Positions 1 to 64,000 of a DNA stretch of 64,000 bases are shown in pieces. Location of the stretch: contig CATNEN010000002.1 in the NCBI GenBank assembly GCA_950097015.1, positions 8,618,001 through 8,682,000 of the forward strand, given 5' to 3'. The translations under genes were made by a program, and so were the position numbers. The notes under the pieces were generated by a model. That model was not told the origin of the DNA, ran no database searches, and was given only the letters and a program-made list of their open reading frames with translations. Positions within the stretch are counted from its first letter, which is position 1. Every line of letters starts with the position of its first letter. The stretch comes from Macrostomum hystrix (Eukaryota; Animalia; Platyhelminthes).

Positions 1-93
1 TTAGTTTTTTCTTCCTTGCTGAGTTTCAATCGATTTCGATAATTAGTTTGCAATTTTACTGGGCACAAACCAATTCCTGTTTTCAGCCTGAAA

Positions 94-1209
94 ATGGAAT
101 CCTCAAAAGACAATATTCGCTTCTTCATCTATATGCGCATGCAGCTAGGCAAAAAAGCTGTGGAAATCCACGCTGACTTTATAGTTTCTGTATTGGCTGA
201 AGCTGCGCCGTCATTTGACACCGTCGCGCGCTGGATGCGCCACTTCTCTGACGGGCGGACGAGCGCCAAAGACGAGAGTCGGTCTGGACGACCTCGGACA
301 TCCGTGACCGAAGCATCAGTGGCCGCGCGGACGCGATTGTGCGGAAGAATTGCAGCGTGACACTGAGATTTCTTGCCTACGAGCTTGCTGTCAGCTATGG
401 AAGCGCCGACACCATCATGCATGAGCAGCTGGGCCGCTCCAAGACCTGCGCCCGCTGCGTGCCGCACCTGCTCACAGCTGACCAGCGCGCTGAGCGCGTG
501 CGCATCTGCCGCTTGTGGCTGGAGATGTTCAAACCAAACGGCCCAAGAAGGCTGTCTGACGTCGTGACAGGCGACGAATGTTGGATTTCGTTCTTCACGA
601 CGAAGGACAAGCAGTCCAACATGGTCTGGCTGACCGAGATGAGCCCAGGCCCGACGTCCTGAAGACGGGGTTCCGAAGCAGAAAGAGAATGTTCACCATT
701 TTCTTCAACTCTCAGGGCGTTGTGGCGGTCGACATTCTTCCTGAGAGCAACACGGTGACTGCCAAGTATTACACTGAAACCGTGCTGCCGGCTGTGCTTG
801 AGGAGAGGCGGCAGCGGGCGAGAACTCGGCATGGTGCCAGGCTGTTGCTGCACCATGACAATGCGGCACCCCACACTGCAGCTGCAACTCAGGCAAGAGT
901 TCAGCTGCTGCCCCACCCGCCCTATTCACCAGACCTCGCACCCTGCGACTTCTGGCTGTTCCCAAAAGTAAAATCTGCCATCTCTGGGAGGCCGTTTTCT
1001 CGCATCCAAGACCTGGCAAGAGCGGTCAAATCAGAACTGGAGAGACTGCCCGCATCAGAGTACATAGCTGCTTCCAGGCTTGGCGGATGCGCATGCAACG
1101 GTGCATCGAAGCTGAGGGGAAGTACTTCGAGGGAATGAGACACTAAATCTGTGCTCCAGATTGCTCTGGACTTGTAATGACGTGCAAAACTGTTTGATCA
1201 CCCCTCTTA
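94..1209 (+). mobile_element. Degenerate mariner (DD34D-type) transposon; left end lies outside the window
   Basis: The transposase is split over frames 94-360, 339-662 and 578-1138, with a further shift near 1065. Motifs are SGRP, VTGDECW, HDNAAPH and HPPYSPDLAPCDFWLF. D2-D3 spacing is 29 rather than 34, implying a deletion of about 5 aa. The right TIR ends ...tttgatcacccctct followed by TA at 1208-1209. Confidence 0.95.
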
Positions 1210-2074
1210 CGAGATTGAAAATAAAATGTAATGAAAACTGGACGTCTTTTACGAAAGAAAACTTCAGAGTAATCACTTCAGTAATCAGAAAATAGCTGAT
1301 TAACTGAAGTCGACTGAAAACCAGTGGCGCACAGCTCGCGAAATCAAACATTGTGTCGATGGCTGAAGAGCTTAATGGCGGTTTTACAGTCACAACACAA
1401 GTCCTAAGTAAGATTATCGAGTAGGTGAAAAGGACTTTTATTGTTTGAGCATTGTTGTACTTAAAGCAACAATGCAGGTCAAAGTTGTTCTCTTTCCAAA
1501 GACGAAGATTCTCAAAAGAAGGCCGATTGCAAATAGCAGGTGCAGTTTTTCACAAGTTGCCTAACGGGTGTCAATTCTAGAAATCGATATACAAAAAGGC
1601 GCCTGCAGGAAAAGCGAGTCCGCCGGGGCTTTGCAATGCTTCATCTGTAGAGAGGCGATGACGCAGACAATGGGACACTAGAGGCAGCAGGTAGAAAGCG
1701 GGAGGCAAGTTTTTGTCCGTCCCCTCTGCTACGCTTTGTATATCAGTTTTTTTCCGGCTGAATAGCTTCAGCTTCAGACTTAACTATTGAACTGTTGTCA
1801 ACAGTTGGCTTTCTGAACTGAAAGCTTATCTTAGTATTTTGTAGCTACCAATCTACCAATCTCATAAAATGTCTGGTTCGTGCCATGCTGTTTATGTCCA
1901 GCTCCTCTCTTGCAGGGAGTGAAAGATGTGGGTGGATTTTAGGCGTTGCGTGAGCCATTAAATTGAACTGCAGAGTAAAAAATGTCTTGATGTTCACTAA
2001 AGAAAGCTTTAGAGATCTTTGCTGGATCCCAAACAACCTCCTGATTTTACCTGTTGCAAAAGCCAAGTGCCACT

Positions 2075-2225
2075 GTCTATTCGGGGGTGCCACCGTCTAG
2101 TCGGAGGTGCCACCGTCTATTTGGAGGTGCCATCGTCTATTCTGAGGTGCCATCGCCTATTCTGAGGTGCCACTGTCTATTTGGAGGTGCCATCGTCTAT
2201 TTGGAGGTGCCACCGTCTATTCGGA
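2075..2225. repeat. 20-bp tandem repeat, about 7 diverged copies
   Basis: Unit approximately tcggaggtgccaccgtctat. Confidence 0.85.
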
Positions 2226-2299
2226 GGTTTAGGATTGACGACCACCCGAGCACTATTTTTCAGCTAAAGATTCCAGCTTTTTGGGTGTTGCCTATCTGA

Positions 2300-2741
2300 A
2301 TAGAGGCCGCATGATGCTGCAGGTGATGCTCCGGAACCTAGGGATAGAGGCCGCATGATGCTGCAGGTGATGCTCCGGAACCTAGGGATAGAGGCCGCAT
2401 GATGCTGCAGGTGATGCTCCGGAACCTAGGGATAGAGGCCGCATGATGCTGCAGGTGATGCTCCGGAACCTAGGGATAGAGGCCGCATGATGCTGCAGGT
2501 GATGCTCCGGAACCTAGGGATAGAGGCCGCATGATGCTGCAGGTGATGCTCCGGAACCTAGGGATAGAGGCCGCATGATGCTGCAGGTGATGCTCCGGAA
2601 CCTAGGGATAGAGGCCGCATGATGCTGCAGGTGATGCTCCGGAACCTAGGGATAGAGGCCGCATGATGCTGCAGGTGATGCTCCGGAACCTAGGGATAGA
2701 GGCCGCATGATGCTGCAGGTGATGCTCCGGAACCTAGGGAT
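2300..2741. repeat. 44-bp minisatellite, 10 identical copies
   Basis: Unit atagaggccgcatgatgctgcaggtgatgctccggaacctaggg, head-to-tail with no spacers. Confidence 0.97.
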
Positions 2742-4641
2742 CTTTGTGGCCTCGCGCAAGAGGACCGGGTAGAAACCATCGGGTGCCGAGGATTGAAAAG
2801 GCCGGTTCAACGCTGGTTAAAAGGCCGGTTGAAATGCCCGGGCCAGTTCAGCGAGGTCGCGTGTGTGGCCCCCTGCCTTCGATCTCCACCCAAGATTTTT
2901 ACAGTGGCTGTAAGCACAGGACAGGTTAATCAACACCGCCGTCTCGCGCTGTCTGCAGTCTCGAGCTGCTATTCCTTGTCTCCCCACTGCTCTACGTCAA
3001 GACCTGCTTGGACACAACCGCAGTCACCATTGATTTTTCCGCTACCTTTCGCTACCTTCAGGGCGAAATACGCAATAAGTAGTGCCAACTCAGCCACTCA
3101 GGTGTATAGAATGCGGAGCATTTCATCTGCGACTGCCCCACTCTTTCTCAGGACAGCCTCACCTACCTCGGCCCAAACCCGGACCTCCTCCGACGTTTTT
3201 AGGCCTGAGAATATCCCCGGAAGAGAACCACGCCGTCGATGGCAGCATCAAGGGACCCCCCTGCCCGGGTCCAGCGCAATGGGCGACGACGCCTCCCCGC
3301 TCGATACAGCTGAGCCAAGTAAGCCAACTATAATTTGGCGCTGGATCTCATCTGTGAAGCCTCTTGGAGTGAAGCAGTTTTTTCCAACATGCAAATGCGG
3401 GACATGCGTACTCACACTCTCTAGTGCTGATGGGAACTGAAGCACGTGGACCAGAAAGCTCTCCTGTGGAAGAGACTCGATATTCCCGCTACGGTCGGTC
3501 TCTCTCTTGTCAGTCTCTGAATTTACTATTGTTCAGAAAAAACTAAGTCCTCATTCATATCGCATACAGTGCACGAATGCAGATACGGGTATAACAGCGA
3601 ATGATTGTTCTACAGTCGATCCAGGCTGCAATAGATAGATGTGTACTTACAAGCCGTGCTTCTATGTATCACATATTTCATATGGACTAGCCAACAGCGG
3701 GCTCTGCCAAAGACAACCATTATTGCGCGCTGATGATTCGACAAGCATTATTATATAGTGTATTATCGCCCGCAAAGCCTGGGTAATACTGTACCATTGT
3801 ACCATACATTGTACCATAGACTATGTGGTTGAGTTATACGAGCGCATGAGCTGGATTGATGAATATGGGCATGGGGTGTGGGGCGAAGCCCCCAACATTT
3901 AAACCATAGGCTTATGATTTAGTGAGTAAATATTAAGTCCAATTGTAAGAGAAAGAATAAATAAGCGAAGAGAAGCTAAAAGGACGCTTTGCAAAAGTAG
4001 AGTTGAGCTCTGGACTCTGACTGCCTTGTTTGATTTGCTTGTTTGTTTTTCTTTGTTTGGTTGAAATACATGAAATGGAACTAATCAGTTATCGGCCCGA
4101 CTTTCGGGCCAAAATGAAATCGTGTAATGCCAATAACGAATATCAGCCCGCCTGATAGCCACGTAGTCATGGTACATTGTTAATTGTACATTGAACTTTT
4201 GCCCGGTAATGGCCATAGACTAATTAATGCCGGGTAATTTTTTTAGCTCGACCAATAGAAATGTTTAACAGAGGCAAAATTTCTATGGCACAATTGATAC
4301 CTATACCTATTGATAACTAAATGCATCGTTCCAGGACCAAGCCTCATACAAAATATATTTGTATATATTTGTACTCAAAGTACTAGGTGCCGCACTAAAG
4401 TAAAAAAGTAGAAATTCTAATTTTTAAAATACTTTTTTACCCACCCAAATAGGTAGGTATCTCCGTTCATATTATTCCTACACCGATACTAATATTAATT
4501 AGTAGTTTCTACGGGTATGCGGGTTGGTCGTATTCAACAAGTGAGCAAGAGTACAAGCTCTTTAAGGTAAAGTTATGCACAGGAACTGATGCAGATATTT
4601 TGTTATGCCCAGACATGGCAGAACAATTTTTTGCTTTGTTG

Positions 4642-5783
4642 TTAGCGAACAAGACCAAAGAAGCCTCCGATTTCAGCTTCCGTCATTGTTTCATTCATGA
4701 CGGCCAGGGCCCGCACCGTTCCGTTCAGCACGCGCGGGTCGTATCGCCGAAATCCCAAGGCAGCGCAGAAATAGTTTGCATCGAAAGTCCCATTATTAAC
4801 ATTGGCCAGATGCATTTTTGTCGGAGGCACGAAGCCATTGTTGGAGAAAAAAGGTTCGGCTCACCGCAGATGCTGACGTCACGCCAACTTCGACGAAGCT
4901 GTACGGCGAAAACGAGTTCGTCGACGCATCGGTGACGAATTCCTCAGCAGTGATATTAAAACGATAAAAGTACAAGCCTAGTGCTCCGAGCTTTCCATCC
5001 CAAAAGCCGGCTCCATTTTTATGAATTTCACAACTGTGTGTCTCAAAAAGAGGGCAGTTGGTTTTGGTGACGTCTCTTTTAAGCCTGACCAGCCACGTGA
5101 GCCCCCGCTGCAAGTTGGCGAACTCCACTCCCTCCAGCCACATCTTGGACGACACTCCGTCGAACTTGGCTCCCTCGCTGCTGAACTCGACTGCCTCCGA
5201 CTGCCACAGCTGCGTCTCGCCGCACACCAAGTTGCTCTTGCTGGCTTCCTCATCGTCACTCATCACCCACGCTGCACGCAGCTTCGAGCCCACACTGCTC
5301 ATCAGCTTCCTGCTCAGCGTCATGAAGTTGACGGCTCTGGCATTGGCGAATGCAGCACAGCTGTGCATTGCGCTGATCCCATTGCTGGCTTGTCTATCGA
5401 TTAGGTGGCACACGGCAATGTACTTGAACAGAGAGCACTGGCGAGTGTCCGAGTCGAACTGGGCCATCAACAGACCGCTCATTGTGTTCGCAATCCCGCT
5501 GCACATGATCTTGCTCGATACTCGCCTTGTCTGCAGTGCCAGAGCGTCGGGGAGGCACTGCGACGTCTCCACCCTGAGCCACTCGGCCTCGCTGAGCTGG
5601 GCGAGGGAGACCAGGCAGAAAGACAGAAGCGCTAAATGTTTTTAAAACTAAATTTGTCAATTATTTTATACCTAAATAAGAATTTTAAAGAAATTTTGAA
5701 GGCTTTTTAGGAAACGTAAGGGTACAATGTCTGCATCGATAGACGAAGATGTTTTTGTGAGTCTCACCTACTCCACGAAGCAT
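4642..5783 (-). pseudogene. Secreted PAN-like + LamG/concanavalin-like protein, paralog A; one frameshift (real or sequencing error)
   Basis: Exon 1 is 5783-5768 (ATG CTT CGT GGA GTA G|gtgaga). Exon 2 starts at 5631 (tttag|CG), giving the signal peptide MLRGVALLSFCLVSLAQLSEA. The frame breaks at the A6 run 4847-4852; removing one base joins ORF 4796-5572 to ORF 4642-4830 (about 334 aa), colinear with paralog B. Confidence 0.8.
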
Positions 5784-6450
5784 GTGGCGATGGCGTCAGG
5801 TAGGCCAATCTGCCGTGTGTACTTAAGTGTTATTTTACACTGTCTTATCTTGAGTCCGAATCGGCCTGTTTTAAACAGTTGTTAGGATAGGAACAGGTAG
5901 GAACAGGAAAGTTTCACATGCAGCTCCCTAGAGCATGTCATCTTTGAGGTTTAAATATGTTTAAATGCGTCAAGTGCCTGCAGGAACGGATGCCTCAGGA
6001 ACATTGGTCACGGTGGTCTCATACTGGAGAACTGCATCCTGCTGTTGCTTCAACGTCTGCTGTTAAGCCATGCGGCTCGAAGCAAGAATTTGAGTTGGAG
6101 CTACTAAGTTAGTTACGATCACAGCTGTCACGCATGGCAGTGGGCAAGACGCACTGATGCACCGTCAGAAAATGCACCTGGCAGCTATGGAGAAACTCAA
6201 TGGAGAGAACACAGCGAGTGCTGCTGTTGCGTAGAGTACGGGGTACTTTACGCCCCTTGAAGGCCAACCTCCAAGGCACAGTGAAGTATACACCTGGGTA
6301 AGTGTATGCCTGCGTACAGTATCTGTTTGCGTGTGTGCTCAGGAGTCAGCGGAATGGACAGAATTGCCTGCTCGCTGGCTGCGGGTCTAGTGTCACCAAA
6401 TACAGTGCATTTGTGGCTACAAAAGCCACTCAAATTACTTAATATGCAAA

Positions 6451-6578
6451 GCAGCGCGGTGAATGAAGATTTGGCAGGCTCGTGCTGGGCATCTGCCCTG
6501 GTCAGCGCGGTGAATGAAGACTTGGCAGGCTCGTGCTGGGCATCTGCCCTGGTCAGCGCGGTGAATGAAGACTTGGCA
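6451..6578. repeat. 51-bp tandem repeat, about 2.5 copies
   Basis: Unit cagcgcggtgaatgaagacttggcaggctcgtgctgggcatctgccctggt. Confidence 0.9.
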
Positions 6579-7318
6579 ATTATTTTGATGTTTTACGTCA
6601 GTTATCTATCCTGTAGCACAGGATGAGGCGTGTATTAAAGGTTACATATAGAGATTGGAATCATTATTACAAGGTGTGAGGCGCGCTGTTGTCGTTGATT
6701 ACCTAGCTTCTATTTAATGCGGTTCTGCGCACAAATGAAGTATTTTACGAGTTCATACTCAAGCGACTAGAAGCGCATTTAGATAGGCAAACAAAGAACT
6801 GAGTTCTTCAATCTGGGTAGCATGTTTCTGGTTACCTGCTAATGGGGCAGGTAACCCCCCGTTATTGTTCTTCGCTAAAGGGAGCAAGCCCCAGGTGTTG
6901 CTCAGGCACTGATTTTCAAGACAACGCCATTCGACGTTTGACTTTGAAATAACGTCTGAATACTGAAGACAAACTTTACACAGGCTCTGCTCAATGACAT
7001 TTTTAGTATGTTCTTGACACTGACAAGCTATGGACTAGTCTATATTTTCTTTGAAAACAGCGGTGGATTATTTTTAGTATATTTTTTCATGGCGATCATT
7101 TGTAAATTCTCAGGTAAAGCAAAAAGACCAATTATATATCTCATAGACATTACTGAGATGTTCATCCAGCAGTCGTTTCTTAGTTTCCCATCCTTTAGCT
7201 GCTGAAACTTGAAATATTTTCACACCTTCGGTTTTTTTCGATGAGTAGCTGCCGACTGCCGACAAAAGGCGAGCGAAATTCGCACAAAAGATTTCCGAAG
7301 CAGCCACAGTCAGCGCAG

Positions 7319-8401
7319 TCAGCGCACGAGGTCGAAGAAGCCACTGATCTCTGCTTCTGTCAGGGTCGTGTTCGCGACAGCCCAGGCTCGCAATGTCCCG
7401 TTAAAGGGAGCATCAGTTGTGCTCAGACCGAAGTGGAAGCAGTTTGAGTTTAAGTCAGAATGCATTCCATCCATGTGGTCAACGTTGTACTCGGACTGAG
7501 GAATCACTCTAGCATTGCAGATGAACTGAAAGTCGCTCTTGTTGATTGACGGCGAGATGGCAGCGACATCAACGAAACTTCCCGACTCGAATATGTTAGA
7601 CTGCCATAACACGGCAAAGGTGTTTGACGGCTCATTGTCATTTCTTACAAAAAACAGGCCACTCTGGGTCGAATAGCCGCTCCAGAGGGAGTACCTGATG
7701 ATGCCGGTGACGCAGTCGAAGCTCTGAATGATCGGCGCGATGCCGCTCTGCTTCACCCTGACCAGCCAAGTCAGGCCCTGCTGCGAGTAGCCGAAATCCA
7801 CACCGAGAAGCATCATGGCAGACGAGATTTTGCTGAACTTGGCGCCTTCACTGGTCCACCTGATGGAGCTCGAGTACATCTGCCGCGTCTGGCCGCACAC
7901 CAAGTTGCTGATACTGGCTTCCGAGTCCTCGCTCATCACCCAGGCACCCTGGACTTTCAAGCCCACACTGCTCATCAGCTTCCTGCTCAGCGTCATGAAG
8001 TTGACGGCTCTGGCATTGGCGAATGCAGCACAGCTGTGCCGTGCGCTGATCCCATTGCTGGCTTGTCCATCGATGAGGTGGCACACGGCAATGTACTTGA
8101 ACAGCGAGCACTGGTGAGTGTCCGAGTCGAACTGGGCCACCAACAAACCGCTCATTGTGCTCACAAAGCCGATGCACACTAGCTTGCTCGACGTTCGCCT
8201 TGTCTGCAGAGCAAGAGCGTCGGGGAGGCACTGCGACGTCTCCACTCTGAACCAGTCGGCCTCGCTGCCGCAGCAGGCCAGCTGGACGAGACTCAGAAGC
8301 CCGAGAAAAGACACACCTAAAACTATTAGCGAGCTATGCTCAGAAAAATTGGAAACATAGGACAGGGTCACGTCAGAAAACTTACATTTCAGTTGAGCCA
8401 T
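7319..8401 (-). CDS. Secreted PAN-like + LamG/concanavalin-like protein, paralog B (about 337 aa after splicing)
   Basis: Exon 1 is 8401-8386 (ATG GCT CAA CTG AAA T|gtaagt), followed by a 69-nt in-frame intron and exon 2 at 8316-7319. Signal peptide MAQLKCVSFLGLLSLVQLACC. It has a degenerate PAN-like segment (C...FDSDTHQCSLF) and LamG-like motifs GAWVMSED, GAKF...GLTWLVRVK and FNGTLRAWAVANTTLTEAEI. Confidence 0.8.
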   Translation of the reverse strand: MAQLKCKFSDVTLSYVSNFSEHSSLIVLGVSFLGLLSLVQLACCGSEADWFRVETSQCLPDALALQTRRTSSKLVCIGFVSTMSGLLVAQFDSDTHQCSLFKYIAVCHLIDGQASNGISARHSCAAFANARAVNFMTLSRKLMSSVGLKVQGAWVMSEDSEASISNLVCGQTRQMYSSSIRWTSEGAKFSKISSAMMLLGVDFGYSQQGLTWLVRVKQSGIAPIIQSFDCVTGIIRYSLWSGYSTQSGLFFVRNDNEPSNTFAVLWQSNIFESGSFVDVAAISPSINKSDFQFICNARVIPQSEYNVDHMDGMHSDLNSNCFHFGLSTTDAPFNGTLRAWAVANTTLTEAEISGFFDLVR

Positions 8402-9258
8402 TTCTCTGACTAACAGTTTGTGGATGCTTACGACAGAATTTCGATGAGCAGACAGATTGAAAGAGCTAGGCTTTTATCTGAAATCGATGTGAGCTTTTCA
8501 GATTCAAAATAAGCGAGTGCCGCGCTGCGCGACCTCGCCTTTTCTGGGCTTTGAAGGCGTTAAACCAGTGCGATGTATAGTTCTGTCAGCCAGAATGTGG
8601 TATAGCATTTTGATGATCAGTCGTGCGGTGCATTTATTTCTGACAATTTCTGCCTTTGATTTGTCATCCATTGAAACTAGCAAACAACAGGTTATTAACA
8701 GCCAGCGCAACATTTTCCCGCCAAAAATTGCCTAAAAAATCAGTGCAACAATTGGAATCTGAATTGAACCATGACGGCAGGCCGTTAGCTTTTTATTTTA
8801 ATCTTACTCCTATTATTACCATTACTACTATTATTATTACTTTATTTTATTATTACTATTATTTTTTCACGTGGTCGCATCAGAGCAAGTCAAGACAACC
8901 CGCAGTCATATAGGGGATGATTGACAGCGGTTAAAGCAACCGCCTTTATGGTACAATGGAAGGTACGTAGCTCGAATCCCTGGCGAGGCCACACTAATTT
9001 GGGACGCAGCCGCCTTGAGAATACTTGGGGACTCGCTTTGCTAATGGCCAATCTCCAAGGCAAAGTGAGAGTGGACTGCCTGACAATGAAAAATTCAGAA
9101 CAGACCCAAACGATCTGTGCTCAGGGGGGGGTCTGAGCACGCAGAGATGTAAAGCTGCAGGGCATCTACACACTCGCTGTGTACTTCTGGCAACTCTGGT
9201 ACTATTGTAAATAGCAACTTCATTTTAAAGATGGCTCAGAAACATCAACAAGAGTTAT

Positions 9259-9558
9259 TCAACGACAGACACCGTTTTTCAGATCTATTTCATCCTTTTT
9301 AATCAATTCGAAGACACAGTGGTCTGTGCAGCAGTCCCTGCTGAACCTGCAGCGCTTGTATAACTCAACGCAGTTTTGCAGCCGCAGGCAGGCTGTGGAG
9401 TTGTCTGCAAAGGTCAAGTACAAAGCAAATGCATGCCTTGTTCCTGAGGACTCATATGCGCAAACAAGCCAGTCTTTCTGCTGACAATCAACACGCCAAA
9501 CCTTGTGCTTACCTGCGAGTAAACCAATCAGTGCTATCAGCAGCAGAAGCGTCTTCAT
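9259..9558 (-). CDS. Small secreted cysteine-rich peptide with inhibitor-cystine-knot (C-C-CC-C-C) framework, 63 aa
   Basis: Exon 1 is 9558-9513 (MKTLLLLIALIGLLA G|gtaag). The intron is 108 nt and exon 2 is 9404-9259 (ttgacctttgcag|AC), phase-consistent. The mature region is CVELYKRCRFSRDCCTDHCVFELIKKDEIDLKNGVC (C-6-C-5-CC-3-C-16-C). Confidence 0.8.
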   Translation of the reverse strand: MKTLLLLIALIGLLAGKHKVWRVDCQQKDWLVCAYESSGTRHAFALYLTFADNSTACLRLQNCVELYKRCRFSRDCCTDHCVFELIKKDEIDLKNGVCR

Positions 9559-9789
9559 ATTCAGTTTTACATGCCACATGTTCGAGATCTGTGATACCAT
9601 GCAGGCATAAAGAAACACGAGAAAAAGGAAAAAATTCACGCTGAACTTTACCATTTTATCAGAGCATCGGCCATAGACAGTTTTGCCCAATGCGCTGCAA
9701 GTGGCTAAACCGACTTCCAAAAATAGTACTCAAAAATAGCGCGTGCATGTTTCTATATTGAAATGCCACCTTAATCATCAATAACTAGC

Positions 9790-10203
9790 ATCCTCACCTT
9801 CAGTCCCTTACATCCTCACCTTCAGTCCCTTACATCCTCACCTTCAGTCCCTTACATCCTCACCTTCAGTCCCTTACATCATCACATTCAGTCCCTTACA
9901 TCCTCACCTTCAGTCCCTTACATCCTCACCTTCAGTCCCTTACATCCTCACCTTCAGTCCCTTACATCCTCACCTTCAGTCCCTTACATCCTCACCTTCA
10001 GTCCCTTACATCCTCACCTTCAGTCCCTTACATCCTCACCTTCAGTCCCTTACATCCTCACCTTCAGTCCCTTACATCCTCACCTTCAGTCCCTTACATC
10101 CTCACCTTCAGTCCCTTACATCCGCACCTTCAGCCCCTTACATCCTCACCTTCAGTCCCTTACATCCTCACCTTCAGTCCCTTACATCCTCACCTTCAGT
10201 CCC
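9790..10203. repeat. 22-bp minisatellite, about 19 copies
   Basis: Unit catcctcaccttcagtccctta. Confidence 0.95.
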
Positions 10204-10827
10204 TGAAATTCGTATCTTTAGTTTATCCATTACACATAAAAAATGAGAGAAATCTTCATTGAAAGGCAATGCGAACAGGCAAATTTTATGGAGAAACAAA
10301 TTTAGACTAGAAAACGTAATCAATAATAATTTCCGAATCGGTTTGTTTTTATTATTGCTCAAAAGTGTAATCACATGTTGTAGCTTGATTGAAGATGAGT
10401 GCACATGGACAAAAATACAGACAACACGGCAGTTATATGTGCCTTACATTTCTTACTAAAAATACAATAATCAATTATTGTGGACTCGAAACAGCGCAAT
10501 CAAAAATGAACTCACCGCCAGCTTTACTCAGAATCTACTAATAGGCATGAAAAATGAAGGCCTGCACAACATTACAGAGTACAAGCGAGCTAAAGGACAC
10601 GACAGATAGCCGAATATGGGGGATATTTCACATGCTATCTATGGATATTTCCCACATAGATATCTGTGGACATTTCCATTATGATATCTAGGGATATTTT
10701 CCACTATGACATCTTGGGATACTGCCAAGTTTCTAATCTAGGAATGTCTATAAATAAATGAGGGTATATATCCCTTGAAATGGGATTTTGTCTAAGCACA
10801 AATTTTCGGAGATTACTCATATTTAAA

Positions 10828-11030
10828 TTACATGAATATGAATATGAATTACATGAATATGAATATAAATTACATGAATATGAATATGAATTACATGAAT
10901 ATGAATATGAATTACATGAATATGAATATGAATTACATGAATATGAATATGAATTACATGAATATGAATATGAATTACATGAATATGAATATGAATTACA
11001 TGAATATGAATATGAATTACATGAATATCT
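10828..11030. repeat. 21-bp AT-rich minisatellite, about 9 copies, downstream of the SNX4 stop
   Basis: Unit ttacatgaatatgaatatgaa. Confidence 0.95.
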
Positions 11031-11078
11031 CTCTACATGCAATTGCACTGAGATAATTGCACTAGCAAATCCCAGGCC

Positions 11079-14000
11079 TCAGACCTTCGCGAAGGTGTCT
11101 CGGCTGTGCGCCCAGATGCGGCAGGCCCGCTGCAGCTTCTCCGCCCGCATGTCGCACAGCAGCGCCACCAGGCGGCTCAGGTCGGCACGTCGTTGCGCCT
11201 GAAAGTCGGCCATCTCGGCGTCCACCGTCAGGCAGCCGGCGTCAAGGCGCTCGCGAGCGGCGGCCAGGCTGGCCTCGAGCTGCGCGATCTCGGTCTCCAG
11301 CAGGTAGAGCGCCGCGCGCTTCTGCTCGGCATCCTGGGCCCCGAACAGGCGGGTCCGGAGGCCGCGCAGCGACAGTCCGAAGCTGTCCGTCTCAACGCGC
11401 CGCTTCTCGTCGCGCTTGGCGGCGATGGCGTCTTCCAGCTGCTCGGCGCGGAGGGCCTGCCGGGGATTGGGTCAGTCAAGAAATATTAGGACTCGAAGGG
11501 AATTCCGCGGTTTGTAAAATTCCCAAGGAAATGTTCCCATCCTCAAATCTCCCAAGGGAATGTTCCCATCCTCAAATCTCCCAAGGGAATCTTTCCATCC
11601 TCAAATCTCCCAAGGAAATCTTCCCATCCTCAAATCTCCCAAGGGAATCTTCCCATCCTCAAATCTCCCATGGGAATGTTCCCATCCTCAAATCTCCCAA
11701 AGGAATCTTCTAATCCTCAAATCTCCCATGGGAATGTTCCCATCCTCAAATCTCCCAAGGGAATGTTCCCATCCTCAAATCTCCCAAAGGAATCTTCTAA
11801 TCCTCAAATCTCCCAAGGGAATCTTCCCATCCTCAAATCTCCCATGGGAATCTTCCCATCCTCAAATCTCCCAAGGGAATCTTCCCATCCTCAAATCTCC
11901 CATGGGAATATTTCCATCCTCAAATCTCCCAAGGGAATGTTCCCATCCTCAAATCTCCCAAGGGAATCTTCCCATCCTCAAATCTCCCATGGGAACCTTT
12001 CCATCCTCAAATCTCCCAAGGGAATCTTCCCATCCTCAAATCTCCCATGGGAATCTTTCCATCCTCAAATCTCCCAAGGGAATCTTCCCATCCTCAAATC
12101 TCCCATAGGAATCTTTCCATCCTCAAATCTCCAATAGGAATCTTTCCATCCTCAAATCTCCCAAGGGAATCTTCCCATCCTCAAATCTCCCATGGGAATC
12201 TTTCCATCCTCAAATCTCCCAAGGGAATCTTCCCATCCTCAAATCTCCCATGGGAATCTTTCCATCCTCAAATCTCCCATAGGAATCTTTCCATCCTCAA
12301 ATCTCCCAAGGGAATCTTCCCATCATCAAATCTCCCAAGGGAATCTTCCCATCATCAAATCTCCAAAGCGAGCACCTTGAGTTCCAGGCGTCGGCAGAGC
12401 GCGGCCACGGAGTCGCAGAAACCGGCGGCCTCACGCAGCCGATTGAGGAGTTCGTCATCCTCGCCGACTGCAGCGTCGGCGCCGCTGGCGTAGACATCCA
12501 TGTAGTGGCCGGCGGTCTGCAGGGCGTCGGCGAAGGCGGGGTCCTCCTCCAGGCCGCACCAGTCGCTGAGGATGCCGCCCAGAGTGGAGTGCAGCCGGTG
12601 GATGCGGTAGTGCCGGGCAACCAGCTGTTCGTAGGCTTTGGCGACCGCCTGCGTGGCGGGTAGTTGAAGTTCAGGGAAATCGGCTGATTCAATTTCCGCT
12701 CTCAATCGTTTCTTTTTCTCCTCTGTCACATATCTCTTTCCGCTCTCTACGAAGTCTCTTTCCGCCCTCTACGAAGTCTCTTTCCACCCTCTACGAAGTC
12801 TCTTTCCGCCCTCTACGAAGTCTTTTCACCCTCTACAAAGTCTCTTTCCGCCCTCTACGAAGTCTCTTTCCGCCCTCTACAAAGTCTCTTTCCGCCCTCT
12901 ACGAAGTCTTTCCACCCTTTACAAAGTCTCTTTCCGCCCTCTACGAAGTCTCTTTCCGCTCTCTACGAACTCTCTTTCCGCCCTCTACGAAGTCTCTTTC
13001 CACCCTCTACAAAGTCTCTTTCCGCCCTCTACGAAGTCTTTCCACCCTCTACGAAGTCTCTTTCCGCCCTCTACGAAGTCTTTCCACCCTCTACAAAGTC
13101 TCTTTCCGCCCTCTACGAAGTCTTTCCACCCTCTACAAAGTCTCTTTCCGCCCTCTACGAAGTCTTTCCACCCTCTACAAAGTCTCTTTCCGCCCTCTAC
13201 GAAGTCTCTTTCCGCCCTCTACGAACTCTCTTTCCGCCCTCTACGAAGTCTTTTCACCCTCTACAAAGTCTCTTTCCGCCCTCTACGAAGTCTCTTTCCG
13301 CCCTCTACAAAGTCTCTTTCCGCCCTCTACGAAGTCTTTCCACCCTTTACAAAGTCTCTTTCCGCCCTCTACGAAGTCTCTTTCCGCTCTCTACGAACTC
13401 TCTTTCCGCCCTCTACGAAGTCTCTTTCCACCCTCTACAAAGTCTCTTTCCGCCCTCTACGAAGTCTTTCCACCCTCTACGAAGTCTCTTTCCGCCCTCT
13501 ACGAAGTCTTTCCACCCTCTACAAAGTCTCTTTCCGCCCTCTACGAAGTCTTTCCACCCTCTACAAAGTCTCTTTCCGCCCTCTACGAAGTCTTTCCACC
13601 CTCTACAAAGTCTCTTTCCGCCCTCTACGAAGTCTCTTTCCGCCCTCTACGAACTCTCTTTCCGCCCTCTACGAAGTCTTTCCACCCTTTACAAAGTCTC
13701 TTTCCGCCCTCTACGAAGTTTTTCCACCCTCTACAAAGTCTCTTTCCGCCCTCTACGAAGTCTTTCCACCCTCTACAAAGTCTCTTTCCGCCCTCTACGA
13801 AGTCTCTTTCCGCTCTCTACGAAGTCTCTTTCCGCTCTCTCCCATGTCTCCTTCCGCTCTTTACCATGTCTGTTTCCGCTCTCTCACAGGTCTCTATACA
13901 CGCTCTCTTCACTGTATTTTTACGCTCTCTACCATCTCTCTCTCCACCGTCTCTACCTCCCTCTATTATCTCGCCTTTCGCTCTCTCCCGCTCCCACTGC

Positions 14001-15268
14001 AGCGGAGCATCTGTGCAACTCTCCCCAGGCAGCTGAGCCCCCACCTGCACAGCAGACTTCACAGCGGCCGCATGGCTCCGCATGGAGGTCACCGAGTGCG
14101 GTGTGACGCGCAGTCGAAAAGCGGCGCTGCGGGCGCTGATGGCCGCGTCCAGCTGCTGGCCCAGGGCCGGCGAGAACACCCGCAGCCGCCACTCCGAGTC
14201 GTGGCGCAGGAAGGCCACGGCCTGCTGGCAGAGGCCCAGACGGCGGTGCCGCAGCACCCGGTTGATGAACAGCTCCAGGCCGAAGCGGCGATTGTCCAGA
14301 AAGTCCTGGACAATCAGGCGGGAGAGAGTGACTGAATGAAGGCTCAGGGAGTGGCTGAAAAAAGGCTCAGAGAGTGACTGAATGAAGGCTGAGGGAGTGA
14401 CTGCATGAAGGCTGAGGGAGTGACTGCATGAAGGCTGAGGGAGTGACTGAATGAAGGCTGAGGGAGTGACTGCATGAAGGCTGAGGGAGTGACTGAATGA
14501 AGGCTGAGGGAGTGACTGAATGAAGGCTGAGGGAGTGACTGAATGAAGGCTGAGGGAGTGACTGCATGAAGGCTGAGGGAGTGACTGAATGAAGGCTGAG
14601 GGAGTGACTGCATGAAGGCTGAGGGAGTGACTGCATGAAGGCTGAGGGAGTGACTGCATGAAGGCTGAGGGAGTGACTGAATGAAGGCTGAGGGAGTGAC
14701 AGAATGAAGGCTGAGGGAGTGACTGCATGAAGGCTGAGGGAGTGACTGCATGAAGGCTGAGGGAGTGACTGCATGAAGGCTGAGGGAGTGACTGAATGAA
14801 GGCTGAGGGAGTGACTAAATGAAGGCTGAGGGAGTGACTGAATGAAGGCTGAGGGAGTGACTGAATGAAGGCTGAGGGAGTGACCGAATGAAGGCTCAGG
14901 GAGTGACTGAATTCAAGGAAGCCGTTTCGCACCTGGTCAAATTTCTGTCCGGCAATCTTCCAAGGCGCATAGGAGGACAGTTTGTCAGGCACGGGCGGGA
15001 TGAGGCAGTCGGGGTACTTCAGCTCCAGGAAGCCGCGGAGCAGGTCGAATTCTGAGTAGTAGCGGCAGGCCTGCAGCGCCTGAGTGCCAAGAAGCTCTTG
15101 CAGCTCGCCCGGGACCCCGTCTTGATCGACAACGCGAGTCTCCAGCACGTAGGCCACTCGATCGTCGGGCGAGCGCTCCTGATCGGCGATGCGGACTCGC
15201 AGGTAGAAACCGCTGGGCATTGGCAGAGACAGCTGCTGCGGCTGCTGCTCCTGCACTGGGTCAGCCAT
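11079..15268 (-). CDS. SNX4: Sorting nexin 4 (PX-BAR), 4 exons, 415 aa
   Basis: Exons 15268-14933, 14305-14045, 12648-12376 and 11456-11079 are all phase 0 with GT/AG. PX motifs are YYSEFDLLRGFL..YP..LIPPVPDK and DFLDNRRFGLELF. LQTAGHYMDVYA matches the recalled SNX4 LQSAGHHMDVYA. The C-terminal SLRGLRTRLFG...IWAHSRDTFAKV matches the SNX4 BAR end. Confidence 0.92.
11520..12365. repeat. 29-bp minisatellite filling SNX4 intron 3
   Basis: Unit aagggaatcttcccatcctcaaatctccc. Confidence 0.95.
12725..13830. repeat. 20/22-bp minisatellite filling SNX4 intron 2
   Basis: Units gaagtctctttccgccctctac and gaagtctttccaccctctac. Confidence 0.95.
14325..14912. repeat. 23-bp minisatellite filling SNX4 intron 1
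   Basis: Unit gagtgactgaatgaaggctgagg. Confidence 0.95.
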
Positions 15269-15299
15269 GCTGCAACACAGTAGCAAAGAATTTATCATC

Positions 15300-18200
15300 C
15301 ACCTGTCACCCGACTGACTGACTCCAGTCTCCTGTTCTCCACCTGTCAACCGACTGACTGACTGACTCCAGTCTCATGTTCTCCACCTGTCACCTGACTG
15401 ACTGACTGACTCCAGTCTCATGTTCTCCACCTGTCACCTGACTGACTGACTGACTCCAGTCTCATGTTCTCCACCTGTCACCTGACTGACTGACTGACTC
15501 CAGTCTCCTGTTCTCCACCTGTGACCTGACTGACTGACTCCAGTCTCCTGTTCTCCACCTGTCACCCGACTGAATGACTGACTCTAGTCTCCTGTTCTCC
15601 ACCTGTCACCCGACTGAATGACTGACTCCAGTCTCCTGTTCTCCACCTGTCAACCGACTGACTGACTGACTCCAGTCTCATGTTCTCCACCTGTCACCTG
15701 ACTGACTGACTGACTCCAGTCTCATGTTCTCCACCTGTCACCTGACTGACTGACTGACTCCAGTCTCCTGTTCTCCACCTGTCACCTGACTGACTGACTC
15801 CAGTCTCCTGTTCTCCACCTGTCACCGACTGAATGACTGACTCCAGTCTCCTGTTCTCCACCTGTCACCCGACTGAATGACTGACTCCAGTCTCCTGTTC
15901 TCCACCTGTCACCTGACCGACTGACTGACTCCAGTCTGATGTTCTCCACCTGTCACCTGACTGACTGACTGACTCCAGTCTCATGTTCTCCACCTGTCAC
16001 CTGACTGACTGACTGACTCCAGTCTCATGTTCTCCACCTGTCACCTGACTGACTGACTGACTCCAGTCTCCTGTTCTCCACCTGTGACCTGACTGACTGA
16101 CTCCAGTCTCCTGTTCTCCACCTGTCACCCGACTGAATGACTGACTCTAGTCTCCTGTTCTCCACCTGTCACCCGACTGAATGACTGACTCCAGTCTCCT
16201 GTTCTCCACCTGTCAACCGACTGACTGACTGACTCCAGTCTCATGTTCTCCACCTGTCACCTGACTGACTGACTGACTCCAGTCTCATGTTCTCCACCTG
16301 TCACCTGACTGACTGACTGACTCCAGTCTCCTGTTCTCCACCTGTCACCTGACTGACTGACTCCAGTCTCCTGTTCTCCACCTGTCACCGACTGAATGAC
16401 TGACTCCAGTCTCCTGTTCTCCACCTGTCACCCGACTGAATGACTGACTCCAGTCTCCTGTTCTCCACCTGTCACCTGACCGACTGACTGACTCCAGTCT
16501 GATGTTCTCCACCTGTCACCTGACTGACTGACTGACTCCAGTCTGATGTTCTCCACCTGTCACCTGACTGACTGACTGACTCCAGTCTGATGTTCTCCAC
16601 CTGTCACCTGACTGACTGACTGACTCCAGTCTCGTGTTCTCCACCTGTCACCTGACTGACTGACTGACTCCAGTCTGATGTTCTCCACCTGTCACCTGAC
16701 TGACTGACTGACTCCAGTCTCCTGTTCTCCACCTGTCACCTGACTGACTGACTGACTCCAGTCTGATGTTCTCCACCTGTCACCTGACTGACTGACTGAC
16801 TCCAGTCTCCTGTTCTCCACCTGTCACCTGACTGACTGACTGACTCCAGTCTGATGTTCTCCACCTGTCACCTGACTGACTGACTGACTCCAGTCTCCTG
16901 TTCTCCACCTGTCACCTGACTGACTCCAGTCTCATGTTCTCCACCTGTCACCTGACTGACTGACTGACTCCAGTCTCCTGTTCTCCACCTGTCACCTGAC
17001 TGACTCCAGTCTCATGTTCTCCACCTGTCACCTGACTGACTGACTCCAGTCTCATGTTCTCTACCTGTCACCTGACTGACTGACTGACTGACTCCAGTCT
17101 CCTGTTCTCCACCTGTCACCTGACTGACTGACTGACTCCAGTCTCCTGTTCTCCACCTGTCACCTGACTGACTCCAGTCTCATGTTCTCCACCTGTCACC
17201 TGACTGACTGACTGACTCCAGTCTCCTGTTCTCCACCTGTCACCTGACTGACTCCAGTCTCATGTTCTCCACCTGTCACCTGACTGACTGACTCCAGTCT
17301 CCTGTTCTCCACCTGTCACCTGACTGACTGACTGACTCCAGTCTCCTGTTCTCCACCTGTCACCTGACTGACTGACTGACTCCAGTCTCATGTTCTCCAC
17401 CTGTCACCTGACTGACTGACTGACTCCAGTCTCATGTTCTCCACCTGTCACCTGACTGACTGACTCCAGTCTCATGTTCTCCACCTGTCACCTGACTGAC
17501 TCCAGTCTCCTGTTCTCCACCTGTCACCTGACTGACTGACTGACTCCAGTCTCCTGTTCTCCACCTGTCACCTGACTGACTCCAGTCTCCTGTTCTCCAC
17601 CTGTCACCTGACTGACTCCAGTCTCCTGTTCTCCACCTGTCACCTGACTGACTCCAGTCTCCTGTTCTCCACCTGTCACCTGACTGACTGACTGACTGAC
17701 TCCAGTCTCATGTTCTCCACCTGTCACCTGACTGACTGACTCCAGTCTCATGTTCTCCACCTGTCACCTGACTGACTGACTCCAGTCTCCTGTTCTCCAC
17801 CTGTCACCTGACTGACTGACTCCAGTCTCATGTTCTCCACCTGTCACCTGACTGACTCCAGTCTCCTGTTCTCCACCTGTCACCTGACTGACTGACTGAC
17901 TGACTCCAGTCTCCTGTTCTCCACCTGTCACCTGACTGACTCCAGTCTCATGTTCTCCACCTGTCACCTGACTGACTGACTGACTCCAGTCTCCTGTTCT
18001 CCACCTGTCACCTGACTGACTCCAGTCTCATGTTCTCCACCTGTCACCTGACTGACTGACTGACTCCAGTCTCCTGTTCTCCACCTGTCACCTGACTGAC
18101 TCCAGTCTCATGTTCTCCACCTGTCACCTGACTGACTGACTCCAGTCTCCTGTTCTCCACCTGTCACCTGACTGACTGACTGACTCCAGTCTCCTGTTCT

Positions 18201-20210
18201 CCACCTGTCACCTGACTGACTGACTGACTCCAGTCTCATGTTCTCCACCTGTCACCTGACTGACTGACTGACTCCAGTCTCATGTTCTCCACCTGTCACC
18301 TGACTGACTGACTCCAGTCTCATGTTCTCCACCTGTCACCTGACTGACTCCAGTCTCCTGTTCTCCACCTGTCACCTGACTGACTGACTGACTCCAGTCT
18401 CCTGTTCTCCACCTGTCACCTGACTGACTCCAGTCTCCTGTTCTCCACCTGTCACCTGACTGACTCCAGTCTCCTGTTCTCCACCTGTCACCTGACTGAC
18501 TCCAGTCTCCTGTTCTCCACCTGTCACCTGACTGACTCCAGTCTCCTGTTCTCCACCTGTCACCTGACTGACTGACTGACTGACTCCAGTCTCATGTTCT
18601 CCACCTGTCACCTGACTGACTGACTCCAGTCTCATGTTCTCCACCTGTCACCTGACTGACTGACTCCAGTCTCCTGTTCTCCACCTGTCACCTGACTGAC
18701 TGACTCCAGTCTCATGTTCTCCACCTGTCACCTGACTGACTCCAGTCTCCTGTTCTCCACCTGTCACCTGACTGACTGACTGACTGACTCCAGTCTCCTG
18801 TTCTCCACCTGTCACCTGACTGACTCCAGTCTCATGTTCTCCACCTGTCACCTGACTGACTCCAGTCTCATGTTCTCCACCTGTCACCTGACTGACTCCA
18901 GTCTCATGTTCTCCACCTGTCACCTGACTGACTGACTGACTCCAGTCTCCTGTTCTCCACCTGTCACCTGACTGACTCCAGTCTCATGTTCTCCACCTGT
19001 CACCTGACTGACTGACTGACTCCAGTCTCCTGTTCTCCACCTGTCACCTGACTGACTGACTGACTCCAGTCTCCTGTTCTCCACCTGTCACCTGACTGAC
19101 TGACTGACTCCAGTCTCCTGTTCTCCACCTGTCACCTGACTGACTGACTGACTCCAGTCTCATGTTCTCCACCTGTCACCTGACTGACTGACTGACTCCA
19201 GTCTCATGTTCTCCACCTGTCACCTGACTGACTGACTCCAGTCTCATGTTCTCCACCTGTCACCTGACTGACTCCAGTCTCCTGTTCTCCACCTGTCACC
19301 TGACTGACTGACTGACTCCAGTCTCCTGTTCTCCACCTGTCACCTGACTGACTCCAGTCTCCTGTTCTCCACCTGTCACCTGACTGACTGACTGACTCCA
19401 GTCTCCTGTTCTCCACCTGTCACCTGACTGACTCCAGTCTCCTGTTCTCCACCTGTCACCTGACTGACTGACTGACTGACTCCAGTCTCATGTTCTCCAC
19501 CTGTCACCTGACTGACTCCAGTCTCCTGTTCTCCACCTGTCACCTGACTGACTCCAGTCTCCTGTTCTCCACCTGTCACCTGACTGACTCCAGTCTCCTG
19601 TTCTCCACCTGTCACCTGACTGACTGACTGACTGACTCCAGTCTCCTGTTCTCCACCTGTGACCTGACTGACTGACTCCAGTCTGATGTTCTCCACCTGT
19701 CACCTGACTGACTGACTCCAGTCTCCTGTTCTCCACCTGTCACCTGACTGACTGACTGACTCCAGTCTCCTGTTCTCCACCTGTCACCTGACTGACTGAC
19801 TGACTCCAGTCTCCTGTTCTCCACCTGTCACCTGACTGACTGACTGACTCCAGTCTCCTGTTCTCCACCTGTCACCTGACTGACTGACTGACTCCAGTCT
19901 CATGTTCTCCACCTGTCACCTGACTGACTGACTGACTCCAGTCTCATGTTCTCCACCTGTCACCTGACTGACTGACTCCAGTCTCATGTTCTCCACCTGT
20001 CACCTGACTGACTCCAGTCTCATGTTCTCCACCTGTCACCTGACTGACTGACTGACTCCAGTCTCATGTTCTCCACCTGTCACCTGACTGACTGACTCCA
20101 GTCTCCTGTTCTCCACCTGTCACCTGACTGACTGACTGACTCCAGTCTCATGTTCTCCACCTGTCACCTGACTGACTGACTCCAGTCTCATGTTCTCCAC
20201 CTGTCACCTG
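15300..20210. repeat. Compound satellite of about 4.9 kb between INTS9 and SNX4
   Basis: Core tccagtctc(c/a)tgttctccacctgtcacc followed by a variable number of tgac units; higher-order block duplications are visible. Confidence 0.97.
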
Positions 20211-20267
20211 TTTAATGACTCAAGTGAAATGAACAATGTAGCAGGCGATTAGAGGCAATGAATTGAT

Positions 20268-20273
20268 TTTATT
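20268..20273 (-). terminator. Probable INTS9 polyadenylation signal AATAAA
   Basis: AATAAA on the minus strand about 170 nt after the INTS9 stop and about 60 nt before the satellite. Confidence 0.6.
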
Positions 20274-20443
20274 ATAAAACAAGCTTTATGTCCAGGCAAT
20301 ATTATACAGGTGCTGGAGTGCACCTGTGGACTGCTGAATGCAAGCCAACAAGTGCAATATTGGCTGTTGGAAACAAATGCAACAGAGAATAGCGCAGGTT
20401 CCAATAGTGTCCAGTGGGAGCTACTATGAGTAGTCTGGCAGTC

Positions 20444-23400
20444 TCAGACAAGCACCAGGCAGGCCAGCAGGGACTCCCGCACCACCAGCCGGATCTTCTC
20501 GTCGTCGCAGTACACGTGCGTGGTAGCGGCGGAGCCAGTGATGAGGGCCTCCTGGTGGCCGCACACCAGGAAGATGCTCCAGGAGCCGTCGTCTGCCAGC
20601 TCGTGCCTGGCTTCAGGGAAGTTCCTGGCCCGCAGCTGCCTCACCAGCTCCTCCGGGCGCAGCTGCCCGGTAAGAAGCGGCTTTGAGGAGGCCTGCGTCA
20701 GATCCAGGGAGGCCAGCAGGGGCTTCAGCTCGCCACCGCTGCCGAAGCCCACGCCCACACCGGTGGAGGACTTGGCCAGCTCCGCCAGGGACTGCGGCTC
20801 CAGACGACGGCGGCCACTGCGGCCCACCGTGACCTCGCCATCCTGCGGGGAAAGCGGCCTCTGAATATGAGGATCTGGGATTCTGGGTGCTACGATCTGA
20901 AATACCTGAGGATCTGGGATCAAGAATTCGGGATCTGGGATCTAAAGATCTGGGATCTAAAGATCTGGGATCTAAAGATCTGGGATCTAAAGATCTGGGA
21001 TCTAAAGATCTGGGATCTAAAGATCTGGGATCTAAAGATCTGGGATCTAAAGATCTGGGATCTAAAGATCTGGGATCTAAAGATCTGGGATCTAAAGATC
21101 TGGGATCTAAAGATCTGGGATCTAAAGATCTGGGATCTAAAGATCTGGGATCTAAAGATCTGGGATCTAAAGATCTGGGATCTAAAGATCTGGGCTAGCA
21201 ACAAAGCAGAGCAGCCGCGTACCAGCAGAGCCAGCTGGCGGTCGCCAATCCTCACAGGCCGAACGGTGCTGGCCAGGGCGGGACTCAGCTCCAGCAGCTG
21301 GTCCGTGGAGTCCAGAGGGAACTGCATCACGGACAAATACTGCGAGTAGCTGACGGGGCAGCCGCCGTGGCAGTCGAATCGCCGGTAGGATTCAGGCAGC
21401 ACGACGCGACCGCAGCGGAGCAGGCTGATTACTTCCGAGGCCTGCGACGGCTGCATGCGCATGTCCATAACGAACCGGTGCACCTGGGCGGCGAGGGGCG
21501 GCTGGTTCTGTCACTCCCTCAGTTTCTGTCACTCCCTCACGGATTCTGTCACTCCCTCACAGATTGTCACTCCCTCACATGTTCTGCCACTCCCTCACGG
21601 ATTCTGTCACTCCCTCACAGATTCTGTCACTCCCTCAAGGATTCTGTCTCTCCCTCAAGGATTCTGTCACTCCCTCACAGATTCTGTCACTCCCTCACAG
21701 ATTGTCACTCCCTCATTGATTCGGTCACTCCCTCACAGATTCTGTCACTCCCTCACAGATTGTCACTCCCTCACAGATTGTCACTCCCTCACAGATTGTC
21801 ACTCCCTCACAGATTGTCACTCCCTCACAGATTATGTCACTCCCTCACAGATTCTGTCACTCCCTCACAGATTCTGTCACTCCCTCACAGATTCGGTCAC
21901 TCCCTCACAGATTCTGTCACTCCCTCACAGATTGTCACTCCCTCATTGATTCTGTCACTCCCTCACAGATTCGGTCACTCCCTCACAGATTCGGTCACTC
22001 CCTCACAGATTATGTCACTCCCTCATTGATAATGTCACTCCCTCATTAATTCTGTCACTCCCTCACAGATTCTGTGACTCCCTCACAGATTCTGTGACTC
22101 CCTCACAGATTGTCACTCCCTCACAGATTGTGTCACTCCCTCACAGATTATGTCACTCCCTCATTGATAATGTCACTCCCTCATTAATTCTGTCACTCCC
22201 CGAACCCTAGTCCGAATCTGTCAGCCGTGTTCTCCTGCAGCACCTGCATCTCGAGCGGCTGGAAAGGTGCCAAAGTGCGCGCATCGGCAAAGTGCGGGTC
22301 GGTGAGGAACATCGCGTTGGCCCGGTCCCGGCCCCAGGTGGCAGCCAGGTGGACAGAGTCGCCCAGCCGCAGGCAGGGGTCGGTGGCGAACACGATGCAC
22401 GGCTGGCTGGACTGGCGGCCAAAGTCGCCGCTAAGGCTGGCGAAATGGCTGAGCTGCTTGCGGTCCAGCATCTGGGGGTTGAGGATAGCGGCGAGAAGTC
22501 TGTGCCACTGCAGCCTGATGATTGGACACAATAACTTAGTCATGAGAGAACTGACTATTTGGGATAGGGAAATCTCATGGAAGACAGAGTTATTATTGGG
22601 GAAATTTAGACGAGAATTCTAAAATGGGAAGGGAATTACGAATTGTAATTTGGAGAGGCAATTCCAAAATAGAATATAGAGAGGGAATTCCCAAATAGGA
22701 TATAGAGACGGAATTCCAATATAGAATATAGAGAGGGAATCCCAAAATAGAATATAGAGAGGGAATTACCAAATAGAATATAGAGAAGGAATTCCCAAAT
22801 AGAATATATAGATAGGTAATTCCCAAATAGGATATATAGAGGGAATTCCAATATAGAATATAGAGAGGGAATCCCAAAAAAGAATACAGAGAGGGAATTC
22901 CCAAATAGAATATAGAGAGGGAATTCCCAAATAGAATATATAGATCTAGGGAATTCCCAAATAGGATATATAGAGAGGGAATTCCAATATAGAATATAGA
23001 GAGGGAATCCCAAAATAGAATATAGAGAGGGAATTCCCAAATAGAATACAGAGAGGGAATTCCCAAATAGAATATAGAGAGGGAATTCCCAAATAGAATA
23101 TATAGATCTAGGGAATTCCCAAATAGGATATATAGAGAGGGAATTCCAATATAGAATATAGAGAGGGAATCCCAAAATAGAATATAGAGAGGGAATTCCC
23201 AAATAGAATACAGAGAGGGAATTCCCCAACTTAATTTAGAGTGGGGATTCCCTAATAGACTTTGGAGTGGGAATTCCAGGCGTGGCAATCTCAGACAATA
23301 ACAGCCCGAATCTCATTAGTTGTGACAGGCCTCACCTCAGCGTGGCAGAATGGTACATCAGCAGTGTACAGCCGCTTCTGCCGCTCGGTGGACAGCCATT

Positions 23401-26123
23401 CACCGCAGATGTCGGCAAAGCTGAGACTGTTCTTGGCTCGGCTTGAGATGAGGTACATTGGGTAGCGCTGCATTCCTTTGGACTCCAGGTGGTTGGAAAT
23501 GGACTCCAGCAGGTCGAACAGGATTCCGCATGGTCGGCATGGGAACAGAGCATTGCCACCCTGCCGAGTACAAATCGCTGAATAAGAGTCACAACTCAAA
23601 TGCCTTACCTGGCTGAGCTATATCAGAGTACAAATCACTGAATAAGAGTCACAACTCAAATGCCTTACCTGGCTGAGCTATATCAGAGTACAAATCACTG
23701 AATAAGAGTCACACCTCAAATGCCTTACCTGGCTGAGCTATATCAGAGTACAAATCACTGAATAAGAGTCACACCTCAAATGCCTTACCTGGCTGAGCAC
23801 GGAGGTCAGGGCGGCGCAGATGTCCTCAACGGAGCGGTAAGGGTCCTGGCCGGGCAGCAGGCAGGCTCCGTTGAACAGCAGCAGATCGCAGCCAATCAGA
23901 GGCTGCCAGGTCATAGGCAGGGGGTGGCAGGACCATTGGGAGGAGGCGGACATGTAGGCGATGCGGTGAAAGTCACTTTCAATCAGCCAGTTGCAGCCGC
24001 CAATGCAGTAGCCCGAACTGACAGGCGTGAGCACCAGGTCATTGAGCAGCTGGACTCGCTGGTTGAATGACACCCGGTGTACACTGGCGAATGCTACATG
24101 CACCTGGGCCGTTGTGAAGGTTGGCAGCCAGTTCTCGGCCTGGTCGGCGAGCGGGTGACCCGCATCCCTGCGGTGGCGACAGGGTGTTGGCGAATTGATT
24201 AGTATCAGGTGTGCCAGTGTCAGGTGTGTCAGGTGTGCCAGTGTCAGGTGTGCCAGTGTCTGAGTATCACGTGTGCCAGTGTCTGTGAGTGTCAGGTGTG
24301 CCAGTGTCTGAGTATCAGGAGTGCCAGTGTCTGTGAGTGTCAGGTGTGCCAGTATCAGGTGTGCCAGTGTCAGGTGTGTCAGTGAGTATCAGGTGTGCCA
24401 GTGTCTGTGAGTGTCAGGTGTGCCAGTATCAGGTGTGCCAGTGTCAGGTGTGTCAGTGAGTATCAGGTGTGCCAGTGTCAGGTGTGTCAGTGAGTGTCAG
24501 GTGTGCCAGTGTCTGTGAGTATCAGGTGTGCCAGTGTCTGTGAGTATCAGGTGTGCCAGTGTCTGTGAGTGTCAGGTGTGCCAGTGTCTGTGAGTGTCAG
24601 GTGCGCCAGTGTCTGTGAGTGTCAGGTGTGCCAGTGTCTGAGTATCAGGTGTGCCAGTGTCAGGTGTGTCAGTGAGTATCAGGTGTGCCAGTGTCAGGTG
24701 TGTCTGTGAGTATCAGGTGTGCCAGTGTCAGGTGTGTCTGTGAGTATCAGGTGTGCCAGTGTCTGTGAGTATCAGGTGTGCCAGTGTCTGTGAGTGTCAG
24801 GTGTGCCAGTGTCAGTGGGTATCAGGTGTGCCAGTGTCTGTGAGTGTCAGGTGTGCCAGTGTCTGTGAGTGTCAGGTGTGCCAGTGCCTGTGAGTGTCAG
24901 GTGTGCCAGCGTCAGGTGTGTCAGGTGTGCCAGTGTCAGTGAGTCTCAGGCGTGCCAATGTCAGTGAGTGCCTGGTGTGTCAGGTGAGCCAATGTCAGTA
25001 AGTGTCTGGTGTGTCAGGTGAGCCAATGTCAGTGAGTGTCTGGTGTGTCAGGTGAGCCAATGTCAGTGAGTGTCTGGTGTGTCAGGTGTGCCAGTGTCAG
25101 TGAGTCTCAGGCGTGCCAATGTCAGTGAGTGTCTGGTGTGTCAGGTGAGCCAATGTCAGTAAGTGTCTGGTGTGTCAGGTGAGCCAATGTCAGTGAGTGT
25201 CTGGTGTGTCAGGTGAGCCAATGTCAGTGAGTGTCTGGTGTGTCAGGTGTGCCAGTGTCAGTGAGTGTCTGGTGTGTCAGGTGAGCCAATGTCAGTGAGT
25301 GTCAGGTGTGTCAGGTGTGTGAATGTCAGTATTGATGCATTGATGTACAAATCAAACAAAAAGTGCAGCCAATGTCACCTCAGCCGTTTGACAATGTCCT
25401 CCAGCCTGCCACAGTTGGGCAGCTGATCCACAGAGTTCGCAATGTCCTCCAGAATCTGTCTGGAAAGATGAGAACACAGCAGAGTACTAAGAATTCATGA
25501 GAAATCAGCCAGCCGCTCCAGCAAGGCCCCACCTGCCAAACTCAATAGACGGCTCCGTGGCATAGATTCGGCCGGTGAATTCCGTGTAGGAGGTCAGGTA
25601 GGGAATTCCCAGAATGGTCTGATAGTTGGACACCAGCACCGCATCTACTGTGCTCCACAGTACCGGGCAGTGCTGCAATGAAATTACATGCAATCAAACT
25701 CTTGGAATCGCATCCAATAAGCTGCAACCAAAGCTGAGCTAATGTGAGAAGCAAGTTTACAGACCTTGGTGCTGAATGGCATCGATATACATGGCGGTGC
25801 GTCCAGCAGCTCCACGCCTTCCACAGTCTTGAATGGCTGCAATACGAAGGAAAAACTAGACTAGACAATTTCAAAAAAATCAACAGACGGATGAAGTGAC
25901 TCACCAGTTTGTCTGGCCTCGGAGCACCGCCTGGGCCAAGCCAGAACTTGTCCTCCGCCTCGCCTGATCCCGATGGCCGGTGAACCGCCTCGCCCACCAG
26001 CAGCGGATGGCGCGGGCAGCAGCGGAGCAGCGGGCCGAAGTCCAGCGGGCAGTCCAGCAGCAGGCGGGTGTTGCAGAACTCCACCAGGTAAACCGGGTTG
26101 GCGTGAGACGGACTGAGATTTTT
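20444..26123 (-). CDS. INTS9: Integrator complex subunit 9 (catalytically inactive MBL/beta-CASP); at least 8 exons, about 650 codons; first micro-exon not located
   Basis: Exons 26123-25905, 25672-25533, 25459-25379, 24167-23789, 23560-23336, 22471-22244, 21483-21223 and 20860-20444 are phase-consistent. Motifs matching recalled INTS9 are LLLDCPLD, STVDAVLVSNY, FTGRIYATEPS, PVSSGYCIGGCNW, GGNALFPCRPCGILFDLLE, QPCIVFATDPCLRLGD, KPLLTGQL and THVYCDDEKIR. Confidence 0.95.
20930..21195. repeat. 15-bp perfect minisatellite in the last INTS9 intron
   Basis: Unit agatctgggatctaa, about 17 copies. Confidence 0.97.
21505..22200. repeat. 18-20-bp minisatellite filling an INTS9 intron
   Basis: Unit ctgtcactccctcacagatt. 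Confidence 0.95.
22630..23260. repeat. Purine-rich minisatellite of about 26 bp in an INTS9 intron
   Basis: Unit approximately gagagggaattcccaaatagaatata, with length variants. Confidence 0.9.
23561..23797 (-). repeat. 60-bp x4 repeat containing splice donor and acceptor sites; forms an INTS9 intron
   Basis: Minus-strand unit is ctcagccag|gtaaggcatttgag...ctctgatatag. Confidence 0.95.
24200..25330. repeat. GT-rich compound minisatellite filling an INTS9 intron
   Basis: Variants of gtgtcaggtgtgccagtgtctgtga and gtcaggtgagccaatgtcagtgagt. Confidence 0.9.
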
Positions 26124-26224
26124 CTGTGAGGTTTGAAGGATTCACTGATTTACGTCCTTTTCATTTGAGACTTAAAAAGCAATTTTATGGACTATTGGAG
26201 TGGCAGCTGCAGTTTCGGGAATTT

Positions 26225-26480
26225 TAGCTTTGTGGAAGTTGGCAATTGTAGTTTTAGGAAGTTGGGAGTTGTAGTTTTGGGAAGCTGGGAGTTGTAGTTT
26301 TGGGAAGCTGGGAATTGCAGTTTTGGGAAGCTGGGAATTGTAGTTTTGGGAAGCTAGGAAATTTAGATTTGGGAAGTTGGGAATTCTACTACATTGATAT
26401 TGATATATTATACTCGTAGTTTTGGAAAGTTGGGAATTGTAGTTTTGGGCAGCTGGGAATTTTAGTTTTGGGAAGCTGTG
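26225..26480. repeat. Diverged minisatellite of about 23 bp upstream of the first located INTS9 exon
   Basis: Unit approximately ttttgggaagctgggaattgtag. Confidence 0.8.
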
Positions 26481-27098
26481 AGTAACAGGTTTGGGATGCA
26501 GGGAATCACAGTATGAGCATATTATGAGCTCATAGCGAGTTACCATTGTGTCAAGGGGGCTTGTGTTAAAAAAGAATGTAAAATACTTATAATGTTCACT
26601 AAAATATTTGATCAACTTACAATCAACATTTTATCTAGCTTTTGTAGAGCAACAGATGATACAGTTTTACAAGCTGAAAAGCAATATTGATAAGTATATC
26701 TAAGGTAACATTGGTTTTACAAGTACTTTTAGTTATAATGATTATAAGGTAGGCACCAAATTTAACTTATATGCATAGCTAATGCATGCAAAAGCAAAGT
26801 ATAAAAATGATTTTATGACTTCCAATGACTAACTACTTCTAACAAATTATGCATGCCTTAGTCTGAGTCCTGAGTCTTTTAATTTGTCTCATTTGTTAAG
26901 ACAAAGCAATTCCAATTAGAATTAAGGGATTGTAGAATCTTACGAATCCTATAATTTGTAATCTGTAACTTTTATTAACTTTTATTATTTAGCAAATATT
27001 CAAGAAAGCTGAAATAATAAAATACATGACAGGCCTAAGGATATTTAGCCATAGACTTGACTGAACTATTAAATTGTAACTTTAGTCCTAGCAATAAT

Positions 27099-27782
27099 GG
27101 AAGTGCTTATTCCCAGTCCCGTGCCGATAATTTCAATTTTATCCACACGGATCCGTGCCGATAATTTTCTGCTTATCCACACGGCAGCTTGTATGAATAG
27201 GTCTACTTTTAAGTCCCTACCTATTCTTCTCTGAGCATAAGGCTTTTGCTTCAGAGTATAGTGTATAGTGTACACTATCAATGCATAGTGTAAAAGAATA
27301 AAAATGATTTATAATATGTGTGACGAGTTTGGTGCTGTGCTGACTAGAATTCTGCTGGTTGACTTGTATGATTTTCTTAGATAGACTTCTTACTTTTTTA
27401 AGTCAATACAATTCGAATGAAAACACATAACGATGACAAAAGATTTAGTAAGTTGTTATTACAATAATCAAAAAGGATGACATTAATGTCGGTTAATGAA
27501 TGTGTAGGTTGAATGTAGAACACTGTCGTAAGTCGTAACACACTGTCAACTTTGTCGATCTATTGGCTCGAGGGTTCAACAAAATGTTCAAACCCGAAAG
27601 GGCCTCGTTTTAAAGAATGGAACCGTGTGGTTAAATTGAAATTAATGGCACGGCATATTTATATAAAGAGTTTTAGACCTATTCATACAAGCTGCCGTGT
27701 GGATAAGCAGAAAATTATCGGCACGGATCCGTGTGGATAAAATTGAAATTATCGGCACGGGACCGTGGGAATAAGCACTTCC
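27099..27782. mobile_element. MITE, 684 bp, with TIRs of about 107 bp and a 9-bp TSD (Mutator-like signature)
   Basis: 27099-27205 is the reverse complement of 27674-27782 apart from a 2-bp indel. The TIRs begin GG. agcaataat is duplicated at 27090-27098 and 27783-27791. There is no transposase ORF. Confidence 0.92.
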
Positions 27783-30700
27783 AGCAATAATAGCTAAAAC
27801 TATATTATGTATTTTAGAGTAATTTATGTTAGGCCCCTATAAAAAATAATTTCAAGAGTTATTTATCAGGTTAGGAGAGTAGAAAAATTATTTACTACGG
27901 AATAGACATTTCAATGATATTAAAACTAAGAAACAAGAAAGTATGCATATACTAGGCCTATACCATTATAGGTCTACACTGTGATATCTATAGCTAGCTA
28001 TTTGTATATTAATCCTTGTTGTTGTAGACATTTCTAAATTTTTTAATTAGCTAACTAGTGGCCAAATTGCTTTTCTCTTACAAAATTTTTAGCTCTAACA
28101 GGCATCTATCTGCTAGACTTTTTAATAATTTGAGTGTAGGCTAATTCTGAATACAATTCTGAATTACATTAATGATTAACTTAAGTGCAGGGCCAAGAGG
28201 GCTGCATTCAACAGCACATAATTTGGTTTCAGTGCTACAGACAATAGGAATAGGACTACAACTAGAGGCTAGACCTTCAGGTATGGACAGCAATGAGACA
28301 TTTCCACCCATTTAATATGACTTCTGAGCACATACACACACATAGGCCTACTGTATGCAAGCAAATGTAGGCATACAACCCACACATGTCTTTACATCTG
28401 TCATGACTTTTTTATTGTTACTTGTTAGGCAGTGTAGGCCCTACACTTTCACTGTGTAGGGGCCTATGTGCCTTGAAAGTTGGCCCTCAAGGGTGTAAAT
28501 TGCACAAAAGTCTTTAAGACTTTTCTGAGCAGCTGCGCCACAATGAATATGGTCTCGCCTCGCAATCGCAATGACCACAGGACTTGGTTCAAATTCGAGA
28601 GTAAAATGTTTTAACCACTAGGCCTAGGCTCTGGACGCAGCACTCTCCCATTTGCCATTTACTTGATTACATTACTTTAATTAATTACTTTACTTGATTC
28701 TGACTACGACTTAAATACTACGGCTTAGATGCCTTGTGCGCCTGAAAATTACTTCGTTAATAATTAAAATTACAACATGCATGTTATCACCCACATCCAG
28801 GCTTACAACCAAGGCACCACAGTGTGAGCGAGCAAATGAGCATGCTCAACAATAAAATTTGGTTGGAAGTTAAAAGAGCGCCAAAATCATATGTAAACGC
28901 TAACGAGTTAGGAACAAAAGTAACGCGAAAAAAACTTTTAAAGTAACAGAGAAAACAGTCAAATACTGGATTTGAACAGCCATGTAATATCGCGGAAAAA
29001 GTTTAGCTCTAATTACCCAGATTTTAGTGCTTTAGGCTTGCCGCCACCTTTAATTTTTATCCCAGAATTATCATTTTTTATAAAGCGGTATTGCATTTAG
29101 GTATTGTTGTGAACAGCTTGTAATAATAATTTCTCGAGTCTGCTTTCGCTTCAATTGTGAATATACACAGTAGTTACATTAAAATTTTATTCCTTTTCCT
29201 TTAAACCTTTCCATTCCTTTCCTTTAAAATTCATGTTGTAGGAAACAAGAAAGAAAACACACTTCCTTTTTATAGAGGAAGTCTTACATTTTAACCCCAA
29301 ATTAGGTCGATCGGCGAGGTGGATGCCTGGCTGTAGCTTGAGCCAAGGCGACAAATCACAGTAGACTTGCGGCCGCCGTTCTGAGCCCCGGGTTGGCTTC
29401 TTGCCGAGGGTCGACAGGTAGTGAGGCCGGGTCGTTCGCTGATTGGCCGGAACTGTAGCCCAGGGTAGCGCTCGCGGAGTGGTGGGCGTACGCTCCTCCG
29501 GCTGGTCCGGCCCGGCTTGGCGTGGGTGACTTTTAGCTTAAAAACACGCGTCTAAAAATACAAAATAGGCACTGAATAATAACACGGGGAGATAGAAGGA
29601 CAAACAAGCTAAAACTACACTGGTGCCCGAAGGCAGTGTGGAAAGCCTTAATGTCGGCATCCGCCATGCTCTAGCAATGAAACAGACTGACTCGGGTGAG
29701 CTGACGTCAGCTGACAAGGTGACGATGCAGGCGAAAGCGGCGGCAGTCAGCTGGCTGAAGCAATCAAGGATGAGCAGCCGAAGGCCGCGGGCGATCGGAC
29801 TGGCGCACAGGTCGGCGACAATGTCATCAGCTAGTGAAGCCGTTATCGGAGCACACTTCCACCAGAAACCCCAACAGGTCAGCAGGAAGCGGTTTAACAT
29901 GCGGAATAACATGCAGTTTAAAATGCGGCGAAAGTCACATACGTCTTCAATTCGAGGCTGGTGAGTTCTAATCATGGAAATTGGAATGGTTTTTAGAATA
30001 CTAATTAGTCACAAATACAACTGCTCACGTGAGCACTCCACCAAATTAGTCCCAGCCACAACTGCTCACCTGAGCACCCCACCAATTTGTCACGAACACA
30101 ACTGCTCACCTGAGCACTCCACAAATTAGTCACGAATACAACTGCGCTAGAAAAATATGTGTGTGGAAAAAGTAAATATTTTTCTAAATATACCCCCGTG
30201 AAGATTAAGCAAAACATAGCAAAGCTCTGATTGAAAAAAATTCCTGGAACCTTTATTTGGTCAACTCTCATACATGCAAGTCGTTTTATATCATATTATT
30301 TTACAACTACCTTCAGCATTAGAGATAAACATATTGAAAAGCTTGATCTCGCGAATTCAATAAACGTTTCAAATCGTATTCAAACGTGTTGGAGGCAGTA
30401 TTTTAAATATTAAACTTAAGTTGGCGCTAAATTTGTTTAACTGCATTCTACTCGCGATAAAAGAAATTCGTGCCGATGAAAGAAATACTTCGAAGTAAAG
30501 AAGTAGAGAGGCCACTTGTGACCTCTGCAATGTAGGCCGTTTGTGCCTAATTCCTATGAGACCAAAAGAGCCTAAGCCAAAAGGAACTAAGATAATGGTA
30601 GCGAGTAACTATGGCCGTGGCACCAGATCTAAGAGCAGCTTGAGAGAAGACGTCACCTCAGGACGTCAGGACGTCACCTCAGCTACAGCTTTTTCTTTAT

Positions 30701-31682
30701 GCGGCCTCCTATTCTAACTTGACAAATGTTAGAAATCGCCCAATAAATCAGTAGCCGTAGTATACAAAGGGTAGTTTGCTGCCACCAGAAGCATAACATA
30801 ACTGCAGACACGACAAGAATAATCTAAAGCCAAATATTTATTTGGTTTATTTGGGAACGAAATTTGATAAACATATACCGCAGAACTATTGCTTCAAACA
30901 GATTATTATTATCAAGTGCAGAGCATTCTTAAAACTAAATAAAACAATTTAAAATTAGAATTGAGATAGGAGAATACGCATTAAGGGAGCTGGAGCACCA
31001 GTGGAGGGCACAAGGTAGGAGCCCTGTTGCACAGGTCGTAGAGAAATAAAATCAATAGAAGCAGTTTAATTTAATGATAAAATATCGAGGGCTTACGTAC
31101 GTAGGCTTAATTAGCAACACCTAAACACAGAACACACAGAGGAACTGCAATCATGTTCATGAAATACAAGTGCATATGATCCAGTAAATGTATTGGTAAC
31201 AATAAACTACTAGTAAATTTTAGATTCTCCAAGAAATCATTAGCAATGACTGCTGAAGCGGGTGCTTAATCCCAATCCGAACTTATAATTTCGTTTATAT
31301 CAGTTGTATCTAAAACGCATCCTAATATCACATTATCAATAAAAACCGCCGTTATAGTAACATAAAATTGTTGGCGTGCCGACTCAATTTTGTACTTTAA
31401 TTTAAGCAGCAATTAGACAGGCCCACTGCTAACTCATGTGCCATTTTTGGCTTCATGGCTAGTGGAGAGTGAGTTACCATTCGCGGCATATTAATAAAAA
31501 TTAAAACAAAATAACAGAAACTAACAATTATGAGTGGATAAAAGAATAGGAATTTAATAAAAATGGGAGAATAAAAATTAACAAAGTTAAAAGAAACAAA
31601 AAATCGCGTTTTCGAGCCGCAAGTGTCCGCTCCCCTATCATGGGAGTTAGCTAAGTCATAAATAATTGATATTGTCACGTAG

Positions 31683-33345
31683 TCACTGCTCGACTGAGTC
31701 AGTAACGCTATCAGAGTCAGTCGATGAGTTGCTAACGATTTCAATTTTTTGCTGGTTCCCACTTCTCGCCTGAATTTGAATCTGACGGGTCGAAAGGTTG
31801 TCATTCTCCGGATCGGAATCAGCCGACGGAGACTCGTCAAAATTTGATGTCAAGTCTAGTGAGCCACTTTCGTCATCATTTTCGATAATAATGGGATCGT
31901 CATCGCTTGGTGAAACTTCGGACGAAACGTTGCTATTCTGCTGCAAAATTAGTTGCGGCTGATTCAATACTTCGTTACCCCGTGGTGGCTCAGTCGATAA
32001 TTCGCATTGAATAAATTCAGCCAGCTCTTGCATTGTAACAGATTTTCCTCTAAGCTTTTTCATCGCGGCCTCAGTAGACATCATCAGGTGCCCGATGCTT
32101 TTGCCTTTGTCGTTATTGTACTGATAAGTCCTGTACCCAGGTAGGCTGCCAAAAATGGCAAAGTACCAGCCTCTGGAAGGGAGTATAAAACTGCCATCCG
32201 AGCCACTTTTGGGTGTGGAGTCTAGTTTTGGAGCCTCGTTTCTGAATATCAAGCCTCTGCTGCTTCTGGGGCTTCCAGTGATTATCTCTCGGTCCCCTGC
32301 AAGCGTCCACAAAGAATACCTTCTCTCTGTCGCACAAAATTTCGAAGAAGCTTTTCAAAAGATCATCCAAGCAGGTAAAACCATCCTCATAGGTGTCAAC
32401 TCCATGATCATCGCCGTGCGCCGTGAGAAAGACCCATATTATTTCATTTTTTCCCGGTTCCAACTTTTCCTTTATGAAATTGCAATTCTTTATCACTTCT
32501 TCTCTCGCAGATTCCGATGTCCAACTTTCTTCGCGAATTATGGATAAACGTCTCTCCTTATCGATGCCCAGCAAGGAGCAAATTGATTTGAAACTGTCAG
32601 CATCGCCTTCAGCTTCCTTTCCAAGAAGATTTATGAGCAATGCAAAATTGTCGCTGGATTTCTTACAACTAGGTACTTCAGTTTCAGGACGTGCTAGGTG
32701 CTCACTAATTATGCCCTTCGGCAGGCCAACCTTGAGAGGGTGGATTCCGGCAGCCATTAAATTCTTGTCCAAAAGTTTTTCTTCAAAGTGAGAACAAATT
32801 GCACTTGCCGAAACAGCCTTCAAAGTGTCAAAAAATGACTTGAAGTCACTTTCACTAAGGCAGGAATGTAGGTCGTATTTATAAAGCATAACCCCTTTCA
32901 GTTCTGGCAACATAATTTCTCCCTCTCTTCGAGAATCCTTGGTGTCGATGTCAATCGGTTGCTTTCCCTCGTTGATATCGAAGTAGATAGCAAATAAAAA
33001 CACGTGGATATCAGGTCTTTCAGCATTGCCTTCAGCCGACTCTCGTCGAAATGGAGCGAGCAGATTGAACTCGAGAACGAATTTGTTTCCAAGTACTGGC
33101 AGTTCTCCATCCTTTTTACTCACCCAAAGTACAACAAAGAAGTACAGCTCGGCTGCTTCAGCGCTCCTGCGAACCGCATCAACAACAAACTGCTTGTACT
33201 CCTCATACGACGAGCAAGTGACGGGCTCCACTGGTTGAACAGTGCCAGCAGTTGTTGTACTCTTCTGGACCATCGAAACCAACCACGTGCTGGGTGTTAT
33301 TGTTGCGACTTCAGTTGACTTTTGTGGTACGAAAAGGTCGCCCAT
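31683..33345 (-). CDS. Intronless caspase-fold protein with one frameshift between p20- and p10-like halves (about 550 aa if repaired)
   Basis: The p20-like half has FALLIN...GDADSF..LLG, FLTAHG and KVFFVDACRG in ORF 32113-33354. The p10-like half has LPSRGWYFAIFGSLPGYRTY...GKS..QPQ in ORF 31683-32312, a different frame. The switch is most likely at or just after the C4 run 32294-32297. The ATG at 33345 is preceded by tacag-c. Confidence 0.75.
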
Positions 33346-33769
33346 GCTGTACAATAATACGAGCTATTTCTCAGAGCGGGCCTGAATTTCTCGCTAGGCG
33401 TACAGAATTCACTCTCGCGCAGCTGACTTATATAGGCAGTGCGAGTGAAACAATGGTCGTTTCGTTTCCTTCTGCCTGCATGGCAGCTAAGAAGACCATG
33501 GAGTCACACAACATTTTATCCTGGGCTGCGTTCTTGCTTGCAGGTTGCAGCCCAGTTGAGGCTCAGGCCTGGCCTTGCTCGCAGGGTGAGCGGGAGAGAG
33601 GGAACGTGAGGAGTGGCCTGGCTGGCAGTTCCTTTCTCACATTTAGTACTCTTTAAGCCACCTAGCTTCTGACTTTTAAGCATGAAGTTAAAAGAGTATA
33701 AGTTATTAATCATGCCTCCCTTTCCACTAGCATGCAGTCTGGAAAAGTGCCTATTCAAACACACAGTAT

Positions 33770-34435
33770 TTTCTAGTCAAAATGGCTACGAGCTTTCGGT
33801 CCTTTCCAGTTTGGCAAGAATGCAAGTTTCTGCCTGGCACATGCCAATAAGATAAGATAAATCATAGAGAACAAAAACTTCAAGGTAGAAGCTGGCCTCT
33901 GTGCCATGCAGTGAGACAACAAATAATGGTCGGACCATTGACTCATTGAGCGAACCGAAATCATATAAAAAAGCAATATCATAACGACTTGGTGGGGGAA
34001 GGTTGTGAATGAATTTTGTACATGTATTATTAAAGAAAATCTTTCGATTTTAGCATTTCGCGTGATGCAAATCACATAATTTTACGAAAAAAAAATACAG
34101 TTTTGTCTCATTGGCTTTGTATACGACGAGTATAGAAACATTGCGAACTACGAGACCGAAAATTCAGTATATGAATAGATTATGTAGTACTCGTAAGTGC
34201 AAAACAGAAGTTGAAAACGAGTTCTACTTCCTTTTTAAGTGCAGTTGGAATATGTATAGCGCCGCACGTTCGAATTTTGAGAAGAAAATTTCTGGAAAAA
34301 CTCCCAATTTCACATCCTTATCAGCAGAAGAGAAATCTACCTACATAATGGCACAATACGATAGGGAAAACACTGAAGCTTTAGCAAAGTACATCATAGA
34401 AATCTCTGAAAGAAGGGAACAGCTGGCCTGAGACT
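33770..34435 (+). mobile_element. 3' remnant of a CR1/L2-group LINE ORF2
   Basis: SIETLR...RLC..KCK.EVENEFYFLFKC..Y...R resembles the IETGR..C..C..vEdE.Hfll.C..Y...R C-terminal zinc knuckle. Confidence 0.65.
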
Positions 34436-36339
34436 AAGAGCTCGCATTAACGTCGTTGATGCGATTAACGTCGTATCGTCTGCGAAGACTGAGGCGGTAT
34501 GCAAGCCACGCGTGTGATAGACACAAACAACATCCGTGCACGCAGACAGTGGTGTCGAGTTCATGAGCGTTACGAGCTAGCATTCAATAACATCACACTG
34601 TCTGTCACAAAATCCTCATCCTCAGTCTCTGGCATCGTTATCTTTAGTCCCTGTCATTTAGTCAGAAGGTTTTCTCAAAGCTTCTTTGAACTGTGGCATC
34701 GCGCAAGAAGTGTCTCATGCAAACGTCATTGGAGTCACAGGGTGAGTGACTGTGGAATTGTGAAATAAATCTCTTCGTATTTGAGCAAATTTTACACGGC
34801 AATCAATCATAGACAGTCCGAGTACAAAAGCAAATTACAATTTCTTGGAGTTTCAAACGAATTTTGCGTTTCATTATAAATTATAAATTTCGATCTGTTA
34901 AAATTCACGGTTTCGGGATCGAAGCGGGAGAGCATGATGAGATTACTCATCCTTGGACCCTCAGACCCATCAACGCACCCTCCCCATGTTCCGATTCACT
35001 CAAGCGTAACCAGTGTTTAATCTTCAAATGGCTTTTCAATATACGAGAATCCCCGCTTAGTTTCCCCAGATGTAAGTGGAGCATCTTAATATGTTCATAG
35101 TTATTTTCGATTGTTATTAAGAAAGATCAATAATTAAGCAACGCAACGCCACCAACGCCACCTGCTTATCATATTGTATGATTTGGGGCCAATGAGAGTG
35201 CGACAGGGCTCGGTTCACGCGGTTTACACGTTTTGACGCCTTTTTTCGCCACTGTATAATCCATCTACGCCGCGAAGGAGCGCAGGAACGAACTACGAGA
35301 CTTCTTCGCCGGCATTAGGAACGCGCCCGCGACCCCGTTGCCTACAAACTTCGCCCTGCCGGCAGATACGCCACTGCCAGCTGTCGACTTTCGCACGAGC
35401 CCAGTCAAATGCACGGAGGACGTTGTGCTGTTTGCTCGAAGAACACCGGGAGGCAGGGGCGCTCGGCCTTGCTGAGGTTCCGTTCGAGGCTCTGCGGCTC
35501 TGCAGTGTGGCCTCCCAGGTTACAGGCGTCATGAACCCTCGCCGGCGCCCCCTGCCCCCCACCGAGTGGACCGTTTCGCACATCGTGTGGATCCAAGAGA
35601 AAACTGTGATTTCCAGCACCGCGAAGCTTTTCAACCGACTTGCTACTAGATCGCCTGCATTCGATTTCACTTAAAGGATTCTAGGCCTCTCTCTGATAGA
35701 GCTACCATTTAAGAGCTACCAAACTAAAAAACACGGGCCATTATAAGAAAGGACGGTTTTGTCTGTTTATTTGCCAAAATAATTTTAACTGGTTGCAGAT
35801 CTCTCTTTCCAGCTGCTCTACTTGCAGCGGCGAAGGGAATGTCTGGATAAATAAAGTGGAACTTTTCTACTGTGAATTCCTAAATGAATCCACACTGAAT
35901 AAATACGGAAAACAGATCGACAAGCAGAAAGCGACGGAAAAAACTGTTCGATTAAAAATATCAAATTTAACTTAGTTCGTTTTCTGGTTAGGTATTTTAA
36001 AGACGGTTAGCACAAGTTAACAAACCATGTTAAAGGGTAGAAAATGCGTTTTTGCTAAACCAGTTTTTGCTAAATTTGCGTTTAGCTCCCACTAAGAAAA
36101 TGTTAGCTTGAAAACTTAAGTAATTTACCAGCATACAAAATTTGTTAGTCGGGAAACAATCGGAATAGCCTGTATTAAAGCATAAAAACCAATCAAATAA
36201 AAATGTGTGACTGCGACACATGATAGAGCTTAGTCAAAGACGAACAGAAAAAGTCGCTTGTTTCATAGATTAGAAAATTACACAAGCAAAAAAAATTCGG
36301 CTCACTACTGCTTATACAGATTAGGCATCCGCTTGATGA

Positions 36340-36530
36340 GCAGATGCAGATCCGTCAGTCAAGTGGATCCTCCACTATTTCCCGCCTGTCATCGTCGTCT
36401 TTCGTGTCATCCTCGTCTTTCATGTCATCCTCGTCTTGCGTGTCATCCTCGTCTTCCGTGTCATCCTCGTCATCAGCATTATCCTCGCTGTCGCTGGAAT
36501 CGGTCATCACGAGGTCACGCAGGAGAGCGG
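36340..36530 (-). repeat. 18-bp repeat, open as an acidic EDEDDT tract
   Basis: Unit approximately tgtcatcctcgtcttccg on the plus strand. Confidence 0.7.
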
Positions 36531-36699
36531 ACTTTCGCACAGCTCTTTCAAAACGTCTTTGAAACGAAGGCTGAAATATTGTAGAAGCTTATTCATAGTT
36601 ATAACTTTTAATGTCACACGCGTCCTAAGGTTAGGGTGAGAATGAGCAAGGATGAGTGGGAGGGTGAGGACCTCCTTCAGAATTTCATCCACTCGTACT

Positions 36700-37390
36700 T
36701 CGCAGAGCAATGTGCGGGTCGCTGCGGTCTAAAGCTCTCTGAGACTAAAAAGGGCTGTCGGAAGCTCTTGCGGGCTCGCCCCCAAACGCCTCTGGCGGAT
36801 CTACGCTGCAATGGTCAGGCCAGCTGTCTCGTACTGCACCCTGATCTGGGCCAGCACCCTGCAGAGGAAGACCTGCCTGAAGGCCGTCAGGAGAATGTAA
36901 GGGTGCGCACGTCGCACGCCCCACCGTCTGCTCCTCATGACGACCAAAATTAAAATTTTACGACGTTCTCCAGCTTGAAATTATTGACCGCTTCACGCTT
37001 CACGCCACAAAGAGCCATGGCTTGCGTCATCGCTACGCACGCACAACATACTGGGAGGCTCTCCACGGTCGTCCAGACTAAAATACAATTTGTATTTGCC
37101 ATTAGCTCGTGTGCGAAACGAATCGATTGCCAGGCCGGACACAATTGAAGAGACTATCGTCATCCAATCTGACTGTCAAGCGGTCTTCAAAGACCACGCC
37201 ACGCCAACTGTGTCCGGCAAATCAACCTCCTGACTAATAGCAATACTATCAGGTTGCGCTGGATTCCAGGAGGGCATGCGGGCTTCCCAGCGAATGAGCT
37301 AGTAGATCGACACCCTCGCGAAGTTGGGCGGCTCTGGCTGCCGGCGCTTTGTCCTGATACCCATCAAGGTCATCAATCGCCAAATGATGC
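36700..37390 (+). mobile_element. Degenerate RNase H-bearing LINE fragment
   Basis: My translation gives PKRLWRIYAAMVRPAVSYCTLIW (post-RT motif) near 36780-36850, then RNase H remnants IVIQSDCQA and IRLRWIP..HAGFPANE near 37160-37310, with stops and frameshifts. Confidence 0.7.
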
Positions 37391-38469
37391 GAGCCTTATC
37401 GGTAAATCCTTAATGGATTAGATCACAGCACAAGCCCCAGACTTTCATCGTGCGTGAACCCTTTAAGGTTTAAGGGGGGGCTAATAGGGAAATAAGCGTT
37501 GGCTTAGCTTCTCCTCTCCTCTCGGGCGAAAACTACCCGATGTTAGTGGAAGTAACCCGACGGGCAATCGAAACCCAGAAATTGGAACCCGTTTTTGCTG
37601 AATCACTTCTTGCCTTGTTGTTCTTCTTGTTGTTAAATAGGATACAATATTGCTGAAGCTAATTTTGTACTGTGCAATAAAGAAATACTTACCATCAGGT
37701 GTAATTGCTGCACTATGACCTGCATGGATTCGGTAGGAAAATAGGTGACCAAGCGAAGCTGTTCTAATTTGTTTAGAATCGACTTCGCTACTGCTTTCGG
37801 ATCAGACGAGGCTGAAGTTATGCCAAAAATCTCGCGCATCTGATCAGGTGTTAAGTTGATGAAAATTTCCTCCATGTCACTTACGTAGATGGACGCGGCG
37901 CGTTTCAAAAGTCCCACCTGAAAGAGAAGGGAGGAACTGGTGATAAAAAGGGATTGCAGGTAGCAGCAGTGAGTTGAGATAATTCATCCATTTTCAATTC
38001 AAGGCATTTATTTCGTACGGGCGTACGGATGAGCTCAAATTCACATTACATGCGGCTCTAACTGGCCACTTGAAACCAGTATTAAGTAGAACAAAGTTCC
38101 TATGCAAAGGGATTCACTTATGGTATTGCAGCTACCAGTTTGTTAAACTTTAATGTTAAACTTACCAATAAGACTCCCAGTAGTCATACTTTGATAGTAC
38201 TCTAAATATTCAGATACGTTAAATAAGGTACATTAAAATGTCAATCTTTCGTTTGCTTGTATTTATGCTAAAGTTCTTCAACCAACAACTTGCGCGAATT
38301 CGAAGAAACTAAAAGTGCGATAACCCTTCGAGTTCTTCGGATTCATCTTAGACACCCTTATTAGCCATTTCCGACCGCTTTTCGTTAGGTACATTGTAAG
38401 TTACTTAATTCAAAGGCTTACCGATTCAATAATAACATCCATAACTGACGAAGGCGGCGAGTGTCGATC

Positions 38470-39000
38470 TCATCGCGAACGCGCAGAAGACCGAGGTGCT
38501 GACGGTGCCGCACAATCTGCCGGCCGAGATTCTGCTCCGGGGCGACAGCGGCCACGGGACCCCGCTTCCGAGGTGCTGCCAGTTCGTTTATCTCGGCGGA
38601 CTAGTGCCAGATTTGAGCGACGAGACGGCGCGGCAAGGCCTGGGCCGCGTTTCGGTCAGTGCGCACGGAGCTGCTTTTGGGCGCGCTGACGGACAGCGCA
38701 AGGTCGCAGCTGTTCCAGGTGGTCGTTGAGACCGTGCTGCTCTATAATGCGGAGACCTGCAGGACTCTGACGGAGGCGCTCGAGGGGCAGCTCAACGCGA
38801 CACATGTGGCCCTGCTTCGCGCTGCATTTGGCTTCCGCCGCGGCCCAGGAAGCGAGACGACCGACTCACTGTACGAGCGAGCGCGGCTGGCTGGGCACGG
38901 CGCAGGCGCGGACAGGGATGATCAGCCCGTTATATCGACCTGCTCTTCTCCGACGCGCGCGCCCCGAGCCAGGCTGACGGAGAGAAACATGTCCGATCCT
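38470..39000 (+). mobile_element. Degenerate RTE-like LINE RT C-terminal fragment
   Basis: QFVYLGG followed in another frame by LFQVVVETVLLYNAET..LT...LNATH..LLR. Confidence 0.75.
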
Positions 39001-41829
39001 AATTAGGAAAGCTGCCCCTCCTTAACAATATTAAAATCAGAAGCATTCAATACAGCATGGGCTTCACAATAGTAGGCCCGTACAGATTCCATCATCTACA
39101 ATTTGATAGTTGTGCCCGCTTATCCAACTCCATCGCGCTAAAACAAAGCGGAATTCAAGCAGGATTTCAAATTGGAAGCGAAACTTCCACGCGGAGTAGC
39201 GACTTGCAAGATGCTGCTCAGTATCTAACTCTGTCATGATATCCACTTTCGTCATCCTTGCCGTCGGCTGCATGACTGTCTGAAGACGCACGGAGGAGGC
39301 GGGAGTAGCCCATAGTCCATATCGCTAATCCCAGACTCAAACTAAGGCACAAGACCCGTCAGGCAGGTCAGTCGGTCCTCTTCTGCAGCGTTTTCTTCTC
39401 CTGGCAAGAAATCGGATTGTCTGGTTGACCGCAGGAATCCGAAGAGCCGTGGGATATTCTCGGGTCTGCAAACTCATCGATGGATGAGTTTTGGACCGAG
39501 GTAGCAGAGCCGGTCTCAGTTGAGGGCCAGGTAACGACAGAAAAAGCGCTTGGCATTTTCTTTTTCAAGGCCGCAAAGAGACAAAGTTCCTTCCGGGAGG
39601 GACCCACAAAGGAGGCAGTGCCTGACCGTGAAGGCACAGTCTAGCAATCACCTCCAAGAGAGACACCTAAGACTGCCTGATGCAGTCTCCATGGGACAGA
39701 CGCAGAAAACATCGCACCAAAGACTCTGGCAGCTTCTCAATCTCTGCTCTCAACCTGACTGCTCGAACAAGAAGTGGTCCTTGTTACGACCGTCAGTATT
39801 TTCAGGTGTGCAGTGTGCTCTCTACAGGCTTCTTGATGACTTGCTATGCGGACCGTCCGGCTTCAAGTGTTTCTGTTAAAACCGGTCTTTAAAGGTTTGA
39901 ATACGAGCCCTTGTCCTTGCAGGTCGTAATCAGAAAATCTGTGAGCTAAAAGCTCCTGTCTGGAGAAAATACACTGTGTCTGTGACTGCTATCAGCAATT
40001 AATAGGGTATTTTTTCAAAGCTCCTTACTTCACAGCAGATCTAGTTTTTTAGTACTTGTTGGCTATGAAGTAGTTATTGGTGGCCGAGGCCTTACAAAGC
40101 CTAGGAGAATTAGACCTACATGTACTGACTGCCACGCCGACGGGTGCATGACAATGGACGTTATCGCGAACGATTTCCTTCAAAGCAAGCGCAGGTAAGT
40201 ATGCAAAAATGAGTTCAGAATGCTGCTTGAATATCTTAAAACTGACGGCAGCCTGACTTGAGTACAATTTAAATTTAAACTATATACTGACTACTTGCAC
40301 TAGAGAAATAACTAGCTAAGAGTGCAAATAAACTGGATGGCAGAAGATCTGCCCCAGGCGCTGCACTCGTATAAGGACACGCATCTATTCGCAGTTTTTT
40401 AACGCGAGTTATTGGTGCTCATTGTAAGTTGACTAAATTCGGACTAAAGCAAGCGCAGACCGCCCAGTTATATAACTGCGCCACACGCATGTGTACCCAG
40501 ATTCAGCCCGGGAGACGGAAATAAGCTGGCAGATTGGCAGATAAAGTGCGCATTGCCGAAGAGAGGAAGGCGAAAGCCTCAGGTAGGTACGCAATAAAAA
40601 GCACCGAAGGAATTTGACTGAGGAATGAAAGGCGGCAGCAGCGGCAGCAGCAGGCAATGTGAACATGCATCAAAGGTTGCCGCTGCAGCAGCCTGGGGTA
40701 AGAATGTAGGCCAACCGACGAATCCCAGACCAGAAGAAGAAAAAAGCCACTCTCGCCCGCTCGGTTTCCACAAGAAACAGAAACAGAAATGGCCGGCTTC
40801 AGGGACCCAGGAGGGACGAGAGGGCAGCGCAGCCGCAGAATAATTCCGGCCGGCAAGACCGCCAGGAACAGCGGGAGGAGGAACTCGCGGATATTCAGCA
40901 GAACATTGCAGCTGGGCAATCACGCACGATCCGCTGGCCCCAAGCCAGCAAAGGCCTCACAAAGTTGGCAGGCAAAATAAATGACTGGCTGAACATTGCA
41001 GCAACGTGTCTGGCAGGCCGGGAGAGAACCTGGCTATACCTGCTAATTACAGCATCCGAGGCTGTATCTCGGCGTTGCCAGGCGCAGAAGATTTCACTTC
41101 GAGATTTGAGAGGCTGAACATCATAAGCCAAGATCTGATCGAAAGTTAGCGAAAAATGACAGGACAAACTGTCTTGACTTTTAACAGACTGAAAAAATGA
41201 AGGCCCTATTGAAAGTCGTCAAAGTGAACATCGGATTTAGAATTGCAACGCTTACGCAGCATAAATAGAAGAATTAGTTTATATGCACTGGAGTCACCGC
41301 TATTGCGCAGCCAAATCAATCTTATTTCGATTGGTTCACAATTCAGTTTTCTGCAGTTAATTATTTCCGAAACGGCAAAACAACAGAGCGAAGTGGGGTG
41401 GGGATAATTAGGAAGTGAAACAGCACAGAGCAGTAAAAACAAAAGTGGAGATCAGGTTGAGAGCTACAAAACAATAATCAAAAGGTGAATAAGTTACTGT
41501 TAGATCAGGGTAGCCGCCGAGACAATAGAATGAGGGGCCGCACAAAAGTGCACTAAGCATGGGGACAATGAGCGCGCATTGTGAACTACTAAATTTGTAT
41601 AATAAAAATCGCGCGGTACAAAAACGCATTAAAATCGGTAAAAACTGCGAATAACAATGACGATTAGCGGGCCAGGAAATTATCTGCTCTCGTCTCCGCT
41701 GCTAAAAATGGAAGCGAAAGCTGTCTGTTCCAATTTAGGTAGCAAAAATGGCAACATCTTGCTTCTCTGTCTGCTCAAATTGAAAGTGGAGCATGCCGAT
41801 TCAAGGCCTTTTTAGGGATTATGGAGCTG

Positions 41830-42272
41830 TTAGGATGTCAGTTATGTCCAACCTCATCTCCCAGCCCATCATGTCCAACCCCATCTCCCAGCCCATCATG
41901 TCCAACCCCATCTCCCACCTCATTATGTCCAACCCCATCTCCCAGCCCATCATGTCCAACCCCATCTCCCACCCCATTATGTCCATCGCCATCTTCCACC
42001 CCATCATGTCCGACCCCATCTCCCAGCCCATTATGTCCAACCCCATCTCCCACCTCATTATGTCCAACCCCATCTCCCAGCCCATCATGTCCAACCCCAT
42101 CTCCCACCCCATTATGTCCATCGCCATCTTCCACCCCATCATGTCCGACCCCATTATGTCCAACCCCATCTCCCACCCCACTATGTCCATCGCCATCTCC
42201 CACCCCATTATGTCCATCGCCATCTCCCAGCCCATCATGTCCAACCCCATCTCCCAGCCCATCATGTCCAAC
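41830..42272. repeat. 27-bp minisatellite, about 16 copies
   Basis: Unit atgtccaaccccatctcccagcccatc. Confidence 0.95.
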
Positions 42273-43333
42273 AGATATTAAAAAGTGCACAGTCAATAAG
42301 ACTGCAAATGAAATGTAAGCTGAATGAAATGAAATCTTCTTCAAGTTTAAACAAACATTTTTAAACTTGAAGAAGGGCGATACAAGAGCATGTGCCGCCA
42401 AATTATAAAGCGGTGCACGGAGCAATTATCAATAAAAAAAACAGGCACAAAATTTGTACAAAAAACTATAAAAACTGAAGATTTGATTGAGTATAAAAGT
42501 TAGTAATTTTTACAGAAAAAATATGCTGCACCATAACTACATCGGTTCAAAGCATTCAAGATCCCACTAGCAATAATAAAACTGATATGTGACTCACAGC
42601 ATACTACAGCTTGCTTCAATATTAATACTATTTTTTATTTCGCAGAGTCCACTGCAGCCGAGTTGCTGCAGCTCTTACAGGAAGAGGAGAACAAAGACCC
42701 ACTTTGATTGCTAGCTGAGTCACACGAAGCGAACGCACTGACCCAAAACTGACAAAGCTACAGTGCACTTGAACTGAAAAGTCTCGACCCTGGATTTTCG
42801 CCTGTTCTTCAATTCGTGACTTCAGTTTTCAGTTTCTGCTTTGAGCCGAGGATCCGCTATCAAATCTATTTTTAGCAGCTCACAAATGTCAAATGGAGAA
42901 TCCAAAATCAGTCTATTGTGCTCCCGGCTTCCAGAAAATCTACGCAAAAATTTAACCAGCTGAAGCAAAATTTAGGTCGCAAAAAACTGTAACTAGCAAC
43001 GAAATGAATAATTTATTTAATGCAGAAAAAGGGCTTTAGCAGCAATGCAGCCACATTTACAGACATGATCATGGCGTGAGACAATACTTATGAGTCATTC
43101 GTACTGCTTACAGAAGACAAAGCAGCAGCAGCAGCAGCAGCAGCCGCAGAAGTGCACTTAAAGGTGTTAAAAAAGGCTAGCCAATGACTAACGCAGCAGG
43201 GCGCAGCAGTACCAGCAGTAGTGCAGCAGTCAGCGCAACTTTCTGTACTCAACAATCGCGCAAAAAATGACAAGAGAAAGATAACGCACAGCTGGTCTGT
43301 TGAATGTTCTGCCCTCACGAAACCTGCCAAGTG

Positions 43334-46300
43334 TCACACATTAGCAGCCAAGGCGCCACTGGCCGCAGCCAGAGCAGCTGCTGCGGCAGCCAACATCAGC
43401 ACAGCCGGCGAGCCCCTGAGCTGCTCGACGGCTGACGACAAGCCGCGCTTGACGCTGGTCATGCGCATCGGCTCGTGCACCGAGCCCTCGCCGCGATGGC
43501 CCTCAGCTCCGCCCTGCTCGTCCGGCTCCTTCGGCAGCCACAGATCCGTCGGCGGCTGCACCGGCTTCGGCGGCAACGTTGGCAGCTCCGGCCGCTGCGG
43601 CGACTGTGTTGATGAGGGGCGGTCTGGCTGCTGCGGCGGAGGACTCGGCGGCTCCTCGCTACCGCTGCTGCCGGTATCTGGCGGCGGGCCGGGCGGCCGC
43701 GGCGTCGGCTGCATCGCCGGAGGCAGTGAGGATTCTTCGTCGCCGGAGCCGGCAGGACCAGGCGGCTGCTGGGTGGGCAGGCCATGCGGCAGAGAAGATG
43801 GCTGCAGCGGCGGCACTTCTGTGGTGCTGAGGTCATCCGGCTCCTCGTCCGGCTGACCGACCCCGGAGCCGCCGGTGTCGATTCGAGCCGGAGTGGTGGC
43901 AGCTGTCGTGGTGGTTGGCGCTGTTGTTGTTGTTGTTGTGGTGGTGGTTGGTGTCGTTGTTGTTGTGGTGGTTGGCGTCGTTGTTGTCGTGGTGCTGGTG
44001 GTTGTTGTGGTGGTGGAGGTGGTGGTGGTTGAAGTGGAGGTGGTTGTGGGCGCAGTTGTGGTGGTGTCAGGCAGCCACAGCCGCTCTGTGGTCCTGTGCG
44101 TGTCAGGCAGGGCGGGCACTGGCGGCGGTCCCGTGTCGCCGGAGCCGATGGGAGGCTGCGGTGGCCGATCGCCGCTTCCAGCGCCGCCTGTCTCTGCCGA
44201 CTCCGGCACCGACGTCGGTGGCGGCGGTGTTCGCGGTGGCGGCGGTGCTCGCGGTGGCGGCGTCGGCCCATCGCCGCTTCCCGCGCTGCCAATCTCCGCC
44301 GACTCCGGCACCGACGGCGGTGTTTGCGGAGGCAGCGAAGGCGTTGTGGCGAGTGTTGAAAGCACCAGCGGCGGAGGCAGATCCAAGTAAGGCGGCCTTC
44401 GCCCGGTTGCCGATGGCGAGGGCGGCGGGGCGGAGCCGCTACCTGAGCCGCCGCTGCTGGCGAAGCGACTGGAGCCTGGTCCAGCGGAGAGCGAAGATGT
44501 TGCTGGTGGCGGCGGCGCTGGAAACCCGGCAGTAGCGGTGCCGTCACGCCTCAGCTGCAGCAGCCGGGCCAGCCTCTGCGCCCCATCAGTGTTCTCCCGG
44601 TAGGCCCTGTAGTTCTCGCCGCCTCTGGGCAGGCTGGTCGCGAGTTCGAGTCCCAGCTTCAGCTCAGCCAGGCGGGTGGCCACGGGCTCCGCTGGGTGAG
44701 TCAAGGTGGCCTCCGGTACGGAGACCTCCGGGTTGGCGACAAGGTCCGACCCGCTGGTGCCGCGCCTGCTCCGCACATAGCTGCAGTGGCACAAATGGGG
44801 CATGAATCAGGACTAGCAGAACAATTTTATTCGGTGCTTGTTTGAAAGTTCACGCATCAGTTCACGGTTTCTACCCGGCAACAGCGGTGCCGTTCCAGCA
44901 GGCATCCGGCCTCGGCTCGAGCTGGCAGTCCTTCTGCACCAGCTGCTCCCAGCTGAAGAAGCCCCTCAGGGCCCGCAGCTCCAGACTCACGGAGCCGACC
45001 AGCTGGGTCAGCCGGGTTAGCAGAGCTCGTTCACCGGCCGGCGTCTCGGCGGCGCCGGTGCCCGAGTCCGAGCTTGATCCGCCGCCGGGTGACGACGACA
45101 GCACGGAGCCGCCAACGTGGACGCCAGTCTTGGGGCTGGGCCGGCCGCAGGCGCTGGAAATCTGAGCCTGAAGGGCGTCCTTGCGCTCCTGCATCTCCAT
45201 GATGCCGCTGCTGATGCGAAAGCCCAGCTGGCTCAGAGCCTTAAAAAAATCGAAGTCGAAATGACTAAAATTGGGACTTCTCTTGGCTCTTGAAAGAATC
45301 TATATTTTACAGAAACTGCCTAGAAACAAAAACTGTTTAGAAAATGTGACAAAAGTCACCCTATTACCAAGAAACAGGGTTTTATAGGAAAACAGTTTCC
45401 AGGAAACTTGGTTTCATAGAAACCTGGTTTCCTAGAAAATCTAGTGCAAATCAATATGGTCTACAAAATCCAGCCTCACCGTGTGCAAGCCACTGGCTCC
45501 ATCAACCAAGTTGGTCATTCGCTCCAGCTCGCCAAGCAGGCGATCGAACGGGCCGGCAAGGGGCGCCTGAGCGGCCAGGCAGCCAGCGGCCACGTTGGCG
45601 CACAGGTTGTAGCAGGCTGGCGCCGTGACCACCCCGTCGCACCAGGCGCAGTAGTGGGAGCGCAACCTGGCGCGCTGGCAGTCGTCGCTGAGTTGCAAGC
45701 CGACGGAGGCGCCGCGGAGGGTCTCGGATAGGCTGGCCAAGCCTAGCAGGAAGCTGCGGCCTGTGACGAAGGCTTTGACCAGCTCGGCACCGACTTTGTC
45801 GGGCATGGCGCCTAGAGGCCGCAGGGTGGTGAACTGTCGCTGGGCGCAGGCCAGGTAGGCCCTATCCAGGTTGTAGTTGTTCATTGTGAGCGCGTAAACC
45901 CGGCCGGCGATGGCGTCGAAGAGGTCGCCGGCCACGCGGGACACGGGGCCGGAGCCGCGGTCGCCCCTGACGTAGGAGGCCAGCTGGTCGAAGAAGGCGG
46001 TGAAGGGGGCCTTGTTCTCTAGGTAGGAATAGCCGTAGATGCTCTTGAGGTTGTGGTCCAGCTCGCGGCGCGAGGCCTCGATCATATCCAGCTGGAGGCG
46101 CTGCAACTCGCCCAGCAGGGAGTCGAGCCGGGAGGCCCGCGGCGTCACCAGGCCAGCAACCTGAAGCCGGAGCTCCTGGCGGGCCTTGGCCAGCAGGGCC
46201 TCCTCCATTGACCGTGAGCAACAGGTGGGCCGCTGAGGACAGACTCTCAGGTGAGTGCCGGACATCAGCGAAGTCACGTGCAACACATCGAGGCCCTTCT

Positions 46301-46409
46301 CGGAGTAGGCGGCCGTCACCGCCGCGCAGTCCGGTGGAGCCGCTGAAGCCCCGTTAAAAACAAGCAGCAGCGGCAGCAGCAGCTGCGGCAGCACCTGCTG
46401 GAACGACAT
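43334..46409 (-). CDS. Glypican with an extended Pro/Thr-rich stalk, 3 exons, about 913 aa
   Basis: Exons 46409-45480, 45239-44875 and 44780-43334 are phase-consistent. It has a signal peptide and glypican cysteine motifs HLRVCPQRPTCCSRSMEE, C..A..R..YCAWCDG...PACYNLCANVAAGCLA, ISSGIMEMQE..SACGRP, CWNG and NPEV. Multiple SG dipeptides and a hydrophobic GPI-type C-terminus follow. Confidence 0.93.
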
Positions 46410-47479
46410 AAATCCGGCCTGTGGACTAAAATGTGCCGGCTGGAACGGATGGAATGCGTGGAGAATGATTAGTTGCCATCGTTTCAGCCTCACAAACTGT
46501 GAGAAGGCCCCGCTTTGAACTAAGTACAAAACGAACAATTAAAACTGATTTTGGACCAAGTCCATTAGCAACCGAAGTGAAAGCAAAAAGCTGAGAATTT
46601 TCTCGACTCACTTGCTTTGTCAGGTCATTCTAAGCAGACATGAGGGGTTTTCAATTGGGTGTGCAGCAAGTCCACTCTCTGGCGCAGCAGAGGCTAAATT
46701 ACAGATGGCCAGGAGGAAATCACAGCGGCTGTTAACTTCAGCTGGCAGTAGGTGACGGGCCAAATTATTGTGGGGCCAACAGGAGCCTGCACAAATCAGC
46801 CAAGCCTTGATTTCTGAACTGGAAGGGCGGGCAGCGGTTGGTGGGAAATGAAGCTGGGGAGGGACGGTGAAGCTGGGGAGCCGGTCAAATATGGAGTGGC
46901 GGAGGTGAGGCGGGGGATGACTAAGATCCAGAGGAAGGGCGGGGAAAGAAGGGCAGGGAAGGAAGGAAGTTCACAGCAAGTGCACCGGCCCGAGCACCAG
47001 TTTTCCTCCCCGAGGGAATCGCGGCATCTGACAGTCGCGTCTCTCAACCGCTCCCCAGCGGTAGTAAAGAGATCCCAAAAGTTTAGCTTCAGTTGTGCGC
47101 ACGGAGGTACCGGCTGGCTCGGTTGATGTCTGGCTTGGGGAGAGGGGGAGTTTTAGAAGTGGGATGCGAATCCCAGGCACGGGAGACAAAGCTTTTAGCT
47201 GTTTTGCAGTCACAGACAGCCGGTCAGTCAGGCCCAGACTAAAATGGAATCGACTCGCTTTTAGGCCAAGTGGGGCCAGCTGGGAATAGGGGAACAACGG
47301 TGCTTTTCTCACGACAGAATCTGTTTCAACACATTCCACTGACTGCCAGTCAGACACTGAGTACTATAACAAAACTAATTGAAACCATGGGCTGATGCGG
47401 TTCAGTTTGTTCGGCCTATTTGAATCAAGTGCACACCTTCAGCCAGAAAGTGGGATTGTGTTTTGTGCTTCACCAACTG

Positions 47480-48660
47480 ACAGCCGACTGAGGCACACTA
47501 TGATGATCAATTGTGCCAATTTGTGTCATTGAGCACCAACTGACAGCCGACTGAGGCACACTATGATGATCAATTGTGCCAATTTGTGTCATTGAGCACC
47601 AACTGACAGCCGACTAAGGCATACTATGATTATCCATTGTGTCAATTTGTGTCATTGAGCACCAACTGACAGCCGACTGAGGCACACTATGATGATCAAT
47701 TGTGTCAATTTGTGTCATTGAGCACCAACTGACAGCCGACTGAGGTACACTATGATGATCAATTGTGCCAATTTGTGTCATTGAGCACCAACTGACAGCC
47801 GACTGAGGCACACTATGATGATCAATTGTGTCAATTTGTGTCATTGAGCACCAACTCACAGCCGACTGAGGCACACTATGATGATCAATTGTGCCAATTT
47901 GTGTCATTGAGCACCAACTGACAGCCGACTGAGGCACACTATGATGATTAATTGTGTCAATTTGTGTCATTGAGCACCAACTCACAGCCGACTGAGGCAC
48001 ACTATGATGATCAATTGTGCCAATTTGTGTCATTGAGCACCAACTGACAGCCGACTGAGGCACACTATGATGATTAATTGTGTCAATTTGTGTCATTGAG
48101 CACCAACTCACAGCCGACTGAGGCACACTATGATGATCAATTGTGCCAATTTGTGTCATTGAGCACCAACTCACAGCCGACTGAGGCACACTATGATGAT
48201 CAATTGTGCCAATTTGTGTCATTGAGCACCAACTGACAGCCGACTGAGGTACACTATGATGATCAATTGTGCCAATTTGTGTCATTGAGCACCAACTGAC
48301 AGCCGACTGAGGCACACTATGATGATCAATTGTGCCAATTTGTGTCATTGAGCACCAACTGAGAGCCGACTGAGGCACACTATGATGATCAATTGTGTCA
48401 ATTTGTGTCATTGAGCACCAACTCACAGCCGACTGAGGCACACTATGATGATCAATTGTGCCAATTTGTGTCATTGAGCACCAACTGACAGCCGACTGAG
48501 GCACACTATGATGATCAATTGTGCCAATTTGTGTCATTGAGCACCAACTGACAGCCGACTGAGGCACACTATGATGATCAATTGTGCCAATTTGTGTCAT
48601 TGAGCACCAACTGACAGCCGACTAAGGCATACTATGATTACCCATTGTGTCAATTTGTGT
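47480..48660. repeat. 63-bp minisatellite, about 18 copies
   Basis: Unit ccaactgacagccgactgaggcacactatgatgatcaattgtgccaatttgtgtcattgagca. Confidence 0.97.
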
Positions 48661-50546
48661 ATAAGATTATTTTCAAGAGATTTATTAGGTTCAGAATGAA
48701 GCTCCACACTAACCCACAGCATGCACACAGCATTGAATTCTCTAGACCTTAATTTTGAACGCCACACCAGGGAATTAGAGCTTCAATTGCAGGCAGTATA
48801 AATAAGTGCTATTGTAGTAAATGTGGAAAGCGCCATCCTCAAAATGTGCAGACAGAATTGAAATTTCTTAAATTACTTAAAGAAAAACTCACAATTTGGA
48901 AACTAGATACATAATACAAAGTTGCCAAAAACAATTCTCCATCCAAAACATTTGTCCTTCAAATCCTCCATCCAAAACAAAGCTCACAATCTAGCCATAG
49001 CTCAAGTTTTTATCTTGGTGACAAAGACAGATAATGTCTTACAGTCTGTTACATTGTATCTAGTTTGAAAAAATTACTTAGGCAAAATACATGACAATTA
49101 ATATCAATTAATGCATAGACTTAGCTTTATTGTACAACCATTATATAGCTCATTTCTATTGGCACTAGGCATAGATAATTGTGCTCTAGTAGTAGCAACC
49201 ATTTAATTGCTAATATTAGTAATTGTAGTTTGACAAAAAACAACCAAGCAAGATTTTTATTTTTAACATACTGGAAAGTGATGTAAAAATAATTTGTTTA
49301 ACTTATCCCACATTTTTCCTAGACACTTTCTTGCATTGTTTCAAGCTAAGGTTTTGATTGTCACATATTTTAAATATAAATATTATTAGCAACTACAATT
49401 CAATTAAAATACTTACTAGCTTATCAGAGATTACAAAATCAAGACCAATAAATTATCAAATATAAAAAATCCTATTTTTGTTAGTTGTAGGGCTTAAGAG
49501 GCTTCTCTGGATATCAAAATATATATATGTGTATACCACGCTAAATATAACATAAGAAAATAGTTATTTGATGGGGCAATTTGTACATAGGAGAAAAATA
49601 GGATTAAACTTCAATGGAAGCATGAGGACTTATGAGATATTAATCCAATATGGTGGAGTAGCATTGTACCCCCAGACAGCCTGCCTAGACATTACACCAT
49701 TGTCTAGGGGATATATGACCCAACATCTTCTGGTGCCAAGCCCATATTAGTTCATGCAATCCTCAATGGGGTTAGGGAAGTTGCATTGGACTTTTTAAGG
49801 CTATTTTATGAGGCTATTAGTCTTGGCCACTGAGCCTTTACATGTTATCTTACTAAAACAAATAAACCCACAATATTTAGCAGAGCCAACTTGGCAGGCT
49901 TCTACACTTATTTATTATAATGATAAATATTTTAGGGCATTTAGATTAGAATATACCAGAAATTTCTGGCTTGGATTTAGGTTGAAAGATTCAGATATCT
50001 AAGAATATATAAATATATAAATAAAAATGGTGATAAAAATATAAAAATCCTACCCAATATAAAAAGTAGGACATGCCTAGGAAAACATAAGCAACATTTT
50101 ACTACATTGTTTAACAAGCCTGATTTCACTTTCAGGCTTGGACTGTGGTAGACTATGCAGAATTTACAATTACCACACTGTTAAAAAACATAGGTTTGTT
50201 GCACTGGTTTTTTAATGTTATAAACAGTGCAGTAAAAACCACTAACTTTACCACAGGGTAATGTAATATCCTAGGAAAACATAGGCTTGGGAAAAGTGAA
50301 TTTGGTAAATAATAAACTAGTAAATAAACTGGATAAATGCTTTAAAGTGGTATTTAAAGGATAAATATTAAATAGACTATATAGGCCTATTAAAGCTTGC
50401 TTGGGCGCTTATATAGAATTAATTAGGCCTATATAGATTTATATATATAAATGATATGTATAGCCATATTAAATCACTTATAGGCCTAGTCATTAATGGT
50501 TTATACATCTCCTAAAACCATTAAGTGGCTAGGCCTAAAGCAAATG

Positions 50547-50986
50547 GGTACCTGGACACTTCGTCATCTTACAACTTCGTCATCCAGATGACAATCTGTC
50601 CAATATCTTAGAGGGTGGATGACGAAGAGACTTAGACTTAAGAACACTTCGTCATCTATAAAACAAAAATTTTCAAAGTTAGAACAGAACCACCACTCCC
50701 CACCCCTCCTCACATCGTGTTAGCACCTATCTTTCAACACTTATAATGAAATCAGTTTTGACACCTATTTTTGACAATTTAGAGTGTGAAGTGTGTTCAC
50801 ACCTCTGCCCCACCACCCCACCCTCACTTTATTGATGACGAACTTGATTGCTTGTTATTAGTAGATGACGAACTGACCAAACTTTAAAGCATGCCAATTG
50901 GCTGGATGACGAAGTGTCCTACCTTCCAAGTGGATGACGAAGTTGTAAGATGACGAAGTTGTAAGATGACGAAGTGTCTAGGATCC
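50547..50986. mobile_element. MITE, 440 bp, with an 8-bp TSD and GG...CC termini; superfamily not assigned
   Basis: Left end ggtacctggacacttcgtcatcttacaacttcgtcatc; right end reverse complement ggatcctagacacttcgtcatcttacaacttcgtcatc. agcaaatg is duplicated at 50539-50546 and 50987-50994. Confidence 0.85.
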
Positions 50987-51529
50987 AGCAAATGTACACT
51001 AAAATTTTGCCCCTTAGTATTTGAGGATTAAAGTTCAAGAAGTATTGTGTTTCAATTAATGTTAACTAAATAAAAAGAATGTAAAACCTGTGCTAGTTAA
51101 CTAATACATAGGTTAGTTATTTCTTTTTTAACACAGGCCAAACCAAACAGCAAGGCTTAGCTCTTGTCTTATTAGTAGTCCAGGGTTATTAAAAATTTTC
51201 TTTTATGAAAATGGTAAAGCGATAAGTGAATACGTTATTTCTCTTTTTAAATTTAATGCTCAGTAGTTTCTAATTTACAAAGCAGCGCTTGGTAAATCGG
51301 AGCTCTTTGTCAATTGTCATGACTCATGTTTCTTGAAAAAATACGATTTAAAGTTTTTTGTTTTCGATTTTTTAAGAACTGTAAAAGGTAAAACAAATAT
51401 ATGTACATTTATTTCGGAAAAAGCATCTTGCGAAATCGCATTAGCGCTAGAAAGTGCATTTGCGTTTAATGCAACCGTGATTTTAACAACGTCCAACGAG
51501 AGGGCCATGGTGACTGCCCTCATTTCCCT

Positions 51530-51840
51530 GCGGTTAAGTCCAAGCGGGGCTTTGCGAAGGGCAGTGGAGGGACAAGCAACAGCAGCGCGAGACTGCCGAC
51601 AATCGGCGGTGTTGATCCACCTGTCCTTGTGCTTAGAGGCCACCCACTGGTTAATCTGAGATGTGATAGGGATAGGCGGTAGGGATGGGGACCACAGGCA
51701 CGGGGCCAAAAAGCGAACCCGTCGAACTGGCTTTGGCGATGCAGTCGGCTAATTCGTTACCGGGGTGGCCAGAGTGCCCTGGAATCCACCTTAGGGACAC
51801 CTTGTTATGAGTCCCTATGCTATTTAGTGTTGTCATAAAA
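51530..51840 (-). mobile_element. LINE RNase H domain remnant
   Basis: [25 protein letters not shown] followed by INQW...RW...CRQSR. Confidence 0.85.
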
Positions 51841-53863
51841 TGAATGTTTTTTGCATGGTAATCTTACAAATCCTTGGAAAACCACAGCGATATTATATCG
51901 TGATGTAACCCGGGGATGGCTTCATCATGCGAGTGCTGGAAATCCCACGGTGCTGATCCCAAGGTGAAAGGGAATCAGACCTTTGCTCTCCCAGTGGCAA
52001 CGGCCGCCCTATTGATGGTTGGTGGCTGGTTTTGTCTCCGATTGGCCAAGGTCCAATGCATTTTCAACTCTAATTCTAGTCAGGGAGTTTTAGGGTGGGG
52101 AGTTTTAGAGTAGTTCTGCCACCATCCCTTGCGGTTTTAGACTCCATAAATAAAACCGAACGAGGCACGGGCCCCGGTTGCTTCGACTAATATTTAGGCC
52201 AGATCGAAGAAGAGAGCTCAATTATGGCCACTGAAGGGACTCTATGCCCGCTTCGTTGGTGAATGCCCATGCAGCCTCTCATGACTACATGCGACTCTGT
52301 GTGCAAACTATACTCTGCTACTAGTATTTTCGTGCCGTATTTCAATTAGAGTTACATAATTATATCACCTTCTATTTACAACCTGCCAACAACCTTCTCT
52401 GAGATAGCAGTGACATGCGCCTTCTATACTCACTAGCCTTCATGCTTAAATGAGCAGTGGAAAACTAAGAAAAGCATTGGATTTAGCGATTCAAAAACTC
52501 GAGGGAGACGACTCAAGGGAATAAGGGGATTGATATACGAGGGATTGGGGACTCGACATCAAGGGATAACTTTGGGGAAGGGGAGATAATATATTTTATG
52601 GGGGAAGGTGGCACGGGGACTAGCAGGTGGATAGGGGATCCAGTGTTGCTGAACTGTGGGACGAAACAGGACAAGCACGTACGAAGATGTCGGAACGGAC
52701 GAAGACGTGGCTGAGACTTCGCGAAGCGGGCCCAAATGGTCGCAGGGTCTGGCTTTTTGGGCGAAAAGCCGACGGGATTATGTAGGGGAGAAGTCACGCA
52801 TCAAGCGCGTGAACCGTGATTGAAAGTCTCCGTTGATACAGTCTTGACCCTGCGCAGTGTACAACCAATTTATTGGCCGGCTCTGATTGGCCCGATGTTG
52901 TACAGTAAGCTTGGGGGAGGTGGGGCGGGGCGGTTGCACAGAGCTCAGTAATATTGAATTTTGCTTAATTATTATCTATATTTACTTATTAAAATATTTG
53001 TCTTAAATACTATGTTGAGTCCTATAATAAATTAAAGCTACATAGGAGAAAAGGCTAAGGGATTCGGGTACATTAAAGTGACATTTGAAGGTTAAGCTCC
53101 TGTCATACTTGATTGAGCCAGATCAATCGTAAGCGGAGGTGGGGTAGGCGTTTTTAGGGGTTGGAGGTTTCAAGGCGATGACTCATCATCGAGTCACGTG
53201 TTTTGTCCACCCAGGCTGGCCTCAAGGCTCACTTGCAATTCTATGGGGGAAACTGGCTGGTAACTAGGGATTCAAAAGAGTAAAATTACACCCCAAGGCA
53301 TTGGGATCGAGATTGGTTGGACTCATCAATATAACAAAATGTATTTTGTCTCACTGACAGATTTCACTGACAGCTTATACGTTTACACAAAAATGATTAA
53401 CGAATTTCGCCATGTCGATCCTATACAACGACTACTGTAGTATAACACTTGTGCTACAGTGGTCCAATTGCAATGAACATGGTAGAAGCAACTGCATCAT
53501 GGCACTCAGCGAGCTAGTTAAAAAGTATGATCGATGAATTAAAAAAACAGGAGGGCGGGAAAGCGGAAAAAAGAGCTGCGTGTAAAGTGACTTCGATCAG
53601 TTCCAATGGGTACGTTAACAGCGAATTATCGCGAGTATACAGTAGAGAGCAGCATTGAGCCATGCAGTTCACAATGCCTGATAAGAAACTGATAAAAGGA
53701 CACTTTGAAGCGTAACATTTTTTGGACCACTTTATAGACAACATTCCGGATTTCTCATGCTCGAAACCTGACGAGGCAGAATTTTCGGATCAATTTTAGA
53801 CCCATGCAGTTGGCATAAGGTCCACTTTTACTATCTGAACCTGTGCCTAATCTAGAATAGCTA

Positions 53864-54761
53864 CGTAAGGGTGTCCCAGAAATAGCGGGAAAAATCGATG
53901 CACAGGCAAACTGGTGAAACAGTTTATTGAAACTCACGCCACTGATAAATAAACATTCAGCAGTTCTAACGCTTTTTTAATTAAGTAAAAATGTCAATAC
54001 ATTAAAAAGTTATGGCTAAAATTAGAACAAGGGGTAAGGGGTAGAGTTACACCAAGTCAAGGCCAGCGGAATCGGTCACGCAGCATCGCCATCGCCGTCG
54101 ACTGACGACTTTTCAACGAAGTTCCCCCTTAGCTCGCAGCACTTAGTCCATCGCGTGAGAAGCGCATTGATGGCATCTGCATTCACCCTTTGAATCAGTG
54201 CCTTTGTTGATGGAGAGATCGGACGGCCACGGTTGGCTGTGTCATCAGCAACGTCTGTTCGCCCATGACTGATCTCTTCAAGCCAGCGATAGACAGCACT
54301 CTTCGAGATGGCACTCACTCCGTGGATTTCAGTCAGCTGGCTTACAATTCCACTGCCTCGCTTGCCCAATTTCCATTGGGAGTACACGAACTGGCGCTGA
54401 CCTTCTTTGGACGAAACGTTAAACATTGAACGATTGAACAAGGGAAAATGAGAAAAATCCAAACTCAACAGCGGCGTCTTGTCGAGGCGCACAAAATTTC
54501 GATATTCGCGAAGTCTCGTGCTTGCTGTCGTTGGTGCCACGGCTATTTCTTGCGTCAGTTTCTGCTTCTTTTGATTCTGGTGCTCACGCTTCTCTGCTCG
54601 TCTGTTGCCTTTTTCTGCTTCTGCTCATTTTCTTCTTCTGTTGATTAAAAAAGCGTTAGAACTGCTCAATGTTTATTTATCAGTGACGTGAGTTTCAATA
54701 AACTATGTTTCACCAGTTTGCCTGTTCATCGATTTTTCCGCTATTTCTGGGACACCCCTCG
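53864..54761 (-). mobile_element. Internally deleted mariner element of about 900 bp
   Basis: TIRs of more than 100 bp (…gggtgtcccagaaatagcgg… and its reverse complement) are TA-flanked. The residual ORF joins the N-terminal HTH (SKSAVYRWL...GRP) directly to the C-terminus (LLTRWTKCCELRGNFVE), so the DDD core is missing. Confidence 0.9.
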
Positions 54762-55404
54762 TATAACAGCTATAACACAGTATGGTAATGGACCATGTAG
54801 TATCCATGTTACTGCATTGTATTGACCGTTTACCCTGTAATTTTGCCTTATCGCAAACAGAATCGTAGATGTGAAAAATCGAATGCGAAAATGACAATTT
54901 TTGCTTATCTCAAGTGTGCATGCATGCTGATCTTGTTTATCAGTCAATATTGCCATGGTTACTCATGGCTATTTCACTTGGCATGCGCTTTCCAATGAAC
55001 TGCTGTATATTGCTGTATATTTAGACAGCGATATTAAATCCTGGTTTTCAGAGCAAGTACCTGCAGCATTGACAAAATCACTACCAAGCCACAGCTTCAC
55101 GGACACTGTTTAGTTTTTTATTACAAGAGTACTAAAATAAGTGTGAGCATTTTAGAAACATTGGCGATGGCCTTGAAGACCGTTAACATTGCCTGGCTGT
55201 AGGCTGAACTGGAGATAAGGTAGTCAAGTTGAACAGAAAACAAACTCGTAGACGTCATAGCAGAGCTTCAACTTGTGTATACCAAAAACATATATAAATA
55301 TTAACTCATTTCACAATGCGGTCGGTCTATGTAACTGCTGCGCCTGGGCAAAAGTAGAACCTGCACTTTGCTAGCTTTGCTGCTGCTTCTTGTAGGCATT
55401 CACA

Positions 55405-55752
55405 ATGTTCAAGCACTTGTTACTCCTGGTCTGCGCTTCGGTGTTGGCGCTGCAGCTGCTGAATGCTCCCACATCGGTCGAGTCGCTAACCATTAGGGCT
55501 GCCTCCAACTCAACAGGCCTCTCCACACCCGACGGCCGCAACACAACGGGAAGCGTCGGCGGCGAGCCGCGGCCCGGCTACGACTACCCCGGCGGCAGCA
55601 ACAGCAGCAGCAGTGGCACACTCACCATCGCCGTATCCGGTGGAGGAGGAGTTGTCTCTCTGGTGATACTCTGCCTCATCATCTACTGCTGCTGCTGCAG
55701 AGCGCGCTGCCCTATTCGTCTGTCATCTGCAATTGGACCACTGTACGAGTAG
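55405..55752 (+). CDS. Small type I membrane glycoprotein, 115 aa, with juxtamembrane Cys cluster
   Basis: Signal peptide MFKHLLLLVCASVLALQLL, S/T/G-rich ectodomain with NST, NTT and NSS sequons, TM segment VVSLVILCLIIY followed by CCCC, and a short tail ending PLYE. An acceptor-like ttcttgtag lies 9 nt before the ATG. Confidence 0.75.
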   Translation: MFKHLLLLVCASVLALQLLNAPTSVESLTIRAASNSTGLSTPDGRNTTGSVGGEPRPGYDYPGGSNSSSSGTLTIAVSGGGGVVSLVILCLIIYCCCCRARCPIRLSSAIGPLYE

Positions 55753-56039
55753 CACAAGTGTTATACTACAGTAGTCGTTGTATAGGATCAACATAGCGAA
55801 ATTCGTTAATCATTTTTATGTAAACGTATAAGCGTAGTTCGGACAGACAGTTTGGACAAACTCATTGTTCTGCGTTTTTGCTCACCTATTTCAATCACTA
55901 ACACAATTCCAAATTGGTGCTATTTTAAAATCAAATTTTACAATTAAATAGACAGCCACTGAAATTGAAACCAGCGAAATTCACTAATTACCTACATAAT
56001 CTGTTCAATAAACAATTCAACTAGCCATACAAATCGTCA

Positions 56040-57395
56040 CTGACCCATGATTTCCTGATCCTCACTGACCCATGCAGTTCTGATCCTCACTGATCCTCAC
56101 TGATCCTCACTGATCCTCACTGACCCATGATTTCCTGATCCTCACTGATCCTCACTGATCCTCACTGATCCTCACTGATCCTCACTGACCCATGTAGTCT
56201 TGATTCTCAATGATCCTCACTGACCCATGATTTCCTGATCCTCACTGACCCATGATTTCCTGATCCTCAATGACCCATGCAGTTCTGATCCTCAATGATC
56301 CTCACTGACCCATGCAGTTCTGATCCTCAATGATCCTCACTGACCCATGTAGTTCTGATCCTCGATGATCCTCACTGACCCATGCAGTCCTGATCCTCAC
56401 TGACCCATGCAGTCCTGATCCTCACTGACCCATGCAGTCCTGATCCTCACTGACTCATGCAGTTCTGATCCTCAATGATCCTCACTGACCCATGTAGTTC
56501 TGATCCTCAATGATCCTCACTGACCCATGCAGTCCTGATCCTCACTGACCCATGCAGTCCTGATCCTCACTGACCCATGCAGTCCTGATCCTCACAGACT
56601 CATGCAGTTCTGATCCTCAATGATCCTCACTGACCCATGTAGTTCTGATCCTCAATGATCCTCACTGACCCATGCAGTCCTGATCCTCACTGACCCATGC
56701 AGTCCTGATCCTCACTGACCCATGCAGTCCTGATCCTCACTGACCCATGCAGTCCTGATCCTCACTGATCCTCACTGACCCATGTAGTCCTGATCCTCAA
56801 TGATCCTCACTGACCCATGTAGTTCTGATCCTCAATGATCCTCACTGACCCATGTAGTTCTGATCCTCAATGATCCTCACTGACCCATGCAGTCCTGATC
56901 CTCACTGACCCATGCAGTCCTGATCCTCACTGACCCATGCAGTCCTGATCCTCACTGACCCATGCAGTCCTGATCCTCACTGACCCATGCAGTCCTGATC
57001 CTCACTGACTCATGCAGTTCTGATCCTCACTGACCCATGCAGTCCTGATCCTCACTGACCCATGCAGTCCTGATCCTCACTGACTCATGCAGTTCTGATC
57101 CTCACTGACCCATGCAGTCCTGATCCTCACTGACCCATGCAGTCCTGATCCTCACTGACTCATGCAGTTCTGATCCTCACTGACCCATGATTTCCTGATC
57201 CTCACTGACCCACGCAGTCCTGATCCTCACTGACCCATGCAGTCCTGATCCTCACTGACTCATGCAGTTCTGATCCTCAATGATCCTCACTGACCCATGT
57301 AGTCCTGATCCTCACTGACCCATTCACTACTGATCCTCACTGACCCATGCAGTACTGATCCTCACTGACCAATGTAGTCCTCATCCTCACTGACT
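56040..57395. repeat. Compound minisatellite of 25-bp and 10-bp units
   Basis: Units ctcactgacccatgcagtcctgatc and ctcactgatc. Confidence 0.95.
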
Positions 57396-57829
57396 AAAAG
57401 CAAATTTATCAGAAGCCAGCTGTTCTAAACAATGAGAAAATGAACTAACGAAGCTGCAGCTTGCTCAGCAGTACTACACTACTGCTAAGGGCCAAAATGG
57501 ATTTTTAGGCCTGCCTGCCACCCAATTACTCGTACGCCACTTGTCTTACCCACTCAGGGAGTATTTCAAGTTTTCGTATGTTAAACAAATACTTAAGCAT
57601 GAATCTTGTCAACTGTGGACACAGCATTGTCTTAGCATTTCCCGTAGCATCTTTATTAAAACTGGAAAATGAGTGTGACGATGCACTGTGTGACAAATCA
57701 ACCGACAGGCTGGCTGCGTGATCAATATTTGCAGACGGATCCTGGGGGTCGTAAGTCTTTGAAACTTGTCCATAATCCCTGGAATAAATAGTATGCAAAA
57801 CAGGTCTGTCCGTCTCTCCGGCCATGTGT

Positions 57830-58295
57830 CTGCCCCCCTGTTCCCTCTCTCCGCCCCCTGTTCCCTCTCTCCGCCCCCTGTTCCCTCTCTCCGCCCCCTG
57901 TTCCCTCACTCCGCCCCCCTGTTCCCTCTCTCCGCCCCCTGTTCCCTCTCTCCGCCCCCTGTTCCCTCTCTCCACCCCCTGTTCCCTCTCTCCACCCCCT
58001 ATTCCATCTCTCCACTCCCTGTTCCCTCTCTCCGCCCCCTGTTCCCTCTCTCCGCCCCCTGTTCCCTCTCTCCGCCCCCTGTTCCCTCTCTCCGCCCCCT
58101 ATTCCCTCTCTCCACCCCCTGTTCCCTCTCTCCACGCCCTATTCCCTCTCTCCGCCCCCTGTTCCCTCTCTCCACCCCCTGTTCCCTCTCTCCGCCCCCT
58201 GTTCCCTCTCTCCACCCCCTGTTCCCTCTCTCCACCCCCTGTTCCCTCTCTCCACCCCCTATTCCCTCACTCCGCCCCCTGTACCCTCTCTCCGC
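57830..58295. repeat. Pyrimidine-rich minisatellite of about 20 bp
   Basis: Unit ctgttccctctctccgcccc. Confidence 0.95.
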
Positions 58296-58842
58296 CCTCT
58301 GTCCATTCCGAGCTCAACATCTTCAAAGCAGAACCGAGAAAGCCTTTCACAATGAGCAAATGAAGGCCTCAATTCTGGCTTCAACACCCCTAATGTCTAC
58401 GCGTACATGAAGTGAAGTCCACAGTGGCATTGAAAACGACTCAGATGAGTTCTCAGCTAATACCCTCATCAGTTAAAAGTGTTTCTACTCAACTAATCCT
58501 GGCTTAGCCTGCAGTCTCCTCGTGGGAATAAAAACATTTTGAGCAGTTTTGAACAGTTTTGAGCAGTTACCAACTGGAGTTGGTTAGTGACTCGCGCACT
58601 CTGGCAACAGCTGCGCGGTCTCACGGGCTGGGCTGGCTGCGTCTGGCAAAAATTTCTCGACTTGAAAGTAATGTTATTATTTTTAATCAGGCGAGCTTAA
58701 TGGCATGCGTGAATTAGCAGCTTTACAGATCAATGTACCGCTTATTTACTGGCTCAGTTTCATTTTGGGAAGAACGAATCACGTGACATGACAATGACAG
58801 TCGGATAAAACTTTCGGACAAACTGCTTCGCGGATTCAAGCC

Positions 58843-60857
58843 CTAGACCTCGTCAGCAGCGGCAGGCTGCTCAGCCGGTCCTTCAGCAGCTGCCGCACTG
58901 GAGGTCAGGCGGTGCAGCCGATCGAGCATGAGCTCATTCTCCACTTCGTGATCCTCAACGGCGCCTGCTCCAGAAGCTGCAGGCCGCGACTCCACCGCCT
59001 CGTCGATGTCGATGGTGTCCACCGGAGTCGAAGAGTCGAAGGACGCCGCCGGATTGGTCGAAGCCTCCATGACTCGAATGGGCATCGGGAGGTCCGGCGA
59101 ACCGGCCGGCGGCAGCGGAGGCGGCGCTGGTGGCGCGGGCCGCGAGCGGTGAAAGCGCACGTTGCCACCCCTGCCCGCAGCCGCGGCCGCCAGCTCGTCG
59201 ATTCGCGTTGTTGCCCCAGACGCTCCGCTGCTGCTTGCCACTGACTTTGAAGCCGCCGCCGCCCCAACCGAAGGTTCAGCTGAAGTATCCGAGGCTCTGT
59301 CCAGCTTGATGACGGCCCAGACGGCCGGAAAGGCAGCAACCTCGCCGATGTTAGCCATGATGGCCAGGCCGAATGAGAAGCCGAGCAGGCCGTAGGTCTG
59401 GATGGCGGGTCCGGCCGCCGACTCAACCGCCTGGCACCAGCGACTGTACAGCCCGGCCATCAGGCTCCACAGCAGCAGCTGCAGCACCACTGGGAAAGAG
59501 TTGATTGACACCGGGGAGTGAGGTGGGTGTATGAGGATTGAGGTGGGTGTATGAGGATTGAGGTGCGTGTGTATGATGAGTGAGGTGGGTGTGTATGAGG
59601 AGTGAGGTGGGTGTGTATGAGGATTGAGGTGCGTGTGTATGATGAGTGAGGTGGGTGTGTATGAGGAGTGAGGTGGGTGTGTATGAGGAGTGAGGTGGGT
59701 GTGTATGAGGAGTGAGGTGGGTGTGTATCAGGGTGAGGTGGGTGGATATGAGGAGTGAGGTGTGTGTGCTTGTAGAGTGAGGTTGGTGTGCATGAGAGAA
59801 GTGTCATCATGCAGGCAGGAAACATTTCTCACCGGTTGTAGCGATGGCAGTCAGGCTGATGAGCGGAAGATGTTGCTTCATCAAGGCCGGACGACGCTTC
59901 GGCGGGACGCACAAAGCTGCGTACAGGCAGCAGGACAGCAAGCTGGCGATGATGGCCAGCACCCCGAAGGCCTGCGCGGCACGCTGATGCGCTGCGGGCG
60001 GTGGTTTTGGAATTCAGCAGGTCTTAGTTGGCTGCCGATTGCGATTGCCCTGTGATCCGGAATTTCCTTTCATTTTTTCGTGACTATCTAGTCTCACATC
60101 CTGAACCTCCAGTCTCACATCCTGAACCTCCAGTCTCACATCCTGAGCCTCCAGTCTCACATCCTGAATCTCCTGTCTCATAATATCCTGAATCTCCAGT
60201 CTCACATCCTGAATCTCCAGTCTCACATCCTGAACCTCCAGTCTCACACCCTGAATCTCCAGTCTCACATCCTGAATCTCCCGTCTCATATCCTGAATCT
60301 CGAGTCTCACATCCTGAATCTTCAGTCTCACATCCTGAATCTCGAGTCCCACATCCTGAACCTCCAGTCTCACATCCTGAACCTCCAGTCTCACATCCTG
60401 AATCTCCAGTCTCACATCCTGAATCTCCAGTCTCACATCCTGAACCTCCAGTCTCACATCCTGAACCTCCAGTCTCACATCCTTAATCTCCAGTCTCACA
60501 TCCTGAATCTCCTGTCTCACATCCTGAATCTCGAGTCTCACGTCCTGAATCTCCAGTCTCACATCCTGAATCTCCAGTCTCACATCCTGAATCTCTAGTC
60601 TCACATCCTGAATCTCTAGTCTCAGTTTCTCACAGAGCTGAAGTCTCACCGGCCAGGTGACTCAGCGCTGGCTGCTCAAGGCCGGTCCACAGCCCCAGGA
60701 AGCGGAACTCCTGGCTGGCCAGTGGCAGGCTGAGGTAGTCGATGGTGAGGATGCCCCAGTAGGCTGTGCCGAAGCCTACAATGAGAAAGAACAGGCACAG
60801 CAGCAGCAGCAAGGCCACTGAGGCCTTGGCCAGCAGAGGCGGCTGCAGCTTTGCCAT
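58843..60857 (-). CDS. Claudin/PMP22-superfamily tetraspan protein, 3 exons, about 337 aa
   Basis: Exons 60857-60650, 59991-59833 and 59489-58843 have phase-1 introns. TM1 is followed by YW...GLW; AAQAFGVLAII marks TM2, and GFSFGLA precedes TM4. The long low-complexity tail ends DEV. Confidence 0.75.
59515..59765. repeat. 20-22-bp minisatellite in tetraspan intron 2
   Basis: Unit approximately gtatgaggagtgaggtgggtgt. Confidence 0.9.
60088..60622. repeat. 21-bp minisatellite in tetraspan intron 1
   Basis: Unit cagtctcacatcctgaatctc. Confidence 0.95.
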
Positions 60858-61071
60858 TTCTTTGTGTTTCCTTCTTCGGATCGTCAAGCAATCGGCTTTT
60901 CATTTATGCCGAAATTCAACAGCCGGGCAATAAAAATGTGCCCGCCCTGCGATCGAATTTCAGGTGAGCCTGGTCATAAAGTCAGGCCGGGATTGACTCT
61001 CCTGCGAACAAGCTGGAATTTTCCGTCAAGCTGGCTCAATGCCTAACCGAGTGTGAACTGTGGCTGCATTT

Positions 61072-62830
61072 CTACCGGCTGTAGTTCTGGGCTATTGTTC
61101 TCAAGCTTTGCTGTTTGATAGGAGTTTTCAAGAGGTCTGCAAAAGAGTTCTGTAATACTTAATATCCAGTTCTGTAATATCCCATATCCAGTTCTGTAAT
61201 ATCCCATATCCAGTTGTGTAATATCCCATATCCAGTTCTGTAATATCCCATATCCAGTTCTGTAATATCCCATATCCAGTTGTGTAATATCCCATATCCA
61301 GTTCTGTAATATCCCATATCCAGTTCTGTAATATCCCAAATCGAGTTTTGTAATATCCCATATACAGTTCTGTAGTATCCCATATCCAGTTGTGTAATAT
61401 CCCATATCAAGTTCTGTAATATCCCATATCCAGTTGTGTAATATCCCATATCCAGTTCTGTAATATCCCATATCCAGTTCTGTAATATCCCATATCCAGT
61501 TCTGTAATATCCCATATCCAGTTCTGTAATATCCCATATCCAGTTCTGTAATATCCCATATCAAGTTCTGTAATATCCCATATCCAGTTGTGTAATATCC
61601 CATATCCAGTTCTGTAATATCCCATATCCAGTTCTGTAATATCCAATATCCAGTTCTGTAATATCCCATATCCAGTTCTGTAATATCCCATATACAGTTG
61701 CGTAATATCCCATATCCAGTTCTGTAATATCCCATATCCAGTTCTGTAATATCCGATATCCAGTTGTGTAATATCCGATATCCAGTTGTGTAATATCCCA
61801 TATCCAGTTCTGTAATATCCCATATCCAGTTCTGTAATATCCCATATCCAGTTGTGTAATATCCCATATCCAGTTGTGTAATATCCCATATCCAGTTGTG
61901 TAATATCCCATATCCAGTTGTGTAATATCCCATATCCAGTTCTGTAATATCCCACATCCAGTTCTGTAATATCCCATATCCAGTTCTGTAATATCCCATA
62001 TCCAGTTGTGTAATATCCCATATCCAGTTCTGTAATATCCCATATCCAGTTGTGTAATATCCCATATCCAGTTCTGTAATATCCCATATCCAGTTGTGTA
62101 ATATCCCATATCCAGTTCTGTAATATCCCATATCCAGTTGTGTAATATCCCATATCCAGTTATGTAATATCCCATATCCAGTTCTGTAATATCCCATATC
62201 CAGTTCTGTAATATCCCATATCCAGTTGTGTAATATCCCATATCCAGTTCTGTAATATCCCATATCCAGTTGTGTAATATCCCATATCCAGTTCTGTAAT
62301 ATCCCATATCCAGTTGTGTAATATCCCATATCCAGTTCTGTAATATCCCATATCCAGTTGTGTAATATCCCATATCCAGTTCTGTAACATCCCATATCCA
62401 GTTGTGTAATATCCCATATCCAGTTCTGTAATATCCCATATCCAGTTCTGTAATATCCCACATCCAGTTCTGTAATATCCCATATCCAGTTCTGTAATAT
62501 CCCATATCCAGTTCTGTAATATCCCATATCCAGTTATGTAATATCCCATATCCAGTTCTGTAATATCCCATATCCAGTTGTGTAATATCCCATATCCAGT
62601 TCTGTAATATCCCATATCCAGTTCTCTAATATCCCATATCCAGTTGTGTAATATCCCATATCCAGTTCTAAAATACTCACATTGGTTTCACCCAGCACGG
62701 CCAGTCGGTAAAGTTTCTGGTTGAGGCACCGCACGTACCACTAGGCAAAAGTGGGTTGGATGCAGTGCCCTACAATGTACTTTTTCCCATGGCTGTCTCA
62801 AGTCTTGCAGCAGTCGTTGCTGGAGGCTGC
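61072..62830 (-). CDS. Putative 3' exons of a small unannotated gene spanning the 22-bp array
   Basis: Exon 62740-62692 (WYVRCLNQKLYRLAVL G|gtgaaa) splices in phase to 61136-61072 (ttttgcag|AC LLKTPIKQQSLRTIAQNYSR stop). An upstream exon may end at 62781 with a 40-nt intron. Confidence 0.4.
61160..62670. repeat. 22-bp minisatellite, about 68 copies
   Basis: Unit ccagtt(c/g)tgtaatatcccatat. Confidence 0.97.
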
Positions 62831-63280
62831 ATAATTAGCTGCAGCAACTCAAGGAGGCGCCAGTGTTCCCAGTCTCAGGTGCGTGACTGCTGCTTCTTTG
62901 CTCCGCTGGCGGAAGCTGCAGTTTAGTTGGGGCATTGTTCCTTGACTCCCAATGGCTTGCTACTCCACTCGCTACCACCTGAGCGAGCCATCCTCGGACA
63001 TGTGCTCTCTGTTGCCACGGAGAAGTCACCATTTAGGCTAACAATTTTGGGATAAGAAAATCGACAGAAAAACACGGAGTTAGAGCCATTGTGCCTCCCT
63101 GCGTCCCCTGGCAAGAAAGTGGGAAGAACTCAGCCTTAGCCAAAACAGGATTTGAGAGGCTGTGAGATGCATCAATCGGCAGCACGGACGCTCTTCAAAG
63201 TGCGCCGGTCTCTCGAGCGCTCCGATTGGCTGGCGGGCAGTTTGGGGGTGGCAGTGAGGCTGGGGGTCAGTTTATTACAG

Positions 63281-63754
63281 ACCCGGCCGCAGGGCTGCAG
63301 CAGGACTCATTGTGCGCTGCCATGGCCGACACTCAGAAAGCCCTGGCTTCAAGGCACCAGATCAAGCCAGCTCCGGCCACATCAAAGACCGGAGCCGCCA
63401 AAGGCGCCGCTGCAGCAGCCGCCGCTGAGGACGAAGAAGGCGATCCCGGCCTGGAGGTCCTGACTGCCGATCAGCGCCGCATGCTGGAGCTGGTGACCGA
63501 GGAGCTTCAACAGTCAGCTGCCTGCGACAAGCGGCTTGACGAACTCGCCGGACGCCTGGTGGAGGCTCAGCGCCGCCTGGCCTGGCTGGAGCTCCGCTGC
63601 CCCACCGCCATCGTCTGGCGCATCGGCGACGTCTCCAGCCGCTTGAAGGCCGCCCGCACTGGCCAGGCGGCTGCCTTTGAAGGCGGCAGTAAGCAGCTCA
63701 GCCGTCTCGGCTACCGCCTGGCCCTCACCGTCTGCCTGTACGGCGAGGGACGCG
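63281..63754 (+). CDS. TRAF-like exon: coiled coil plus N-terminal half of a MATH domain; continues beyond the window
   Basis: Acceptor tttattacag at 63280 and donor G|gtatgt at 63755. The coiled coil is followed by [15 protein letters not shown]...[16 protein letters not shown], the TRAF MATH pattern. Confidence 0.8.
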
Positions 63755-63756
63755 GT

Positions 63757-63949
<193 letters not shown>

Positions 63950-64000
63950 GTGCTCACTATTGACTGTCTCCTGACTAGTATATTTACAATATATATATGT

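Follow-up and report, generated by a model that had tools for sequence, protein, structure and literature searches.

The window, a 64,000-nt stretch of the Macrostomum hystrix genome, carries a divergent caspase-like gene on its minus strand, over which the ORF listing places two overlapping open reading frames (32113..33354 and 31683..32312). The start codon was assigned to the ATG at 33343..33345, the earliest in-frame ATG past an in-frame stop that lies seven codons 5' of it in the translated upstream region; the N-terminal alignment of the ortholog from M. lignano begins at the same position (33345). A TATA-like box (TATATAA, 33428..33434, minus strand) is located 83-89 nt 5' of the ATG and may act as a promoter element. 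The first reading frame encodes an N-terminal domain (aa 1-231, 32653..33345, minus strand), conserved in all four known family members, followed by a p20-like, or large-subunit, part (aa 232-355, 32281..32652, minus strand) that carries the TAHG and DACRG motifs. At 32280 (minus strand) both protein and DNA alignments show the conserved frame moving by +1. Frame 1 itself continues out of frame for 55 unrelated codons and ends with TAA at 32113-32115 (32113..32280, minus strand). The +1 frame holds a p10-like, or small-subunit, part with GLIFRN, FGSLPGY and GHLMMS motifs (31998..32279, minus strand) and an acidic, Ser/Thr-rich and probably disordered tail that closes with TGA at 31683-31685 (31683..31997, minus strand). 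A putative 3' UTR (31396..31558, minus strand) contains two hexamers resembling poly(A) signals, both ATTAAA, at 31553-31558 and 31396-31401.

All strings quoted in an earlier, sequence-only reading of this DNA were found on the minus strand. Numbered from the ATG at 33345, these are YFFVVLW (aa 68-74, 33124-33144), PDIHVFLFAIY (aa 111-121, 32983-33015), TAHG with the putative catalytic His (aa 308-311, 32413-32424) and DACRG with the putative catalytic Cys (aa 347-351, 32293-32307), the Asp of the latter occupying the position of caspase Gln283. That reading had placed a p10-like segment and an acidic tail on the same chain. Both elements exist, but they lie in the +1 frame and not in that of DACRG, as illustrated by the p10-like stretch YFAIFGSLPGYRTYQ at 32121-32165 on the minus strand. 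The tail comprises 103 aa, with 21% D+E, 4% K+R and a net charge of -18, and aligns with the tail of the M. lignano ortholog. A single intact protein of about 553 aa over 33345-31683, as previously envisaged, is not encoded, since two ORFs are present and a +1 change at 32280 would be needed to join them. No single uninterrupted frame through p20, linker and p10 occurs in the window gene, and 31683-33345 should not be annotated as one protein. The predicted product is 410 aa long, consisting of 355 native and 55 unrelated residues, and lacks the p10. Both the window gene and its ortholog (1,773 nt for 590 aa) are intronless.

The position of the break is well defined by comparison with the ortholog. 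Frame 1 matches the 590-aa M. lignano protein through ...FVDACRG-RDN (49% identity, E 3e-103), the frame-1 codons past 32280 (32113..32280) show no similarity to the ortholog in that frame, and the +1 frame matches from TGSPR / ...SPR-SRGL to the C-terminus (47% identity, E 4e-47). The jump falls between AAT (Asn355, 32281-32283) and ACT (32277-32279), three codons after CRG, at the position of the caspase inter-subunit linker. The DNA alignment leaves the window with 14 nt fewer than the ortholog between GAGAGATAA and TCAC; in this two-species comparison the 14 nt may have been lost in M. hystrix or gained in M. lignano, the frame being kept in M. lignano alone. Contigs of four sequencing runs cross 32280 and are free of differences, gaps and joints there; X2 is a DNA run with a depth of ~80, and X3, X5 and X6 belong to a separate 2020 study. 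Given the agreement of these four runs, which come from two studies, and the lack of a homopolymer run at the site, we rejected an assembly or homopolymer error and conclude that the frame change at 32280 is genuine. A small intron restoring the frame was likewise rejected, given the lack of joints, the intronless ortholog and the absence of any GT..AG pair of plausible length there. No RNA edit or indel at 32280 is visible in the run contigs that span the site.

The family to which this gene belongs is small. The M. lignano ortholog, PAA69563.1 (P0001, 590 aa), is the sole close relative in 5.8 billion proteins, and it alone was returned by word searches with either the window piece or the family alignment. 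An exhaustive profile search covering 1.84 billion representatives yielded three clusters only, each with a single 90% member, and added two proteins of the same architecture: PAA66687.1 (P0003), encoded by a second M. lignano gene, and P0002, from a transcript contig of run SRR30276804. Together with the window gene, this brings the known members to four, two of them from M. lignano and one a transcript contig, and the family has so far been seen only in M. lignano, in M. hystrix and in that contig. When P0002, P0003 and the N-domain profile were searched against the M. hystrix genome, no further copies were detected, so that the window locus is the only copy found, and the 3' UTR of P0002 has no match in this genome. 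P0002 and P0003 share a C-terminal VSQTHVV[IV]R motif that is absent from the window gene and P0001. The literature searched contains no description of a DACRG caspase or of the known family members, and a lophotrochozoan caspase survey makes no mention of a DACRG family; the M. lignano members already bear automatic 'caspase domain' names.

In its C-terminal half, the family has a caspase fold in which the His/Cys dyad is intact. Comparison of the family C-domain profile with five canonical caspases of M. hystrix using hhalign gave a probability of 95.7% (E 8.7e-9), with AHG falling on AHG and DACRG on QACRG. Against the PDB, the same profile retrieved only caspases among the 60 matches listed (caspase-1, -7 and -3, from E 5.5e-4), with paracaspases and metacaspases absent from these 60. 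Structural models cover the full-length ortholog and the N-terminal domain alone (pLDDT 45-47), and the window protein as a whole is not among them. For the intact ortholog, the AF2 model has a pLDDT of 45.5 overall and ~60-70 in the C-domain; despite this low confidence, Foldseek matched it to caspase-3, -7 and -8 with E 2.8e-7 and a probability of 1.00. The aligned range (residues 238-483) spans p20 and p10 and includes the p10-like region. The caspase-fold half proposed in the sequence-only reading is borne out in its fold and dyad motifs by profile, hhalign and Foldseek comparisons. Single-sequence PDB matches of P0001 to GldL and of the P0003 C-domain to thrombin were judged spurious. With Pfam PF00656, the window ORF (18.9 bits) and P0001 (16.5-18.0 bits) score below the cut-off of 21.4 bits, which is passed by P0003 (37.8 bits) and P0002 (22.7 bits); the window gene is not among the 84 PF00656 matches of the M. 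hystrix genome.

Animal caspases (C14A; caspase-3, -7, -8, -1 and CED-3) are accordingly the best sequence-profile and fold matches of the C-domain. They share with it the caspase-hemoglobinase fold, the p20- and p10-like parts, xAHG and xACRG motifs at matching spacing and PG[YF] in the p10. In contrast to animal caspases, the family has a ~230-aa alpha/beta N-domain in place of a CARD or DED, together with a ~100-aa acidic tail, and the window copy is both below the Pfam cut-off and frameshifted. The family also differs in its presumed substrate pocket. Caspases are defined by strict Asp specificity, with Arg179, Gln283 and Arg341 (caspase-1 numbering) forming the S1 pocket. We aligned the family with the canonical caspases of M. 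hystrix, which contain R-x-G-[ST]-x-x-D, QACRG and A-Y-R. All four family members carry Asp at the position of Gln283, giving a D-x-C motif. Five residues past the Gly of the PG motif, where caspases have Arg341, the window gene has Gln, P0001 Glu, P0003 Asn and P0002 Leu. The Arg179-bearing loop of caspases, which follows strand 1, is ~8 residues shorter here and contains Gly, Lys and Glu, with no Arg (window gene and P0001). The substitution of Gln283 by Asp and the lack of Arg at positions 179 and 341, noted earlier from the window alone, thus recur in the family alignments, by which all three residues that confer Asp specificity on caspases are replaced in the protease domain.

Intact members would, on these grounds, most likely cut after a residue other than Asp. 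The D-x-C motif, present in four of four family members, resembles that of paracaspases and metacaspases, and on this analogy P1 is probably Arg or Lys; the Asp of D-x-C has a known specificity role in MALT1 and metacaspases. Pocket positions other than D-x-C are not conserved as acidic, the variable Arg341 position (Gln, Glu, Asn or Leu) setting the family apart from paracaspases and metacaspases. The CRG that follows the Cys is a further likeness to caspases and not to paracaspases or metacaspases, and the family, unlike MALT1 paracaspases, has neither death nor Ig domains. An animal lineage of caspase origin with Asp at position 283 and neither S1 arginine would illustrate how Asp specificity can be rewired within Metazoa.

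The N-terminal domain proved more difficult to classify. It contains 19 columns that are invariant across the family, with 19-47% identity to the window copy, and is predicted to be alpha/beta as opposed to all-alpha (AF2 pLDDT 47.5). It has no Pfam or PDB sequence match. The absence of death and Ig domains noted previously holds in a Pfam search of residues 1-240 and the tail, in which no domain of any kind was found at E values up to 10. Foldseek comparison of the N-domain model with the PDB returned nothing significant (best E 0.08, TM 0.25 or lower), and an Atlas shape search gave TM values of 0.35 or lower, with no caspase row. When aligned by hhalign, the N-domain matched neither the family's own C-domain significantly (E 0.36) nor canonical caspases (probability 0.6%). 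The sole alignment between N- and C-domains nevertheless sets ELYFFVVLW... on the strand of the His motif, in topological register. A VIA-wide Foldseek search with the N-domain model also gave no significant match; eight of its 50 best rows are caspase-family chains, aligned over residues 15-208, and these eight are not mutually independent. The nearest neighbours of an ESM Atlas model of ortholog residues 1-235 include CHAT (TM 0.46) and caspase-8 (TM 0.48). Language-model neighbours of the P0001 and P0003 N-domains are Peptidase_C14 clusters, with scores of 0.85-0.87 that fall below the 0.9 threshold for a lead. We consider the odds that this domain has a caspase-like fold to be roughly even, and those of its serving as a pseudo-dimer partner to be well below even. 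A conserved, unclassified N-terminal domain would represent a new kind of pro-domain.

Transcription of the locus was assessed from the coverage by the 2020 runs. X3, X5 and X6 each comprise only ~47-50 Mb of contigs. Their contigs cover the gene (31369-33501 in X3), and all three runs leave 33650-34105 uncovered. Judged from this patchy, gene-shaped coverage, the runs are probably RNA-Seq and the gene is probably transcribed. As an X3 contig extends upstream to 33501, the true transcript start may lie 5' of TATATAA. On the 3' side, X5 contigs reach 31484 and X3 contigs 31369, which is ~27 nt beyond the second ATTAAA. About 500 nt 3' of the gene, contigs from all three 2020 runs also cover a separate block (30857-31176), which represents either an exon of an adjacent transcript or an extended 3' UTR. 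Just 5' of the gene, short high-copy repeats occur at 33545-33636 and 34135-34189; in the DNA run their summed contig depths are 885 and 3330, up from ~80, and loose ends and variant letters are numerous. The M. hystrix assembly derives from the inbred line SR1 (F ~0.998; PMC10468722, which also mentions RNA data from individual worms), and this line was likewise used for RNA-Seq of M. hystrix in a 2020 study (PMC7336406). If the 2020 runs correspond to this published SR1 RNA-Seq, their agreement confirms the base call, though not that the lesion is fixed in the species.

The region downstream of the break retains the properties of a coding sequence. The +1 frame is open for 198 codons, a length equalled in 0 of 20,000 shuffles. 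The dN/dS ratio against the M. lignano ortholog (NG86) is 0.446 upstream and 0.451 downstream of the break, and amino-acid identity in the coding alignment used for this calculation is 52% and 54%, respectively. The downstream part was therefore constrained to the same degree as the upstream part for nearly all of the time since the two species split. Because the downstream frame is still open and its constraint equals that of the upstream part, the lesion is, judged from the alignments, recent. Separately, third-position identity to the ortholog was found to be 0.63 downstream of the break compared with 0.54 upstream, and nucleotide identity to the ortholog (L004:7093-7215) around the active-site codons (32221-32322, minus strand) is strikingly high. 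Runs such as TTTGTGGACGCTTGC are invariant between orthologs that are only ~50% identical as proteins.

We interpret the locus as a single-copy, divergent gene of caspase origin with a replaced S1 pocket, which was recently frameshifted and probably inactivated and is apparently still transcribed, and assign this reading a probability of about three in four. The family, small and flatworm-restricted, is fast-evolving and caspase-derived, with an intact architecture, represented by M. lignano, in which a ~230-aa alpha/beta N-domain precedes a caspase-fold protease and a long, acidic, disordered tail. In M. hystrix, the 14-nt length difference in the inter-subunit linker shifts the frame, such that the mRNA can encode only the N-domain, the p20-like part and 55 unrelated residues. 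The p10 provides caspases with needed strands and with substrate-binding loops. Lacking it, the product of the window gene is most likely inactive as a protease, although a truncated N-domain plus p20 protein could keep a non-proteolytic role.

A more far-reaching version would take the intact members as an undescribed animal caspase lineage that combines an Arg/Lys S1 pocket with an internal, degenerate caspase duplicate as dimer partner, the M. hystrix copy being freshly inactivated; taken as a whole, we regard this as unlikely. Less likely still is that the 410-aa truncated product constitutes the functional form, for example as a non-catalytic regulator or decoy akin to short caspase-like inhibitors. 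In its favour, all 355 codons ahead of the break are intact as well as conserved, and the locus seems to be transcribed. An intronless gene may, moreover, escape mRNA decay that depends on introns. However, the downstream dN/dS equals that upstream and the downstream part is free of stops, which fits a very recent loss better, and the profile search of 1.84 billion representatives contains no family member with a short architecture.

The proposal of the sequence-only reading, an intact single-chain tandem of pseudo-caspase and active caspase that cuts after basic residues, with the N-domain as a dimer-like protomer, appears distinctly improbable. The D-x-C motif and the loss of both S1 arginines on which it drew are real, and the hints of a caspase-like N-domain (Atlas, language-model and VIA-wide neighbours and the hhalign register) are weak but mutually consistent. 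Against this, the gene is frameshifted in M. hystrix and hence not intact, the eight VIA-wide caspase rows are not independent, and a pTM of 0.39 is too low for domain packing to be judged. Separase combines a pseudo-protease with an active protease domain and cFLIP is an inactive caspase paralog; the family differs from both in showing no sequence similarity to either and no significant evidence of a pseudo-protease fold in its N-domain. Restoration of a full-length protease by programmed +1 frameshifting, RNA editing or rare splicing is very improbable, for although the downstream frame is fully open, neither a homopolymer nor an in-frame stop nor a known slippery motif occurs at GAT AAT C ACT, the ortholog is in frame without any such event and all run contigs are colinear across the site (contigs do drop rare variants).

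In the sequenced inbred line the reading frame is disrupted, and the intact M. lignano genes are those to use in functional studies. The family's interest for protease evolution, and for the large expansion of caspases in Macrostomum, is moderate. In the M. hystrix genome (220 Mb), at least 84 matches to Peptidase_C14 exceed the Pfam cut-off, which amounts to a large caspase expansion. Many of these loci consist of one exon with an open frame of 260-600 aa and a canonical QACRG, and several are arranged in tandem, with clusters on contigs C1 (22.73-22.75 Mb), C38 (8.74-8.78 Mb) and C29 (4.81-4.83 Mb).
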